DNA of 31,484 nucleotides. It comes from an uncultured Litorilinea sp. (GTDB lineage Bacteria > Chloroflexota > Anaerolineae > Caldilineales > Caldilineaceae). Of this stretch, positions 1-31,484 are shown one piece after another. The notes beneath the pieces are model-generated. The model searched no databases, was not told the DNA's origin, and worked only from the letters and a program-made list of their open reading frames with translations. Location of the stretch: positions 1-31,484 of the forward strand of contig CAKZVN010000320.1 of the NCBI GenBank assembly GCA_937922105.1, read 5' to 3'. The stretch's first letter is position 1; the number at the start of each line of letters is the position of its first letter. The position numbers were made by a program, and so were the translations under genes.

Positions 1-16
1 GTCCGCAGTGCGGACA
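1..16. promoter_or_regulatory. Candidate parS palindrome, copy 1 (window starts inside it)
   Basis: GTCCGCAGTGCGGACA at 1-16; bases 1-22 are identical to 1204-1225. Confidence 0.6.
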
Positions 17-103
17 CCTCTCTCCTGTACATCCGATATAATTCGTCGGGTTGCCTGGGCAATGCTTCGCCGTCGCCAGGCGACTAAGAACCTTCCAACA
101 GGT

Positions 104-544
104 TTAGCGCCGCCGGATTTCGTCAAGCAGTTCGGCAGGCAGCAAAATCCGCAGCCCCAGATCTGCGTACACCTGCTCCCGGATTTCGATCATGTGCCTG
201 CGATCTAGGCTGACCAAATAGTCCACCCGGGCCTTAAGCGCGGTGGCAAAGTGGGGCGCATCCTTGAAGGCCGTATGGGGCTGCATCTGCAGCACTTCGT
301 CCCGGGTGGGATCCACGATAGGGAAGGGGATGGTCGCCTAGATGGTCTCAAAGGCCGGCAAGGCCTGGGGACGTTTGGCGGCCAGATTCTTCGCCGTCTC
401 CAAGAGCACGAACTTGTTGAGCACCAGGCGCAGTTGCCCACGTTGGGCAAAGTGGATGATCTCCCGGGATGCGCCGCGTGCCGAATCGCTGGCGGCAAAG
501 AGCACGCTGGCGTCGATGAAGACCGCTAGCGTCCCTGGTTCCAT
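104..544 (-). pseudogene. PIN-domain (VapC-like) toxin interrupted by one in-frame TAG
   Basis: ORFs 338..544 (VFIDASVL) and 104..316 (KDAPHFATALKARVDYLVSLDRRH) are in the same frame. They are separated only by TAG at 338-340 and seven sense codons; joined, they form one PIN domain resembling the intact PIN at 18759-19286. Confidence 0.8.
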
Positions 545-828
545 TGCTCTTCGCTGAGACCGTATTCCTGTTCGATGAGTTCACCGCGAATCTCACGGCC
601 CGCTTCGATCCACTCTTCCAGGGTGATGCCCTTCTCCTTGAGCAGTTCGCCCATCTTGTCCAGCGCGTCCGCGGCCACCATCTCCTGCGGGCTGATGAGA
701 ATGCCGCGCTCGGTCTCCACGAAGGCGATGAGATCGCCCGGCGCTAAGCCCAGCTTTTGGCGGATTTCCTGGGGAATGGTCACCTGCCCCCGTTCCTGTA
801 GGCGCGAGACCTTGAGTTTTGTCGTCAT
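526..828 (-). CDS. AbrB/MazE/SpoVT-family antitoxin
   Basis: MTTKLKVSRLQERGQVTIPQEIRQKLGLAPGD is a typical swapped-hairpin AbrB motif; the gene overlaps the PIN start. Start taken at ATG 828. Confidence 0.88.
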   Translation of the reverse strand: MTTKLKVSRLQERGQVTIPQEIRQKLGLAPGDLIAFVETERGILISPQEMVAADALDKMGELLKEKGITLEEWIEAGREIRGELIEQEYGLSEEQWNQGR

Positions 829-870
829 ATCCTCGGCTCCCTGAATCATACTGTCATACTTCATGAATCC

Positions 871-879
871 ATTATAGCA
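871..879 (-). promoter_or_regulatory. Extended -10 promoter of the AbrB-PIN operon
   Basis: Minus strand reads TGCTATAAT (TGn-TATAAT) about 45 bp upstream of the abrB start. Confidence 0.6.
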
Positions 880-1038
880 GGGAACTAGGCCGGATGGAAG
901 CGGATCGGCGCGGGCATGGGCAGACAAGGGGGGAAGCAACATGCGCCCGCCTGCCATAGCAGGAAGAACGCCAGGACCTACCCAAGAGATTTTGGGGGAC
1001 ATGGCGACCCGGTGCGGTCCAGGCCGCCTGGCGACAGG

Positions 1039-1932
1039 CTAGGCCTTCCGCTCCAAATCCGCCAAGCGCCGACCGGCCTCCTCGATGATCCGGCGCAGCA
1101 GGCGAATCGCCTCGTCCTTGGCTTGGGGCTCGACCTGGGTGAGTTGGGGCTGTTGCAGGGAACGATAGATGCGCTGCATGGCCGCCACACCGCCCGTCCG
1201 GCTGTCCGCAGTGCGGACACCTCTCACCAGTGATTGCGGGGAGGGTGCAGCGTTTTCGGCCTGGCGGGCTGCGATCAGTTGGTCCCGGTCGAGATGACCC
1301 GCGATCACCTTCTCAATGAAAAGGCGCCGGATATGAGGGTCCTCGATCTTGGCCAACTCCTCGGCCGTGCGCACGGGGATGTCGGCAGTGCGGACAGCTT
1401 CCTCCAGATCGGGATAGCGCACAATGCTGAGCAACGTGCCCACATAGCTGCTGCTCTTGCCGATGCGCGTGGCGATCTGGCGAATGCTGTAGCCCATCTC
1501 CTGCTGCAGACGCAGATAGCCGCGCGCCTCTTCCACAGGGTGGAGGTCCTCGCGCAGCACATTCTCGGTGAGGGCAATCTCCATCATCTGCTGATCGGAG
1601 AGGTCCCGCACCTGGACCGGAATCGCCGTCAAACCGGCGAGGTGGGCCGCGCGTAACCGGCGTTCGCCGTAGGCCAACTGGTAGCTGCGCCCCTTGCGGC
1701 GCACCAGCAGATGCCCATAGAAGCCATGCGCGCGCAGGGAGGCGGCCAGTTCCGCCACACTCTGGTCGTCGAAATGCCGGCGGGGCTGAAAGGGGTTGGG
1801 GCGAATCTGGGCGATGGGAATCTCGCGCACGTCCAGCTCGGTGGTGTCGCCGCCGATGCGATCCAGGATGCCGCCGGCATCCAACGTCGCCTGGGCGGTT
1901 GCGTCGGTGAGTTGGGCGCGCTTACGCGTCAT
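1039..1932 (-). CDS. parB: ParB/Spo0J-family partition protein
   Basis: IRPNPFQPRR box I, GERRLRA arginine patch (box II), ENVLREDL, HTH YSIRQIATRIGKSSSYV; start at ATG 1932 overlaps the parA stop. Confidence 0.95.
   Translation of the reverse strand: MTRKRAQLTDATAQATLDAGGILDRIGGDTTELDVREIPIAQIRPNPFQPRRHFDDQSVAELAASLRAHGFYGHLLVRRKGRSYQLAYGERRLRAAHLAGLTAIPVQVRDLSDQQMMEIALTENVLREDLHPVEEARGYLRLQQEMGYSIRQIATRIGKSSSYVGTLLSIVRYPDLEEAVRTADIPVRTAEELAKIEDPHIRRLFIEKVIAGHLDRDQLIAARQAENAAPSPQSLVRGVRTADSRTGGVAAMQRIYRSLQQPQLTQVEPQAKDEAIRLLRRIIEEAGRRLADLERKA
1203..1219. promoter_or_regulatory. Candidate parS palindrome, copy 2 (inside parB)
   Basis: Perfect TGTCCGCA-G-TGCGGACA; encodes VRTAD in ParB. Confidence 0.65.
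1380..1396. promoter_or_regulatory. Candidate parS palindrome, copy 3 (one mismatch, inside parB)
   Basis: TGTCGGCAGTGCGGACA; again encodes VRTAD. Confidence 0.55.
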
Positions 1933-2707
1933 GGTGCAAGACCTCTCTGGCCAAGGCCCGATAGGCTTCGGCCACGTTGCTGTCGCTGGCGTAGGTGAGA
2001 ATACTCTCACCGGCGATGGGCGCTTCCTTGAGGCGGACGTTGAGCTTGATGACCGATTTGTAGATATGCACCCGATTGGCCAGCACCTTGTCCACCGACG
2101 CCAGGACCTCGCGGGCATGGAGCGTGCGCGTGTCGGCCATGGTGGCGAAGAGGCCGGCGATCTTCAGTTCCCGGTTGATCTTGCGCTGCACGGTGGCGAT
2201 GGTCTTCATGAGCAGGTTGACGCCTTTGAGGGCCAGATAGTCGGCCTGGAGCGGGATCATGACCTCGCCGGCGGCGGCCAGCGCGTTGACCGTGAGCAGC
2301 CCCAGGCTGGGCGGACAGTCGATGAGGATGAAGTCGTAACGCTCCTTCACGGAGGCCAGAATCTCGCGCAAGATCATCTCGCCCATGGTCGCCTTGTTGA
2401 GATCTAGTTCGGCCGCCGAAAGCTCGATATTGGACGGCGCCAGGTCTACCCCGGCTGCCGTTGCACGGATCACGTCGGTCAAGGCTGGATGCTCTGCATC
2501 GGCGATGACAGCGCAGATCACGCTGTAGATGGTCTCTTGGAGGCTTTCCGGGTCGATGCCCACCGACATGGTCAAAGAGGCCTGGGGATCCAAGTCGATG
2601 AGCAACACCCGGTGGCCCTGTTCTTGCAGGGCCGCCCCCAGATTGAGCGTGCTGGTTGACTTGCCTACGCCGCCCTTTTGATTGGCAAGCGCAATAATGC
2701 GCGGCAT
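1922..2707 (-). CDS. parA: ParA/Soj-family ATPase without N-terminal HTH
   Basis: MPRIIALANQKGGVGKST (deviant Walker A), LLIDLDPQASLT, DFILIDCPPSLG (Walker B); RBS AGGAG upstream of ATG 2707. Confidence 0.96.
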   Translation of the reverse strand: MPRIIALANQKGGVGKSTSTLNLGAALQEQGHRVLLIDLDPQASLTMSVGIDPESLQETIYSVICAVIADAEHPALTDVIRATAAGVDLAPSNIELSAAELDLNKATMGEMILREILASVKERYDFILIDCPPSLGLLTVNALAAAGEVMIPLQADYLALKGVNLLMKTIATVQRKINRELKIAGLFATMADTRTLHAREVLASVDKVLANRVHIYKSVIKLNVRLKEAPIAGESILTYASDSNVAEAYRALAREVLHHDA

Positions 2708-2723
2708 ATTTTTCTCCTGCGAG

Positions 2724-2740
2724 TGTCCGCAGTGCGGACA
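2724..2740. promoter_or_regulatory. Candidate parS/operator palindrome, copy 4 (just upstream of the parA RBS)
   Basis: Perfect TGTCCGCAGTGCGGACA about 17 bp upstream of the parA ATG. Confidence 0.7.
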
Positions 2741-2808
2741 GTTACCACTCCATGCTATACGCGCCGTAGAGAGACTCAAAACTGCATGGATGGTGGTCGG
2801 TTGACGGT

Positions 2809-3957
2809 CTAGACGGCGATATCCGGCATGGTTGCCGGCGCCGCCTCCTCAACCAAGAAGCGCAGTCCGATCTCTCCCGTCTTCAACCCCTCAAAGGCCG
2901 GCGCATCGCGACAGAGGAACTTCACCTCGCGTTGGATGGCCGTGCGGATGCCCGGATGGGTCAACTGGCGTTCCATCCAGACGTCGTTGCCCACTTCCTC
3001 CGCTTGGGCGCGCGCGCGGCTGTCCGGGTCCAAGTAACCGTCGGGGGCGCCATAATCCTCCTCAATCGCCTTGCGCAACCAACCACGCGGGTTTTTGATG
3101 CGATCCGGATGCACTTCTTCCAGAAAGTCCAGAAAGTCCAGTTTTTCGCGGATACGGGCGTGGCCAAACTGGTCGACCAGTTGGCGTGCAACGCGTTTAC
3201 CCAATCCCCGTTCTATCAAAGCAACAACAGCGTCGTCCTCGGGGATGGGTGGCGCTTCGTTTTGCGGCGATGCTGCGCGCATTGTTCGGTGGTTGTTGTT
3301 ATGGGTATTGTTGCTTTGTTGTTGTTCGATCGGTAAATTACCAGACCCCCCCGGTAAATTACCAGACCCCCTTCGGTAATTTACCGAACCCCCCTCTTGC
3401 TGTGGGGCGGGGGCTGCTTCCGGCTGTGCCACGCGGGCCGGACGACGAGTCGCCTTGAGGTTATCCAGATTTGTGCGGCAGCGTTCCACCAGTTCGGCAT
3501 GTTTCTGTTGCAGCAGGGGCGGCAGGGTAGCGAGCTGGTCTAGGGTCAATAGCTTGGGGGTGAGGACGACGTCGAATTTATAGCGCATATCCGGCCCTTC
3601 GCCCTCCTCGCGCGCAAAGAGCAGTTCATGTTGCTGCAGAATCTCGATCAGGCCCGGGTAGGTATAGGTTTTGCCGTGCACCACCTTTTGGTAGCCGGTG
3701 AGGACGCGTCGCTCTTTGATGCCCAGGATGGCGGCCAGGAGGTTGATTGAAGGCCAACAGGTACCCGCCTTTTGGTCCTTGTCGGCGTGGCAGAAGCTGC
3801 GTAGCACCTCGTACAGCCCCCAGGCGTCGTTGCCGACCAGGGCGCGCCAGTAGGTGCTTTCGTAATTGGACAGAATTTGGAAGCCTGCCCGGAGAGGATC
3901 GGTGACGACGCCGTTGATGTCAACAGGAATGTCGTCGGGGAAAGTGGTATTCGCCAT
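2809..3957 (-). CDS. Putative replication initiator (N-terminal HTH, low-complexity linker, C-terminal KNPRGWLRKAIEEDY domain)
   Basis: WGLYEVLRSFC...CWPSINLLAAILGI resembles the HTH of phage/plasmid initiators; internal iteron-like repeats; directly upstream of parAB; AGGAG is 9 nt before ATG 3957. Confidence 0.7.
   Translation of the reverse strand: MANTTFPDDIPVDINGVVTDPLRAGFQILSNYESTYWRALVGNDAWGLYEVLRSFCHADKDQKAGTCWPSINLLAAILGIKERRVLTGYQKVVHGKTYTYPGLIEILQQHELLFAREEGEGPDMRYKFDVVLTPKLLTLDQLATLPPLLQQKHAELVERCRTNLDNLKATRRPARVAQPEAAPAPQQEGGSVNYRRGSGNLPGGSGNLPIEQQQSNNTHNNNHRTMRAASPQNEAPPIPEDDAVVALIERGLGKRVARQLVDQFGHARIREKLDFLDFLEEVHPDRIKNPRGWLRKAIEEDYGAPDGYLDPDSRARAQAEEVGNDVWMERQLTHPGIRTAIQREVKFLCRDAPAFEGLKTGEIGLRFLVEEAAPATMPDIAV
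3331..3394. repeat. Three tandem 21-22 bp iteron-like repeats inside rep
   Basis: CGGTAAATTACCAGACCCCCC / CGGTAAATTACCAGACCCCCTT / CGGTAATTTACCGAACCCCCC; each contains the dyad GGTAA-W-TTACC. Confidence 0.85.
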
Positions 3958-3986
3958 GTTGCACATCTCCTGTGGGTCCCAGACGG

Positions 3987-4128
3987 GCCTTGAAGGAGGT
4001 GCAAAGACAGAGGCTTGACATCACCGGTGATCTCGCATATGCTGAAGGTGCCAACCTAAGCCTTGAGATCGCCTTGTTTGGTGATGTCAGTTACTTTTAA
4101 GCCTCTGTTCCTTGCATCTCTTGCAGGC
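3987..4128. other. Long imperfect inverted repeat (rod-like hairpin) upstream of rep
   Basis: Nested pairings: 3994-4004 with 4112-4122, 4007-4016 with 4099-4108, 4016-4025 with 4080-4089, 4026-4034 with 4065-4073. Confidence 0.8.
4015..4043 (+). promoter_or_regulatory. Strong sigma70-type promoter firing away from the rep CDS
   Basis: TTGACA (4015-4020), 17 bp, TATGCT (4038-4043). Confidence 0.75.
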
Positions 4129-4175
4129 GGAACTAGGACGAAGAATAGGCTCCGTTTCGGGGCTTATTCTTTTTT
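4050..4175 (+). ncRNA. Candidate ~125-nt counter-transcribed (antisense) RNA
   Basis: Bounded by the consensus promoter and an intrinsic terminator; no ORF with an RBS; internal hairpin GTTCC-TTGCA-tctct-TGCAG-gc-GGAAC. Ends are approximate. Confidence 0.5.
4141..4175 (+). terminator. Intrinsic terminator
   Basis: 13-bp stem AAGAATAGGCTCC/GGGGCTTATTCTT (two G-U pairs), 5-nt loop, then a T-run. Confidence 0.75.
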
Positions 4176-4253
4176 GATGGATAGAGTGTTTGGATCTGAT
4201 CCGATTTCGTGGACACCGAGTTAAGGGTATACTGCCCGCAAAGGAGGTGTCCG

Positions 4254-4322
4254 ATGAAACGCCAACAGTTTGACCGTCCCGGCGCACGTGCGCCAGGGTC
4301 CGAAAGGACCCCATCCCCGTAA
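4254..4322 (+). CDS. Possible 22-aa small ORF MKRQQFDRPGARAPGSERTPSP
   Basis: AAGGAGGT at 4241-4248, then ATG 4254 to TAA 4322; it overlaps three hairpins, so it may instead be non-coding. Confidence 0.25.
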   Translation: MKRQQFDRPGARAPGSERTPSP

Positions 4323-4362
4323 GGGGATTCAGACCGCCACGACCCTTGTAGACTCTTGACAC

Positions 4363-4396
4363 CGCCCAGGCAGCTCCTAACTGCCTGGGCGTTTTT
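4363..4396 (+). terminator. Intrinsic terminator / REP-like hairpin
   Basis: Perfect 11-bp stem CGCCCAGGCAG/CTGCCTGGGCG, 7-nt loop, followed by TTTTT. Confidence 0.7.
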
Positions 4397-4571
4397 GCGC
4401 GTCTGCCAGAGCCCAATCTCCCAATTCGCTAACCTCACGGGCTGCAGGGCGCTTGCAGGCGGGATGCGCCCTTGCGCGGCGCCCGCGGTGCGCTTGCGGC
4501 GCGGGGTGTGGTAGCATAAGGACCATGAGTCGCCTGTCCTGATGTGCCCGCCGCGCCGGAAGCCGCTGCCC

Positions 4572-6800
4572 ATGTCCCGCGAACCGACCACCGTCGCCAA
4601 ATTGCGCGGCCTGCCCTGGAGCGTCGCCTGCAACGCCACCGCCCAGGTCCACGCGCAGTTGACCTTCTTCGGCGCGCTCTTCATTCTTTTTCTCAACCAG
4701 CTGGGGCTGAGCAAGACCGCCATCGGCTTGGTCCTGGCGCTGGTCCCCTTTTCCTCGGTGTTGGCGCCGCTGGTGGCGCCCTTCACCGCGCGCTACGGCT
4801 ATAAGCGCGTCTTCGTGATCTTCTATGCCGCGCGCAAGGTGGTCACCCTCTTCATCTTGGCAGCGCCGTGGGTGGCGGCGTGGGGCGGCACCACCGCGGT
4901 CTTTTGGTACATTGTGGCGGTGATTGCGTCCTTTGCCGTGGTGCGCACCATCGAAGAGACCGCCTACTTCCCCTGGGTGCAAGAGTTTGTGCCCAACCGC
5001 GTGCGCGGCAAATACACCGCCATGAGCAACATTGCCACCGCCTCCACCGGCTTTCTTGCGGTCTGGGCTGCGGGCCAAGTGCTGGAGCGCAGCAGCGGCT
5101 TGGAGGGCTTCCTGCTGCTCTTTGCCGTGGGCGCGGGCTTCGGCTTTGCCTCGGTGGCGGCGTCGCTCTTCATCCCTGGCGGCGCGGCCCAGCCCGAACT
5201 GCCCACGCGCGGCTGGCGCCAGGTTTTGACCGGCCCCGCGCTGCGCGACGGCAGCTTTCGCCGCTATCTGTTGGGCGTGGCGCTGGTGATCTTGGGCACC
5301 GCGCCGCTGGCGACCTTTCTGCCCCTCTACCTGGAGGAGCGCGCCGGCTTGACCTCGGCCCAGGTGGTGCAGGTGCAGATGGGCAGCCTGTTGGGGATGC
5401 TGGTCTTTTCCTATTTGTGGGGCTGGGCCGCGGACCGCTACGGCTCCAAGCCGGTGATGCAGGCGGGCGGCTGGCTCTTGGTGGGCATGCCGCTGCTCTG
5501 GTGGCTCTTGCCCGGCGGGCAGACGTGGAGCTTAGCCGCCGCGCTGGGCATCGCCTTCCTGCAGGGCAGCGCCACCCTGGGCTGGGGCATCGGGTCGGGT
5601 CGCCTGCTCTTCGTCAGCGTCGTCCCCACCGAACACAAGCTGGACTACATGGCGCTCTACTTCGCCTGGGTGGGGTTGGTCAGCGGGCTGAGCCAATTTG
5701 CCGGCGGCGGCGCGCTGGACGCCGCACGACGTCTGGAGGGCACGCTGTGGGGCGTGGAATTGCACGCCTATGTGCCGCTCTTTGCCGTCTCCGCGCTCTT
5801 GCCCCTGGCTGCCATCGCGCTCTTCGCCCGTGTGCGCGGGGATAGCCCCCTCTCCACGCGCCAAGTCGCCAGCATCTTCCTGCGCGGCAACCCCTTCCTC
5901 GCCATGGGGTCGCTGATTCGCTACTACACCAGCCAGGACGAGGCGCGCACGGTGAGCGCGACCGCCGCGCTGGCTGCGCCGGGCAGCCGCCTCACCGTGG
6001 ATGAGCTGCTGGAAGCCCTGGCAGACCCGCGCTTCAACGTGCGCTTCGAGGCCATCCAGGCCCTGGCGCGGATGCCCGCGGACTCGCGCATCACCGACGC
6101 GCTGGTCAAGACGCTGCACAGCCGCGCGCCTGCGCTCAGCTCCATGGCGGCGTGGGCGCTGGGCCGCGGCGGTCATCACGCCGCCATCCCCGCGCTGCGC
6201 GCCGCGCTGGAAAGCGACTATCGCTCGGTGCAAAGCTACGCCGCGCGCGCACTGGGCACCCTGGGCGATGCCGCCGTGGGCCGCGAGCTGTTGGCCCGCC
6301 TGGAAGCCGCCACCGACGAAGGCTTGAGCTTGGCCTATGCCACCGCGCTGGGGCGCTTGCAAGTCGCCGAGGCGCTGGACCCCATCCTGGCGCGCTTGGC
6401 CGCGGCCGCGGATGAATCGGTGCGCGCCGAGTTGGCCTTGGCCGCGGCGCGACTGGTGGGCGACGAAGCGCCCTACATTCGCCTGGCGCGCAGCAGCGCC
6501 AGCCAGCCGGGCACCAGCTATGCCCAGGCGTTGGCTACGGCCCACAAACAACTGGCGCGGCGGCTGCGCGGCAATGCGCCCCGCTTGGCTCTCTTGACCG
6601 AGTTGGCCGACTGCTTTGCGCGCGAAGAAGTGGACGCGGCCGCGGTGGGCTTGGCCGCGTGGTTGGCGGAGATGCCGCCCGGCCTTTTGGCTGCGCCGGC
6701 AAGCCACGTGGCGCGCGTCGCGGCCGCGCAGCTCCAGCGCCACGCGGCCGCGCGGCCCGAATACCTGCTCCTCGCGCTCCACGCCCTGACGGTGGGCTAG
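4572..6800 (+). CDS. MFS transporter fused to C-terminal HEAT (PBS-lyase-like) repeats
   Basis: About 12 hydrophobic segments with MFS loop motifs (ARYGYKR, AADRYGSKP), then repeats such as LLEALADPRFNVRFEAIQALARM and LRAALESDYRSVQSYAARALGTLG. Confidence 0.85.
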   Translation: MSREPTTVAKLRGLPWSVACNATAQVHAQLTFFGALFILFLNQLGLSKTAIGLVLALVPFSSVLAPLVAPFTARYGYKRVFVIFYAARKVVTLFILAAPWVAAWGGTTAVFWYIVAVIASFAVVRTIEETAYFPWVQEFVPNRVRGKYTAMSNIATASTGFLAVWAAGQVLERSSGLEGFLLLFAVGAGFGFASVAASLFIPGGAAQPELPTRGWRQVLTGPALRDGSFRRYLLGVALVILGTAPLATFLPLYLEERAGLTSAQVVQVQMGSLLGMLVFSYLWGWAADRYGSKPVMQAGGWLLVGMPLLWWLLPGGQTWSLAAALGIAFLQGSATLGWGIGSGRLLFVSVVPTEHKLDYMALYFAWVGLVSGLSQFAGGGALDAARRLEGTLWGVELHAYVPLFAVSALLPLAAIALFARVRGDSPLSTRQVASIFLRGNPFLAMGSLIRYYTSQDEARTVSATAALAAPGSRLTVDELLEALADPRFNVRFEAIQALARMPADSRITDALVKTLHSRAPALSSMAAWALGRGGHHAAIPALRAALESDYRSVQSYAARALGTLGDAAVGRELLARLEAATDEGLSLAYATALGRLQVAEALDPILARLAAAADESVRAELALAAARLVGDEAPYIRLARSSASQPGTSYAQALATAHKQLARRLRGNAPRLALLTELADCFAREEVDAAAVGLAAWLAEMPPGLLAAPASHVARVAAAQLQRHAAARPEYLLLALHALTVG

Positions 6801-6929
6801 GGTGCTGGCGGCTTGGTGTCTCCATGCACTCCAGCCGTGCTCAAACGATGACTTTCGTCATCGCCGAGCGCCGCGGCTGCAACTGCGCCAAACTCGTTGG
6901 GCGCCCTCTTTTTTGGCGCGCGAAGCCCC

Positions 6930-6958
6930 TTGACGCGCGCCCTGGCCCGTGTTACGCT
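6930..6958 (+). promoter_or_regulatory. Sigma70-type promoter of the DUF4157 gene
   Basis: TTGACG, 17 bp, TACGCT preceded by TG (extended -10). Confidence 0.65.
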
Positions 6959-7106
6959 TATGGGCATTGACTCCGACTTCAGCGGAGCGCCGTGCTCGTT
7001 GCCGGTGCCTGCGCAGGTTGTCTTACTCCCCATCCGCTGTCTGCCTGCTGCCTGTGCCGCGTTCACCCGGGGCCGGGCCGCCTCTCTGTCCAGGAGCTGT
7101 GCGCGC

Positions 7107-9281
7107 ATGAGCCAGAAAGCCTCCACACCGACCGCTGCCCCCCACCAACCCGCGGCCCAACCCGGCACGCAGAGCGCCGGGCAAGTTGCCCACGCCGCGC
7201 CCCTGCCGGCGGCGGTCCACCAACTGGCAGCCGCTGGCCGCGCGCCCAGCGCGCGCGATGTGCTCTATTTGCAACGAGCCGCGGGCAACCGGGCCGTGAC
7301 GCGGCTATTGGCCCCACGGCGGGACGCGGTCGTGCAGGCCAAGCTCACCGTCGGCCCGGCAGACGACCGCTATGAACGCGAAGCGGAGCGCGTCGCCGAT
7401 ACGGTCACCCGCGCCATCCAGCGCCGCGCCACGCCCGCCGCGCCGGCGGAGGAAGCCGCGCCTTCCCCCCTGGGCGGCGCGCTCCAGCGCGCGGCGGAAG
7501 GCGGGGTGGGCTTGGCGGGGGGCGCGCTCACGCCGGCGGTGGAGCAGGAGATTCAGCGAGCGCGCGGTGGCGGGCGCCCATTGGCAGCCGGCGTGCGCCG
7601 CCAAATGGAACAGCAGATGGCGGCGGATTTCAGCGGCGTCAAAGTGCACACCAACCGCGAGGCCGACCGCCTGAGCCGCACCATCCAAGCCCGCGCCTTC
7701 ACCACCGGGCAAGACATCTTCTTTCGCAGCGGCGCCTATCAACCCAACAGCCGTGGGGGCCAACATCTCTTGGCCCACGAATTGACCCACGTGGTGCAAC
7801 AAAACGGCCCCAAAGTCGCGCGCAAAACGGCCCCCGCCGTCGCCCAACGCACAGAGGACGGGGTGGTGCAGCGCGCCATCGGCTTCGAGTTCCAGACCCG
7901 CTGGGGCATCGTCAAAAATGTGCCCGACACCCCCCAGAAAAAAGGGGTGGGGACGGCGCTCAAGAACTTTGGGCGCGGGGTGAAGAACTTTTTCACCAAA
8001 AAGCCGCGCCCGCCCGCCGGCCCGCGCGAAGGCTATATCCCGCCCCAGCCGGGCCGCAAGCACGAGCGCTTTCGCAAGGCCCACGACCATCTGACCGACG
8101 GACACATCAAGCTCTCCACCGACGACAGCAGCAACGCGGTGGGCGCCGAAATCGAATGGGTGATTGACCCGCCCCTGCCGGACGACATCAAGCCCGCGGA
8201 GTTGGACGACGTGATCATGAGCTTGATGATGCACGTGGCCCAACTCTACGCCTTCAAGGACCGCGACTCCTTCTTCCTCTCCGAAGCCACCGGCAACCCG
8301 GCCCACGCCGAGATCGAGATCCAGCCCGGCATCAAGAGCAACGGGGCGCGGGATATGTCCGCCGCGGCCCAGATCACCGCCGGCATCAAATTCAACCAAC
8401 TGTGGGACCTCTTCCAGGATGTGGCGCGCAACAACCGCGTCAGCGACCCCGAACGCCAACAGGGGGTGGGCCACTTCAAAGGCAGCGCCGCCGCCATGAC
8501 CATGGTCAATGCCGTCATCAAGTCCAAGGTGGAAGGCAGCAACGAACTGAAGGCGCTCTTGGCCTTCATCGTGCGCTACGCCCTCATGAACAAGGAATAC
8601 TCCGCCAAGGACAAACAGGTCATGACCAGCAACGGCAAGGACGACTACGACCTCGCCGCCGACTACGCCAAAGTCAACACCCAATTCCTGGCGCGCACCG
8701 ACTTCGCCACCATGTTCGACATGTTGCCGCTGGAAGAGCGGCGCAAATACGGCGGGCGCAAACATTCGGAAGACGGCAATACCGACAACTCGGCAGCCTT
8801 CGTCGCCCTGGTGGACCAGGTGCTGCGCGAGGCCTCCCCCACCCCCATGAACCTGGACGACCCGGTCTACGGTCGCGGCATCAAGGGCGACAAAGCCACG
8901 CGCAGCGTGATCTACTTCCCCCTGACGCGCCGCGACTGGCTCGCCAGCATGGCGAACGGCGAAGACAAACTCAGCGGCGCCTCCGCCTATGCCCAACAAC
9001 AGGGCTACGCCGAACATCTGGAGAGCATGGGCAACATCAACAAAAAGGCGGGCAAGCTGGACAAGGTGAGCAGCGACCTGCCCGGCAAACGGACCGGCGT
9101 CATCATCGAATTCCGCAACAACACCGAGCCGCAAGCCCCCGCCAAGTGGGTGGACTACATCCGCCAGTCCGTGGCGTACATCCAGGAACTCAACGCCCGC
9201 AAGTCCATGACGGACGTGCAGGATTGGAAACTGGTGGAGAACAGCCAAAAGGCGCGCAGCATGAACTTCTGGGGCCGCTAG
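7107..9281 (+). CDS. eCIS core domain (DUF4157) protein with uncharacterised C-terminal domain
   Basis: VQAKLTVGPADDRYEREAERVAD, DFSGVKVHT, ARAFTTGQDIFF and LLAHELTHVVQQ are hallmark DUF4157 motifs; AGGAG RBS 10 nt before ATG 7107. Confidence 0.9.
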   Translation: MSQKASTPTAAPHQPAAQPGTQSAGQVAHAAPLPAAVHQLAAAGRAPSARDVLYLQRAAGNRAVTRLLAPRRDAVVQAKLTVGPADDRYEREAERVADTVTRAIQRRATPAAPAEEAAPSPLGGALQRAAEGGVGLAGGALTPAVEQEIQRARGGGRPLAAGVRRQMEQQMAADFSGVKVHTNREADRLSRTIQARAFTTGQDIFFRSGAYQPNSRGGQHLLAHELTHVVQQNGPKVARKTAPAVAQRTEDGVVQRAIGFEFQTRWGIVKNVPDTPQKKGVGTALKNFGRGVKNFFTKKPRPPAGPREGYIPPQPGRKHERFRKAHDHLTDGHIKLSTDDSSNAVGAEIEWVIDPPLPDDIKPAELDDVIMSLMMHVAQLYAFKDRDSFFLSEATGNPAHAEIEIQPGIKSNGARDMSAAAQITAGIKFNQLWDLFQDVARNNRVSDPERQQGVGHFKGSAAAMTMVNAVIKSKVEGSNELKALLAFIVRYALMNKEYSAKDKQVMTSNGKDDYDLAADYAKVNTQFLARTDFATMFDMLPLEERRKYGGRKHSEDGNTDNSAAFVALVDQVLREASPTPMNLDDPVYGRGIKGDKATRSVIYFPLTRRDWLASMANGEDKLSGASAYAQQQGYAEHLESMGNINKKAGKLDKVSSDLPGKRTGVIIEFRNNTEPQAPAKWVDYIRQSVAYIQELNARKSMTDVQDWKLVENSQKARSMNFWGR

Positions 9282-9398
9282 GCCCTGTCCGCAAGATCGC
9301 AACACCGCCCCCGCGTCGAGCACGGCGAAGGGTCCCGGCGGACACCCCGCCGGCTCGCCCTGAGTGGAGAACCCTCCGCCGGCAATGCCCCCTCCTGG

Positions 9399-9428
9399 TT
9401 GACAAGCCGCCAGCCCAGGCCGTATGAT
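9399..9428 (+). promoter_or_regulatory. Sigma70-type promoter
   Basis: TTGACA, 18 bp, TATGAT upstream of ORF 9521. Confidence 0.6.
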
Positions 9429-9520
9429 ACGCTGCGGCGCGCATAGGAATGTCTCTTTGCAATCGCGCTGCCTGTCCGCCCTAGTTTCCATCCTACTACC
9501 CGGAAAGAGAGACTTGATCT

Positions 9521-10702
9521 ATGCGCAACCGCTCGTTGACTGTGTTGCACCGCGCGGTCTGGATGCTGCTGTTGGCTGTGGCGCCGCTTCTATCCATGGT
9601 GGCGCGACCTCTCCCCCTCTGGGCAGCCTCGCCTGCCCAGGTCCCGCCCACCCAGGGCGCGGCTCAGGCGCCCGCCGAGGAGAGCGCCGCGGTCACCCTC
9701 TTGGCCTATTTCGAGTCCGATGTGCTGGAGACCGCCATCGCCGATCTGGTCACCACCCTGGCGTTCTTCGCTGACGGCTCGTTTGAATTGACGATCATCT
9801 TCCCCGACATCGAGACCACGCTGACCCTCACCGGAACCTATGCGGAAAGCGAGGCGGGCGTCTTGCTCACCGCGCTCACCATGGAGGGGGAGACGCTGGA
9901 CGAAGTCATCGAGTTGGAGCTGCTCTGGGATGCCGACGACACCCTGGTCTTGGTGGGCGGTTTCGGCGACGAACTCTACGCCGACGACATCATTTTCTAT
10001 GCCGCGGACTCGGCTGCCTACGGCAGCACCGCGGACGGCGCAACCGTCGAAATCCCCGTGGGCGGTGTTTACCTCTCGAGCCTGATCACCAACGACGACG
10101 GCGCGCAGGTGCTGTATGTGCTCAACCTCGTGGAGGACGGCAGCGCCAGCCTCTCCAGCGACTATCTCGACCTGCAGGCGCCCAGCTTTGAGCTGGGCGC
10201 CTGGCGCGTGGAGTGGAGCGAGGAGGGCGAAGGCGTGGTGACGCTGGAATTCACCGGCACGCCTGAGGAGGAGTATGAGGACCCCATCGTCGTGGCGTTG
10301 CAGGTGGGCGAAACCGGCGAACTCACCGTCGGGACGGTCACCCTCTATCCGCTGTCCCGCTTTTCCTTGACGCCGGTGGTGGAAGAAGCCGCGGTCGAAA
10401 TCCTCGCCACCTATGTGACCGAGATCGTGGGCGAGGACGAAGAGACGCTGCGCCTCTTCTTGGCCCTGGCTGCCGACGGCTCCTTCACCCTCACGGACGA
10501 AGAGGAGACCAACACGGTCTATGGTGAGTGGGCACTGGGCGACGAGCGCCTGACCCTGACTCTCTTGGGCGACCAGGAGGGCAACATCCTGGAGCCGCTG
10601 GAGTTGGTCTTCGAGTTCGGCGAGGAAGATGAGCTGATCTTGGTGGAGGCGCCGGCAGACCTCTTCGAAGACGAGGACCTGATCTTCTACCCGCTGGAGT
10701 AA
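9521..10702 (+). CDS. Secreted, very acidic protein with three NlpE-N/lipocalin-like beta repeats
   Basis: N-terminal signal-like segment; repeat motif LxLxxDGSFxL...GxW/Y occurs three times; codon pattern fits a real gene. Confidence 0.75.
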   Translation: MRNRSLTVLHRAVWMLLLAVAPLLSMVARPLPLWAASPAQVPPTQGAAQAPAEESAAVTLLAYFESDVLETAIADLVTTLAFFADGSFELTIIFPDIETTLTLTGTYAESEAGVLLTALTMEGETLDEVIELELLWDADDTLVLVGGFGDELYADDIIFYAADSAAYGSTADGATVEIPVGGVYLSSLITNDDGAQVLYVLNLVEDGSASLSSDYLDLQAPSFELGAWRVEWSEEGEGVVTLEFTGTPEEEYEDPIVVALQVGETGELTVGTVTLYPLSRFSLTPVVEEAAVEILATYVTEIVGEDEETLRLFLALAADGSFTLTDEEETNTVYGEWALGDERLTLTLLGDQEGNILEPLELVFEFGEEDELILVEAPADLFEDEDLIFYPLE

Positions 10703-10735
10703 AGCGCCGCCAGGTGTCGCCTGGGCTGCATGACC

Positions 10736-10763
10736 GCGCCGGGGGGCGACTGCCCCCCGGCGC
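10736..10763. terminator. GC-rich hairpin between convergent genes
   Basis: 12-bp perfect stem GCGCCGGGGGGC/GCCCCCCGGCGC, loop GACT; no T-run. Confidence 0.45.
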
Positions 10764-10870
10764 AAGTGGTTGTTCGGCCCGTCCACCCTCAAACCACGCG
10801 CGCCAAAGCGTGACGCGCCCGGCGGCCCAAGCCGCTAGCCGGGTTGTGGCGCGCCCTGCATCCCTCGGGG

Positions 10871-10893
10871 AAACCCGAAAAGTTTTCGGGTTT
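10871..10893. repeat. 23-bp AT-rich palindrome
   Basis: AAACCCGAAAA-G-TTTTCGGGTTT. Confidence 0.7.
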
Positions 10894-10960
10894 GGGTGAG
10901 CTGCCACCGGCTCGGCAGCCGAAAGCGGGCGGCGATACGCCCGGCGCAACGGGCGGCGCG

Positions 10961-11995
10961 CTAGGCGGCAAGGCGCACGGTGCGCCCGCTGCGCGCGGCG
11001 GCGATGATGGCGTCGCTCACCTCCACGCTGTGGACCCCCTCCGCGCCCGACGGGGCGAAGTCGGCGCCGCTTTCCACCGCGCGGCTGAAGGCCTCCAACT
11101 CGTTGGCGAAGTTGTCCCACGGCGCATAGTGGAAGGTGCGCGTGGTATGCCCCGCGCCGGCAGGCGGCTCCGGCGTGGTGATCTCCAGATGACCGGTGGG
11201 CGGCATGTTGACCGTCTCGGCGCAGACGATGCGCCCGCGCGTGCCGTAGAGCACCAGATCGTTGCGGCTATAGGGAAAGCGCGCGCTGGAGACCAGCGTC
11301 GCCAAAGCGCCGCCGTCGAAGCGCAGCGTCGCCACGGTGAGCATCTCCAGCGGGCGCGCGGGGCTGGTCTCTTCCATGAGCGCAGTGACTTCCACCACGC
11401 GACGGCCCAGCAAATCCACCAGGATATCAATCACATGCACGCCCATGCCCATGAGGCTGCCCGCGTCGCCCATCAGGGCGGGGTCGCTCTTCCAGGCCGA
11501 GTTGGGAATGGCGGGCGGCGTGAAGGCAAACAGCCCATACTGACCGCCGGCATAGACGATGTCGCCGATTTCACCGCTTCGGATGAGACGGCGCGCGGCT
11601 TGGTGGGCGGGGTGGTGGCGCAGATGAAAGGCGACGCCCAGGCGGACGCCCGCGGCGGCGCAGGCCGCGACCATGGCACGTGCAGCCGCGGCAGCGGTCG
11701 CCATGGGCTTTTCCACCAACACATGCTTGCCCGCCGCCGCGGCTGCCAGCGTATGGTCGGCGTGCAGGCGGTTGGGCGTGGCAATGAAGACCGCGTCCAC
11801 CGCGGGGTCCTGCCACAACTCGGCGAGGGTGGCGTAGGCGCGCGGCACGCCGTGCCGCTGGGCCAAGGCCTGGGCATTGGCGTGGGTTTGGCTCCAGACG
11901 CCCACCAGCTCGCTGCTGGGCGAGAGGGCAAAGGCGGGGGCGATGCGAAGCTGCGGGTGGCGCCCCGCGCCGATCAGCGCCCAGCGAACCGTCAT
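10961..11995 (-). CDS. Gfo/Idh/MocA-family oxidoreductase
   Basis: WALIGAG Rossmann start, DAVFIATPNRLH, KHVLVEKPMA, MGVHVID. Confidence 0.93.
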   Translation of the reverse strand: MTVRWALIGAGRHPQLRIAPAFALSPSSELVGVWSQTHANAQALAQRHGVPRAYATLAELWQDPAVDAVFIATPNRLHADHTLAAAAAGKHVLVEKPMATAAAAARAMVAACAAAGVRLGVAFHLRHHPAHQAARRLIRSGEIGDIVYAGGQYGLFAFTPPAIPNSAWKSDPALMGDAGSLMGMGVHVIDILVDLLGRRVVEVTALMEETSPARPLEMLTVATLRFDGGALATLVSSARFPYSRNDLVLYGTRGRIVCAETVNMPPTGHLEITTPEPPAGAGHTTRTFHYAPWDNFANELEAFSRAVESGADFAPSGAEGVHSVEVSDAIIAAARSGRTVRLAA

Positions 11996-12101
11996 GCGCT
12001 ACCTCCTGGGGTGGGTGTGGATTGGGTGCACCTATTGTAGCGGCGAAGCCGCCCCCCAGCCAAGCGCCGCCGCCCACGGGTGAGCCATACGCCTTTTCCC
12101 C

Positions 12102-12902
12102 TCACCACGCCACGTAGCCGCCGCAGACAGGGATGCATTGGCCCGTCACATAGTCGGAGAGGTCGGTGACCAAGAACTCGACGACTTTGGCGCAATCTTC
12201 GGGCACGCCCAGGCGGCCCAGGGGAATCTGGGCCAACAGGCGCTCGCGCGTTTCGCCGCGGTCGCGCCCGCCGGCAATGGCGCGCGAGGAGAGGATATAG
12301 CCCGGCGCGATGCAGTTGACGTTGACGTTGTACGGCCCCAACTCGGCAGCCAGGACGCGGGTATAGTGGATCACGCCCGCCTTGGCGACTTTGTAGGACA
12401 TGACGCCGCCGTCGCGCCCGCTCCACATGCCGGCTTGCGACGCCACGTTGACGATGCGCCCGCGCCGCGCCGCCATCATGGGCCGTGCCGCGGCCTGGCA
12501 ACAGAGGATGGTGCCCGTGAGGTTGATGTCCATGATATAGCGGTAATGCTCCAAGTCCTCGGTCACGGCGCTGTGGTTGGGCACGGGGCGCAGCGCGCCG
12601 CCGGCGTTGTTGACCAAGATGTCCACGCGGCCGAAATGTTCCAGAGTTTGGGTGAGCATGGCGCCGACCGCGTCCGGGTCGGTGACGTCGGCTTGGACGC
12701 CCAGCGCCTCCACGTCGAAGGCTTCGGCTTCCGCCATGACCGTGGGCGCACTCAGGGGTTCGTTGAACTCAGCCGCGGCGTTGAGGTCCACATCCACCAC
12801 GACCACGTGCGCGCCCAGCCGAGCCAGGCGCAGCACATAGGCACGGCCCAGCCCGCGCGCGCCGCCGGTGACAATCGCGACTTGCCCGCGTAAGGGTTGC
12901 AT
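12102..12902 (-). CDS. SDR-family NAD(P)-dependent oxidoreductase
   Basis: TGGARGLG, VDILVNNAG, IVNVAS, YKVAK (YxxxK), VNCIAPG. Confidence 0.95.
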   Translation of the reverse strand: MQPLRGQVAIVTGGARGLGRAYVLRLARLGAHVVVVDVDLNAAAEFNEPLSAPTVMAEAEAFDVEALGVQADVTDPDAVGAMLTQTLEHFGRVDILVNNAGGALRPVPNHSAVTEDLEHYRYIMDINLTGTILCCQAAARPMMAARRGRIVNVASQAGMWSGRDGGVMSYKVAKAGVIHYTRVLAAELGPYNVNVNCIAPGYILSSRAIAGGRDRGETRERLLAQIPLGRLGVPEDCAKVVEFLVTDLSDYVTGQCIPVCGGYVAW

Positions 12903-12913
12903 AACACGCTCCT

Positions 12914-12945
12914 GCTCTAGGTTGTTGGGGCTCTAGGTTGTTGGG
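12914..12945. repeat. Perfect 16-bp tandem duplication
   Basis: GCTCTAGGTTGTTGGG twice, just upstream of the SDR RBS. Confidence 0.8.
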
Positions 12946-13110
12946 TGAGGTGACGGGTGTCTTGGTGAATGGGTGACGGAGGTCGAGGTGACTCGTCGTG
13001 CTGAGGCACAGCCGAAGCATCCCCTTGCGCGCCCGGCAACGGGCCATGCGACGAGGGGACCCTGCACTGCCTTCAGGGCGACGAGCGGGTAGCACGTCGC
13101 TGCCCCCGGT

Positions 13111-14013
13111 CTACCCCTTGATCCCCGTCATGACGATGCCCTGGACAAACTGGCGTTGGGCCACGAAGAAGAGCACCAGGATGGGGATCAGCATGATCAG
13201 CGCCACCGCCATCATATAGTTCCACGCCAGCTGGTATTCCCCGCGAAAGGCGCGCAGCCCGATCGCCAGCGTGCGCAGCTCAGGTCGGCCCAGATAGATG
13301 AGCGGGCGCAGGAACTCGTTCCAGTGGTGGGTGAAGCTGAGGATTGCCAGCGTCGCCAAGACCGCCTTGGAGAGGGGCAGGATGATCCCCCACCAGATTT
13401 GGAAGGTGTTGGCCCCGTCCACGCGCGCGGCTTCGTCCAGCTCGAGGGGAATGGTCATGCAGTATTGGCGGAAGAGGAAGACGGCAAAGGCGCTGCCCGC
13501 CAAGCTCCACGGCACGATCAAGGGGTAGAAGGTGTTGACCCAGCCCAGACGACGGAAGAGGATGAATTCCGGGATGAGGGTGACGATCTCGGGCAACATG
13601 AGCGAGGCGATGCAACAGGCGAAGAAGAAGTCGCGGCCCGGAAAGCGGATGCGGGCAAAGCCGTAGCCCGCCAGGCTGGCGGTCAGGACGCCGAAGAAGG
13701 TCGCCACGCCCGCGATGATCACCGAGTTGCGGATGTAGAGCACCACCGGCACTTGCTGGAAGACATCCACATAATTGGTCCAGACGACGGGGTTGGGGAA
13801 CCACTGGGGCGGGAAGACCATCTCGCTGCCCGTCTTTTTGAGGCTGGTGCTGATCATCCAATAGAGGGGCAGCAGATAGACGATGGAGAGGGTGATGAGC
13901 ACGGTGTAGAGGAAGAGCTCTTTGGCGCGGCGCCGAGTCCGGGCGCGGGCGCGCGCCACCGCCGTGGCGTCGGGGTCCTGCAAGGGCATGGAAGGGGCAA
14001 GGCGGCTGCTCAT
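13111..14013 (-). CDS. Carbohydrate ABC transporter permease (MalG-like)
   Basis: NYVDVF...YIRNS, AGYGFARIRFPGRD, EAA loop IPLELDEAARVDGA; ATGA overlap with the upstream permease. Confidence 0.95.
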   Translation of the reverse strand: MSSRLAPSMPLQDPDATAVARARARTRRRAKELFLYTVLITLSIVYLLPLYWMISTSLKKTGSEMVFPPQWFPNPVVWTNYVDVFQQVPVVLYIRNSVIIAGVATFFGVLTASLAGYGFARIRFPGRDFFFACCIASLMLPEIVTLIPEFILFRRLGWVNTFYPLIVPWSLAGSAFAVFLFRQYCMTIPLELDEAARVDGANTFQIWWGIILPLSKAVLATLAILSFTHHWNEFLRPLIYLGRPELRTLAIGLRAFRGEYQLAWNYMMAVALIMLIPILVLFFVAQRQFVQGIVMTGIKG

Positions 14014-14963
14014 GAACGGTCGGCTCCTTCGTAATAGACCCAGCGCCGGGCCAGCGCAAATTGCACCGCGGTCATGGCGACGATGATCAACAGCAAGACC
14101 CAAGCCAGCGCGGCGGCATAGCCCATCTTGAAGTCTTGGAAGGCGCGGAAGTAGATGTAGACCACATAGATGAGGGTGGCGTAGACCGGGCCGCCGCCCG
14201 TGGTCAAGAAGACGATGGTGAAAAAGCCCTGGAACGAGGCGATGATGCCGATGATGAGGTTGAAGAAGATCACGGGGCTGACCATGGGCAGCGTCACATG
14301 GCGAAAGCGCGCCCAGGCGCCCGCGCCGTCAATGGAGGCGGCTTCATAGAGCGATTGGGGCACGCCTTGCAGCCCAGCCAAAAAGATGATCATGGGCACG
14401 CCCACCCCCGACCACAGGGTGATGAGGATGAGGGAGGGTTTAGCCAGCTGCAAGTCGAAGAGCCAGTTTTGCGCGGGCAGCCCCACCGCGTTCAAAAGCG
14501 CATTCGCCAGCCCGAAGTCGGGGTGATAAATCCAGTTCCACAAAAAGGCCGTCGCCACCAGCGGCGTCTGCGAGGGCAGGTAGAAGATGGTGCGAAAGAG
14601 GGGCATGGCGCGCAGCTTCTCGTTGAGCATGAGGGCAAAGAGAAACGCCACCCCCAGCTGCGCGGGCACCGAGAGAAAGCTCAAGTACGCGGTGTTGTAG
14701 AGCGCGGTGTACCAGCGCGGGTCGTTGAGCATGGCCTCGAAGTTTTGCAGGCCGACCCAGCGCGGGGCTTGCAGCGCGTCCCACTGGGTCATGCCGATGA
14801 TCAACGATGCCACCATCGGCCCGAACTTGAAGGCCAAAAAGCCGATCAGCCAGGGCAAGATGCAGAGAAAGCCCGCCAATTCCTGGCGGCGACGGAAGGC
14901 GCTGCGCCGTCGCGGCCGCGTCAGGGCGGGGGTTGCCGGGTTGGCGCCAAGTGAGATGGACAT
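14010..14963 (-). CDS. Carbohydrate ABC transporter permease (MalF-like)
   Basis: WVGLQNF, LFRTIFYLP, LAGLQGVPQSLYEAASIDGAG, FQDFKMGYAAA. Confidence 0.95.
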   Translation of the reverse strand: MSISLGANPATPALTRPRRRSAFRRRQELAGFLCILPWLIGFLAFKFGPMVASLIIGMTQWDALQAPRWVGLQNFEAMLNDPRWYTALYNTAYLSFLSVPAQLGVAFLFALMLNEKLRAMPLFRTIFYLPSQTPLVATAFLWNWIYHPDFGLANALLNAVGLPAQNWLFDLQLAKPSLILITLWSGVGVPMIIFLAGLQGVPQSLYEAASIDGAGAWARFRHVTLPMVSPVIFFNLIIGIIASFQGFFTIVFLTTGGGPVYATLIYVVYIYFRAFQDFKMGYAAALAWVLLLIIVAMTAVQFALARRWVYYEGADRS

Positions 14964-15005
14964 GCCACGAAGCCTCTTGGTTGGCGCATGGGACGTGCCT
15001 GCTGC

Positions 15006-15044
15006 ACCACCTTCCAGGAAGCGGCGCGCTTCCTGGAAGGTGGT
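15006..15044. repeat. REP-like 18-bp perfect inverted repeat after the binding-protein gene
   Basis: ACCACCTTCCAGGAAGCG-gcg-CGCTTCCTGGAAGGTGGT. Confidence 0.75.
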
Positions 15045-15136
15045 TGAGCCGAACGACGTCCTCTGCGGGAGTGAATCCGCTGCGGATACAACTGCGCACA
15101 CGCGGCGGGGTTCGGCGCCCCCGCTCCTGCGGCGCG

Positions 15137-16495
15137 CTAGAATTTGAGCAGCCGGTCCATCTCCGGCTTGACCTCGCGCAGCGCGGCTTCCGGCGTCTTG
15201 GCGCCCAGCAACACTTCGTCAATCGCGGCCTTGAAGACGCGGCCCCACTCGGCGGCTTGCCCAGGGTTGCGCCAATTGCGCACTGTCTGCGCGGCTTCCA
15301 GATGGACCTCGGCGCGCTCGAAGGGGCGCAGCGCGTTGTAGAAGTGCTCGGAATCCTTGAGCGATTGGCGCACGGGGAAGGAACGGCCCGACGCCAGGTA
15401 ATAGGGCGCGCCCTCTGGTCCGCCCATGAAGAGGCCGAATTCGAAGGCTAGGTCCTTGTGCTTGGAGCCGGTGGCGGAGCCGACGCCGTTGGGGCCGTCG
15501 CGGTTGATGCGCCCGGCAACGCCTTTGGGCGTGGGCGCATGGCCCACGGTGAAGTTGTCGCCAGGGATGGAGACCGCGTGCGCCTTGATGCCCCAAGCCA
15601 TGGCTAAGCGCCCGGTGTCGAACATGCGCGTCACGCCTTGCAAGTCCGCGGGCATGACCAGCGACTTGTCAATCAGCGCCATGTCCTGGTGCCACTGGAT
15701 GACCTCGATGATGCCCTCCTGCTCGAAGAGCCATTCAGTCTCCTCGGCGTTGATGAACTCCACGCCGTTGGTCCACCAGGGCACGCAGAGGTAGTAGTGA
15801 ATGGCAGAGGGGTTCTGGGCCGCGTCCCAGCCCATGATGCGGTCCATGCCCGTGCCGCCGGAGGTCAGGCGCGCCAGTTCGCGCAGGGTTTCCCAGGTCC
15901 AGGTGCCTTCTTGCTCGTGTTCCCAGGGGGTCTTGAGGCCCTTTTCGCGGAAGATGTCTTCGTTGTACCAAATGCAGCTGGGGCCGGAGTAGTAGGGCAT
16001 GGCGTAGAGGCCGCCCTTGTAGGTGTAGAAGCCCAGCTGGGCGGGGAAGAAGTCGTCCAGGTTGGCGTTGGGGTGGGCCTCGGCGAAGGGCGTCCAGTCC
16101 ACCAGTTGACCGGCTTCGGCGACTTGCACCATCCACGCCACGTGGACGGCGAAGATGTCGGGCGGGGTGCCCGCGGCCATGTTGGTCATGAGCTTTTCCA
16201 GGTGTTGGCCGCTGGTGTCGTCGAAGGTGATCTTGACGCCCTCGTGGCGCTCCTCAAAGGCGGTGAAGACGTTGATCAAGACCTGGGCGTCGCGCGGGGA
16301 ATCGGACCACCAAAAGGCCAACATCTCGATCTCTTCGGGGCCGCCGGGCGCAGCAGGCGCCGCGCCGCCGGTGGGCGCGGCGACTTGGCAGGCCGCGAGC
16401 ATGGGCAAGACAGTGAGCGCGGCTGCGCCCGCCGCTGTGCCGCGCAAGAACGCACGACGCGACAGGTTCCGGGGCGCTTGTGGGGTCTCGGTCAT
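15137..16495 (-). CDS. Sugar ABC transporter substrate-binding lipoprotein (Tat signal)
   Basis: LSRRAFLRG twin-arginine motif, LAAC lipobox, AGTPPDIF, YKGGLYAMPY, IWYNEDIF. Confidence 0.92.
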   Translation of the reverse strand: MTETPQAPRNLSRRAFLRGTAAGAAALTVLPMLAACQVAAPTGGAAPAAPGGPEEIEMLAFWWSDSPRDAQVLINVFTAFEERHEGVKITFDDTSGQHLEKLMTNMAAGTPPDIFAVHVAWMVQVAEAGQLVDWTPFAEAHPNANLDDFFPAQLGFYTYKGGLYAMPYYSGPSCIWYNEDIFREKGLKTPWEHEQEGTWTWETLRELARLTSGGTGMDRIMGWDAAQNPSAIHYYLCVPWWTNGVEFINAEETEWLFEQEGIIEVIQWHQDMALIDKSLVMPADLQGVTRMFDTGRLAMAWGIKAHAVSIPGDNFTVGHAPTPKGVAGRINRDGPNGVGSATGSKHKDLAFEFGLFMGGPEGAPYYLASGRSFPVRQSLKDSEHFYNALRPFERAEVHLEAAQTVRNWRNPGQAAEWGRVFKAAIDEVLLGAKTPEAALREVKPEMDRLLKF

Positions 16496-16947
16496 GGGTT
16501 CCTCCAGTGATTCAATTGCGGCATGGGCTGGACGGTGGGTGAAAAACGGCAGGGCATTCGGGCAAGCCAAACGGCACGGCGGCATGGCCCACACGGCCCA
16601 CGACACCGCGCGTGCGCTCTATTGAAGAACAACGGGTAGGGAGCAATCGGCGAGGAGAACGGACCCGTTGTCGAGCGACCCAAACCGGCGTGCGAACGTG
16701 CTCACGGGGGAACGTGGCAGCGTCCACACGGCGCAAACGCGAAGCGAACAGAGCAGCGAGATTGGGATTGTGTCGAATCAACCGGTATGTACGTTCACTT
16801 GTAGCACAGGGCCGTGCGGCTGTCAAGCATGTTTTTCGGCGGGGGGCGTCCCCAAGATTTTGGTGCAGTTGAACCCTGCCCCGGCTCCCCCAACCCTGGG
16901 CGTGGTGAGGAGGGGGTGCAGGCGGGCCGAGCATGGGGGACGCATCG

Positions 16948-17658
16948 TCAGCGCGCCGATTCTGGGACGGGGAAGGGCTGCAACTCGGCGAGCAGGGTGG
17001 CGTGGATCTGCGCGGGCGTTTGGCCTGTGAGCCAGGGCGCAACCAACAAGAGCGCCAGACTCACCACCACCAGCCCCACGCTGAGCCAGTCGCCCAGCCC
17101 CCAAGCCGGCGCGGTCTCCCCGGCGTCCGCTCCGCCCTGCGCGGGGGAGGGGGCCGCCCGCCTGCCGCGGCTTGCCAAGAGGCGCAAGACCTGCACCGCG
17201 TCGTCCGCGGCCAAGAGAATCCCGCGCAAGGTACGCTCCCAGGCGGCAAAGCGCACCCCGCGCGCGCCCAGCTTGGCCGCGCTGCCCAGTCGCGCCGCGG
17301 CGTTCAAGCCCAGCACGCCCACCACCACCTCCATGTACAGGGCAAAGACCAGCGACAACAGCACCAAGCCGATGTCCAGCTTGATCTCCCACAGCGCGTG
17401 GGCGAGCACCGCCGCGGGCCGCCGGCGCAGATGGGATTGGCGCACCAACTCGAAGAGCAGATGTACCCCCACCATCACCACCAGCCAAAAGAGGCTGATC
17501 CAAATGCTCAACAACAGGGCCAAACCGATATAGAGTACGATAAAGAGGCGGCGGTCGTCATGCTCTACCACCCATTCGTGGGCCGGGTGCAAGGTAGGCG
17601 CGGGGGCAAGTGCCCTCTGCGCGGCGGCATCGGACGAGGTCGAGGTCGCATCAGACAT
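16948..17658 (-). CDS. Hypothetical membrane protein
   Basis: Four to five hydrophobic segments; extended -10 TGGTATTCT on the minus strand at 17721-17729. Confidence 0.7.
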   Translation of the reverse strand: MSDATSTSSDAAAQRALAPAPTLHPAHEWVVEHDDRRLFIVLYIGLALLLSIWISLFWLVVMVGVHLLFELVRQSHLRRRPAAVLAHALWEIKLDIGLVLLSLVFALYMEVVVGVLGLNAAARLGSAAKLGARGVRFAAWERTLRGILLAADDAVQVLRLLASRGRRAAPSPAQGGADAGETAPAWGLGDWLSVGLVVVSLALLLVAPWLTGQTPAQIHATLLAELQPFPVPESAR

Positions 17659-17788
17659 GGGTAAACACTCCGTGGCAAGGGGCCGGTAGGCAACGCCCCC
17701 GGCAAGCGGGCGCGCCGCCTAGAATACCACAAAAAACGCCGCGCCCCCACTTCCTCGGCGCAGGAGCCTGGCCGCTCTTCGCGCGTGG

Positions 17789-18721
17789 TCACCCGGTGGG
17801 GGATGCGACGGCCCAGGGCGCGAGCAGCGCGGCGAGTGCGGCTTCGTGGTCGGGCGTGGGGTCCTGCAAGGGCGGGCGCACGCCGCCCACCGGCTCGCCC
17901 AGCAGCCGCAGCGCGGCCTTGACCAGCGCAATGCCGTAGCCGGGGACCAGCCCGCGCAGCGCGGTGTAGGGGCGGAAGAATTGCGCCTGGAGCCGCGCCA
18001 CCGTGGCGTCGTCCTGCGCGACCAGCGCGTGGTAATAGGCCCACGCCAACGCGGGCAGAAAATCCACCACGCTCGACGAATAGGCCCCAATGCCCGCCGC
18101 AAAGTAGCCCGGCGCATACATCTCCGCCGAGGGCATGCCGTTGATGAGGAGCAGGCGATCGGGCGCCAGGCTGCGCACGCGCTCCAGGCTGGGCAGGTTG
18201 CCGTGCCCGTCCTTGACGCCGATCACGTTGGGGATCTCGGCCAAGCGCAGGAGCGTCTCTTCGGCGAAGACCGCGTTGTCGCGGTGATAGACGATCACGC
18301 CGATGCCCACTGCGCGCGCCACCGCGCTCACATGCGCGAGCAGCCCGGCCTGGGGCGCGGGGGTGAGATAGGGCGGGAAGAGCAAGAGTGCGTCCGCGCC
18401 GGCGCGTTCGGCGGCGACCGCGGCCTCCACCGCCAGGGGCGTGCCGTGTCCCACGCCCGCTACCAGCGGCACGCGGCCCTGCAACTCCGCGGCCGCGGCC
18501 TGGATGAGCGCGCCACATTCGGTGGGGTGGAGCGAGAAGAACTCGCCCGCGCCGCACGCCACGAAGCAGCCCGCGGGCCGGCTGGGACCGGCGCACAGGC
18601 TCGCGGCGACGCGACGCCGGAACGCGTCCAAGTCCGGCGCGCCCGTGGCGTCGAAGGGGGTGCAGACAAAGGCTTGCAGTCCGTTGAGGCTGCGGCGCAA
18701 GGTCCCAAAGTCGACGGGCAT
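17789..18721 (-). CDS. kdgD: 5-dehydro-4-deoxyglucarate dehydratase (KdgD-like, DapA family)
   Basis: GAGEFFSL, LLFPPYL, VIVYHRDNA, IGVKDG (Schiff-base Lys), NGMPSAE, YSSSV, VRPPL. Confidence 0.8.
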   Translation of the reverse strand: MPVDFGTLRRSLNGLQAFVCTPFDATGAPDLDAFRRRVAASLCAGPSRPAGCFVACGAGEFFSLHPTECGALIQAAAAELQGRVPLVAGVGHGTPLAVEAAVAAERAGADALLLFPPYLTPAPQAGLLAHVSAVARAVGIGVIVYHRDNAVFAEETLLRLAEIPNVIGVKDGHGNLPSLERVRSLAPDRLLLINGMPSAEMYAPGYFAAGIGAYSSSVVDFLPALAWAYYHALVAQDDATVARLQAQFFRPYTALRGLVPGYGIALVKAALRLLGEPVGGVRPPLQDPTPDHEAALAALLAPWAVASPTG

Positions 18722-18758
18722 GGCAAGTCGGCCTTTCCGGGTGAGAGAAGTGTGTAGG

Positions 18759-19286
18759 CTAGGAGTGGCCCGGCGCAGCGGAGTCAATCTCCATCCAACT
18801 CCGTTTGCGCACCGCATCCAGCGCACGGCTCGACCATCCCATATGGACACGTAAAAATATCCCGGATAGTAGGACAGGGAGCCGTCGGTGCAGCTCGGCC
18901 GTGGCGGGGGTGTGCTGGGTAAAGTGCTTGTCCTCAGAGACGAAGCAATCTACCTGGGCCTGGATAGCCGCCAGAGCGATGGGTATGTCATTGCGGTCGC
19001 GCAGGAGAGTTTGATGAGCCATCACGTCCTGTGGAGTGGGATCGCGCTGCAATTCATAGGGCCACCGCAGCAAGAAATCGTCTATGCGTGCCAGAAAGTT
19101 GGGAAACTTGCGGGTGATGATACGCCGAGATTCGGCTACGATCACCGGCGCCAACACCAGCCGGAAATCTTCGCGCAGCGCGTGGCGCAGCACCTCGTAG
19201 GGCCAGCGCGGCCAGACCAACCCCGCCACCAGCACGCTGGTATCCACCATGACACGCAGTCTTCTAGGCGGCGCTGCCGGGATCAT
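18759..19286 (-). CDS. PIN-domain (VapC-like) toxin
   Basis: VMVDTSVL, AESRR, DRNDIPIALAAIQAQVDCFVSEDKHF acidic tetrad; overlaps the antitoxin stop. Confidence 0.9.
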   Translation of the reverse strand: MIPAAPPRRLRVMVDTSVLVAGLVWPRWPYEVLRHALREDFRLVLAPVIVAESRRIITRKFPNFLARIDDFLLRWPYELQRDPTPQDVMAHQTLLRDRNDIPIALAAIQAQVDCFVSEDKHFTQHTPATAELHRRLPVLLSGIFLRVHMGWSSRALDAVRKRSWMEIDSAAPGHS

Positions 19287-19575
19287 AACGTTCCGCAAAC
19301 AGTTCCTGGCGGACCTGTCTCAGTTCGTGGAAAAAGTCCTCCTCGCTGAGTTGCGCGTGCTCAGCTTCTCGGCTTAGCTCTCGGTTGGTCTGCTCCAGGT
19401 CGGCCAGATTCTGTTGGCGGCGCAAGGCCTGATACTCCTGATAGGAAAGCAACACCGCCACCGGAAACCCATCCCGCTCCACCACCAGATGCTCATCCGA
19501 GCTGTAGACTCGGCGCAAGAGCTTGCCGAAGGTTCTGTGCCCCTCGGAAGCTCGGATGACGATTTGTTTTGCCAT
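19264..19575 (-). CDS. Phd/YefM-family antitoxin
   Basis: IRASEGHRTFGKLLRRV...LVVERDGFPVAVLLSYQEY. Confidence 0.9.
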   Translation of the reverse strand: MAKQIVIRASEGHRTFGKLLRRVYSSDEHLVVERDGFPVAVLLSYQEYQALRRQQNLADLEQTNRELSREAEHAQLSEEDFFHELRQVRQELFAERYDPGSAA

Positions 19576-19612
19576 ACCACGCGCTCCTATTTCGCCAAGT
19601 ACCTACTCAATT

Positions 19613-19653
19613 GCATGGGTACATATCCATGCGTATCGCGACACAGTATAGCA
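19613..19653 (-). promoter_or_regulatory. TA promoter (extended -10) and palindromic operator
   Basis: Minus-strand TGCTATACT at 19645-19653; GCATGG-N8-CCATGC at 19613-19632 just downstream of it. Confidence 0.55.
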
Positions 19654-19701
19654 GGCAGCCCGCTCCTGTTCAAGGCAGTGCCTCCCCGGCGCGGGTGGCG
19701 C

Positions 19702-19730
19702 TAGACCCCGGGCACCTCCGCAGGTATACT
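19702..19730 (+). promoter_or_regulatory. Sigma70-type promoter of the DUF268-like gene
   Basis: TAGACC, 17 bp, TATACT. Confidence 0.5.
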
Positions 19731-19781
19731 CTGCGCGCAAGATCGGCAGCAATCACACAAGACCGCGAAAGGAAAGAGCCA

Positions 19782-20564
19782 ATGCGCGCGCAACCACGCG
19801 CCTCCCTCAAACGCATTGTACGCCACTTATTCCACCGCTGGCTGGCGCCCGTCTGCGACCCGCTGGTCGCGCTGCGCGGGCTGCGGCGCTATCCCCACTA
19901 CATAGCGGAATGGCGTCGCTACACCCAGCTGCCCGGCGCGGAGCCGCTGCGCCTGGCGGATGCCTACCCGCAACTCCACGACCGCACTGCCACTTCCAGC
20001 ATTGACCCCCATTATTTTTATGTCAATGGCTGGGCCATGCGCCGCATTGTCGCCCAGCGCCCCGCCCACCATGTGGACATTGCGTCCCAGACCATCTTCG
20101 TCAATTTGCTCGCCGCGGTGCTGCCCGTCACCTTTGTGGACTATCGCCCGTTGCAGGCGAGCCTTGCGGGCTTGACCCCGCGCGCGGGCGACATCCTGGA
20201 CTTGCCCTTCGCCGACGGGGCGTTGGCGTCTGTGTCGTGTCTGCATGTGGCGGAGCATATCGGCTTGGGGCGCTATGGCGACCCGCTCAACCCCCAGGGC
20301 ACGCGCCAAGCCTGCGCCGAGTTGGCTCGCGTCTTGGCGCCGGGCGGGCAGCTCTACTTTGCCGTGCCGGTGGGGCGCCCGCGCGTCTGCTTCAACGCCC
20401 ACCGCATCCACGCCGTGCCGACCATTCTGGAGTATTTTTCCGCCCTGGCGCTGGTGGAGTTTTCCGCGGTGCACGACGACGGGCGCTATGAGGAAGACGC
20501 GGCGCTCACCGCGCTGGACAACAGCGATTACGCCTGCGGCTTGTTCCTCTTCACCAAGACGTAA
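19782..20564 (+). CDS. DUF268-like SAM-dependent methyltransferase-fold protein
   Basis: HVDIAS, VTFVDYRP, GDILDLPF, SCLHVAEHIGLGRYGDPL, LAPGGQLYFAVPVG...FNAHRI. Confidence 0.8.
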   Translation: MRAQPRASLKRIVRHLFHRWLAPVCDPLVALRGLRRYPHYIAEWRRYTQLPGAEPLRLADAYPQLHDRTATSSIDPHYFYVNGWAMRRIVAQRPAHHVDIASQTIFVNLLAAVLPVTFVDYRPLQASLAGLTPRAGDILDLPFADGALASVSCLHVAEHIGLGRYGDPLNPQGTRQACAELARVLAPGGQLYFAVPVGRPRVCFNAHRIHAVPTILEYFSALALVEFSAVHDDGRYEEDAALTALDNSDYACGLFLFTKT

Positions 20565-20599
20565 GTCCTCAGCAAGACGTAAGTCCTCAGCAAGGCGTA
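20555..20599. repeat. 18-bp tandem repeat (two copies plus partial) across the stop codon
   Basis: CAAGACGTAAGTCCTCAG twice, then CAAGGCGTA. Confidence 0.8.
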
Positions 20600-20916
20600 C
20601 GAGCGCATCACGGCGCAGACGCAACGCTTGCCTCCGGCAACCAGCCCAGGGCTGCGCGCCCCAGCAAGGGCGTGGCGCACCCCTCCTGCGCAGCGTCCCC
20701 GCGCCTGTCCCGCCGTCGGCGCTTGGCAAAGGCATTTGTGAAAGAAAGGACAAATGTCCCCCCCAAGTCGGGACGCTTGCCCCATGCGGCGGCGACGGAG
20801 ATGCGCGATGCTTGGCAGCAAGCCGGTGCATCAAATCTGACCGAATGCGACTTTCCACCGGCGCAGCTAATGCAGCTACTGCATCCGTTGCACCAATTCC
20901 AACCGGAAGACGCCGC

Positions 20917-21627
20917 ATGAGCGCTTTCTTCACCACCCGCGAACTGACCGACCTGCTCCAGATTGACCGCACCACCATCTATCGCATGGCGGACGCCGGG
21001 CGCATTCCCGCGCTCAAGGTGGGCAACCAGTGGCGCTTCCCGCGCGCCGCGGTCCAGCAATGGCTGGGCACGACCCACGCCCCTGCCGCGCCCCGCCCCG
21101 CGCCCGACTTCCCCCTGGCCTGCGTGCAGCCGTTGCAGGATGTGATGGCGGACGCGCTGGGCGTCATGTTGTTGATCGTAGACCTGGACGGGCAGCCGCT
21201 CACCCGCCCCAGCCGCCCTTGCGGTCTCTATGCCGCGCTGGAGACGCACCCCAGCGCGCAGGCCCGCTGCTTGGAGATGTGGGCGCGCCTGGGCCAAGCG
21301 CCCGGTCTCCAGCCCGTCTGGGTGGAAAGCCACGCCGGCCCCTTGCTCACGCGCGCGCTCATCCGCGTGGGCAGCGAGCTGTACGCCATGTTGATCGCCG
21401 GGGGGATTGCGCCGCCCGTGTGGCCCCCCGCCCCGGCCCGCCGCGCCGCGCTGGCCCAGGAGCTGGGCGTCCCGCGCGAGCTGCTGGAAGCCCACATCCA
21501 CGAAGTCTTTACCTTGAGCGAGGCCGAACAGGCGCGCGTGCTGGGGCTGGTGCAGCGGGTGGCGGATGTGGTGGGCTGCCTGCTCCAGGAGCGCCGCTTA
21601 CTCGGCGGTGCACCCCCAAGCGCATGA
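20917..21627 (+). CDS. Excisionase-type HTH + PocR sensory-domain regulator
   Basis: FFTTRELTDLLQIDRTTIYRMADAGRIPALKVGNQWRF (HTH), then LQDVMADALGVMLLIVDLDGQPLT...CGLY...RCLEMW...HAG (PocR-like). Confidence 0.8.
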   Translation: MSAFFTTRELTDLLQIDRTTIYRMADAGRIPALKVGNQWRFPRAAVQQWLGTTHAPAAPRPAPDFPLACVQPLQDVMADALGVMLLIVDLDGQPLTRPSRPCGLYAALETHPSAQARCLEMWARLGQAPGLQPVWVESHAGPLLTRALIRVGSELYAMLIAGGIAPPVWPPAPARRAALAQELGVPRELLEAHIHEVFTLSEAEQARVLGLVQRVADVVGCLLQERRLLGGAPPSA

Positions 21628-21698
21628 CCGTACCGGTCCCGGCGCACGCCCAGCAGGGGCAGCCCGGACCGCGAACCATTTCCGAAGGAGCGATTGCC

Positions 21699-22928
21699 AT
21701 GAAACGTTTGCTCATTTTGGGCGCAGGCACCGCGGGCACCATGGTCGCCAACCGCTTGGCCCACGAGTTGGAGCCGGACTGGCGCATCACCGTGGTGGAT
21801 ATGGACGAGACCCACTACTACCAGCCCGGCTTTTTGTTCATTCCCTTCGGCATCTATGCCAAAGCCGACGTGATGAAGCCCAAGCGCGACTTCCTGCCCC
21901 GCCGCGTCCAGGTCATCATCTCGCCCATCGAGGTCATCGAGCCGGACCAAAACCGCGTGCGCTTGGTCAAGGAGGGGCGCATCCTGGAGTACGACTATTT
22001 GATCATCGCCACCGGCTCGCGCATTGTGCCCGACGAGACGCCGGGGCTGCACGAGCATGAATGGCGCAAGAGCATCTTCGACTTTTACACCGTGGACGGC
22101 GCGACCGCGCTGCAAAAACATCTGCGGACCTGGGAAGGCGGGCGGCTGGTGGTCCACATTGCCGAGATGCCCATCAAGTGCCCCGTCGCGCCGCTGGAGT
22201 TTCTCTTCTTGGCGGATTGGTTCTTCCACGAACAGGGGCTGCGCGAGCGCGTGGAGCTGACGCTGGTGACGCCGCTGCCCGGCGCCTTCACCAAGCCGCG
22301 CGCCTCCGCCATCTTGGGCGACATCCTCGCCGAAAAGCGCATCCAGGTCGTCCCGGAATTTGCCGTGGAGCGCGTCGACCCCGACGCCAAGTCGCTCCAT
22401 TCCTATGACGGTCAACAGGTGGACTATGACCTGCTGGTCTCCATCCCCGTCAACATGGGGTCGGACGCCATCGAGCGCTCTGGCATGGGCGACGACCTGC
22501 ACTTTGTGCCCACCGAGAAGCACACCCTCAAGGCCAAACACTTCGACAACGTCTTTGTGCTGGGCGACGCCACAGACTTGCCCTCCTCCAAAGCCGGCTC
22601 GGTGGCACATTTCCAGGTGGAAGGCTTCATTGACAACTTCCTGCGCTATGTGGACGGGCTGGAGCTGCGCCCCACCTTCGACGGGCACGCCAACTGTTAC
22701 ATCGAGTCGGGCTTCGGCAAGGGCTTCTTGATTGACTTCAACTACGACGTGGAGCCGCTGCCCGGCAAGTTCCCGCTGCCCGGCATCGGCCCCTTCGGCC
22801 TGCTCCAAGAGTCGCGGGTCAACCATTGGGGCAAGCTCATGTTCCGCTGGATGTACTGGCACCTGCTGCTCAAGGGCAAGGAATTGCCCATCCCAGCCCA
22901 GATGAGCATGGCCGGCAAATGGCGCTAG
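21699..22928 (+). CDS. sqr: Sulfide:quinone oxidoreductase-like flavoprotein
   Basis: LLILGAGTAG, HYYQPG, IKCPVAPLE and FDGHANCYIE (two catalytic Cys), VFVLGDAT; AAGGAG RBS. Confidence 0.88.
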   Translation: MKRLLILGAGTAGTMVANRLAHELEPDWRITVVDMDETHYYQPGFLFIPFGIYAKADVMKPKRDFLPRRVQVIISPIEVIEPDQNRVRLVKEGRILEYDYLIIATGSRIVPDETPGLHEHEWRKSIFDFYTVDGATALQKHLRTWEGGRLVVHIAEMPIKCPVAPLEFLFLADWFFHEQGLRERVELTLVTPLPGAFTKPRASAILGDILAEKRIQVVPEFAVERVDPDAKSLHSYDGQQVDYDLLVSIPVNMGSDAIERSGMGDDLHFVPTEKHTLKAKHFDNVFVLGDATDLPSSKAGSVAHFQVEGFIDNFLRYVDGLELRPTFDGHANCYIESGFGKGFLIDFNYDVEPLPGKFPLPGIGPFGLLQESRVNHWGKLMFRWMYWHLLLKGKELPIPAQMSMAGKWR

Positions 22929-22948
22929 GCGCGACCGGGGAGGAGACC

Positions 22949-23737
22949 ATGACCACCGCCGTTCAAGAGATTGCTGCGGTCCCCGTGACTGCGCCGGACC
23001 CCGACCCCCTTGCCAACGGGGACGCCGCCCTCAGCGACAGCGCGCGCCTGCGCCGGCTGGAGAGCCGCCTAGACGCCCTGGCGACCCAGGTCGCCCGCCT
23101 GGGCGAGCAGATGGAGTTCTTGGCCGAGGAAGCCTACGCCGCGCGCCGCCGCCGCCAAGAGATGGAGGACCTGCAAAGCGACTTGATGCCCGTGGCGCGC
23201 GACCTCTACGCCGTCATCGTCGCCCAGCTGGAGGAAATCCAGGCCTATGTCCAGCTGGAGGATGTGCTCCACCTGCTCAAGCGGCTGGCGCGCAACACCC
23301 ACAGCGTCAACGCGCTGCTGGACCAGCTGGAGAGCCTGCAAGACCTGGGCCGCGACCTCGGCCCCATCACCAAAGAGATGTTCGCCCAAGCCGTCACCGT
23401 GCTGGACCAGCTGGAGCAGAAGGGCTATTTCGGCTTTGCGCGCCAGAGCTTCTATGTCGCCGACCGCATCGTCACCGCGTTCAGCGAAGAGGATGTGCGC
23501 CTGCTGGGCGACAACATCGTCACCATTCTCAACACGGTCAAGGCCCTCACCCAGCCGGAGATGATGCAGCTGGTGCGCAACTTGACCGCCGCCTATCAGG
23601 AGACCGGCGCACAGGAATTGCCCAGCGGCCTGTGGGGGCTGCTGCGCGAGATGCGCGACCCCCAAGTGCGCCGCGGTCTCGCCTTGACCATGGCCATGCT
23701 CAAGCGCATCGCCGCGCAGACGCCCACCACCACCTGA
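22949..23737 (+). CDS. DUF1641-domain protein
   Basis: Coiled N-terminus, EQKGYFGF, and C-terminal GLWGLLREMRDPQVRRGL; directly after sqr, the usual context for this family. Confidence 0.82.
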   Translation: MTTAVQEIAAVPVTAPDPDPLANGDAALSDSARLRRLESRLDALATQVARLGEQMEFLAEEAYAARRRRQEMEDLQSDLMPVARDLYAVIVAQLEEIQAYVQLEDVLHLLKRLARNTHSVNALLDQLESLQDLGRDLGPITKEMFAQAVTVLDQLEQKGYFGFARQSFYVADRIVTAFSEEDVRLLGDNIVTILNTVKALTQPEMMQLVRNLTAAYQETGAQELPSGLWGLLREMRDPQVRRGLALTMAMLKRIAAQTPTTT

Positions 23738-23831
23738 CCTGTCGTCACGGTGTCGTGACCCTTGTCACCCTTGTCGTTCCCTTAGATTCACCACGCGGCA
23801 CGCCGCCGCTGCGCGAAAGGACGTAGCACCC

Positions 23832-24143
23832 ATGACCGCCGTACTCGACCTGCCTGTGAAGTTTGACGCCGAAGGCTTTATGACCGACCCCAACGCCTGG
23901 ACGCCCGAGATCGCCGAGGTGCTGGCGCGCGACGAGGGCATTGACCCCCTGACCGAGCGCCACTGGGCCGTCATCCGCTTTGTGCGCGCCGAGTTTGCCG
24001 CGTCGGGCCAATCGCCCACCCTGCGCACCATCACCAAAAAATCGGGTGTGGAGACCAAAGAACTCTACGAACTCTTTCCCAAAGGCCCCGCCAAAAAGGT
24101 GGCGCGCATCGCCGGCTTGGGCAAGCCCAAGGGCTGCATCTAA
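23832..24143 (+). CDS. TusE/DsrC-family sulfur relay protein
   Basis: FDAEGFMTDPNAWTPEIA, HWAVIRFVR, LYELFPKGPAKKVARIAGLGKPKGCI. Confidence 0.92.
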   Translation: MTAVLDLPVKFDAEGFMTDPNAWTPEIAEVLARDEGIDPLTERHWAVIRFVRAEFAASGQSPTLRTITKKSGVETKELYELFPKGPAKKVARIAGLGKPKGCI

Positions 24144-24146
24144 CCC

Positions 24147-24212
24147 ACCTTCCGGCGGCGACCTTCCCGGCAGCGGCGATCTTCCAGGCAGTTACGCGCT
24201 GCCTGGAAGATC
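24147..24212. repeat. REP-like 14-bp inverted repeat preceded by degenerate left-arm copies
   Basis: GATCTTCCAGGCAG-N7-CTGCCTGGAAGATC at 24178-24212; ACCTTCCGGCGGCG and ACCTTCCCGGCAGCGGCG upstream. Confidence 0.7.
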
Positions 24213-24244
24213 ACACGGAACAAGCACACCAAGGAGATTTTCCC

Positions 24245-24718
24245 ATGCAAGAGCAAGAGAAACCGCGCAAGCTGGCGATCATCTGCTCCAAAGGCAGCCT
24301 GGATATGGCCTATCCGGGGCTGGTTTTGGCCAACGCCGCGCGCATGATGGGCATCGAAGCCGACCTCTTCTTCACCTTTTGGGGGCTGGACATCATCACC
24401 AAGAAGAAGGTGGACAAGCTGCAAGTGACGCCCGTGGGCAACCCTGCCATGCACATGCCCCAGATGGTGGGCATCCTGCCCGGCATGAGCAGCCTGGCGA
24501 CCACCATGATGATGAAGGAGATCGAAAAGCTGGACATCCCGCCCGTGCATGAATTTTTGACCATGGTCCACGACGCGGGCGCGGGCATCTACGCCTGTCG
24601 CATGGCTGCGGACATGATGCACGTGAGCAAAGAAGACCTGGTGGACGAGGTGGACGACATCATCGGCGCGATGGAGTTTTTGGAAAAAGCCGAGGGCGCG
24701 CAGCTGCTCTTCATCTAG
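24245..24718 (+). CDS. DsrE/DsrF/DsrH-like (DsrE2-type) sulfur transferase
   Basis: KLAIICSKGSLDMAYP, LFFTFWGL, IYACRMAADMM. Confidence 0.9.
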   Translation: MQEQEKPRKLAIICSKGSLDMAYPGLVLANAARMMGIEADLFFTFWGLDIITKKKVDKLQVTPVGNPAMHMPQMVGILPGMSSLATTMMMKEIEKLDIPPVHEFLTMVHDAGAGIYACRMAADMMHVSKEDLVDEVDDIIGAMEFLEKAEGAQLLFI

Positions 24719-24863
24719 GCCCCGGCGCTACCCTGCCGCCCGTGGCAACCTGTAACCGTGGGAACGTGTCAAGGCCGGCACGTTCCCACGCCCCATCTCC
24801 GCGCGACCCCTCGGTCCCAATCTGCAAAGACATAGTCGCTCCCTCCCCATCTGCGCGGCGGCG

Positions 24864-26255
24864 TTAGCCCTGGGCGGCGGCGTTGCCCCGCGGCGCCGCG
24901 GCGACCGCGTGCTGCGCGGCCCGCCGCCCGAAGACCAAGCCCAGACACAGCCCCCCGGCATATTGTGCGTTGTGGATGCCGCCTGCGTCCGCGCCCGCGG
25001 CGTAGAGACCGGGAATGGGCAGCCCGCGGCGGTCCAGCACCTGCGCGTCGCCGTTGACAGCCAAGCCGCCCAGCGTAAAGGTGATGCCCGGCGTCAGCCC
25101 CACCGCGTAGAAGGGGGGCGTGGTCAAGGGGTAGGCGTGGTCGCGACGGGGCACAGCCAACCGATGGGCCGCGCCCGCAGCCACCGCGGCGTTGTAGGCG
25201 TGCAGCGTCTCCAGCAGCCCCGGCGCATAGACGCCGAACTCCTCCAGCCCCGCCGCCAGCTCGCCCAAGCTCGCAGCCTGGACGGTGGGCGCGCCCAGCG
25301 CAGCGGACTCGTGAAAGGTGTCGCTCGCCCGTGCGCCGCCCCCCGCCGCGCGCACGGCAAAGTCACGGTAGACCACCGCGTCGTAGATCACAAAGGCCAA
25401 CGCGTCGGGTTGGCGCGCCACGGCTTGCGCGCTGGTCTCGTCGCCCAGCGACTCGTCAGTGAAGCGCGCACCCAGCCGGTTGACCAAGACCGCCTGGGCC
25501 GTGTGGTAGTGGGTATAGGCGATGAAGTCGTGGGTGGGGACGACCGCGGGCGGCGCGGGCAGCAAATGACCATAGAAGCTGCTCATCGCCCGGCTGCCCG
25601 CCGCGCCGATGGCTTGGGCCAACAACAGCCCGTCGCCTGTGCTGTGGGGGTTGCTGCGCAAAATGAGGCGGTCGGCGTTGGGGCCGAAATAGCGGGCGCG
25701 CAGCTCCGGGTTGGCCTGAAAACCGCCTGTTGCCAAGATCACCGCGTGGGCCGGGTAGAGGGTGCGCAGACCGTCTGCAGGGTGGACCAGCGCGCCGGTC
25801 ACCGCGCCGTGCGCGTCGGTCGCCAGCCCCGCCAGCGCGCTGCGGGTGTGCAGCGTGCCGCCCGCGGCTATGAAGGCGTCCACGAGTTGGGCGACCGCAG
25901 CGCGCGGCCCCGGCTGCATGAGATAGACCACGCGGTCGGGCAAGGAGGGCTGGCGGCTGAGCGTCACCCCTTGCTCGCGCAGCCAGTCCACGCCCGCGGC
26001 GAACTCCTCCACCAAGATGCGGCCCAGGTGGGGGTCGCCCAGGGGAACCAGGCGGCGCAGGTCGGCGTAGGAGGCGGCGCACCACAGCGTGCCGCCGGAG
26101 AGGGCCAACGAGCCGCCGGGCGCGTCGCCCTTTTCCAAGAGGATCACCCGCGCGCCGGCGGCTTGGGCCTGGCGCGCGGCCACCAGCCCAGCCATGCCGG
26201 CTCCGGCAACAATTACCGTGGGGGCGGCAGGGTCGGACAAGTCGGAGGGGGACAT
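24864..26255 (-). CDS. FAD-dependent oxidoreductase (fumarate reductase/succinate dehydrogenase flavoprotein-like family)
   Basis: VIVAGAGMAG, LLEKG...GGSLALSGG, VILATGGF, STGDG, TFTLGGL, IPGLYAAG; substrate unknown. Confidence 0.88.
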   Translation of the reverse strand: MSPSDLSDPAAPTVIVAGAGMAGLVAARQAQAAGARVILLEKGDAPGGSLALSGGTLWCAASYADLRRLVPLGDPHLGRILVEEFAAGVDWLREQGVTLSRQPSLPDRVVYLMQPGPRAAVAQLVDAFIAAGGTLHTRSALAGLATDAHGAVTGALVHPADGLRTLYPAHAVILATGGFQANPELRARYFGPNADRLILRSNPHSTGDGLLLAQAIGAAGSRAMSSFYGHLLPAPPAVVPTHDFIAYTHYHTAQAVLVNRLGARFTDESLGDETSAQAVARQPDALAFVIYDAVVYRDFAVRAAGGGARASDTFHESAALGAPTVQAASLGELAAGLEEFGVYAPGLLETLHAYNAAVAAGAAHRLAVPRRDHAYPLTTPPFYAVGLTPGITFTLGGLAVNGDAQVLDRRGLPIPGLYAAGADAGGIHNAQYAGGLCLGLVFGRRAAQHAVAAAPRGNAAAQG

Positions 26256-26464
26256 GAGGAGGCTTCCTTTCCGGACTGTCGGAATTCTTTCAGTCACACA
26301 ACCGTGTCGGAGCGCCCAGGGCGTGAATCCTGGGCGGCGCGTGCGCATTCGTTGCAACCCGGCGCATCCTTTTTACGTAGTAGGTTCGGGCCGGCCGACC
26401 CACCGACAGCCGCCAACTTTCGGGCTGGCTATTGCAAAGAAGACTATCGCAAAAAGGAGTCACC

Positions 26465-26875
26465 ATGTCCCTTTTCACCCGCGCAACGCGCCCGATCCAC
26501 CGCAACCTGCTCGTGTGGGGCCTGCTCTTGCTCTTGCCCATCCTCAGTGCGTGTGGAGGGCGTCCGCCTGCGCCGGCCGCCGCGTCGCGCACTGCCGATA
26601 CACCGGCGAACGGGGCCGCGCTCTATGCAAGCCACTGCGCCAATTGCCACGGCGCCCAGGCCGAAGGCCGCACCCATGTCGGCCCCGCTTTGGTGGGCAA
26701 TCCCTTTGTAGACACGCGCAGCGATGACGAGCTGTTGGCTTTCCTCCAGGTCGGTCGCCCGGTCAACGACCCGACCAATCGCAGCGGCATCCCCATGCCC
26801 CCACGCGGCGGCGCTAAGCTCGACGACGACCAGCTGCACGCCATCATTGATTGGCTGCGCAGCCGTGTGCGCTAA
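26465..26875 (+). CDS. Monoheme cytochrome c lipoprotein
   Basis: LSAC lipobox, CANCH heme motif, distal Met in GIPMPPRGG; AAGGAG RBS. Confidence 0.92.
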   Translation: MSLFTRATRPIHRNLLVWGLLLLLPILSACGGRPPAPAAASRTADTPANGAALYASHCANCHGAQAEGRTHVGPALVGNPFVDTRSDDELLAFLQVGRPVNDPTNRSGIPMPPRGGAKLDDDQLHAIIDWLRSRVR

Positions 26876-27053
26876 CCCACGCGGTGGGACCCTAGACGCG
26901 CCGCGCCGGCTCCTTGTCCGCAGGCAGCCGGTTCGCGTCCTTTCCCCGCGCCCGTTCCTACGCAGGAGGATACTGCAAGCCCTTGTCGCATGTCAACGGG
27001 CCGCGCGTGCGACGGTTTGCCGTGGACGGCGGCGGTGTGAGCCAAAGCGCCCC

Positions 27054-28175
27054 TTATGCCTTGCGCGGGGTGGCGGGCCGCGACCAGGCGCGGCGATAGG
27101 CCAAGTAGCCGGTGAGGGCGCGCTCGGCCTCTGCCAAGCCGGTGACCTGGACCAACGTGCGGCGCAGATGGCTGGCGCCGGGCAGGCCGCGCACATACCA
27201 CGCCAGGTGCTTGCGCATGGGCAGGAAGTGATAGCGGTCGCCCTGGCGCGCCAAGTGGGCGTCATAAAGGCGAGCGTGTTCCAGGGCAATGGAGAGCAGG
27301 CGTAGCCCGTCCGGGTCGCCGGTGGGCGCGGCGTGGAAGACGAAGGGGTTGCCATAGGCCGCGCGCCCGATGAGCGCGCCGTCTAGCCCCAGCTCGGTGC
27401 AGCGTTGCACGGCTTGATCGCGCGAGGCCAAGTCGCCGTTGCCCAGCAGCAGCGTGCCGGAGCCGCGCGCCAAGTCCGCGGCGCGGGCAATGGCGTCCCA
27501 GTCCGCCTCGCCCCGATAGCCCTGGACCAGCGTGCGTCCGTGCAGGGTGATGGCGGCGGGCTGCGCCTCCAGCAGGCGCGGAATCCACTCGGCGACTTGG
27601 TCCGTGTGATAGCCGATGCGCGTCTTGACGCTGACAGGCACGGGCCGCCGCGCTTGGTAGGCCGCGGGCAGGCGCGCGGCGCGTGCGCGCACAGCCTGGG
27701 CTAGCGCAGGGGGCACGGCGGGACAATCGCGCTCGTCCGCGCCATTTTGCCAATCGCGAATGCCCTGGCGCGTGGCGGCGAGGATGGCTTGCGCGGTGGC
27801 GGGCGTGCGGATCAGCCCGGCCCCCGCGCCGCGCGCGGCAATGCTCTTGCTGGGGCAGCCCATGTTGAGGTCAATGCCGTCGAAGCCCAGGCGGCAGAGC
27901 AGGATGGCGGCTTGGCGAAAGCGCTCCGGCAAGTGACCGTAAAGCTGCCCCAGGATGGGGCGCTGGCTTTCGTCATAGAGCAGGTCGCGCAGCAGCACCT
28001 CCGCCCCCGCGCAGAGACCGTCCACGCTGGTAAACTCGGTGAAGAGCAGCGCAGGACCGCCATACTTTTTGTGGATGTGACGACAGGCGTGGTCGGTGAC
28101 GCTGTTCATGGGCGCCAGGCCGATGAGCGGGCGGGGCAGCGTCTGCCAAAAGGTGGCGTGGGGGGTCAGGCTCAT
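27054..28175 (-). CDS. tRNA-dihydrouridine synthase (Dus family)
   Basis: [55 protein letters not shown]. Confidence 0.92.
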
Positions 28176-28246
28176 GGGGTGGACGGTCTTCCTCTCCGCT
28201 GTCGGGTCCGGTGTCGGGCTGGGGCCGGTCGCCCGGTCTAGGCGGG

Positions 28247-28276
28247 AGTATAGCCCGCCCGGCCCCCCCTTGCCAA
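28247..28276 (-). promoter_or_regulatory. Sigma70-type promoter of the dus gene
   Basis: Minus strand TTGGCA, 18 bp, TATACT. Confidence 0.45.
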
Positions 28277-28364
28277 GCCCGGAGGGACGGTGAACCGGCA
28301 GGCGATGCAGCGATGCTCCCCACCGGCGGTTGCGTCGCCGGTGGGGAGCATCGCGCCCACGCGC

Positions 28365-29741
28365 TCAGAATTCGATCAGCACGCTCACCAGGGTGAAGTA
28401 GAGCGCCAGCCCGGTGAAGTCCTTGATGGTGGTGATGAAGGGGTCCGCGCCGGGCGCATGGTCGAAGCCCAGCTTCATGAGCAGCCAGGGCAGGAAGAAG
28501 CCCAGGAAGGTCGCCAGCGTCACCACCGTGAAGATCGCCACGCCCAGGGCAATCCCGATCTGGGGGATGCCGTTGGGGATGCCTTGCCACTGCCAGGCGA
28601 TGACCCCGGTGACCACGCCCAGGATCACGCCCATGACCAAGCCCACCAACACCTCACGACCGATGTGCCGCCAGAAGCGCTCCAGCTTGATATGACCCAG
28701 CGCCACGCCGCGGGCAAAGGTGGTGGTGGACTGCGTGCCCACGTTGCCGCCCATGTCCATGACGATGGGGATGAAGATGGCGGCGGTCAGGATCGCCGCC
28801 AGCGTGTCCTCGAAGGTCTCGATCAGGCTGCCCACCGCCAGCCCGCCCACCACCGTCACCAAGAGAAAGACGATGCGCAGGCCCACGGCATACCAGATGG
28901 GTCCCTGGGTGAGCTTTTGGCTGTGGATGACGTCGCGCTCGCGGCGCACATCCACAATGCCCGCTTTTTGATAGAAGAGTTCGGAGGCTTCCTCCTCCAG
29001 GACATCAATCACGTCGTCGAACGCCACCACGCCCACCATGCGCTTCTCTTTGTCCACCACCGGCAGGGCGACCAGGTCATGCTGCTTGAGCAGCCGCGCC
29101 GCGACCAGGCGCTTTTCCGTCGCGCCCACATAGATGTCCGCGTCTTCGATCAAATCGCCCACCAACGTCTGCGGCGCGGCCTTGACCAGCGCCGCCAACG
29201 AGACCAAGCCCTGGTAGACGCGGCCCTCGTCAATCACAAAGAGCGTGCGCAGCTCGTCGCGGTCCAGCTCGGAGGCGCGCACCGCAGCCAAGGCCTCGGC
29301 GACGGTGTCGGTCGCGCGCACGGCGAGATAGCGGGGGTTCATGATGCGCCCGGCGCTCTCCTCGGGGTAGCCCAGCAGCACATTGACCGCGGCGCGCGCC
29401 TCCGGGCTGAGAGCCAGCAGCAGGCGCTTGGTGACTTTGGCGGGCAGCTCGTCGAAGATGGCTGCGCGCTGGTCGGGGTGTAGCTCCTCCAAGAGCTGGA
29501 CCGCGTCGGGCGCGGTCATGGCTTGCACCAGCTCGCTTTGGTCTGCGCCGTCCAGCCGCTCGAAGACTTCGATGGCGCGGTTCTTGTCCAAGAGACGAAA
29601 GAGAATCACACGCTGGGCTTTGGGCAGTTGTTGCATCACCCCGATGATCATGGGGGTGGACCAGTTGGCCTGGTGGTCGTTGATGGTGCGCCAATCCTGC
29701 TTGGCGACCAGCTCCTTGAGGTCCATGTAGACGTGGGTCAT
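28365..29741 (-). CDS. mgtE: Magnesium transporter MgtE
   Basis: N-terminal helical domain, YPEESAGRIM, two CBS domains, FIPIVMDMGGNVGTQS, DHAPGADPFITTIKDF. Confidence 0.96.
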   Translation of the reverse strand: MTHVYMDLKELVAKQDWRTINDHQANWSTPMIIGVMQQLPKAQRVILFRLLDKNRAIEVFERLDGADQSELVQAMTAPDAVQLLEELHPDQRAAIFDELPAKVTKRLLLALSPEARAAVNVLLGYPEESAGRIMNPRYLAVRATDTVAEALAAVRASELDRDELRTLFVIDEGRVYQGLVSLAALVKAAPQTLVGDLIEDADIYVGATEKRLVAARLLKQHDLVALPVVDKEKRMVGVVAFDDVIDVLEEEASELFYQKAGIVDVRRERDVIHSQKLTQGPIWYAVGLRIVFLLVTVVGGLAVGSLIETFEDTLAAILTAAIFIPIVMDMGGNVGTQSTTTFARGVALGHIKLERFWRHIGREVLVGLVMGVILGVVTGVIAWQWQGIPNGIPQIGIALGVAIFTVVTLATFLGFFLPWLLMKLGFDHAPGADPFITTIKDFTGLALYFTLVSVLIEF

Positions 29742-29777
29742 GGGTCAACGCTCCTCTCTGTGGTGGAAACCAGTAAA

Positions 29778-29869
29778 GTCACACGAGCCGGGCCGCCGGC
29801 ATCGCCGGCGGGGTTGGGTCGGCGGGCGCACGCCGCAGCCCCACGAGGAGCGCGTCCCGCTCGTGTGAC
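29778..29869 (-). other. Structured element directly upstream of the mgtE RBS
   Basis: Perfect 11-bp closing stem GTCACACGAGC/GCTCGTGTGAC enclosing two small hairpins. Confidence 0.55.
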
Positions 29870-29874
29870 GGCAA

Positions 29875-30093
29875 TCAGCCGCTGGAGCGTTGCACCTCCT
29901 GGGCGCGGGGATACGGTTGTCGCCGGGCGAGTCGGCTTCCCGCCCACGGCGCGGGAAGCCGGTCTTCGTCTATTGCGCCCTCGTCCATCCTGTCTGTGTT
30001 CATGCTGTCTGTGTCCATGCTGTCTGTGTTCATCGCGCGTTCAGGCCTCCTGCCTGCAGCTGTCCTGTGTTGGTGTCTACTGCCTTCGTCCAT
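29875..30093 (-). CDS. Possible 72-aa leader/small ORF with M(N/D)TDS tandem repeat
   Basis: AAAGGAG RBS 6 nt before the ATG; 15-bp tandem repeat three times at 29986-30030; no recognisable family. Confidence 0.35.
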   Translation of the reverse strand: MDEGSRHQHRTAAGRRPERAMNTDSMDTDSMNTDRMDEGAIDEDRLPAPWAGSRLARRQPYPRAQEVQRSSG

Positions 30094-30147
30094 ACGCTCT
30101 CCTTTCCTAGCGGTTGGCGGGCGGCGGGGGGCGGGTCGGGGGAGAGC

Positions 30148-31119
30148 CTAGCCGCTGCGCGCGCCTGGGGTGCGTTTGCGATAGAAAAAGCGCCGGTATT
30201 GGCGAGAGACAGGCGTGGCAGTGGTCGCGTTGCTGCGCGGGCGCTCCGGCTCGTTGAGGTCCTGGAGCAACTGCGGGTTTGCCAGCTTGGCTGGGTCCAC
30301 CGGCGGATCGCCCGCCAGGGCCGCAACTGGTTGCGTCAGCGCGTCCGCATCCTCCACTTCCAGCGCAGCCACATCCACGCGGGCAATGGACTTGACCACC
30401 ATCAACTGCTGCACCACCCGCGCCAGGTGCGTCGGGCGGAGGGGACGGCTCAGTTCCACGCGCAAGACCGCGGTCTCGCCCGCGCTGGGCAACAGGGTGG
30501 CGCGCTTGACAGGCACGTCCAGCCGGTCCAGCGCGGTGAGCGCCTTGCCCACGGCGCGGTGGTCGTCCTTGAGATGAATCTTAAGGTCGTTGGCGGCTTC
30601 CCCGCGGCCCAAGCGCGCCTCCACCCGTTCCAACGTGGTGAGGGTGAAGAGGATAAACAGCGTGGTGACCGCAGCCAGCGCGCCCAGACCGACGCCGGTG
30701 GCGATGCCGATACCCGCGGACCCCCAGATGCTGGCGGCGGTGGTCAGCCCGCGCACGGTGGTGCCGTGGCGCAAGATGGCGCCCGCGCCCAGAAAGCCGA
30801 TGCCGGAGACCACATAGCTGGCGACGCGCATGGGGTCGCGCATCTCGGCGTTGGGCAAGGCGTAGGCGCCTGCCATGGTCATCAGACACGCGCCCAGCCC
30901 CACCAGGATGTGGGGCCGGAAACCGCTGGCGCGCTCATGCTCCGAGCGTTCCAGCCCGATTAGGCCGCACAACAGCAACACCACCACCAGCCGCCCGATG
31001 AGCACCGGGTCCACCACCCCCACCACCGGCAGCAGGAGTTGCCACGTCTGCTCCAGGAGGGGAGCGCCTGTTTGTCCCAGTTGCTCCCAGAGTTGTTGAA
31101 GCAAGAGATTCCAGTCCAT
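30148..31119 (-). CDS. mgtC: MgtC/SapB-family protein with C-terminal ACT-like domain
   Basis: GLIGLERS...ASGFRPHILVGLGA, DPMRVASYVVSGIGFLGAGAI, VRGLTTAASIW. Confidence 0.93.
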   Translation of the reverse strand: MDWNLLLQQLWEQLGQTGAPLLEQTWQLLLPVVGVVDPVLIGRLVVVLLLCGLIGLERSEHERASGFRPHILVGLGACLMTMAGAYALPNAEMRDPMRVASYVVSGIGFLGAGAILRHGTTVRGLTTAASIWGSAGIGIATGVGLGALAAVTTLFILFTLTTLERVEARLGRGEAANDLKIHLKDDHRAVGKALTALDRLDVPVKRATLLPSAGETAVLRVELSRPLRPTHLARVVQQLMVVKSIARVDVAALEVEDADALTQPVAALAGDPPVDPAKLANPQLLQDLNEPERPRSNATTATPVSRQYRRFFYRKRTPGARSG

Positions 31120-31290
31120 GTCGCCACCTCGCCGGCTGGATCAAGGGTTGGAGCCGGGCGCGCCAAGCCGGCGCGCCCAGAGACTGCCGGACCATGCCGG
31201 CAGCGGCGCAGCCCCCCAACCGGGCGCGCGCGGCTACGGCATGGCAAGCACACAATTCACTTGGAAGCACACGGCTGCGGAGCATCAACT

Positions 31291-31381
31291 CCTCGTCCGG
31301 GAAGCTGCGAGCTTTCCGGACGAGGGCGCGCCAAGCGCTTGGCGCGCGGGGCAATTCAATGCCCCGACCGGCGTCCGGTCG
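31291..31381. other. Four abutting hairpins upstream of mgtC
   Basis: Stems at 31291-31325, 31326-31347, 31348-31365 and 31365-31381. Confidence 0.65.
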
Positions 31382-31484
31382 AGGCACACAACGCGAGAGG
31401 AGTCCCTGCGAGGCTTAGACCGGACGGCGGCGATGCATCTGGGCAACAGCGCTGTGCTGCAACCTTCTACTACCGGAACCGTCC

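Follow-up and report, generated by a model that had tools for sequence, protein, structure and literature searches.

The window analysed here, a 31.5-kb stretch of DNA that makes up the entire contig C320 of a MAG (374 contigs, 70% complete), carries a group of minus-strand genes near its start. The parB gene (1039..1932, 297 aa) encodes a ParB_N domain (GERRLRA, ENVLRED) followed by HTH_ParB, both of which scored above cut-off in a profile search (6.5e-27 and 1.7e-13, respectively). The recognition helix reads GKSSSYVGTLLSIV and is followed by IPVRTAEEL, the CTP-pocket motifs GERRxRA and ENxxRE are invariant among 30 homologues, and the nearest solved relatives are the Spo0J/ParB structures 1vz0 and 6sdk. 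A match to the KorB domain (PF08535) reached 17.1 bits, under the gathering cut-off of 22.3, and thus does not place the protein in the KorB family. The co-oriented parA gene (1922..2707, 261 aa) adjoins parB with an 11-nt overlap and encodes a Soj-like Walker ATPase without N-terminal HTH (AAA_31 at 2.7e-59, also CbiA and ParA matches; Walker A motif KGGVGKST). A Rep-like initiator gene with a weak HTH_36 match (2809..3966) holds three copies of its own distinct 21-bp repeat, CGGTAAATTACCAGACCCCCC, at 3331-3394. Genes for an AbrB/MazE antitoxin (526-831) and a PIN toxin (104-544, with an in-frame TAG at 338-340) lie between parB and the contig edge, where the first of the sites described below (S1) is located. 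The contig end and start overlap by only 4 nt, which gives no sign of a closed circle.

Four copies of a 17-bp palindrome, TGTCCGCAGTGCGGACA, are distributed over 2.74 kb of this locus as candidate parS sites. In agreement with the preliminary description, our motif scan placed exact matches at 1203-1219 (S2) and 2724-2740 (S4), a copy with one mismatch, TGTCgGCAGTGCGGACA, at 1380-1396 (S3), and a copy cut by the contig edge at 1-16 (S1; GTCCGCAGTGCGGACA, the site minus its first T). Allowing up to three mismatches, six strand-matches were found in the 31.5-kb window where 0.22 were expected, a number equalled by none of 100 shuffles, and the rest of the window held no further match at this threshold, as had been claimed for full copies. 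The contig has three further occurrences of the single 8-mers TGTCCGCA or TGCGGACA, close to the number expected by chance. S3 directly follows the ParB HTH (codons 180-184) and S2 lies in the linker (codons 239-243). The coding (minus) strand of the palindrome reads T GTC CGC ACT GCG GAC A and encodes V-R-T-A-D, so that the two intragenic copies write VRTAD into ParB twice, at residues 180-184 and 239-243, which the preliminary description had also recognized. The mismatch in S3 is silent, turning GCG on the coding strand into GCC. S4 is found in the parA leader, its end being 5 nt upstream of the AGGAGA ribosome-binding site and 16 nt upstream of the parA ATG at 2707, and is a candidate operator or loading site. 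S1 is found downstream of the PIN toxin gene, at a distance of 88 bp. In the 95%-identical relative L085, a full S1-equivalent site (2757-2773) forms the centre of a 43-bp perfect palindrome with 13 extra symmetric bases on either side of the 17-bp site. By homology, S1 of the window is probably a full 17-bp site inside such a 43-bp palindrome, with a right arm reaching to about base 29. This palindrome is probably the reason why the contig ends at S1, and the edge position of S1 shows that assembly breaks at these sites.

The palindrome is restricted to this locus. At up to two mismatches no copy was found elsewhere in the 3.06-Mb MAG, the clustering that the preliminary description had anticipated for a genome-wide count. 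Among 400 other genomes of the phylum, five singleton palindromes were detected, all encoding CPxCG-type peptides in unrelated genes, and IMG/VR contained 85 singletons and no cluster. On these counts a dispersed repeat was rejected; as the MAG is only 70% complete, further copies may exist elsewhere on the replicon. No plasmid ParB in PLSDB is more than 60% identical to the window ParB, the best named match being a Candidatus Chlorohelix plasmid (46% identity over 60% of the query). A literature search for 15- to 17-mers of the palindrome returned no matches, and its 8-mer appeared only in unrelated primers. The site sequence is previously undescribed and the ParB lineage is known only from metagenomes; the design as such is ordinary and well known.

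We compared the locus with those of related ParB proteins. All 12 lineages with a ParB 58-95% identical to that of the window carry two to seven exact copies of the palindrome, a count that covers lineages with at least 58% ParB identity and obtainable locus DNA. The relatives keep two palindromes at the same two places within parB, and in 8 of 11 lineages a third copy precedes the parA start codon by 15-28 bp. All five loci that were retrieved once the hypothesis existed agree with it. The S3 equivalent is exact in every relative, including L085. At S2, the arms are invariant DNA in at least nine lineages, in contrast to the centre base and the neighbouring linker residues, which differ between them. 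In parB, just 7.3% of the third codon positions show no variation across seven lineages, and the two palindromes are the most conserved 17-nt windows of the gene (15/17 bases each). The centre base occupies a second codon position, where the encoded residue is T, S, N or I, and the outer T and A are kept despite belonging to differing neighbour codons. Since the linker surrounding S2 is otherwise hypervariable and unalignable, the centre residue changes and synonymous positions are frozen, these alignments indicate that selection on the palindrome arms acts at the DNA and not the protein level.

The opposite view would be that VRTAD is a functional ParB peptide and the palindrome a by-product of protein conservation. 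The first VRTAD does lie within the folded DNA-binding domain, and V180 and R181 hardly vary, not even among homologues without the palindrome. We still consider this explanation extremely unlikely, as it accounts neither for frozen third positions next to a variable middle residue nor for the frozen palindrome bases in the neighbouring codons, the second site in an unalignable linker or the identical copies in non-coding DNA. Further, a variant site class changes the peptide to VRNAN with its symmetry kept. This class was found at a Deltaproteobacteria MAG locus (ParB 47% identical), where the 2.3 kb upstream of parA hold about 24 copies of TGTTCGCAwTGCGAACA, changed symmetrically on both arms and separated by spacers of unrelated sequence, and an additional copy within parB encodes VRNAN. 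In L090 (ParB 49% identical), about 16 copies lie directly past parA. A tandem-repeat origin of these arrays was considered and rejected: in L090 TRF detected no long unit shared by the copies, in L008 it called local partial units only, and the palindrome alone is kept. The remoter Anaerolineae homologues L010, L013 and L073-L078 (45-47% identity) lack the palindrome, and the only repeated site that could be delimited there was a 7-2-7 palindrome upstream of parA.

The arrays and the precise extent of the conserved unit also bear on whether conservation is driven by an RNA hairpin in the parAB mRNA, whether as a terminator, a stabiliser or an element of translation. Conservation stops abruptly at TGT...ACA, the symmetry going no further in 20 of 21 copies, and 11 of the L090 copies keep an asymmetric arm that would break the stem. 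The sequence itself, beyond pairing, is kept in every copy and lineage, with no G-U or compensatory variety except for the one symmetric class switch, and the arrays stand in non-coding DNA at irregular spacing. Foldable 8-bp GC-rich arms, the position of S4 next to the Shine-Dalgarno sequence and the 43-nt hairpin at S1 (-44 kcal/mol, z = -9) at the operon end would fit such a role, but against these features we regard it as highly improbable.

ParA and ParB are the only proteins common to the motif-bearing loci, which disfavours Rep, the antitoxin, an RNA hairpin and peptide-level selection alike. The preliminary description had named Rep and the antitoxin as possible alternative binders. 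The site would then serve as iterons or origin of a Rep-like initiator or as the toxin/antitoxin operator of an AbrB-type protein. Both genes lie within 1.5 kb of palindrome copies, S1 being downstream of the toxin/antitoxin pair and S4 between rep and parA. Nonetheless, tblastn found no Rep, antitoxin or PIN homologue in L006, L007, L008, L009, L069, L087 and L090, and both candidate binders are thus missing at most of the motif-bearing loci. In addition, rep has the different 21-bp repeats described above, and no copy is situated upstream of the antitoxin gene. We therefore assign almost no probability to either binder; the Rep-like gene would be a marker of the replicon context and would not encode the protein that recognizes the palindrome.

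Xer and integrase core sites consist of arms flanking a 6-8 bp spacer. The 8-1-8 palindrome is unlike these, and multiple inverted and direct copies in an essential gene would invite deletions, which makes a tyrosine recombinase site for multimer resolution or integration a barely credible alternative. Phage-integrase-family genes do adjoin parA in L087, L097, L100 and L101, but there is no integrase gene in the window cassette, nor near the sites in L006, L007 and L099.

A role of the palindrome purely as an operator, bound by ParB or another repressor of parAB and with the true centromere elsewhere, has some evidence in its favour. S4 abuts the parA ribosome-binding site at a position kept in 8 of 11 lineages, and KorB is a ParB-family global repressor acting via palindromic sites (PMC11790492). 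We nevertheless judge it very unlikely that this is the only function, because most copies are found inside parB or downstream of the operon, away from promoters, and arrays of 16-24 copies beside parA have the architecture of a centromere. We also see no other repeated candidate centromere in the cassette, the rep-internal repeats aside.

If the palindrome is bound by the adjacent ParB, site and recognition helix should change together, and the covariation suggested by the preliminary description was indeed observed. The site class of the window pairs with the ParB helix GKS[SK]SYV[GA]TLLS...IPVRTAE, the TGTTCGCA class pairs with GKS[VI]GYVS[SC]LLS, and further clades have different helices and different TGT...ACA palindromes. 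The MAG additionally encodes a chromosomal ParB that is 36% identical to the window ParB and has the canonical GKSRSAVANTLRLL...AGHAR. Two canonical parS sites exist in the MAG, both on contig C84. The arginine at the position of Caulobacter R173 is invariant among parS-specific ParB proteins (PMC7383237). The equivalent residue, mapped by alignment, is Ser or Lys here (GKSS/GKSK, compared with GKSR in Spo0J and the MAG chromosomal ParB), so that the window ParB lacks the arginine of the canonical class. Likewise, the 17-bp site shares only TGT...ACA with the 16-bp canonical parS, TGTTNCACGTGAAACA. The ParB-palindrome pair thus appears to be orthogonal to the canonical parS in the same cell.

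An adjacent Walker-type ParA, a ParB composed of ParB_N and HTH domains, and a clustered inverted repeat conserved with the ParB lineage are the hallmarks of a type I ParABS system, and the locus combines all three. With a probability of roughly 85%, we conclude that the ParB encoded at 1039-1932 has its cognate parS in TGTCCGCA-N-TGCGGACA and that both belong to a plasmid or chromid, whose host is probably a member of the Chloroflexota. Restriction to the locus, conservation with the homologues and covariation with the HTH all favour the non-canonical parS that the preliminary description had proposed. For this ParB-palindrome system we infer binding, CTP dependence, spreading, partition and autoregulation. 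A ParB dimer would set one HTH on each 8-bp arm. Judging by analogy with the ParB proteins characterised so far, CTP-dependent closure of the clamp and its sliding would be set off by the bound site. The partition complex would then build over the ~2.7-kb parA-parB-toxin/antitoxin cassette beside rep and its origin, again by analogy, and would be segregated by the Soj-like ParA. The altered recognition helix would keep the system separate from the chromosomal canonical ParB/parS.

Such a system resembles the chromosomal ParABS of B. subtilis, Thermus and Caulobacter in its ParB_N CTP pocket and HTH_ParB, its Soj-like ParA, and its TGT...ACA-bounded palindromes clustered at parAB with copies within parB. 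A parS within spo0J is the classical case of the latter. In contrast to the chromosomal systems, the half-site of the window differs from the canonical one at 5 of 8 positions and an extra centre base extends the site to 17 bp, ParB has, by alignment, Ser/Lys for R173, Arg for G201 and Glu for R204, and the locus neighbours a plasmid-type Rep gene and toxin/antitoxin genes instead of oriC, in a MAG that also has a canonical system. The Bsr ParABS systems of Burkholderiales are of the same kind: chromosomal-type ParAB proteins on secondary chromosomes and large plasmids, each family with its own canonical-like palindromic parS and a narrow specificity that avoids incompatibility (PMC5450999). 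Bsr sites are 16 bp long with a central CG, whereas the window site is 17 bp long, its centre base is free and its core, CCGCA, is GC-rich; the host phylum differs as well. The odd length of the palindrome is not unprecedented, as the OB site of KorB from the IncP-1 plasmid RK2 is also an odd-length palindrome, TTTAGC-G/C-GCTAAA (PMC11790492). KorB is a CTP-dependent clamp of the ParB family which serves in partition and in repression from sites at or far from promoters (PMC11790492). Unlike in the KorB system, no KorA or TrbA partner is evident in the window, the site sequences are unrelated, and only four sites were found, all within the cassette. ParB2/parS2 of Vibrio cholerae similarly combines a secondary-replicon ParB with a short odd-length site and an autoregulated parAB2 locus. 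The parS2 consensus differs in sequence from the window site, ParA2 is of a different type, and the parS2 sites are spread across the chromosome. For V. cholerae chromosome II, 15-bp parS2 fragments have been described (PMC3141006).

Replicon maintenance in Chloroflexota is, to our knowledge, barely described; for a plasmid or chromid lineage of this phylum, the locus provides a concrete, testable candidate pair of ParB and parS. It is also an example of how the disordered linker of a ParB can accommodate the candidate centromere to which that protein would bind. Orthogonality of the kind suggested here is what both multipartite genomes and ParB-based tools for DNA labelling require. On secondary replicons, lineage-specific parS sites are a well-established design, and the pair will thus be useful but not surprising to the specialist. 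Together with the 16-bp and 18-bp relatives of the sister clades, it forms a natural data set on the evolution of ParB specificity and half-site spacing. We tentatively suggest, while considering it rather doubtful, that close chromosomal-type ParBs on Chloroflexota secondary replicons use a graded series of 16-, 17- and 18-bp TGT...ACA sites, of which TGTCCGCAnTGCGGACA, TGTACTTCnGAAGTACA, TGTCTCCCnnGGGAGACA and TGTCTGTAnnTACAGACA would be examples. If so, ParB clamp loading would tolerate half-site shifts of 1-2 bp, a rotation of roughly 35-70 degrees, and the parB-internal sites and the parA-leader site would make up a portable, self-regulating cassette with its own centromere.

Whether S4, abutting the parA ribosome-binding site, additionally lets ParB damp parAB expression is evenly balanced in our assessment. 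The conservation of S4-like positions makes such an operator role, which the preliminary description had also put forward, plausible on circumstantial grounds. The 66 bp known upstream of parA in L085 contain no copy, and a promoter scan around S4 called no sigma-70-like promoter, either nearby or overlapping the site. A weak TATAGC 13 nt upstream is the sole promoter-like element near S4. The L007 copy is separated from a consensus promoter upstream of it by ~60 nt, so that any repression there would need a roadblock or spreading and not promoter occlusion.

The window carries four copies of the 17-bp palindrome TGTCCGCAGTGCGGACA, in agreement with the preliminary description. Two are exact (S2, 1203-1219, inside parB, and S4, 2724-2740, in the parA leader), S3 (1380-1396, also inside parB) has one mismatch, and S1 (1-16, at the contig edge) lacks its first T. 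Allowing up to three mismatches, six strand-matches were observed in the window against 0.22 expected, a number reached in none of 100 shuffles. The window is the entire contig C320, the longest among the 374 contigs of a 3.06 Mb metagenome-assembled genome (MAG) that is 70% complete. The genome-wide count that had been proposed showed the copies to be confined to the par locus, with none at two or fewer mismatches in the remaining MAG contigs, and no contig besides C320 ended in the motif. The coding-strand sequence of the site, T GTC CGC ACT GCG GAC A, encodes VRTAD, which indeed occurs twice in ParB (residues 180-184 and 239-243). S4 ends 5 nt ahead of AGGAGA and 16 nt ahead of the parA ATG, and thus lies just upstream of the parA ribosome-binding site, as had been noted. 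The cassette is encoded on the minus strand and consists of a PIN toxin (104-544), an AbrB/MazE antitoxin (526-831), parB (1039-1932; ParB_N and HTH_ParB), a Soj-like parA without N-terminal HTH (1922-2707) and a Rep-like protein with HTH_36 (2809-3966). A recombinase site is an unlikely explanation given the 8-1-8 architecture of the palindrome and a window cassette without a recombinase gene. We consider the palindromes to be the parS sites of the adjacent ParB, with a probability of roughly 85%.

Homologues of this ParB number in the hundreds and are nearly all metagenomic. Loci were gathered by scanning contigs of genomes and metagenomes by alignment, supplemented by exact-protein look-ups. 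Exact TGTCCGCA-N-TGCGGACA was present in all 12 lineages with DNA in hand and a ParB 58-95% identical (the window, L085/86, L087-89, L097, L069, L098, the Litorilinea MAG L006, L099, the Anaerolineaceae MAG L007, L100, L101 and L079). The two parB-internal copies always occupied the same two positions, while 8 of the 11 lineages with upstream sequence had an extra copy 15-28 bp ahead of the parA start. All five loci obtained after the hypothesis was formed fit this pattern. The unit is sharply 17 bp long, with symmetry stopping at TGT...ACA in 20 of 21 copies. The motif was not found in two Anaerolineae homologues (L010 and L013, 45-47% identical); there, a 7-2-7 palindrome, AGACTTTtgAAAGTCT, lies about 100 bp upstream of parA and may be the own site of these ParBs. 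Near parAB, L087, L097, L100 and L101 carry tyrosine-recombinase genes, extra toxin/antitoxin pairs (BrnT/CopG) and a second ParA-like gene, consistent with plasmid backbones.

In a codon alignment of seven lineages, just 7.3% of third positions were invariant across the whole of parB, and 11% when only invariant degenerate codons were counted. No other 17-nt window of the gene is conserved as strongly as the two palindromes, each with 15 of 17 bases conserved, and the linker around the second internal site (S2 position) is unalignable between lineages. Selection acts on the DNA of the sites and not on the protein. That the palindrome is a by-product of peptide-level selection is disfavoured by its frozen arms, by the variable centre residue (its codon has the centre base in second position and specifies Thr, Ser, Asn or Ile) and by the outer T and A, which are retained though they lie in adjacent codons for different residues.

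More distant loci carry variant sites in large numbers. In a Deltaproteobacteria MAG (L008; also L071 and L072; ParB 47% identical), ca. 24 copies of TGTTCGCAwTGCGAACA extend over 2.3 kb upstream of parA (2662-4927) with irregular spacings of 41-170 bp. Both arms are altered in step, the spacers between copies are unrelated, and one more copy occupies the parB linker position, where the peptide is VRNAN. Other tandem repeats nearby (22, 145 and 55 bp) might represent an origin. In case of L090 (ParB 49% identical, AT-rich genome), ca. 16 copies, most with one arm TGCTGACA, are located immediately past parA and two inside parB. Both arrays are centromere-like in architecture. In L090 (2471-10915), ca. 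6.7 kb separate parA and parB, including an FGE-sulfatase gene.

The 95% identical locus L085, obtained from protein P0001, has the parA-parB-antitoxin-PIN order of the window and a full site 88 bp past the toxin gene, centred in a 43-bp perfect palindrome (TACAGGAGAGAGG-site-CCTCTCTCCTGTA; L085 2744-2786, window 1-29) at the 3' end of the parAB-toxin/antitoxin unit. Because L085 holds the full site and the window aligns with it base for base right up to the contig stop, S1 is a genuine copy that is complete in the replicon, and it was probably the long palindrome that interrupted the assembly there. Folded as RNA, the stretch scores -44 kcal/mol (z = -9), but it has no U-tract and a terminator function is thus uncertain. 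Conservation of the palindrome as an RNA hairpin is disfavoured, since it does not account for one identical sequence being shared by all copies and lineages, for the asymmetric L090 arm or for the non-coding arrays. PIN toxin codon 69 (window 338-340, minus strand) is an in-frame TAG instead of the CAG (Gln) of L085, so the toxin gene is broken in this MAG consensus; the antitoxin gene is intact.

The covariation of site and ParB HTH that the preliminary description had put forward for checking was borne out, as site classes pair with distinct recognition regions: GKS[SK]SYV[GA]TLLS...IPVRTAEEL for the TGTCCGCA class, GKS[VI]GYVS[SC]LLS for the TGTTCGCA class and different again in sister clades. 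Each of the latter (L014-L048, L059/L060 and L083; distant ParB) has repeated palindromes of its own, which are of TGT...ACA type, 17 or 18 bp long and in many cases located at the parB 3' end (TGTACTTCnGAAGTACA, TGTTTGACnGTCAAACA, TGTCTCCCnnGGGAGACA, TGTCTGTAnnTACAGACA, TGTCCGTCnnGACGGACA and TGTACGTCnnGACGTACA). Azospirillum loci carry CGTTCCACnGTGGAACG, a canonical half-site plus an extra centre base. All parS-specific variants retain Caulobacter R173 (PMC7383237); its equivalent here, mapped by alignment to Spo0J and the GKSR motif, would be Ser or Lys, and the G201 and R204 equivalents, likewise mapped by alignment, Arg and Glu. A second ParB of the MAG, on contig C280, is 36% identical and has canonical GKSRSAVANTLRLL...AGHAR, and two canonical TGTTTCACGTGAAACA sites are found on contig C84 (359 and 2821); two orthogonal ParABS systems thus seem to operate in this MAG. 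In the features that could be tested, the window system matches type I ParABS with an HTH ParB of chromosomal type, predicted to belong to a secondary replicon. It falls outside both the canonical parS specificity class and KorB, the Bsr systems of Burkholderiales being the closest analogy (PMC5450999). A site of odd length, here 17 bp, is not unprecedented because the KorB OB site (PMC11790492) and the 15-bp parS2 (PMC3141006) are likewise odd.

Eight lineages retain a site just ahead of the parA ribosome-binding site, in intergenic sequence that is otherwise not conserved. Type Ia ParA proteins autoregulate via their HTH; this ParA has none, so control by ParB is plausible. KorB is a precedent for ParB-type control of expression (PMC11790492). 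Three findings speak against an operator: in the closest relative, L085, the 66 bp of sequence available ahead of parA contain no copy, the promoter scan of the window found no promoter over S4, and the L007 site follows a consensus TTGACA-17-TATAAT promoter at a distance of ca. 60 nt. Chances that S4 would serve as a ParB-controlled parAB operator are about even.

PLSDB contained no plasmid ParB more than 60% identical, and 15- to 17-mers of the motif were not found in the literature searched. The exact motif occurred as five singletons among 400 other genomes of the phylum, none beside a ParB, and IMG/VR yielded 85 singletons and no clusters. With no other copies in the MAG and only singletons in both collections, a dispersed repeat was rejected. 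The genome-wide singletons result from zinc-knuckle peptide coding: four of the five, including two in an Mrp-like ATPase, can be translated in frame into a CPxCG-type peptide. Lone occurrences in L093, L094 (G239, G311) and L095 encode CPHCGH or CPQCGQ, e.g. in an Mrp/ApbC-like ATPase. Binding of the palindrome by Rep, antitoxin or PIN toxin is disfavoured compared with binding by ParB, since their homologues are missing from most motif-bearing loci, which have only ParA and ParB in common, and Rep carries separate repeats inside its own gene. These are three 21-bp direct repeats (window 3331-3394), each with a palindrome, GGTAAATTACC, and are unrelated to the candidate parS motif.

Follow-up and report, generated by a model that had tools for sequence, protein, structure and literature searches.

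The first 4.2 kb of the 31,484-nt stretch of DNA analyzed here (the window) form a genuine plasmid-style gene block, composed of an initiator, a partition pair and a toxin-antitoxin pair. Positions 1-4190 are best explained as the core of a Caldilineaceae plasmid-like element, of which the present copy would be an inserted, decaying remnant, a reading to which we assign a probability of roughly 0.55. It is more likely that this copy is such a decaying insertion than that a second chromosome replicates from it: the lesions that it carries, its repeat-mediated junction with the remaining 27 kb and the integrated state of some of its homologues argue for a remnant and not for a chromid.

The five genes of the block are co-directional on the minus strand, in the order rep, parA, parB, MazE/AbrB antitoxin and PIN toxin (Table 1). 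The first-pass annotation had described this region as an HTH-bearing ORF upstream of a Soj-like parA, a CTPase-type parB and an AbrB-PIN pair, all on one strand, and the Pfam and NCBIfam matches agree with that description, as well as with its view that rep, par and TA genes together represent the core of a plasmid type. The block had also appeared less GC-rich than the genes downstream of it, which is borne out by a GC content of 0.607 in positions 1-4190 versus 0.669 in the remainder, and by GC3 values of 0.69-0.80 versus 0.85-0.89, respectively. Neither dnaA nor an integrase is present in the window, as had been noted.

Table 1. Features of the left part of the window and of its junction with the right part. 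The starts of the five minus-strand genes, fixed by homology, are their higher coordinates.
Feature	Position	Strand	Remarks
Palindrome GTCCGCA-G-TGCGGAC, candidate parS	1-17		15-17 bp; downstream of PIN; contig begins inside it
PIN toxin gene, now a pseudogene	104-544	minus	CAG to TAG at codon 69 of 146 (338-340)
MazE/AbrB (SpoVT) antitoxin	526-864	minus	112 aa, intact; PF04014 3.2e-9, TIGR01439 8e-10
parB	1039-1932	minus	297 aa; N-terminal CTP-binding-type domain and HTH
Palindrome copies in the 3' half of parB	1204-1218; 1381-1395		Exact; one mismatch
parA	1922-2707	minus	261 aa; small Soj-like Walker ATPase; AAA_31 3.5e-59, CbiA 8e-25; start set by homology to L013
Palindrome copy, candidate parS or par operator	2723-2741		Between rep stop and parA start
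rep, initiator candidate	2809-3957	minus	382 aa from the homologous start
A-rich tract, candidate DNA unwinding element	3281-3330		Coding strand; adjoins the iterons; encodes QQQSNNTHNNNH
Candidate iterons	3331-3394		Inside rep; three tandem 21-22-nt units, dyad core GGTAA(A/T)TTACC
Region upstream of rep	3958-4190		Ends in a hairpin with T-run (4141-4175); homology to L013 reaches no further
Fragment of a repeated, IS-like element	4191-4276	plus	86 nt; begins with TG, then RBS, ATG, MKRQQFDR
Spacer stub and CRISPR repeat	4277-4334	plus	21-nt stub and one 37-nt repeat (end-repeat variant), matching the 9-repeat array of contig C174
GC-rich, terminator-like hairpin with T-run	4363-4397	plus	Followed by host-like genes

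The lesions become apparent by comparison with L013, a 93% identical reference copy of the same six-gene cassette which originates from an unrelated sample. The homology spans the window from position 17 to approximately 4190-4194, at 92-93% identity, and then stops. Relative to L013, the rep gene of the window has suffered an in-frame deletion of 234 nt (junction near 2959-2970), which removes 78 codons of the DnaA-I-like domain. The cassette is moreover cut at 4190, and the RHH-like gene and the fifth palindrome, both retained in L013, are thereby missing, such that the original designation of the block as self-contained does not hold. The parA, parB and antitoxin genes are intact in the window copy. 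The antitoxin (99% identical to that of L013) and the toxin form a VapBC-type pair, both members of which are intact in L013, while in the window the antitoxin is whole and the toxin is broken. The window PIN shares 94.5% identity with its intact 146-aa counterpart in L013, which gives weak PIN and PIN_3 matches, and the premature stop of the window copy is visible in both the alignment and the translation.

Rep belongs to an undescribed and unnamed initiator family, distributed mostly among Caldilineaceae and other Chloroflexota. A word search yielded 112 homologues, and 221 cluster representatives were found at E<=1e-30. The architecture of the family is conserved, progressing from an N-terminal winged helix through a repeat-encoded linker and a helical middle domain to a C-terminal DnaA-I-like domain. 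In the window Rep, the match to HTH_36 (PF13730) is sub-threshold (19.3 bits; curated cut-off 25); homologue P0101 scores 50.6 bits for the same model and is alignable with P0002 over the full length (E 2e-39). None of the Rep_3, RepC, RPA, TrfA or RepA_N models of Pfam and NCBIfam is matched by Rep at E<=0.01, and the family is unnamed in any library, in line with the earlier impression that the initiator resembles neither RepC, Rep_3 nor DnaA. A PDB sequence search with Rep returned noise only, and PLSDB gave one weak partial match, so that known plasmids lend no support. The C-terminal part alone resembles a "replication initiator protein A" encoded on a Frigoriglobus plasmid (34% identity).

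The AF2 model shows a disordered linker (residues 184-243). For the C-domain, Foldseek ranks DnaA domain I (4tps, TM 0.69-0.71; 2wp0) and DciA (7ykm, 8a3v) highest, the C-domains of intact family members reaching TM 0.68-0.71 to 4tps and 7ykm. The DnaA_N model (PF11638; cut-off 24.6 bits) scores 24.3-31.8 bits in intact homologues, several of which pass, and has no match in the window Rep, where the residues equivalent to 331-409 of P0002 are missing. A non-initiator fold had been named beforehand as grounds for abandoning the assignment; the predicted fold, in which a winged helix is combined with a DnaA domain I/DciA-like module, instead fits an initiator. About 190 further cluster representatives share just the linker, middle and C-terminal part, positioned behind other N-domains. 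One of these is Phage_rep_O (P0104, alignable to the Rep family from the linker onward only), for which neither the window Rep nor its close homologues show a match (PF04492).

The search of genome contigs required a profile built from an alignment, as a single Rep protein found nothing. The profile picks up the N-terminus of the host DnaA in nearly every family genome (one match was verified as true DnaA). Full-length members of the Rep family occur in just 7 of the 101 genomes of the taxonomic family, and the gene is thus accessory. The notion of a chromosomal initiator that replaces DnaA was rejected on account of this sparse occurrence and of the presence of dnaA on the same contig in one genome (G011).

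The direct repeats previously noticed within the rep ORF are three units of 21-22 nt. The sequence GGTAAWTTACC occurs three times in the window, exclusively at these units, where 0.05 occurrences are expected, and the three units accord with the iteron type, characterized by at least three tandem repeats in helical phase. Three iterons are the usual number for the Rep family. Tandem units of 20-23 nt, two to four per locus, are found at the same position of the coding sequence, in the linker DNA, in 21 of 24 Rep-family loci. In 19 of these 21 the cores are dyads of the AAWTT type, whose half-sites co-vary symmetrically. Among the core variants of the family are GGTAA/TTACC, GACAA/TTGTC, GGCAA/TTGCC, GGGAA/TTCCC, TGGAA/TTCCA, CGGAA/TTCCG and GGTAC/GTACC. 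The motif AACAATACCCA and a periodicity of ~14 nt recur in other loci of the family at the position of the A-rich tract. The candidate origin may thus be placed, on the strength of these patterns, within the rep gene itself, in linker-coding DNA. A scan for promoters and terminators found no signal exceeding the shuffled background.

The partition genes display the features of type I ParABS systems, namely a Walker ParA, a ParB with ParB_N and HTH domains, and repeated palindromes. The ParB protein scores 1.1e-26 for ParB_N, 2.7e-13 for HTH_ParB and 2.4e-38 for TIGR00180, exhibits a GERRLRAA box in its translation and has no Pfam match to ParB_C. Exact copies of the palindrome are located at positions 1, 1204 and 2725 and a one-mismatch copy at 1381; L013 retains four exact copies at corresponding places, its copy at 2594 matching the position of window 2723-2741. 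The palindrome is absent elsewhere in the 3.06-Mb MAG, and this 17-bp sequence is a candidate private parS to which ParB would bind. Elsewhere, the MAG contains a second parAB of chromosomal type (contig C280) and canonical parS sites (contig C84). The objection that the window might hold the only parAB of a chromosome is thereby removed.

The right part of the window is reached through two repeated sequences. The 86-nt fragment is 100% identical to positions 8044-8129 of contig C33, which continues differently, and its depth in run X1 is ~33 versus ~9 in its flanks (~3.6x). It may derive from an insertion sequence. PF01527 is absent from the MAG, an exact 31-mer of the element is absent from the genome contigs searched, and no transposase follows its best relative match (85% identity). 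As to the CRISPR repeat that comes next, its depth of 220 in run X3 and the spacers between its copies indicate an array in a ~98% identical relative, whose homologous contig starts at 4338. In this relative the "cargo" adjoins a CRISPR array and the cassette is lacking. The cassette is matched neither by the eight spacers of C174 nor by the other spacers observed, and a self-targeting scenario was dropped for this reason.

The join across the 86-nt repeat is the work of the assembler, at an overall depth of ~9x, and a chimera must therefore be weighed, in which the cassette resides on a separate plasmid with the full element of 4191 and was misjoined to a chromosomal locus bearing the 86-nt remnant. 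The coincidence of the join with two repeat families and a GC step would be accounted for in this manner, as would the excess depth of the element end in X1 and the lack of a listed k=31 contig spanning 4220-4301. Yet C33 includes 98 nt of the repeat before it ends, and two contigs share an overlap of 141 nt, from which a final assembly k of 99 to 141, larger than the 86-nt fragment, is deduced. The two sides also have equal depth (8.7 vs 9.9-10.1) and are both present, 100% identical, in another sample (X2). A chimera is consequently considered improbable.

The equal depth and co-occurrence of the halves are likewise what would be expected of a one-copy replicon, and the first-pass annotation had proposed that a megaplasmid or chromid with dus, mgtE and sqr among its cargo replicates from the block. 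According to such a scheme, the contig would come from a live low-copy replicon that is replicated and partitioned from the cassette and carries the 27 kb of metabolic genes as cargo. The intact parAB and antitoxin, the presence of the iterons, the separate chromosomal-type parAB and the deviation of the right part from the MAG mean, in GC (0.669 vs 0.636) and in tetranucleotide use, are all compatible with this proposal. On account of its somewhat atypical composition, the right part need not be main chromosome. However, most of the DnaA-I-like domain of Rep is gone, the PIN gene is damaged, the cargo is joined via a repeat fragment and a CRISPR end-repeat, and the ~98% identical relative has the cargo by its array without the block. 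Furthermore, the annotated genes of the right part include no plasmid functions, and terminal overlap is absent in the window and in every wholly retrieved Rep-family contig, none of which is circular. Of the contig-level plasmid signals that had been sought, the separate parAB was thus found and circularity was not, while read depth is equal across the junction. With the right part as query, a genus-level DNA search yielded paralogous matches only (64-72% identity) and no synteny evidence for either chromosome or plasmid. A live megaplasmid or chromid is therefore judged unlikely, although slightly less so than a chimera.

The genomic contexts of the homologues bear on the same question. Two Rep homologues adjoin integrases between chromosomal genes, one in a MAG of the same genus and the other on a 2.13-Mb contig which carries dnaA; homologues in integrated elements had been stated in advance to speak against a secondary replicon. 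Conservation of rep-parA-parB synteny, which the first-pass annotation had suggested testing, is observed for the six-gene cassette of L013. The arrangements between chromosomal genes are integrase-rep-NikA-like and integrase...rep-parB-parA-FtsK/SpoIIIE. If the cassette instead served a temperate phage or phage-plasmid for replication and partition, with a lambda O-like initiator in the manner of P1 or N15-type prophages, this would explain the weak PHROG matches (4e-5 and below) to "replication initiation" families, the related architectures in phage clusters (HTH_36 or DUF7833 plus DnaA_N) and an origin inside the initiator gene as in lambda. Nevertheless, no capsid, terminase, tail or lysis genes were observed in the window or in any inspected homologue context, and these contexts contain integrases, a NikA-like protein, FtsK/SpoIIIE, Tn3 and other plasmid initiators, such that a phage origin is very improbable.

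The gene identities, the anatomy and co-variation of the repeats, the fold, the lesions and the homologue contexts can be assembled into a mechanism for the plasmid-like element. Rep dimers would bind the three to four dyad iterons, two helical turns apart, through the N-terminal winged helix, and this binding would open the adjoining A-rich tract. The middle and C-terminal domains, the latter of DnaA domain I/DciA-type fold, may then bring in the host DnaB helicase. ParA and ParB would segregate the element via its private palindrome, distinct from the host parS, and MazE-PIN would penalize its loss. The window copy has lost most of the presumed helicase-recruiting domain of Rep, the toxin and the upstream end, and the remnant, probably inserted in a chromosome, connects to host-like DNA via the repeated-element fragment and the terminal repeat of a CRISPR array. 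Several observations count against the remnant reading: three of the genes (parA, parB and the antitoxin) are undamaged, the deletion in rep preserves the reading frame and the three iterons are normal; no integrase or attachment site was seen in the window; and the contig starts inside a palindrome, its link across the 86-nt repeat having been made by the assembler.

The Rep family may perhaps, with a likelihood somewhat below even, represent an uncharacterized, largely Chloroflexota-specific class of self-contained minimal replicons, in which a single gene of ~1.4 kb encodes the initiator and contains its own origin, as lambda O does, the C-domain mimics DnaA domain I and thereby recruits the host helicase directly, and exchangeable DNA-binding N-domains and co-varying dyad iterons set specificity and incompatibility. 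To our knowledge, there are no characterized plasmids or vectors for Chloroflexota of the Caldilineae or Anaerolineae type. If the above proves true, an intact rep of the L013 type could provide Caldilineae or Anaerolineae with their first replicating vector. A compact initiator with an in-gene origin and iteron co-variation over two dozen loci is a directly testable minimal replicon, and its C-domain would be a natural example of the reuse of DnaA domain I for helicase recruitment outside DnaA. The present case also cautions against calling a MAG contig a chromid on the strength of a rep-par-TA block.

DnaA domain I and the N-terminal domain of DciA contact the DnaB helicase or its partners (as in the titles of PDB 8a3v and 4tps); in Rep, a domain of the DnaA-I type is found at the C-terminus of a non-AAA+ protein, and is mostly deleted in the window copy. 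In the RepA_N replicons of Firmicutes (pAD1, pCF10, pSK41), the initiator has an N-terminal winged helix, the origin repeats lie in the poorly conserved central part of rep, and the gene is linked to par genes. Rep shares the winged helix, the in-gene repeats and the par linkage, yet it has no PF06970 match and differs in phylum, in repeat type (dyad cores) and in its C-terminal domain. Integrative elements with their own replication gene are known in the actinomycete AICEs (pSAM2) and in small mobilizable islands. The combination of integrase and rep between chromosomal genes is similar in the Rep homologues, but Rep is not related to the replication proteins of those elements, and neither integrase nor att site was seen in the window.

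In phage lambda, the origin is situated inside the initiator gene O, as three to four tandem dyad sites followed by an A+T-rich stretch, and this DNA encodes the linker between the N-terminal DNA-binding and C-terminal recruitment domains (PMC5043065). The Rep family likewise combines in-gene tandem dyad sites with an A-rich stretch in linker-coding DNA. However, the N-domain of Rep is not Phage_rep_O, which is carried only by domain-swapped relatives, and its C-terminal part has a DnaA domain I/DciA-like fold and not a lambda P-binding domain. No P-like loader gene adjoins rep, and the hosts are plasmid-like or integrative elements of Chloroflexota and not phages. Finally, the cassette resembles type I ParABS systems with a CTP-dependent ParB in its Walker ParA, in the ParB_N, HTH and GERRxRA box of its ParB, and in the palindromes in and around the operon, yet its candidate site is of 17 bp with an odd center, whereas the host parS on C84 is the canonical 16-bp site.

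The window constitutes one whole contig (C320) of a MAG of 374 contigs and 3.06 Mb (completeness ~70%), and its cassette of rep, parA, parB, mazE and PIN genes occupies positions 1-4190. The arrangement reported in the first-pass annotation is real, with corrections: among them, the start of rep is placed by homology, and codon 69 of the PIN gene has changed from CAG to TAG (positions 338-340) relative to its intact counterpart in L013, a metagenome locus from a different sample. The toxin of the cassette is inactivated. The annotation was borne out in that neither dnaA nor an integrase gene was found within the 31,484-nt window, and in that the block is lower in GC than the downstream DNA (0.607 in 1-4190 versus 0.669 in the remainder; 0.636 +/- 0.018 for the MAG). 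GC3 is 0.69-0.80 in the cassette genes versus 0.85-0.89 in the downstream genes.

Features of the window, of related loci and of the closest intact Rep homologue (P0002, AF2 model)
Feature	Sequence	Position	Strand	Assignment or remark
rep ORF	window	2809-3966 (start by homology at 3957)	minus	385 aa
parA	window		minus	AAA_31, 3.5e-59
parB	window		minus	ParB_N, 1e-26; HTH_ParB, 3e-13; GERRLRAA box
MazE/AbrB antitoxin gene	window		minus	3e-9
PIN gene	window		minus	94.5% identity to intact 146-aa PIN of L013
Three iteron units, 21-22 nt	window	3331-3394
Palindrome GTCCGCA-G-TGCGGAC (candidate parS)	window	1, 1204, 2725		one-mismatch copy at 1381
eCIS-core protein gene	window	6897-9281		794 aa; eCIS core domain, 4.9e-32
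Phd/YefM-type antitoxin gene	window	19264-19575		5e-9; host-like part
CRISPR array	C174 (same MAG)	17704-18354		nine repeats of 37 nt
Locus with Rep family member	L015 (metagenome locus)	17736-19106		150-kb contig
Replication gene row	C167 (same MAG; locus L069)	793-3623
94-aa gene, no family match	L013	351-635		upstream of rep
94-aa gene, no family match	L084 (related locus)	2161-2430		parA/rep interval
Winged-helix domain with beta wing	P0002	27-170
Disordered linker	P0002	184-243
Helical middle domain	P0002	248-308
Long helix	P0002			between middle and C-domain
Alpha/beta C-domain	P0002	365-455

The cassette had been proposed to be the origin of a chromid carrying chromosome-like cargo, a view that is not supported; the window's copy probably does not function as the origin of a chromid. 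Although parA, parB and the antitoxin gene are intact, and rep is commonly linked to parA (parA lies <=2.5 kb upstream in eight of 13 metagenome loci, and in several others), the loss of the toxin and the damage to Rep itself argue against such an origin. L013 carries an RHH-like gene, rep, parA, parB, mazE and PIN at 92-93% identity. Relative to this locus the rep gene of the window lacks 234 nt (78 codons), a deletion flanked by two imperfect 17-nt direct repeats that takes out the long helix and, from the DnaA-I-like domain, two strands and two helices; the window's gene also has three iterons versus four. Other short members of the Rep family retain a C-terminal domain. The 94-aa gene shared by L013 and L084 is absent from the window, and may code for a small centromere-binding or copy-control protein.

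The junction also speaks against a chromid. Homology to L013 spans window positions 17 to 4194 and ends there. From 4191 runs an 86-nt stretch that is identical to the end of another contig of the MAG (C33) and opens with TG, followed by an RBS, ATG and MKRQQFDR; run X1 covers it at a depth of ~33 versus ~9 in the flanks, and it is interpreted as a putative IS end. It is immediately followed by a spacer stub of 21 nt and one lone CRISPR repeat, a variant of that in the nine-repeat C174 array, and then by a terminator-like hairpin. Positions 4191-4397 mark a CRISPR array almost wholly lost in the window's strain. In the hot-spring run X3, a contig ~98% identical to 4338-11734 terminates exactly at the CRISPR repeat, which there has a depth of 220 and copies separated by spacers; the cassette was not found in this run at >=90% identity. 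The structured RNA suggested earlier at 4205-4396 is better explained by the repeat-element end and the CRISPR repeat. A promoter-like leader accompanies the array on C174 where that contig ends, and the spacers of the array match neither the cassette nor any of the loci compared.

The 86-nt repeat is too long for k=31 contigs to bridge. C33 retains 98 nt of repeat up to its stop, and two MAG contigs share an overlap of 141 nt, which points to a final assembly k of 99 to 141. Since this exceeds the fragment, the join at 4191 is taken as probably real, with high though incomplete confidence. In X1 the two sides have equal depth (8.7 versus 9.9-10.1), the second sample X2 contains both at 100% identity, and the composition of the right part is somewhat atypical for the MAG, all of which would suit a chromid; yet neither the window nor the other contigs checked show terminal overlap. 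The genes of the right part are for transport and metabolism, coding for MFS-HEAT and eCIS-core proteins, oxidoreductases, an ABC sugar system, a DHDPS-like protein, SQR, DsrC/DsrE, cytochrome c, Dus, MgtE and MgtC, and none of its annotated genes has a plasmid function. The eCIS-core gene, with a long C-terminal part without assignment, lies in the highest-GC and compositionally most atypical stretch of the contig.

The distribution of the homologues likewise weighs against the chromid proposal. Full-length Rep members show an accessory-like spread: the taxonomic family has them in 7 of 101 genomes, the genus in 4 of 9. The homologues in Litorilinea and Caldilineaceae MAGs lie within inserted elements. 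In a Litorilinea MAG of the same genus, an integrase gene, rep and a NikA-like gene lie between a sulfatase gene and genes for dehydrogenases, MFS, queA and msrB. In a long-read Caldilineaceae MAG, a row running from integrase to rep-parB-parA-FtsK/SpoIIIE lies at ~0.87 Mb of a 2.13-Mb contig, which also has a true dnaA at 1.38 Mb. Further contexts include Tn3, ISL3, an AAA_25 helicase with primase and integrase, an RPA-type initiator and defence genes. The L015 contig, which also bears an RPA-type (PF10134) initiator, looks like a multi-replicon plasmid; its initiators adjoin Tn3 and BrnT/CopG genes. On C167, the replication gene row starts from a C-terminal portion of dnaB and further codes for a DnaD-like (DnaB_2) protein and for a protein of 479 aa in which two DnaC/IstB-type AAA+ modules stand in tandem.

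The cassette has its own partition system. Its palindrome has no further copy across the 3.06-Mb MAG, while L013 carries four exact copies at corresponding places, with a further copy on the upstream side of the additional RHH-like gene. Elsewhere in the MAG, C280 bears a chromosomal-type parA-parB with ParB_C, flanked by ordinary genes, and C84 bears two perfect canonical parS sites; the ParABS of the cassette is therefore additional and private. The palindrome downstream of PIN is the stopping point of three independent assemblies: the MAG contig begins at its first base (window 1-17), the X1 contig at window 4, and L013 ends ~10 nt short of it (L013 5300-5318). Possible causes of this shared stop are a recombination hot spot, a long hairpin and a DNA molecule that physically ends here.

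The earlier idea of a plasmid-type core with an atypical initiator is supported and has been sharpened. A word search recovered 112 Rep homologues, and an exhaustive profile search 221 cluster representatives at E<=1e-30, almost all without a name; the named carriers are Litorilinea, Caldilinea, Caldilineaceae and other Chloroflexota MAGs, and a literature search found no description of the family. The complete architecture occurs in ~30 representatives, while ~190 share the linker, middle and C-terminal domains alone and differ in their N-terminal domains (Phage_rep_O in one case). The native N-domain is HTH_36-like, sub-threshold in the window copy and scoring 50.6 bits in P0101, a homologue whose alignment spans the full length. 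The AF2 model was made of P0002 (pLDDT 75), and the top Foldseek matches of its C-domain are DnaA domain I (4tps, TM 0.69-0.71; 2wp0) and the DciA DUF721 domain (7ykm, 8a3v). Several homologues reach the PF11638 threshold. Through this domain the Rep profile also catches one long ORF in nearly all genomes of the taxonomic family, which was true DnaA in the single case checked. ESM Atlas neighbours comprise Chloroflexota "DnaA N-terminal domain-containing" clusters, as well as Phage_rep_O+DnaA_N and phage HTH_36+DnaA_N clusters.

The repeats noticed earlier within rep, like the palindrome, agree with those found here. The GGTAAWTTACC core occurs three times in the window versus 0.05 expected, and never outside the iterons. 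Tandem units of 20-23 nt, 2-4 per locus, are present within the rep CDS (nt 520-720) in 10 of the 11 loci that make up the first set and in 11 of the 13 from the metagenome set. Each unit holds an AAWTT-type dyad core of 11-13 bp in 19 of the 21 repeat-bearing loci; L091 has another dyad as its core, and the distant L023 no evident one. The cores vary by locus, both half-sites altering symmetrically (GGTAA/TTACC, GACAA/TTGTC, GGCAA/TTGCC, GGGAA/TTCCC, TGGAA/TTCCA, CGGAA/TTCCG, GGTAC/GTACC), which is what a dimer-bound, co-evolving site would be expected to show. The encoded peptides vary freely (GNLP, VNYR, DNLS, TNCQ, GNSN) and are located in the disordered linker, and the constraint therefore acts on the DNA. 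Beyond the repeats comes a conserved tract rich in A, which shows the motif AACAATACCCA and a periodicity of ~14 nt. Rep would bind the iterons, and unwinding and helicase recruitment may be proposed in the same way. The lambda origin, ori-lambda, is located inside the O gene: its four inverted-repeat iterons bind O dimers, and an A+T-rich region of 40 bp comes after them (PMC5043065). The dyad-bearing iterons inside rep, followed by an A-rich tract, match this arrangement.

Follow-up and report, generated by a model that had tools for sequence, protein, structure and literature searches.

A probable replication origin inside the linker-coding part of an initiator gene in a family of Chloroflexota replicons

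Replicons of the RepA_N type in the Firmicutes (pAD1, pSK41, pLS32 type) have their origin in the central, variable and repeat-containing part of the rep gene, and their specificity varies between plasmids. In bacteriophage lambda the origin is composed of dyad iterons within gene O, followed by an A+T-rich region (PMC5043065; J02459 annotation). For the Caldilineae, the Anaerolineae and their relatives, literature and plasmid-database searches yielded no experimentally characterised replicon. In the window, which is the whole stretch of 31,484 nt from an uncultured Litorilinea sp. analysed in this work, positions 3217-3394 are probably the vegetative replication origin (oriV) of a secondary replicon, either plasmid or chromid, placed as in lambda O within the linker-coding part of its own initiator gene, the linker peptide being a by-product of the DNA. 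The initiators form an undescribed and unannotated family of Chloroflexota, while the in-gene origin design itself is already familiar.

Table 1. Positions of the rep cassette features in the window
Feature	Position	Strand	Remarks
rep gene	2809-3966	-	385 aa as listed; from the ORF list
helix-turn-helix codons	3682-3753	-	about residues 72-95, PSINLLAAILGIKERRVLTGYQK
disordered-linker DNA	3247-3405	-	encodes residues 188-240
iteron farthest from the A/C stretch	3374-3394		core GGTAATTTACC at 3375-3385; extended palindrome TTCGGTAAATTACCGAA
middle iteron	3352-3372		core GGTAAATTACC at 3353-3363; read as GSGNLP
iteron next to the A/C stretch	3331-3351		core GGTAAATTACC at 3332-3342; read as GSGNLP
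strand-biased stretch	3270-3330	-	coding strand A/C-rich, plus strand T/G-rich; candidate DNA-unwinding element
inverted partner of the AACAAC run	3217-3231	-	GCTGTTGTTGCTTTG, peptide AVVAL; kept as DNA family-wide
in-frame deletion junction	2959-2973	-	about 220 nt missing compared with the closest homologue and all other family members
parA	1922-2707	-	Walker-type ParA/Soj ATPase; immediately downstream of rep
parB	1039-1932	-	ParB_N plus HTH_ParB; start estimated from the 297-aa homologue in L131

The true start of rep is likely the ATG at 3957, which gives MANTTF as in the closest homologue. The protein begins with a winged helix-turn-helix domain, continues through a disordered linker into a helical middle domain and ends in a truncated domain similar to DnaA domain I. 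In the structure prediction the linker is the only long segment with pLDDT below 50, is flanked by two confident domains and coincides with the iterons and the A/C stretch, which fits the view, put forward in an initial sequence-only reading of this DNA, of the linker as a by-product of the DNA site. Among PDB entries the C-terminal domain matches DnaA domain I in 4tps_B (E 6.8e-7) and 8btg_A, over residues 5-85, and Pfam DnaA_N was matched in 8 of the 29 family members scanned. Rep has no Pfam or NCBIfam match to Rep_3, RPA or TrfA and is not assigned to these groups, whose iterons are direct repeats bound by monomers whereas those of Rep are palindromes; Foldseek gave a single weak match, to the DnaD/DnaB family (5wtn, E 0.011). 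The deletion listed in Table 1, whose junction shows a 15-nt overlap, removes about 80 residues, and it is real, as a second sample shows the same deletion. Since most of the DnaA-domain-I-like domain is thereby lost, the particular copy of Rep in the window may be impaired or dependent on another factor.

The three iterons are tandem copies of CGGTAAATTACCAGACCCCCC with spacings of 21 and 22 nt, the identity to the first copy being 95% and 86% (Tandem Repeats Finder score 91). The copy at 3374-3394, which is the first in coding direction, is read as GSVNYR, its frame being displaced by one from that of the other copies. The central base flips between copies (AAATT, AAATT, AATTT), as expected of an odd-centred palindrome. 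Allowing up to one mismatch, the core GGTAAWTTACC occurs three times in the window against 0.05 expected, a number reached in none of 100 shuffles, and it was not found elsewhere in the 3.06-Mb, 70%-complete genome. As these three places are the only ones in window and genome, the sole candidate cognate sites of the initiator lie inside its own gene.

Next to the array, the strand-biased stretch contains GAACAACAACAA, the conserved and genome-unique 11-mer AACAATACCCA (3302-3312) and AACAACAAC; its counterpart in relatives consists of two 14-mers in tandem, each of the form AAACAAYACCCAWW. Over 3281-3330 the plus strand is composed of 54% T, 32% G, 8% A and 6% C, and the minus strand encodes IEQQQSNNTHNNNH, residues 213-226 of ORF 2809-3966. 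The GC content of this part is 38%, compared with about 60% for the gene, so that with 62% A+T here and a family average of 57% (A 47%, C 31%, T 10%, G 12%) the stretch is only moderately A+T-rich. The partner GCTGTTGTTGCTTTG follows the 11-mer at a distance of 66-138 nt (mode 81), counted from the first base of the 11-mer. Codon choice is skewed inside the stretch, where GTT accounts for 91% of the Val codons, those of the partner among them, and CAA for 86% of the Gln codons, against 21% and 45% elsewhere. The centre of the adjoining iteron is 25 nt from AACAATACCCA, as in every related locus (last palindrome centre to 11-mer, 25 nt in 23 of 23 loci). The sequence-only reading had the three repeats, their positions and the peptide it quoted right; it also located the T/G tract correctly, at about 3290-3330, but drew it too short, the tract continuing to about 3217 where the conserved GTTGTTG partner is found.

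The expectation that homologous genes would carry different repeats at the same position was borne out. Two to five palindrome-encoded peptides, mostly three, are present at this place of the linker in 78 of the 81 typable homologues, with at least five sequence types among them. At DNA level, the palindromes of 23 loci are of the types GGTAAWTTACC, TGACAAWTTGTCA, TGGCAATTTGCCA, TGGGAAWTTCCCA, TTGGAAWTTCCAA, TCGGAAWTTCCGA and TGGTACWGTACCA, all with perfect, odd-centred cores. Their centres are 22 (n=17), 21 (n=14), 20 (n=5) or 23 nt (n=2) apart, mostly not multiples of three, and 38 of 44 intervals fall within 20-23 bp; copies occupy at least two reading frames in 18 of the 21 loci having two or more. 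Synonymous codon identity is 0.96 in the bin encoding (E/K)QQPINNTH and 0.77-0.79 in the next conserved bins, compared with 0.47 for the gene as a whole and 0.28-0.60 where domains are encoded. The DNA of the stretch is kept in L143 and L144, yet translated in another frame. About 105 nt spanning the iterons and the A/C stretch show 100% identity between the window and L131 while the flanks diverge, and within this span the sole difference is one 21-nt copy gained or lost; the four-copy form is also present in a groundwater relative. Frames, frozen synonymous sites and codon choice together indicate that in about 80 related genes the palindromes and the adjoining stretch are kept as DNA and not as protein. 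The sequence-only reading had named absence from close homologues, or conservation at protein level only, as its refutation, and the comparison goes in its favour.

Five genes (L009, L045, L047, L049 and L050) seem to be interrupted in the iteron region or directly behind it. In X4, a Logan contig from a close relative, exactly 43 nt are skipped, the length of two repeat units, and collapse of the 21-22-nt tandem repeat by the assembler therefore best explains the frameshifted L009, L045 and L047; given this skip, a two-gene architecture or programmed frameshifting was set aside. Phase variation at the G/C runs is possible for L047 and L049. The break in L050 is a fault of a different kind from that in L009, L045 and L047. 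For annotation it should be kept in mind that such linkers resemble low-complexity peptide repeats and that assembler collapse results in false frameshifts.

The palindrome type follows the N-terminal DNA-binding domain: on the tree of that domain 8 changes suffice, whereas the tree of the C-terminal part requires 18 and shuffled labels about 34. Part of this result could be due to the iterons being physically linked to the N-domain. A single column of the helix-turn-helix predicts the type in 67 of 67 proteins, with E corresponding to GGTAA, Q to GACAA and D to GGGAA or TGGAA. In the Rep of the window the co-varying positions are E85 (codon 3712-3714), Y92 and K94. Family members are mosaic, with a breakpoint near the conserved stretch, and in the natural chimera P0045 the iterons match its own N-domain and not its own C-terminal part. 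The association of residue with iteron type is perfect, yet it provides two independent contrasts on well-supported branches and six to ten on all branches, and is not formally significant. From this co-variation we infer that Rep binds the palindromes, and the idea that the repeats mark incompatibility groups gains support from it. It is tempting, though rather doubtful in all its parts, to see in the family a natural specificity code, in which a single residue of the recognition helix (E/Q/D, plus W/Y or R and K or T nearby) would retarget the initiator to another palindrome in its own gene and so create new incompatibility groups by coupled changes in one ORF; the invariant pair of A/C-rich 14-mers at its fixed 25-nt distance would then be more than a stretch that melts easily, namely a sequence-specific single-strand element held by the middle domain, like the DnaA-trio, and DnaA domain I would have been borrowed for helicase loading.

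A working model of the origin can be drawn from these elements. Rep dimers would bind the three palindromes via the winged helix-turn-helix, with a specificity set by the residues around E85, Y92 and K94. Because the palindromes are about two helical turns apart, the dimers would lie on one face of the DNA, where a higher-order complex is possible, and this complex would strain and open the low-GC, strand-asymmetric A/C stretch at its fixed distance of 25 nt. The middle domain, conserved throughout the family, may hold the single strand and the DnaA-domain-I-like domain would recruit the host helicase, while transcription through rep may aid opening, as in lambda. On this view the protein would merely tolerate GGSVNYRRGSGNLPGGSGNLPIEQQQSNNTHNNNH, a disordered peptide that comes with the DNA signal. 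What we infer in this model is that Rep binds, that the DNA unwinds, that the helicase is recruited and that the origin is active.

The cassette as a whole consists of rep, parA, parB and toxin/antitoxin genes, with a DNA identity of 92-93% to L131, and another family member is surrounded by relaxase, coupling-protein and FtsK-like genes. The distribution of the family is patchy: it is present in three of the nine genomes of the same genus searched, the window's own included, and in six of 24 further genomes from the same bacterial family. Partition genes vary by member: the window encodes ParB, and L132, L135 and L143 encode small proteins other than ParB. A repeat of 17-20 nt (1-16, 1203-1219, 1380-1398, 2724-2741), common to the window and L131, lies around and inside parAB. 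GC skew of the window and of a related 100-kb contig (G041:C7) is noisy and has no usable switch. There is no conserved DnaA box, the single one-mismatch match at 3461-3469 being within chance and its peptide not conserved in relatives. A search of a phage collection for protein matches returned none.

The palindromes could be true sites of Rep and still not be part of the origin, if they serve copy control, autoregulation or incompatibility, possibly by titration of the initiator, by handcuffing or as a roadblock to rep transcription. The origin would then occupy another place, such as the intergenic DNA upstream of rep (about 3967-4250), which at 4001-4200 has the lowest GC content of the cassette (47%) and contains inverted repeats. 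Extra control iterons are frequent in iteron plasmids, and the conservation as DNA and the co-variation point to binding sites, not to origin firing. We regard this explanation as unlikely, since with no palindrome outside the gene in window or genome an origin elsewhere would be devoid of initiator sites. Furthermore, the array is not located at the promoter, its fixed 25-nt distance to a conserved, strand-asymmetric, low-GC stretch is the anatomy of an origin core and not of an operator, and the module persists when the N-terminal domain is swapped.

The vicinity of parA and parB, and the fact that palindromic repeats are typical of centromeres, would suit a partition site for ParB or another segregation protein, just as the mosaic structure of the family with its breakpoint near the conserved stretch would suit a site kept uniform by recombination of modules. 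Either is very improbable: the 17-20-nt repeat around and inside parAB is a better parS candidate than the palindromes, whose type co-varies with the helix-turn-helix of Rep and not with the partition genes, and recombination by itself would account neither for the fixed geometry nor for the frozen synonymous sites. Hardly credible is a glycine-rich heptad repeat of a flexible linker, under selection for what its peptide does, with the DNA palindromes incidental; it would account for the period of about seven codons, for peptides rich in G, S, N and P as in many linkers and for the predicted disorder, but is contradicted by copies within one gene which differ in frame (VNYR and GNLP; TNCH and DNLS) so that the DNA is kept and the peptide is not, by spacings of 20, 22 and 23 nt which are not whole codons, by the perfect odd-centred palindrome in every type, and by frozen synonymous sites with skewed codon use. 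Explanations at RNA level were also rejected: with a single base between arms of 5-8 nt no hairpin can form, the A/C stretch has no structure, and a conserved internal start codon is lacking.

If the origin does lie within rep, a single gene of roughly 1.4 kb carrying both initiator and origin would be a ready candidate for shuttle vectors in the Caldilineae, the Anaerolineae and related Chloroflexota, groups with few genetic tools, and the several naturally orthogonal specificities could allow compatible vectors. The family is also a natural experiment, about 80 genes encoding binding site and binding domain in one reading frame, from whose sequences protein-DNA recognition, the evolution of incompatibility and the cost of overlapping codes can be read directly.

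Among the known systems, RepA_N replicons differ from this locus in host phylum and domain architecture and in having short direct repeats where palindromes are found here; none of the 29 members scanned against Pfam matched RepA_N (PF06970). The middle domain is also present in a protein annotated as replication initiator protein A on plasmid pPL17-1 of Frigoriglobus (tblastn E 6e-6; VVVAL...GWLRRAIEEDY versus ...AGYLVKSIRDDY), a plasmid which likewise has initiator repeats spaced by roughly 22 bp next to rep. Those repeats are direct and upstream of the gene and the N-domain there is of RPA type, whereas the window has palindromes within the gene and an N-domain without family assignment. 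With DnaA and oriC the locus shares the homology of the C-terminal domain to the helicase- and partner-binding domain I, and short repeated motifs beside the initiator sites which recall the 13-mers of the DUE; it differs in lacking an AAA+ domain (Bac_DnaA, PF00308, was not found in Rep, only domain I being matched), the DnaA-box-binding domain IV and DnaA boxes, and in that the domain-I-like part is mostly lost from the window's copy.

The comparison with lambda O made in the sequence-only reading holds for the design, namely dyad iterons and their in-gene position, and not for homology, which is undetectable between Rep (A1) and lambda O (hhalign probability 0.3%); P0001 likewise has no match to Phage_rep_O (PF04492), only one to HTH_36 at 19.3 bits, below the cut-off of 25. 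The locus differs from lambda in having no gene for a P-like helicase loader but a fused DnaA-domain-I-like domain, in its plasmid or chromid setting with parAB instead of a phage, in its shorter cores (11-17 bp) with G-runs between them, and in a candidate melted region which is A/C-rich (A+T about 57-62%) and not strongly A+T-rich. In both cases the origin is within the coding sequence of the initiator, the array, in lambda four dyad sites of 18-19 bp about two helical turns apart, is found between an N-terminal origin-binding part and a C-terminal recruiting part, and an A-rich, strand-asymmetric region, easily melted in lambda and a candidate for melting here, lies on one side of the iterons. 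A sister protein from the same bacterial family (L128, genome G018) has a Phage_rep_O N-domain (PF04492 at 1.1e-9) on the same C-terminal modules, the middle domain among them, and carries in-gene repeats at the same place.

The rep gene of the window carries three tandem iterons within its own coding sequence, directly abutted by a stretch that is T/G-rich on the plus strand (A/C-rich on the coding strand), and both position and layout are as the sequence-only reading had described them. Both elements lie wholly within the reading frame and encode the peptide GGSVNYRRGSGNLPGGSGNLP-IEQQQSNNTHNNNH, one and the same DNA repeat being read as both VNYR and GNLP. With at most one mismatch allowed, the 31.5-kb window contains three copies of the palindromic core GGTAAWTTACC where 0.05 would be expected, and no further copies were found elsewhere in the 3.06-Mb, 70%-complete genome bin. 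We consider the iterons and A/C stretch within rep a probable replication origin, a reading favoured because the layout matches that of ori-lambda within gene O; GC skew was uninformative for placing the origin. Rep dimers would assemble on the palindromes and the assembled Rep would open the A/C stretch, while the DnaA-domain-I-like C-terminus of Rep would bring in the helicase.

Coordinates of the features in the window and in related loci
Feature	Location	Remark
rep	window 2809-3966, minus strand	385 aa
Iteron copies of CGGTAAATTACCAGACCCCCC	window 3331-3351, 3352-3372, 3374-3394	tandem, spacing 21 and 22
T/G-rich stretch	window 3281-3330	plus strand T 54%, G 32%; GC 38% (gene about 60%)
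Low-pLDDT segment of Rep	window 3247-3405	residues 188-240
Inverted repeat AACAAC(A) ... GTTGTTG(C)	window 3308-3318 and 3217-3227	in all related loci; brackets the A/C stretch
17-20-nt repeat, distinct from the iterons	window 1-16, 1203-1219, 1380-1398, 2724-2741	around and inside parA-parB
Same 17-20-nt repeat in L131	12-36, 2592-2609, 3934-3953, 4111-4130	conserved; 93%-identical cassette
Deletion junction in rep	window 2959-2973	15-nt overlap
rep halves in different frames	L009 4540-4606; L045 3546-3738; L047 3612-3693; L049 3512-3687
Broken rep of L050	2816-3646	in-frame stop codon at about 3329-3331
Family member L118	G018:C1:876762-878105
ORF with eCIS_core (DUF4157) domain	window 6897-9281	E 4.9e-32; long uncharacterised C-terminal part

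Comparison of the DNA of about 25 loci related to the window rep showed two to five tandem palindromes in every full-length gene, with G-runs between them. The check suggested for homologous genes gave palindromes that stand at the same linker position and differ in sequence, the types being GGTAAWTTACC, TGACAAWTTGTCA, TGGCAATTTGCCA, TGGGAAWTTCCCA, TTGGAAWTTCCAA, TCGGAAWTTCCGA and TGGTACWGTACCA. Typing via the encoded peptides found such palindromes in 78 of 81 homologues, most with exactly three copies; copy number varies among close relatives, with three in the window and four in both its closest homologue L131 and a groundwater relative. In 23/23 loci, measured on aligned rows, 25 nt separate the last palindrome's centre from the motif AACAATACCCA (in six of the 23 a plain pattern gave 11, matching an upstream copy of the motif). 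This motif is unique in the window's genome and, in many members, occupies the second position in a tandem pair of 14-mers with the form AAACAAYACCCAWW. Past the start of the 11-mer by 66-138 nt (mode 81) lies a conserved GTTGTTG, the inverted-repeat partner of the AACAAC run. In a single-strand fold the two invariant arms of this inverted repeat pair into a long-range stem that encloses the 14-mers (z -2.3); the repeat may act as a cruciform, as a loop-back or as a signal for single-strand initiation.

Two sister initiators, L127 (G001:C1062) and L128 (G018:C9), share the middle and DnaA-like C-terminal modules but differ in the N-terminal domain. Each has its own repeats at the matching linker position (GTAAAGAWTCTTTAC-like in L127, CCCCGTGTCCCACACNGAGACAC in L128), followed by an AAC-rich stretch and GTTGTTGTT. 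The origin module appears portable between DNA-binding domains.

Four results show selection on the DNA of the linker rather than on its peptide. Centre-to-centre spacings of the palindromes are 22 (17 times), 21 (14), 20 (5) and 23 nt (2), which amounts to two helical turns but in most cases not to a whole number of codons, and in 18 of 21 loci the copies fall in at least two reading frames. Codon-aligned, 19 genes have a synonymous codon identity of 0.47 across the alignment and 0.28-0.60 in domain-coding bins; the values are 0.96 for the bin of (E/K)QQPINNTH, 0.79 for each of the two bins after it and 0.77 for (D)VVVAL. A change of 1 nt in L143 and L144 puts the stretch into another frame, giving ITLPNKT in place of INNTHKT, with the DNA motif retained. 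Codon use in the stretch departs from each gene's norm (Val GTT 91% vs 21%, Gln CAA 86% vs 45%, Pro CCA 57% vs 18%). The repeats are thus neither absent from homologues nor kept only as protein, either of which would have spoken against the sequence-only reading, and the frame data contradict selection as a peptide repeat.

The main rival to an in-gene origin gives the array a role in control of copy number or rep expression and places the origin elsewhere; it is improbable given that the 70%-complete genome bin shows no other cognate sites and that the array is locked to the conserved stretch. A centromere is likewise unlikely, since the palindrome type tracks Rep and a different repeat, common to the window and L131, surrounds parAB; this 17-20-nt repeat is the better parS candidate.

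In four related loci rep changes frame between its N- and C-terminal halves, the break falling inside the palindrome array or in G/C homopolymers, often with fewer copies. Assembler collapse of the 21-22-nt repeat is the likely cause, as suggested by a Logan contig of a close relative which skips exactly 43 nt, that is two repeat units; less probably, the breaks arise by slippage at the G9/C9-11 runs or by phase variation there. L050 is broken differently: its frame passes from the helix-turn-helix region (..LGLKKKKR..) straight into the linker, about 100 N-domain residues are apparently missing, a single palindrome is present and a stop codon interrupts the middle domain. This copy looks decayed or mis-assembled.

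Palindrome type requires 8 changes on the tree of the N-terminal domain and 18 on that of the C-terminal part (shuffled labels about 34), a comparison in which the iterons are physically linked to the N-domain. A single column at the start of the recognition helix (E85 in the window Rep, in LGIK-E-RRVLTGYQK) predicts the type in 67/67 proteins, E going with GGTAA-type, Q with GACAA-type and D with GGGAA/TGGAA-type, and two adjacent columns (W/Y or R; K or T) contribute as well. A formal independent-contrast test of residue against type was not significant, with just two switches on strongly supported branches. The natural chimera P0045 has an N-domain nearest to TGGAA-type proteins (68-76% identity), a C-part nearest to GGGAA-type proteins (72-79% vs 39-44%) and TGGAA-type palindromes. 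Most simply, each Rep would use its N-terminal winged helix to recognise, as a dimer, the palindromes of its own gene.

With Pfam and NCBIfam the sole match of the window Rep was HTH_36, below threshold. Its approximately 110 homologues are nearly all unnamed and come from metagenomes and Chloroflexota bins (Caldilineaceae, Litorilinea, Anaerolineae, Chloroflexia). AlphaFold models the N-domain (residues about 30-175) with confidence as a winged helix, and residues 245-303 likewise as a helical middle domain; the disordered segment between them (pLDDT <50) is encoded by exactly the DNA of the iterons and the strand-biased stretch. Compared with solved structures, the family profile matches DnaA domain I (4tps_B, E 6.8e-7); Pfam DnaA_N was found in 8/29 members, and in genome searches the C-terminal 90 residues also match the N-termini of chromosomal DnaA-sized proteins. 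Most of this domain, present in L131 and all other members, is removed from the window Rep by an in-frame deletion of about 220 nt, which is probably real and not an assembly artefact, because the junction reads the same in contigs from a second (soil) sample; the loss may impair this copy.

Directly downstream of rep on the same strand are parA and parB, then a MazE-like gene, and the entire rep-parA-parB-MazE-PIN cassette has 92-93% DNA identity to L131, a contig from another sample. One other family member sits among relaxase, VirD4/TraG-like and FtsK-like genes, which mark a conjugative element. Full-length homologues occur patchily, in 3/9 searched genomes of the same genus (the window's own included) and 6/24 others of the same family, and the remainder of the window holds ordinary accessory or metabolic genes. 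Together these features agree better with a secondary replicon, be it a plasmid or a chromid, than with the initiator of the main chromosome. L118, which differs in its middle domain and whose TCGGAAWTTCCGA palindromes include a degenerate one, lies within a contig of at least 878 kb of an 8.7-Mb genome; it may be an element integrated there or belong to a very large replicon.

That an origin can lie within the initiator gene is textbook knowledge for lambdoid phages, and RepA_N plasmids have theirs there too. New here are an initiator family whose N-terminal and middle domains have no Pfam family, its fusion to what resembles DnaA domain I, a putative melted region that is A/C-rich and conserved in sequence, and an unusually clear match, seen across the family, of a residue in the recognition helix to the palindrome that is encoded downstream of it. 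The middle domain is also present in the protein annotated as replication initiator protein A of Frigoriglobus plasmid pPL17-1, which differs in having an RPA-type N-domain and iterons upstream of the gene, and in the sister protein L128, where the N-domain is a true Phage_rep_O (E 1.1e-9) and the repeats are at the equivalent in-gene position. Ori-lambda inside gene O has the same anatomy, dyad iterons followed by a low-GC, strand-asymmetric stretch (PMC5043065; J02459 annotation), and in the lambda sequence itself the iterons precede a stretch that is A-rich on the coding strand. The rep locus resembles it in its dyad iterons two turns apart, in the low-GC strand-asymmetric stretch at a fixed distance, and in placing the origin-like site in the linker between the DNA-binding and the partner-recruiting domains.

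Follow-up and report, generated by a model that had tools for sequence, protein, structure and literature searches.

The leader of a putative replication-initiator gene (rep) of an uncultured Litorilinea sp. is likely to carry an antisense-RNA translational attenuator, which would set the level of the initiator on a plasmid-like or integrative element of the Caldilineaceae (Chloroflexota). The window, i.e. the whole stretch of 31,484 nucleotides analysed here (contig CAKZVN010000320.1), holds in this leader the candidate gene of a counter-transcript that we regard as a new RNA family with a known mechanism. From the folding predictions, this antisense RNA most likely refolds the rep message so that ribosomes cannot start.

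The counter-transcript gene is predicted on the + strand. An earlier, sequence-only reading of this DNA had recognised a consensus promoter at 4015-4043; this sigma70-type motif (TTGACA-17-TATGCT) is present and is the sole promoter-like site between 3500 and 5200, where 0.2 were expected from shuffles. The terminator proposed at 4141-4175 was likewise recovered: in its hairpin 4141-4154 pairs with 4158-4171, the T run extends to 4175 and the G-U pairs are functional on the + strand; a simple scanner passed it unseen but a stricter test for a hairpin and a U-run found it. These two signals delimit a predicted non-coding RNA of ~125 nt (4050-4175, the 5' end being set by promoter spacing), and the segment 4050-4176 folds alone with a z-score of -4.45. 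[quoted passage not shown] No relevant Rfam family was retrieved at gathering score for the window and 20 homologous loci, and the matches retained by E-value in the same set were chance matches covering the terminator only. Contigs from an RNA library of a relative span 3876-4086 and 4138-4190; they are unstranded, transcript ends are absent from them and they leave a gap across the rep coding region, to which we attach no weight. As regards the rep strand, the T run of the window terminator is interrupted there by a C. In four other leaders (L012, L023, L093 and L095) A and T runs flank the antisense terminator on either side, and it could halt the rep transcript as well. Among five related hairpins, four have G-U pairs that favour the antisense strand.

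On the opposite strand, rep has its conserved start at ATG 3957-3955 and not at 3966, since L011, a close relative, lacks an in-frame ATG further upstream. Together with the SD sequence AGGAG (3971-3967) this ATG occupies 3955-3972 (-). The anti-SD (4002-3994), the SD region (3971-3961) and the look-alike (4122-4112) claimed on the rep strand all lie at those coordinates, and in our folding the two switching strands cover 3994-4004 (anti-SD) and 4108-4124 (look-alike, within the RNA target). The rod of ~140 nt that had been proposed was delimited at 3990-4128 and was much stabler than chance when both strands were folded (z-scores of -6.5 on the - strand and -6.0 on the + strand). This rod would be the ON fold of the rep leader.

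All switch predictions were obtained by equilibrium folding. In the free window leader, the anti-SD is paired with 4108-4124 (8.6 expected pairs) and not at all with the SD region (0.0); when the RNA target is masked, it shifts to the SD region (9.45 expected pairs), and the predicted SD opening cost goes from 3.3 to 7.6 kcal/mol. With the 5' end set anywhere between 4135 and 4217, the SD is predicted to cost 2.7-4.2 kcal/mol to open in the free leader and 7.5-7.6 kcal/mol under masking; for the ribosome footprint the corresponding values are 6-9 and 13-18 kcal/mol. Masking 4105-4130 alone flips the switch; masking 4062-4090 or the terminator alone has no effect. A leader whose 5' end lies at 4100 or below is predicted to be locked OFF, so that a working system would require rep transcription to start upstream of the look-alike. 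The OFF helix of the window is modest (-15 kcal/mol, not above non-cognate pairs); the cognate duplex between the target and the downstream segment reaches -69 kcal/mol, versus -36 to -40 kcal/mol for non-cognate ones. Two interior runs only, the rod bulges at 4074-4079 and 4091-4099, are free of pairing in the RNA as well as in the ON rod, and six of the 12 variable rod positions among three close relatives fall within them; as modelled, the bulges are likely toeholds for the antisense RNA and specificity determinants. Within the subfamily of the window, the hairpin-2 loop is complementary to the look-alike and hence to the SD region (duplex of -18 to -24 kcal/mol), an energy matched by 15%, 1% and 3% of shuffles in three relatives.

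We infer transcription of both units, their overlap, the role of Rep as an initiator and copy control, and the following course of events combines these with the folding. The rep mRNA would normally begin upstream of 4176 and would fold co-transcriptionally into the long ON rod, in which the look-alike (4108-4124) would hold the anti-SD (3994-4004), so that the SD and the ATG would stay open. The promoter at 4015-4043 would yield the antisense RNA, and the two bulges of the rod have their counterparts in the loop (4074-4079) and the linker (4091-4099) of this RNA. Duplex formation would then remove the upstream arm, the anti-SD would pair with the SD-ATG region and initiation would be blocked; the earlier proposal that RNA binding frees the anti-SD and blocks rep translation is thus borne out in its sign by masked folding, in 25 of the 26 loci considered below. 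As the dose of the RNA would follow the copy number of the element, negative feedback would result, and probably incompatibility.

To place the cassette in a wider context, 33 homologous rep upstream regions (45-97% protein identity) were compared; their leaders are mostly unalignable and a single alignment across subfamilies was unusable. Promoters were called with a rule (TTG at the start, at least five of six positions in the -35 box, a spacing of 16-18 nt and TAnnnT) that was fixed after the first batch had been viewed; six of the seven leaders retrieved later satisfy it, the seventh having a variant -35 box. An antisense promoter stands 25-113 nt before the ATG in 26 of the 28 homologues with an intergenic leader (26 of 33 overall), counts that overstate independence because these 26 loci represent only about 10-14 independent leader types. 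The background was 2.2% among 734 genes of the same genome and 2.0% in shuffles, and the rule was satisfied on the sense strand in a single locus of the 33. Five of the seven promoter-negative loci are leaderless, rep standing directly behind another ORF; none of the five has an antisense promoter, and they are a natural control. These loci (L017, L051, L053, L091 and L097) represent a second layout of the Rep family, with neither leader nor antisense gene, where a different control must therefore apply; in L091 and L097, the ORFs ahead of rep are parA and a second gene.

A strict antisense terminator was found in 16 of the 26 loci (1.4 expected), versus three on the sense strand and none in six control loci, and a looser search gave candidates in nearly all 26, with predicted RNAs of 72-246 nt. 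In nine of 24 loci (3.5 expected), the sense strand has a promoter upstream of the terminator; at the level of sequence, this excess supports an overlap of sense and antisense transcripts within the Rep family. By the same rule no rep promoter was detected in the window or in the intact relative L010, in agreement with the sequence-only reading, which had located none in the window.

The predicted switch was followed across the same loci. Under masking the SD became costlier to open in 25 of 26, the increase being at least 1.5 kcal/mol in 22, and in 17 the native target beat at least 95% of its own shuffles at freeing the SD. A further control, in which the segment from the RNA start to the SD was shuffled, discriminates nothing, since shuffles rich in GC are able to pair with the SD as well. 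The switch is absent in four homologues (L014, L016, L019 and L030), and the SD is costly to open even in the free leader in L093, L021 and L029 among others. The anti-SD/SD helices are built from differing sequences across leader families and are often located in the spacer of the antisense promoter; in one subfamily alignment, seven pairs had changed on both sides, in sequences too few for a formal test. Promoter, terminator and the pairing of upstream, anti-SD and SD strands thus recur despite unrelated leader sequences, and comparison of the loci shows the predicted promoter, terminator and alternative helices to be conserved.

How the RNA would act can be read in other ways. That it is real and acts mainly by transcriptional attenuation in the style of pT181, pIP501 or repABC, or by both routes, appears unlikely. 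Hairpins followed by a U-run appear on the masked rep strand 20-40 nt before the ATG in L019, L088 and L096, and weaker ones in L093, L021 and L099, and the OFF fold of pSA564 is known to act both ways (PMC8129170). By contrast, no such RNA-induced intrinsic terminator before the rep start was found in the window, L010 or L011, where the predicted OFF helix closes on the SD and the ATG. On these models the window subfamily looks translational, and some other subfamilies add a terminator-like hairpin.

We give even less weight to transcriptional interference from a strong convergent promoter, or to RNase III decay triggered by the duplex, with the alternative helices being secondary. The promoter is indeed the best-conserved feature, and convergent-transcription effects are known from pIP501 (PMC5703833); however, these processes leave unexplained both the cognate-specific pairing of upstream and downstream segments and a release of the SD that beats shuffles. 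They could add to refolding.

The rod itself had prompted the caveat that several of its stem pairs are G-U on the + strand and A-C on the - strand, and hence the idea of a + strand rod RNA or a DNA cruciform. The caveat is right for the window copy, whose rod duplex is worth -62 kcal/mol on + and -55 kcal/mol on -, the window family having more G-U pairs and a lower energy on +. A structured + strand RNA, a DNA cruciform or a single-strand origin is nevertheless very improbable. One arm (3990-4031) lies upstream of or within the antisense promoter, so the counter-transcript holds one rod arm only and cannot form the rod; no + promoter was found upstream of 3990 in the scan of 3500-5200, and the + strand rod is not conserved. 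Cross-pairing is greater on the rep strand in 22 of the 26 loci, L010 and L012 have G-U pairs functional on the rep strand only, and origin-like repeats lie inside rep and not in the leader. The stability bias towards the + strand probably comes in part from the antisense RNA's own hairpins.

Least probable of all, the + unit would encode a peptide or be the antitoxin of a type I toxin-antitoxin pair, on the grounds that an ATG opens a frame at 4084 and that the + strand holds a perfect SD-like string (3995-4003), but the frame has no SD, is not conserved (altered in both relatives) and extends beyond the terminator, the string lies upstream of the promoter as the complement of the anti-SD, and no small toxin ORF was found.

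The translational attenuator thus retained would control a gene (2809-3957, - strand) encoding an initiator-like winged-helix protein of 382 aa with a weak HTH_36 match. A DnaA_N domain occurs at the C-terminus of 16 of 52 Rep homologues, and the best structural match of Rep was primosomal DnaB (E 0.02, below significance). The genes after rep are, in order, parA, parB and a MazE-type antitoxin gene. The search returned 77 Rep homologues, one of them named from a Caldilineaceae bacterium, and related rep loci were found in Litorilinea, Anaerolineae and Chloroflexia assemblies; near-full-length rep is patchy, being present in about seven of 150 genomes in the family. Homologues have FtsK, TraG-like and relaxase genes among their neighbours, and also a tRNA and an HTH_17 gene; in L024 (1-4000), 2.4 kb separate a 23S-5S rRNA operon from rep and the antisense cassette, so that the setting is that of a chromosome or chromid. 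These neighbourhoods point to a Rep family carried on plasmid-like as well as integrated mobile elements. Leader DNA gave chance-level matches only in the 150 family genomes, no Rep relatives or leader matches were found in viral contigs and phage genomes, and the sole Rep match among PLSDB plasmids was weak and C-terminal. Distant HTH relatives (L079-L087, 30-40% identity) are other gene types and, by eye, their upstream DNA holds no such cassette.

Three 21-bp repeats (3331-3394), probable origin boxes, lie in the linker-coding middle of rep; 11 loci show the 21-bp motif again, spaced by 21-22 nt, and no leader contains it. Rep may be an initiator with an internal origin. A 15-bp palindrome occurs at window positions 1, 1204 and 2725, around parA-parB and nowhere else in the genome, and is a probable parS. 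Upstream of the leader, the intact relative has a 94-aa gene (L010, 351-635) with no credible Pfam match, which may encode a small DNA-binding repressor.

The window copy itself appears to be damaged. An IS3-family left end (4191-4276, + strand), 100% identical to the end of contig C33, begins ~15 nt beyond the terminator, where relatives have the rep promoter region; a related IS3 end precedes HTH_Tnp_1 and rve ORFs. Homology to L010 ends at 4190, and a contig of the source run extends 30 bases over the 4190/4191 junction, one short of our bridging rule. From this arrangement, the IS3 end probably removed the rep promoter of the window copy, which is probably why the earlier reader missed it. 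A possible outward promoter in the IS end (CGGACA-18-TACCCT, 4253-4224, - strand) fails the promoter rule. Within rep, ~86 codons are deleted in frame near 2975, where short imperfect direct repeats flank the deletion; the loss covers the greater part of a C-terminal region which in homologues resembles DnaA_N. Contigs of two runs from two studies span the deletion junction without difference. The window cassette would thus be intact in sequence and probably orphaned from its own promoter and, with the IS3 end and the rep deletion together, the window copy may be silent. Two runs of different studies, X1 and X2, from a marine and a soil metagenome, hold identical sequence including the rep deletion and a spacer of the CRISPR array on contig C174; this identity possibly reflects cross-sample carry-over.

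Beyond the IS end, a lone CRISPR repeat (4298-4334) differs by one mismatch from the nine-repeat array on contig C174. The 21 nt before it resemble the end of the C174 array leader, a terminator hairpin (4363-4391) follows, and the whole (4277-4391) may be a collapsed or relic array. No contig among those listed bridges 4277-4297, and the join of the IS to the CRISPR repeat may be an assembly artefact. Within 4191-4323, the IS3 end retains a -10 box (4219-4224), a strong SD and the orfA start, from which a frame of 22 codons now runs into the repeat; the IS3 end could drive transcription of the CRISPR repeat.

Taken together, these data predict a complete control cassette (promoter, RNA, toeholds, ON and OFF helices) for an undescribed initiator family in the Caldilineaceae, a group occurring in sludge and sediment samples. 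In the open literature (subscription papers being outside our scope), our searches retrieved no account of how the replication of plasmids or mobile elements is controlled in Chloroflexota. The mechanism itself will not surprise plasmid specialists; the RNA family and the host group are undescribed. L010, being intact, may serve as the replicon of a shuttle vector of tunable copy number. More tentatively, one may envisage a phylum-specific replicon class based on an undescribed DnaB/DnaD-like Rep, whose switch would have re-evolved repeatedly, about half of its members carrying the anti-SD in the promoter spacer, and in which the RNA of the window subfamily could also hit the SD directly, refolding being combined with blocking of the ribosome-binding site (RBS).

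Antisense control of rep leaders has well-described counterparts, and the window system belongs to neither the RepA_N nor the repABC class, since it has no RepA_N or RepC domain, another gene order and no Rfam match. The RepA_N domain was not detected in the window protein or 51 homologues, nor was any Pfam match to RepC in the window protein or homologues. The translated leader peptide coupled to rep that characterises CopA/tap (IncFII) and IncI/B systems was not found here: the only leader ATG abuts its own SD-like string, and frames differ among relatives. In pT181 (RNAI) and pIP501 (RNAIII), an antisense RNA likewise masks a pre-emptor strand so that a downstream hairpin forms (PMC5703833), but these RNAs end transcription and serve another Rep family, and no terminator is predicted in the window leader.

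Closer parallels are found with the repABC ctRNA of Rhizobium etli p42d (PMC3155836; Rfam RF00489), where the free leader is also one large stem-loop with the SD and start open, the ctRNA refolds this leader, ParA/ParB genes are adjacent and the origin lies in rep, as it may here. The two differ in gene order (rep-parA-parB here, not repA-repB-repC) and in the OFF state, which in p42d is a terminator; the Rfam ctRNA match was below gathering score in the window and 20 loci, reaching 15 bits for a cut-off of 50 and covering the terminator only.

The nearest likeness is with pSK41 RNAI and pSK1 and pSA564 RNA1 of staphylococcal RepA_N plasmids, where a counter-transcript also faces a rep leader of ~200 nt and where the three-strand logic is proven for pSK41 and pSA564 (PMC5703833, PMC8129170). 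As in these plasmids, the window has a predicted counter-transcript gene whose RNA would be complementary to the part of the rep leader that precedes the RBS; three strands (upstream, middle and downstream) that, in silico, fold either into a long ON stem or into an OFF form sequestering the RBS, each excluding the other; an RNA that would bind away from the RBS; and repeats in the central, linker-coding region of rep. It differs from them by a longer RNA (~125 nt versus ~83), its occurrence in Chloroflexota with no sequence or Rfam similarity, an anti-SD that adjoins or lies inside the antisense promoter, a rep followed by parA-parB and an OFF fold without a U-tail. The pSK41-type mechanism has not been seen in RepA_N plasmids outside staphylococci (PMC5703833); our predictions would extend it to an unrelated Rep and phylum, a likeness that probably arose by convergence.
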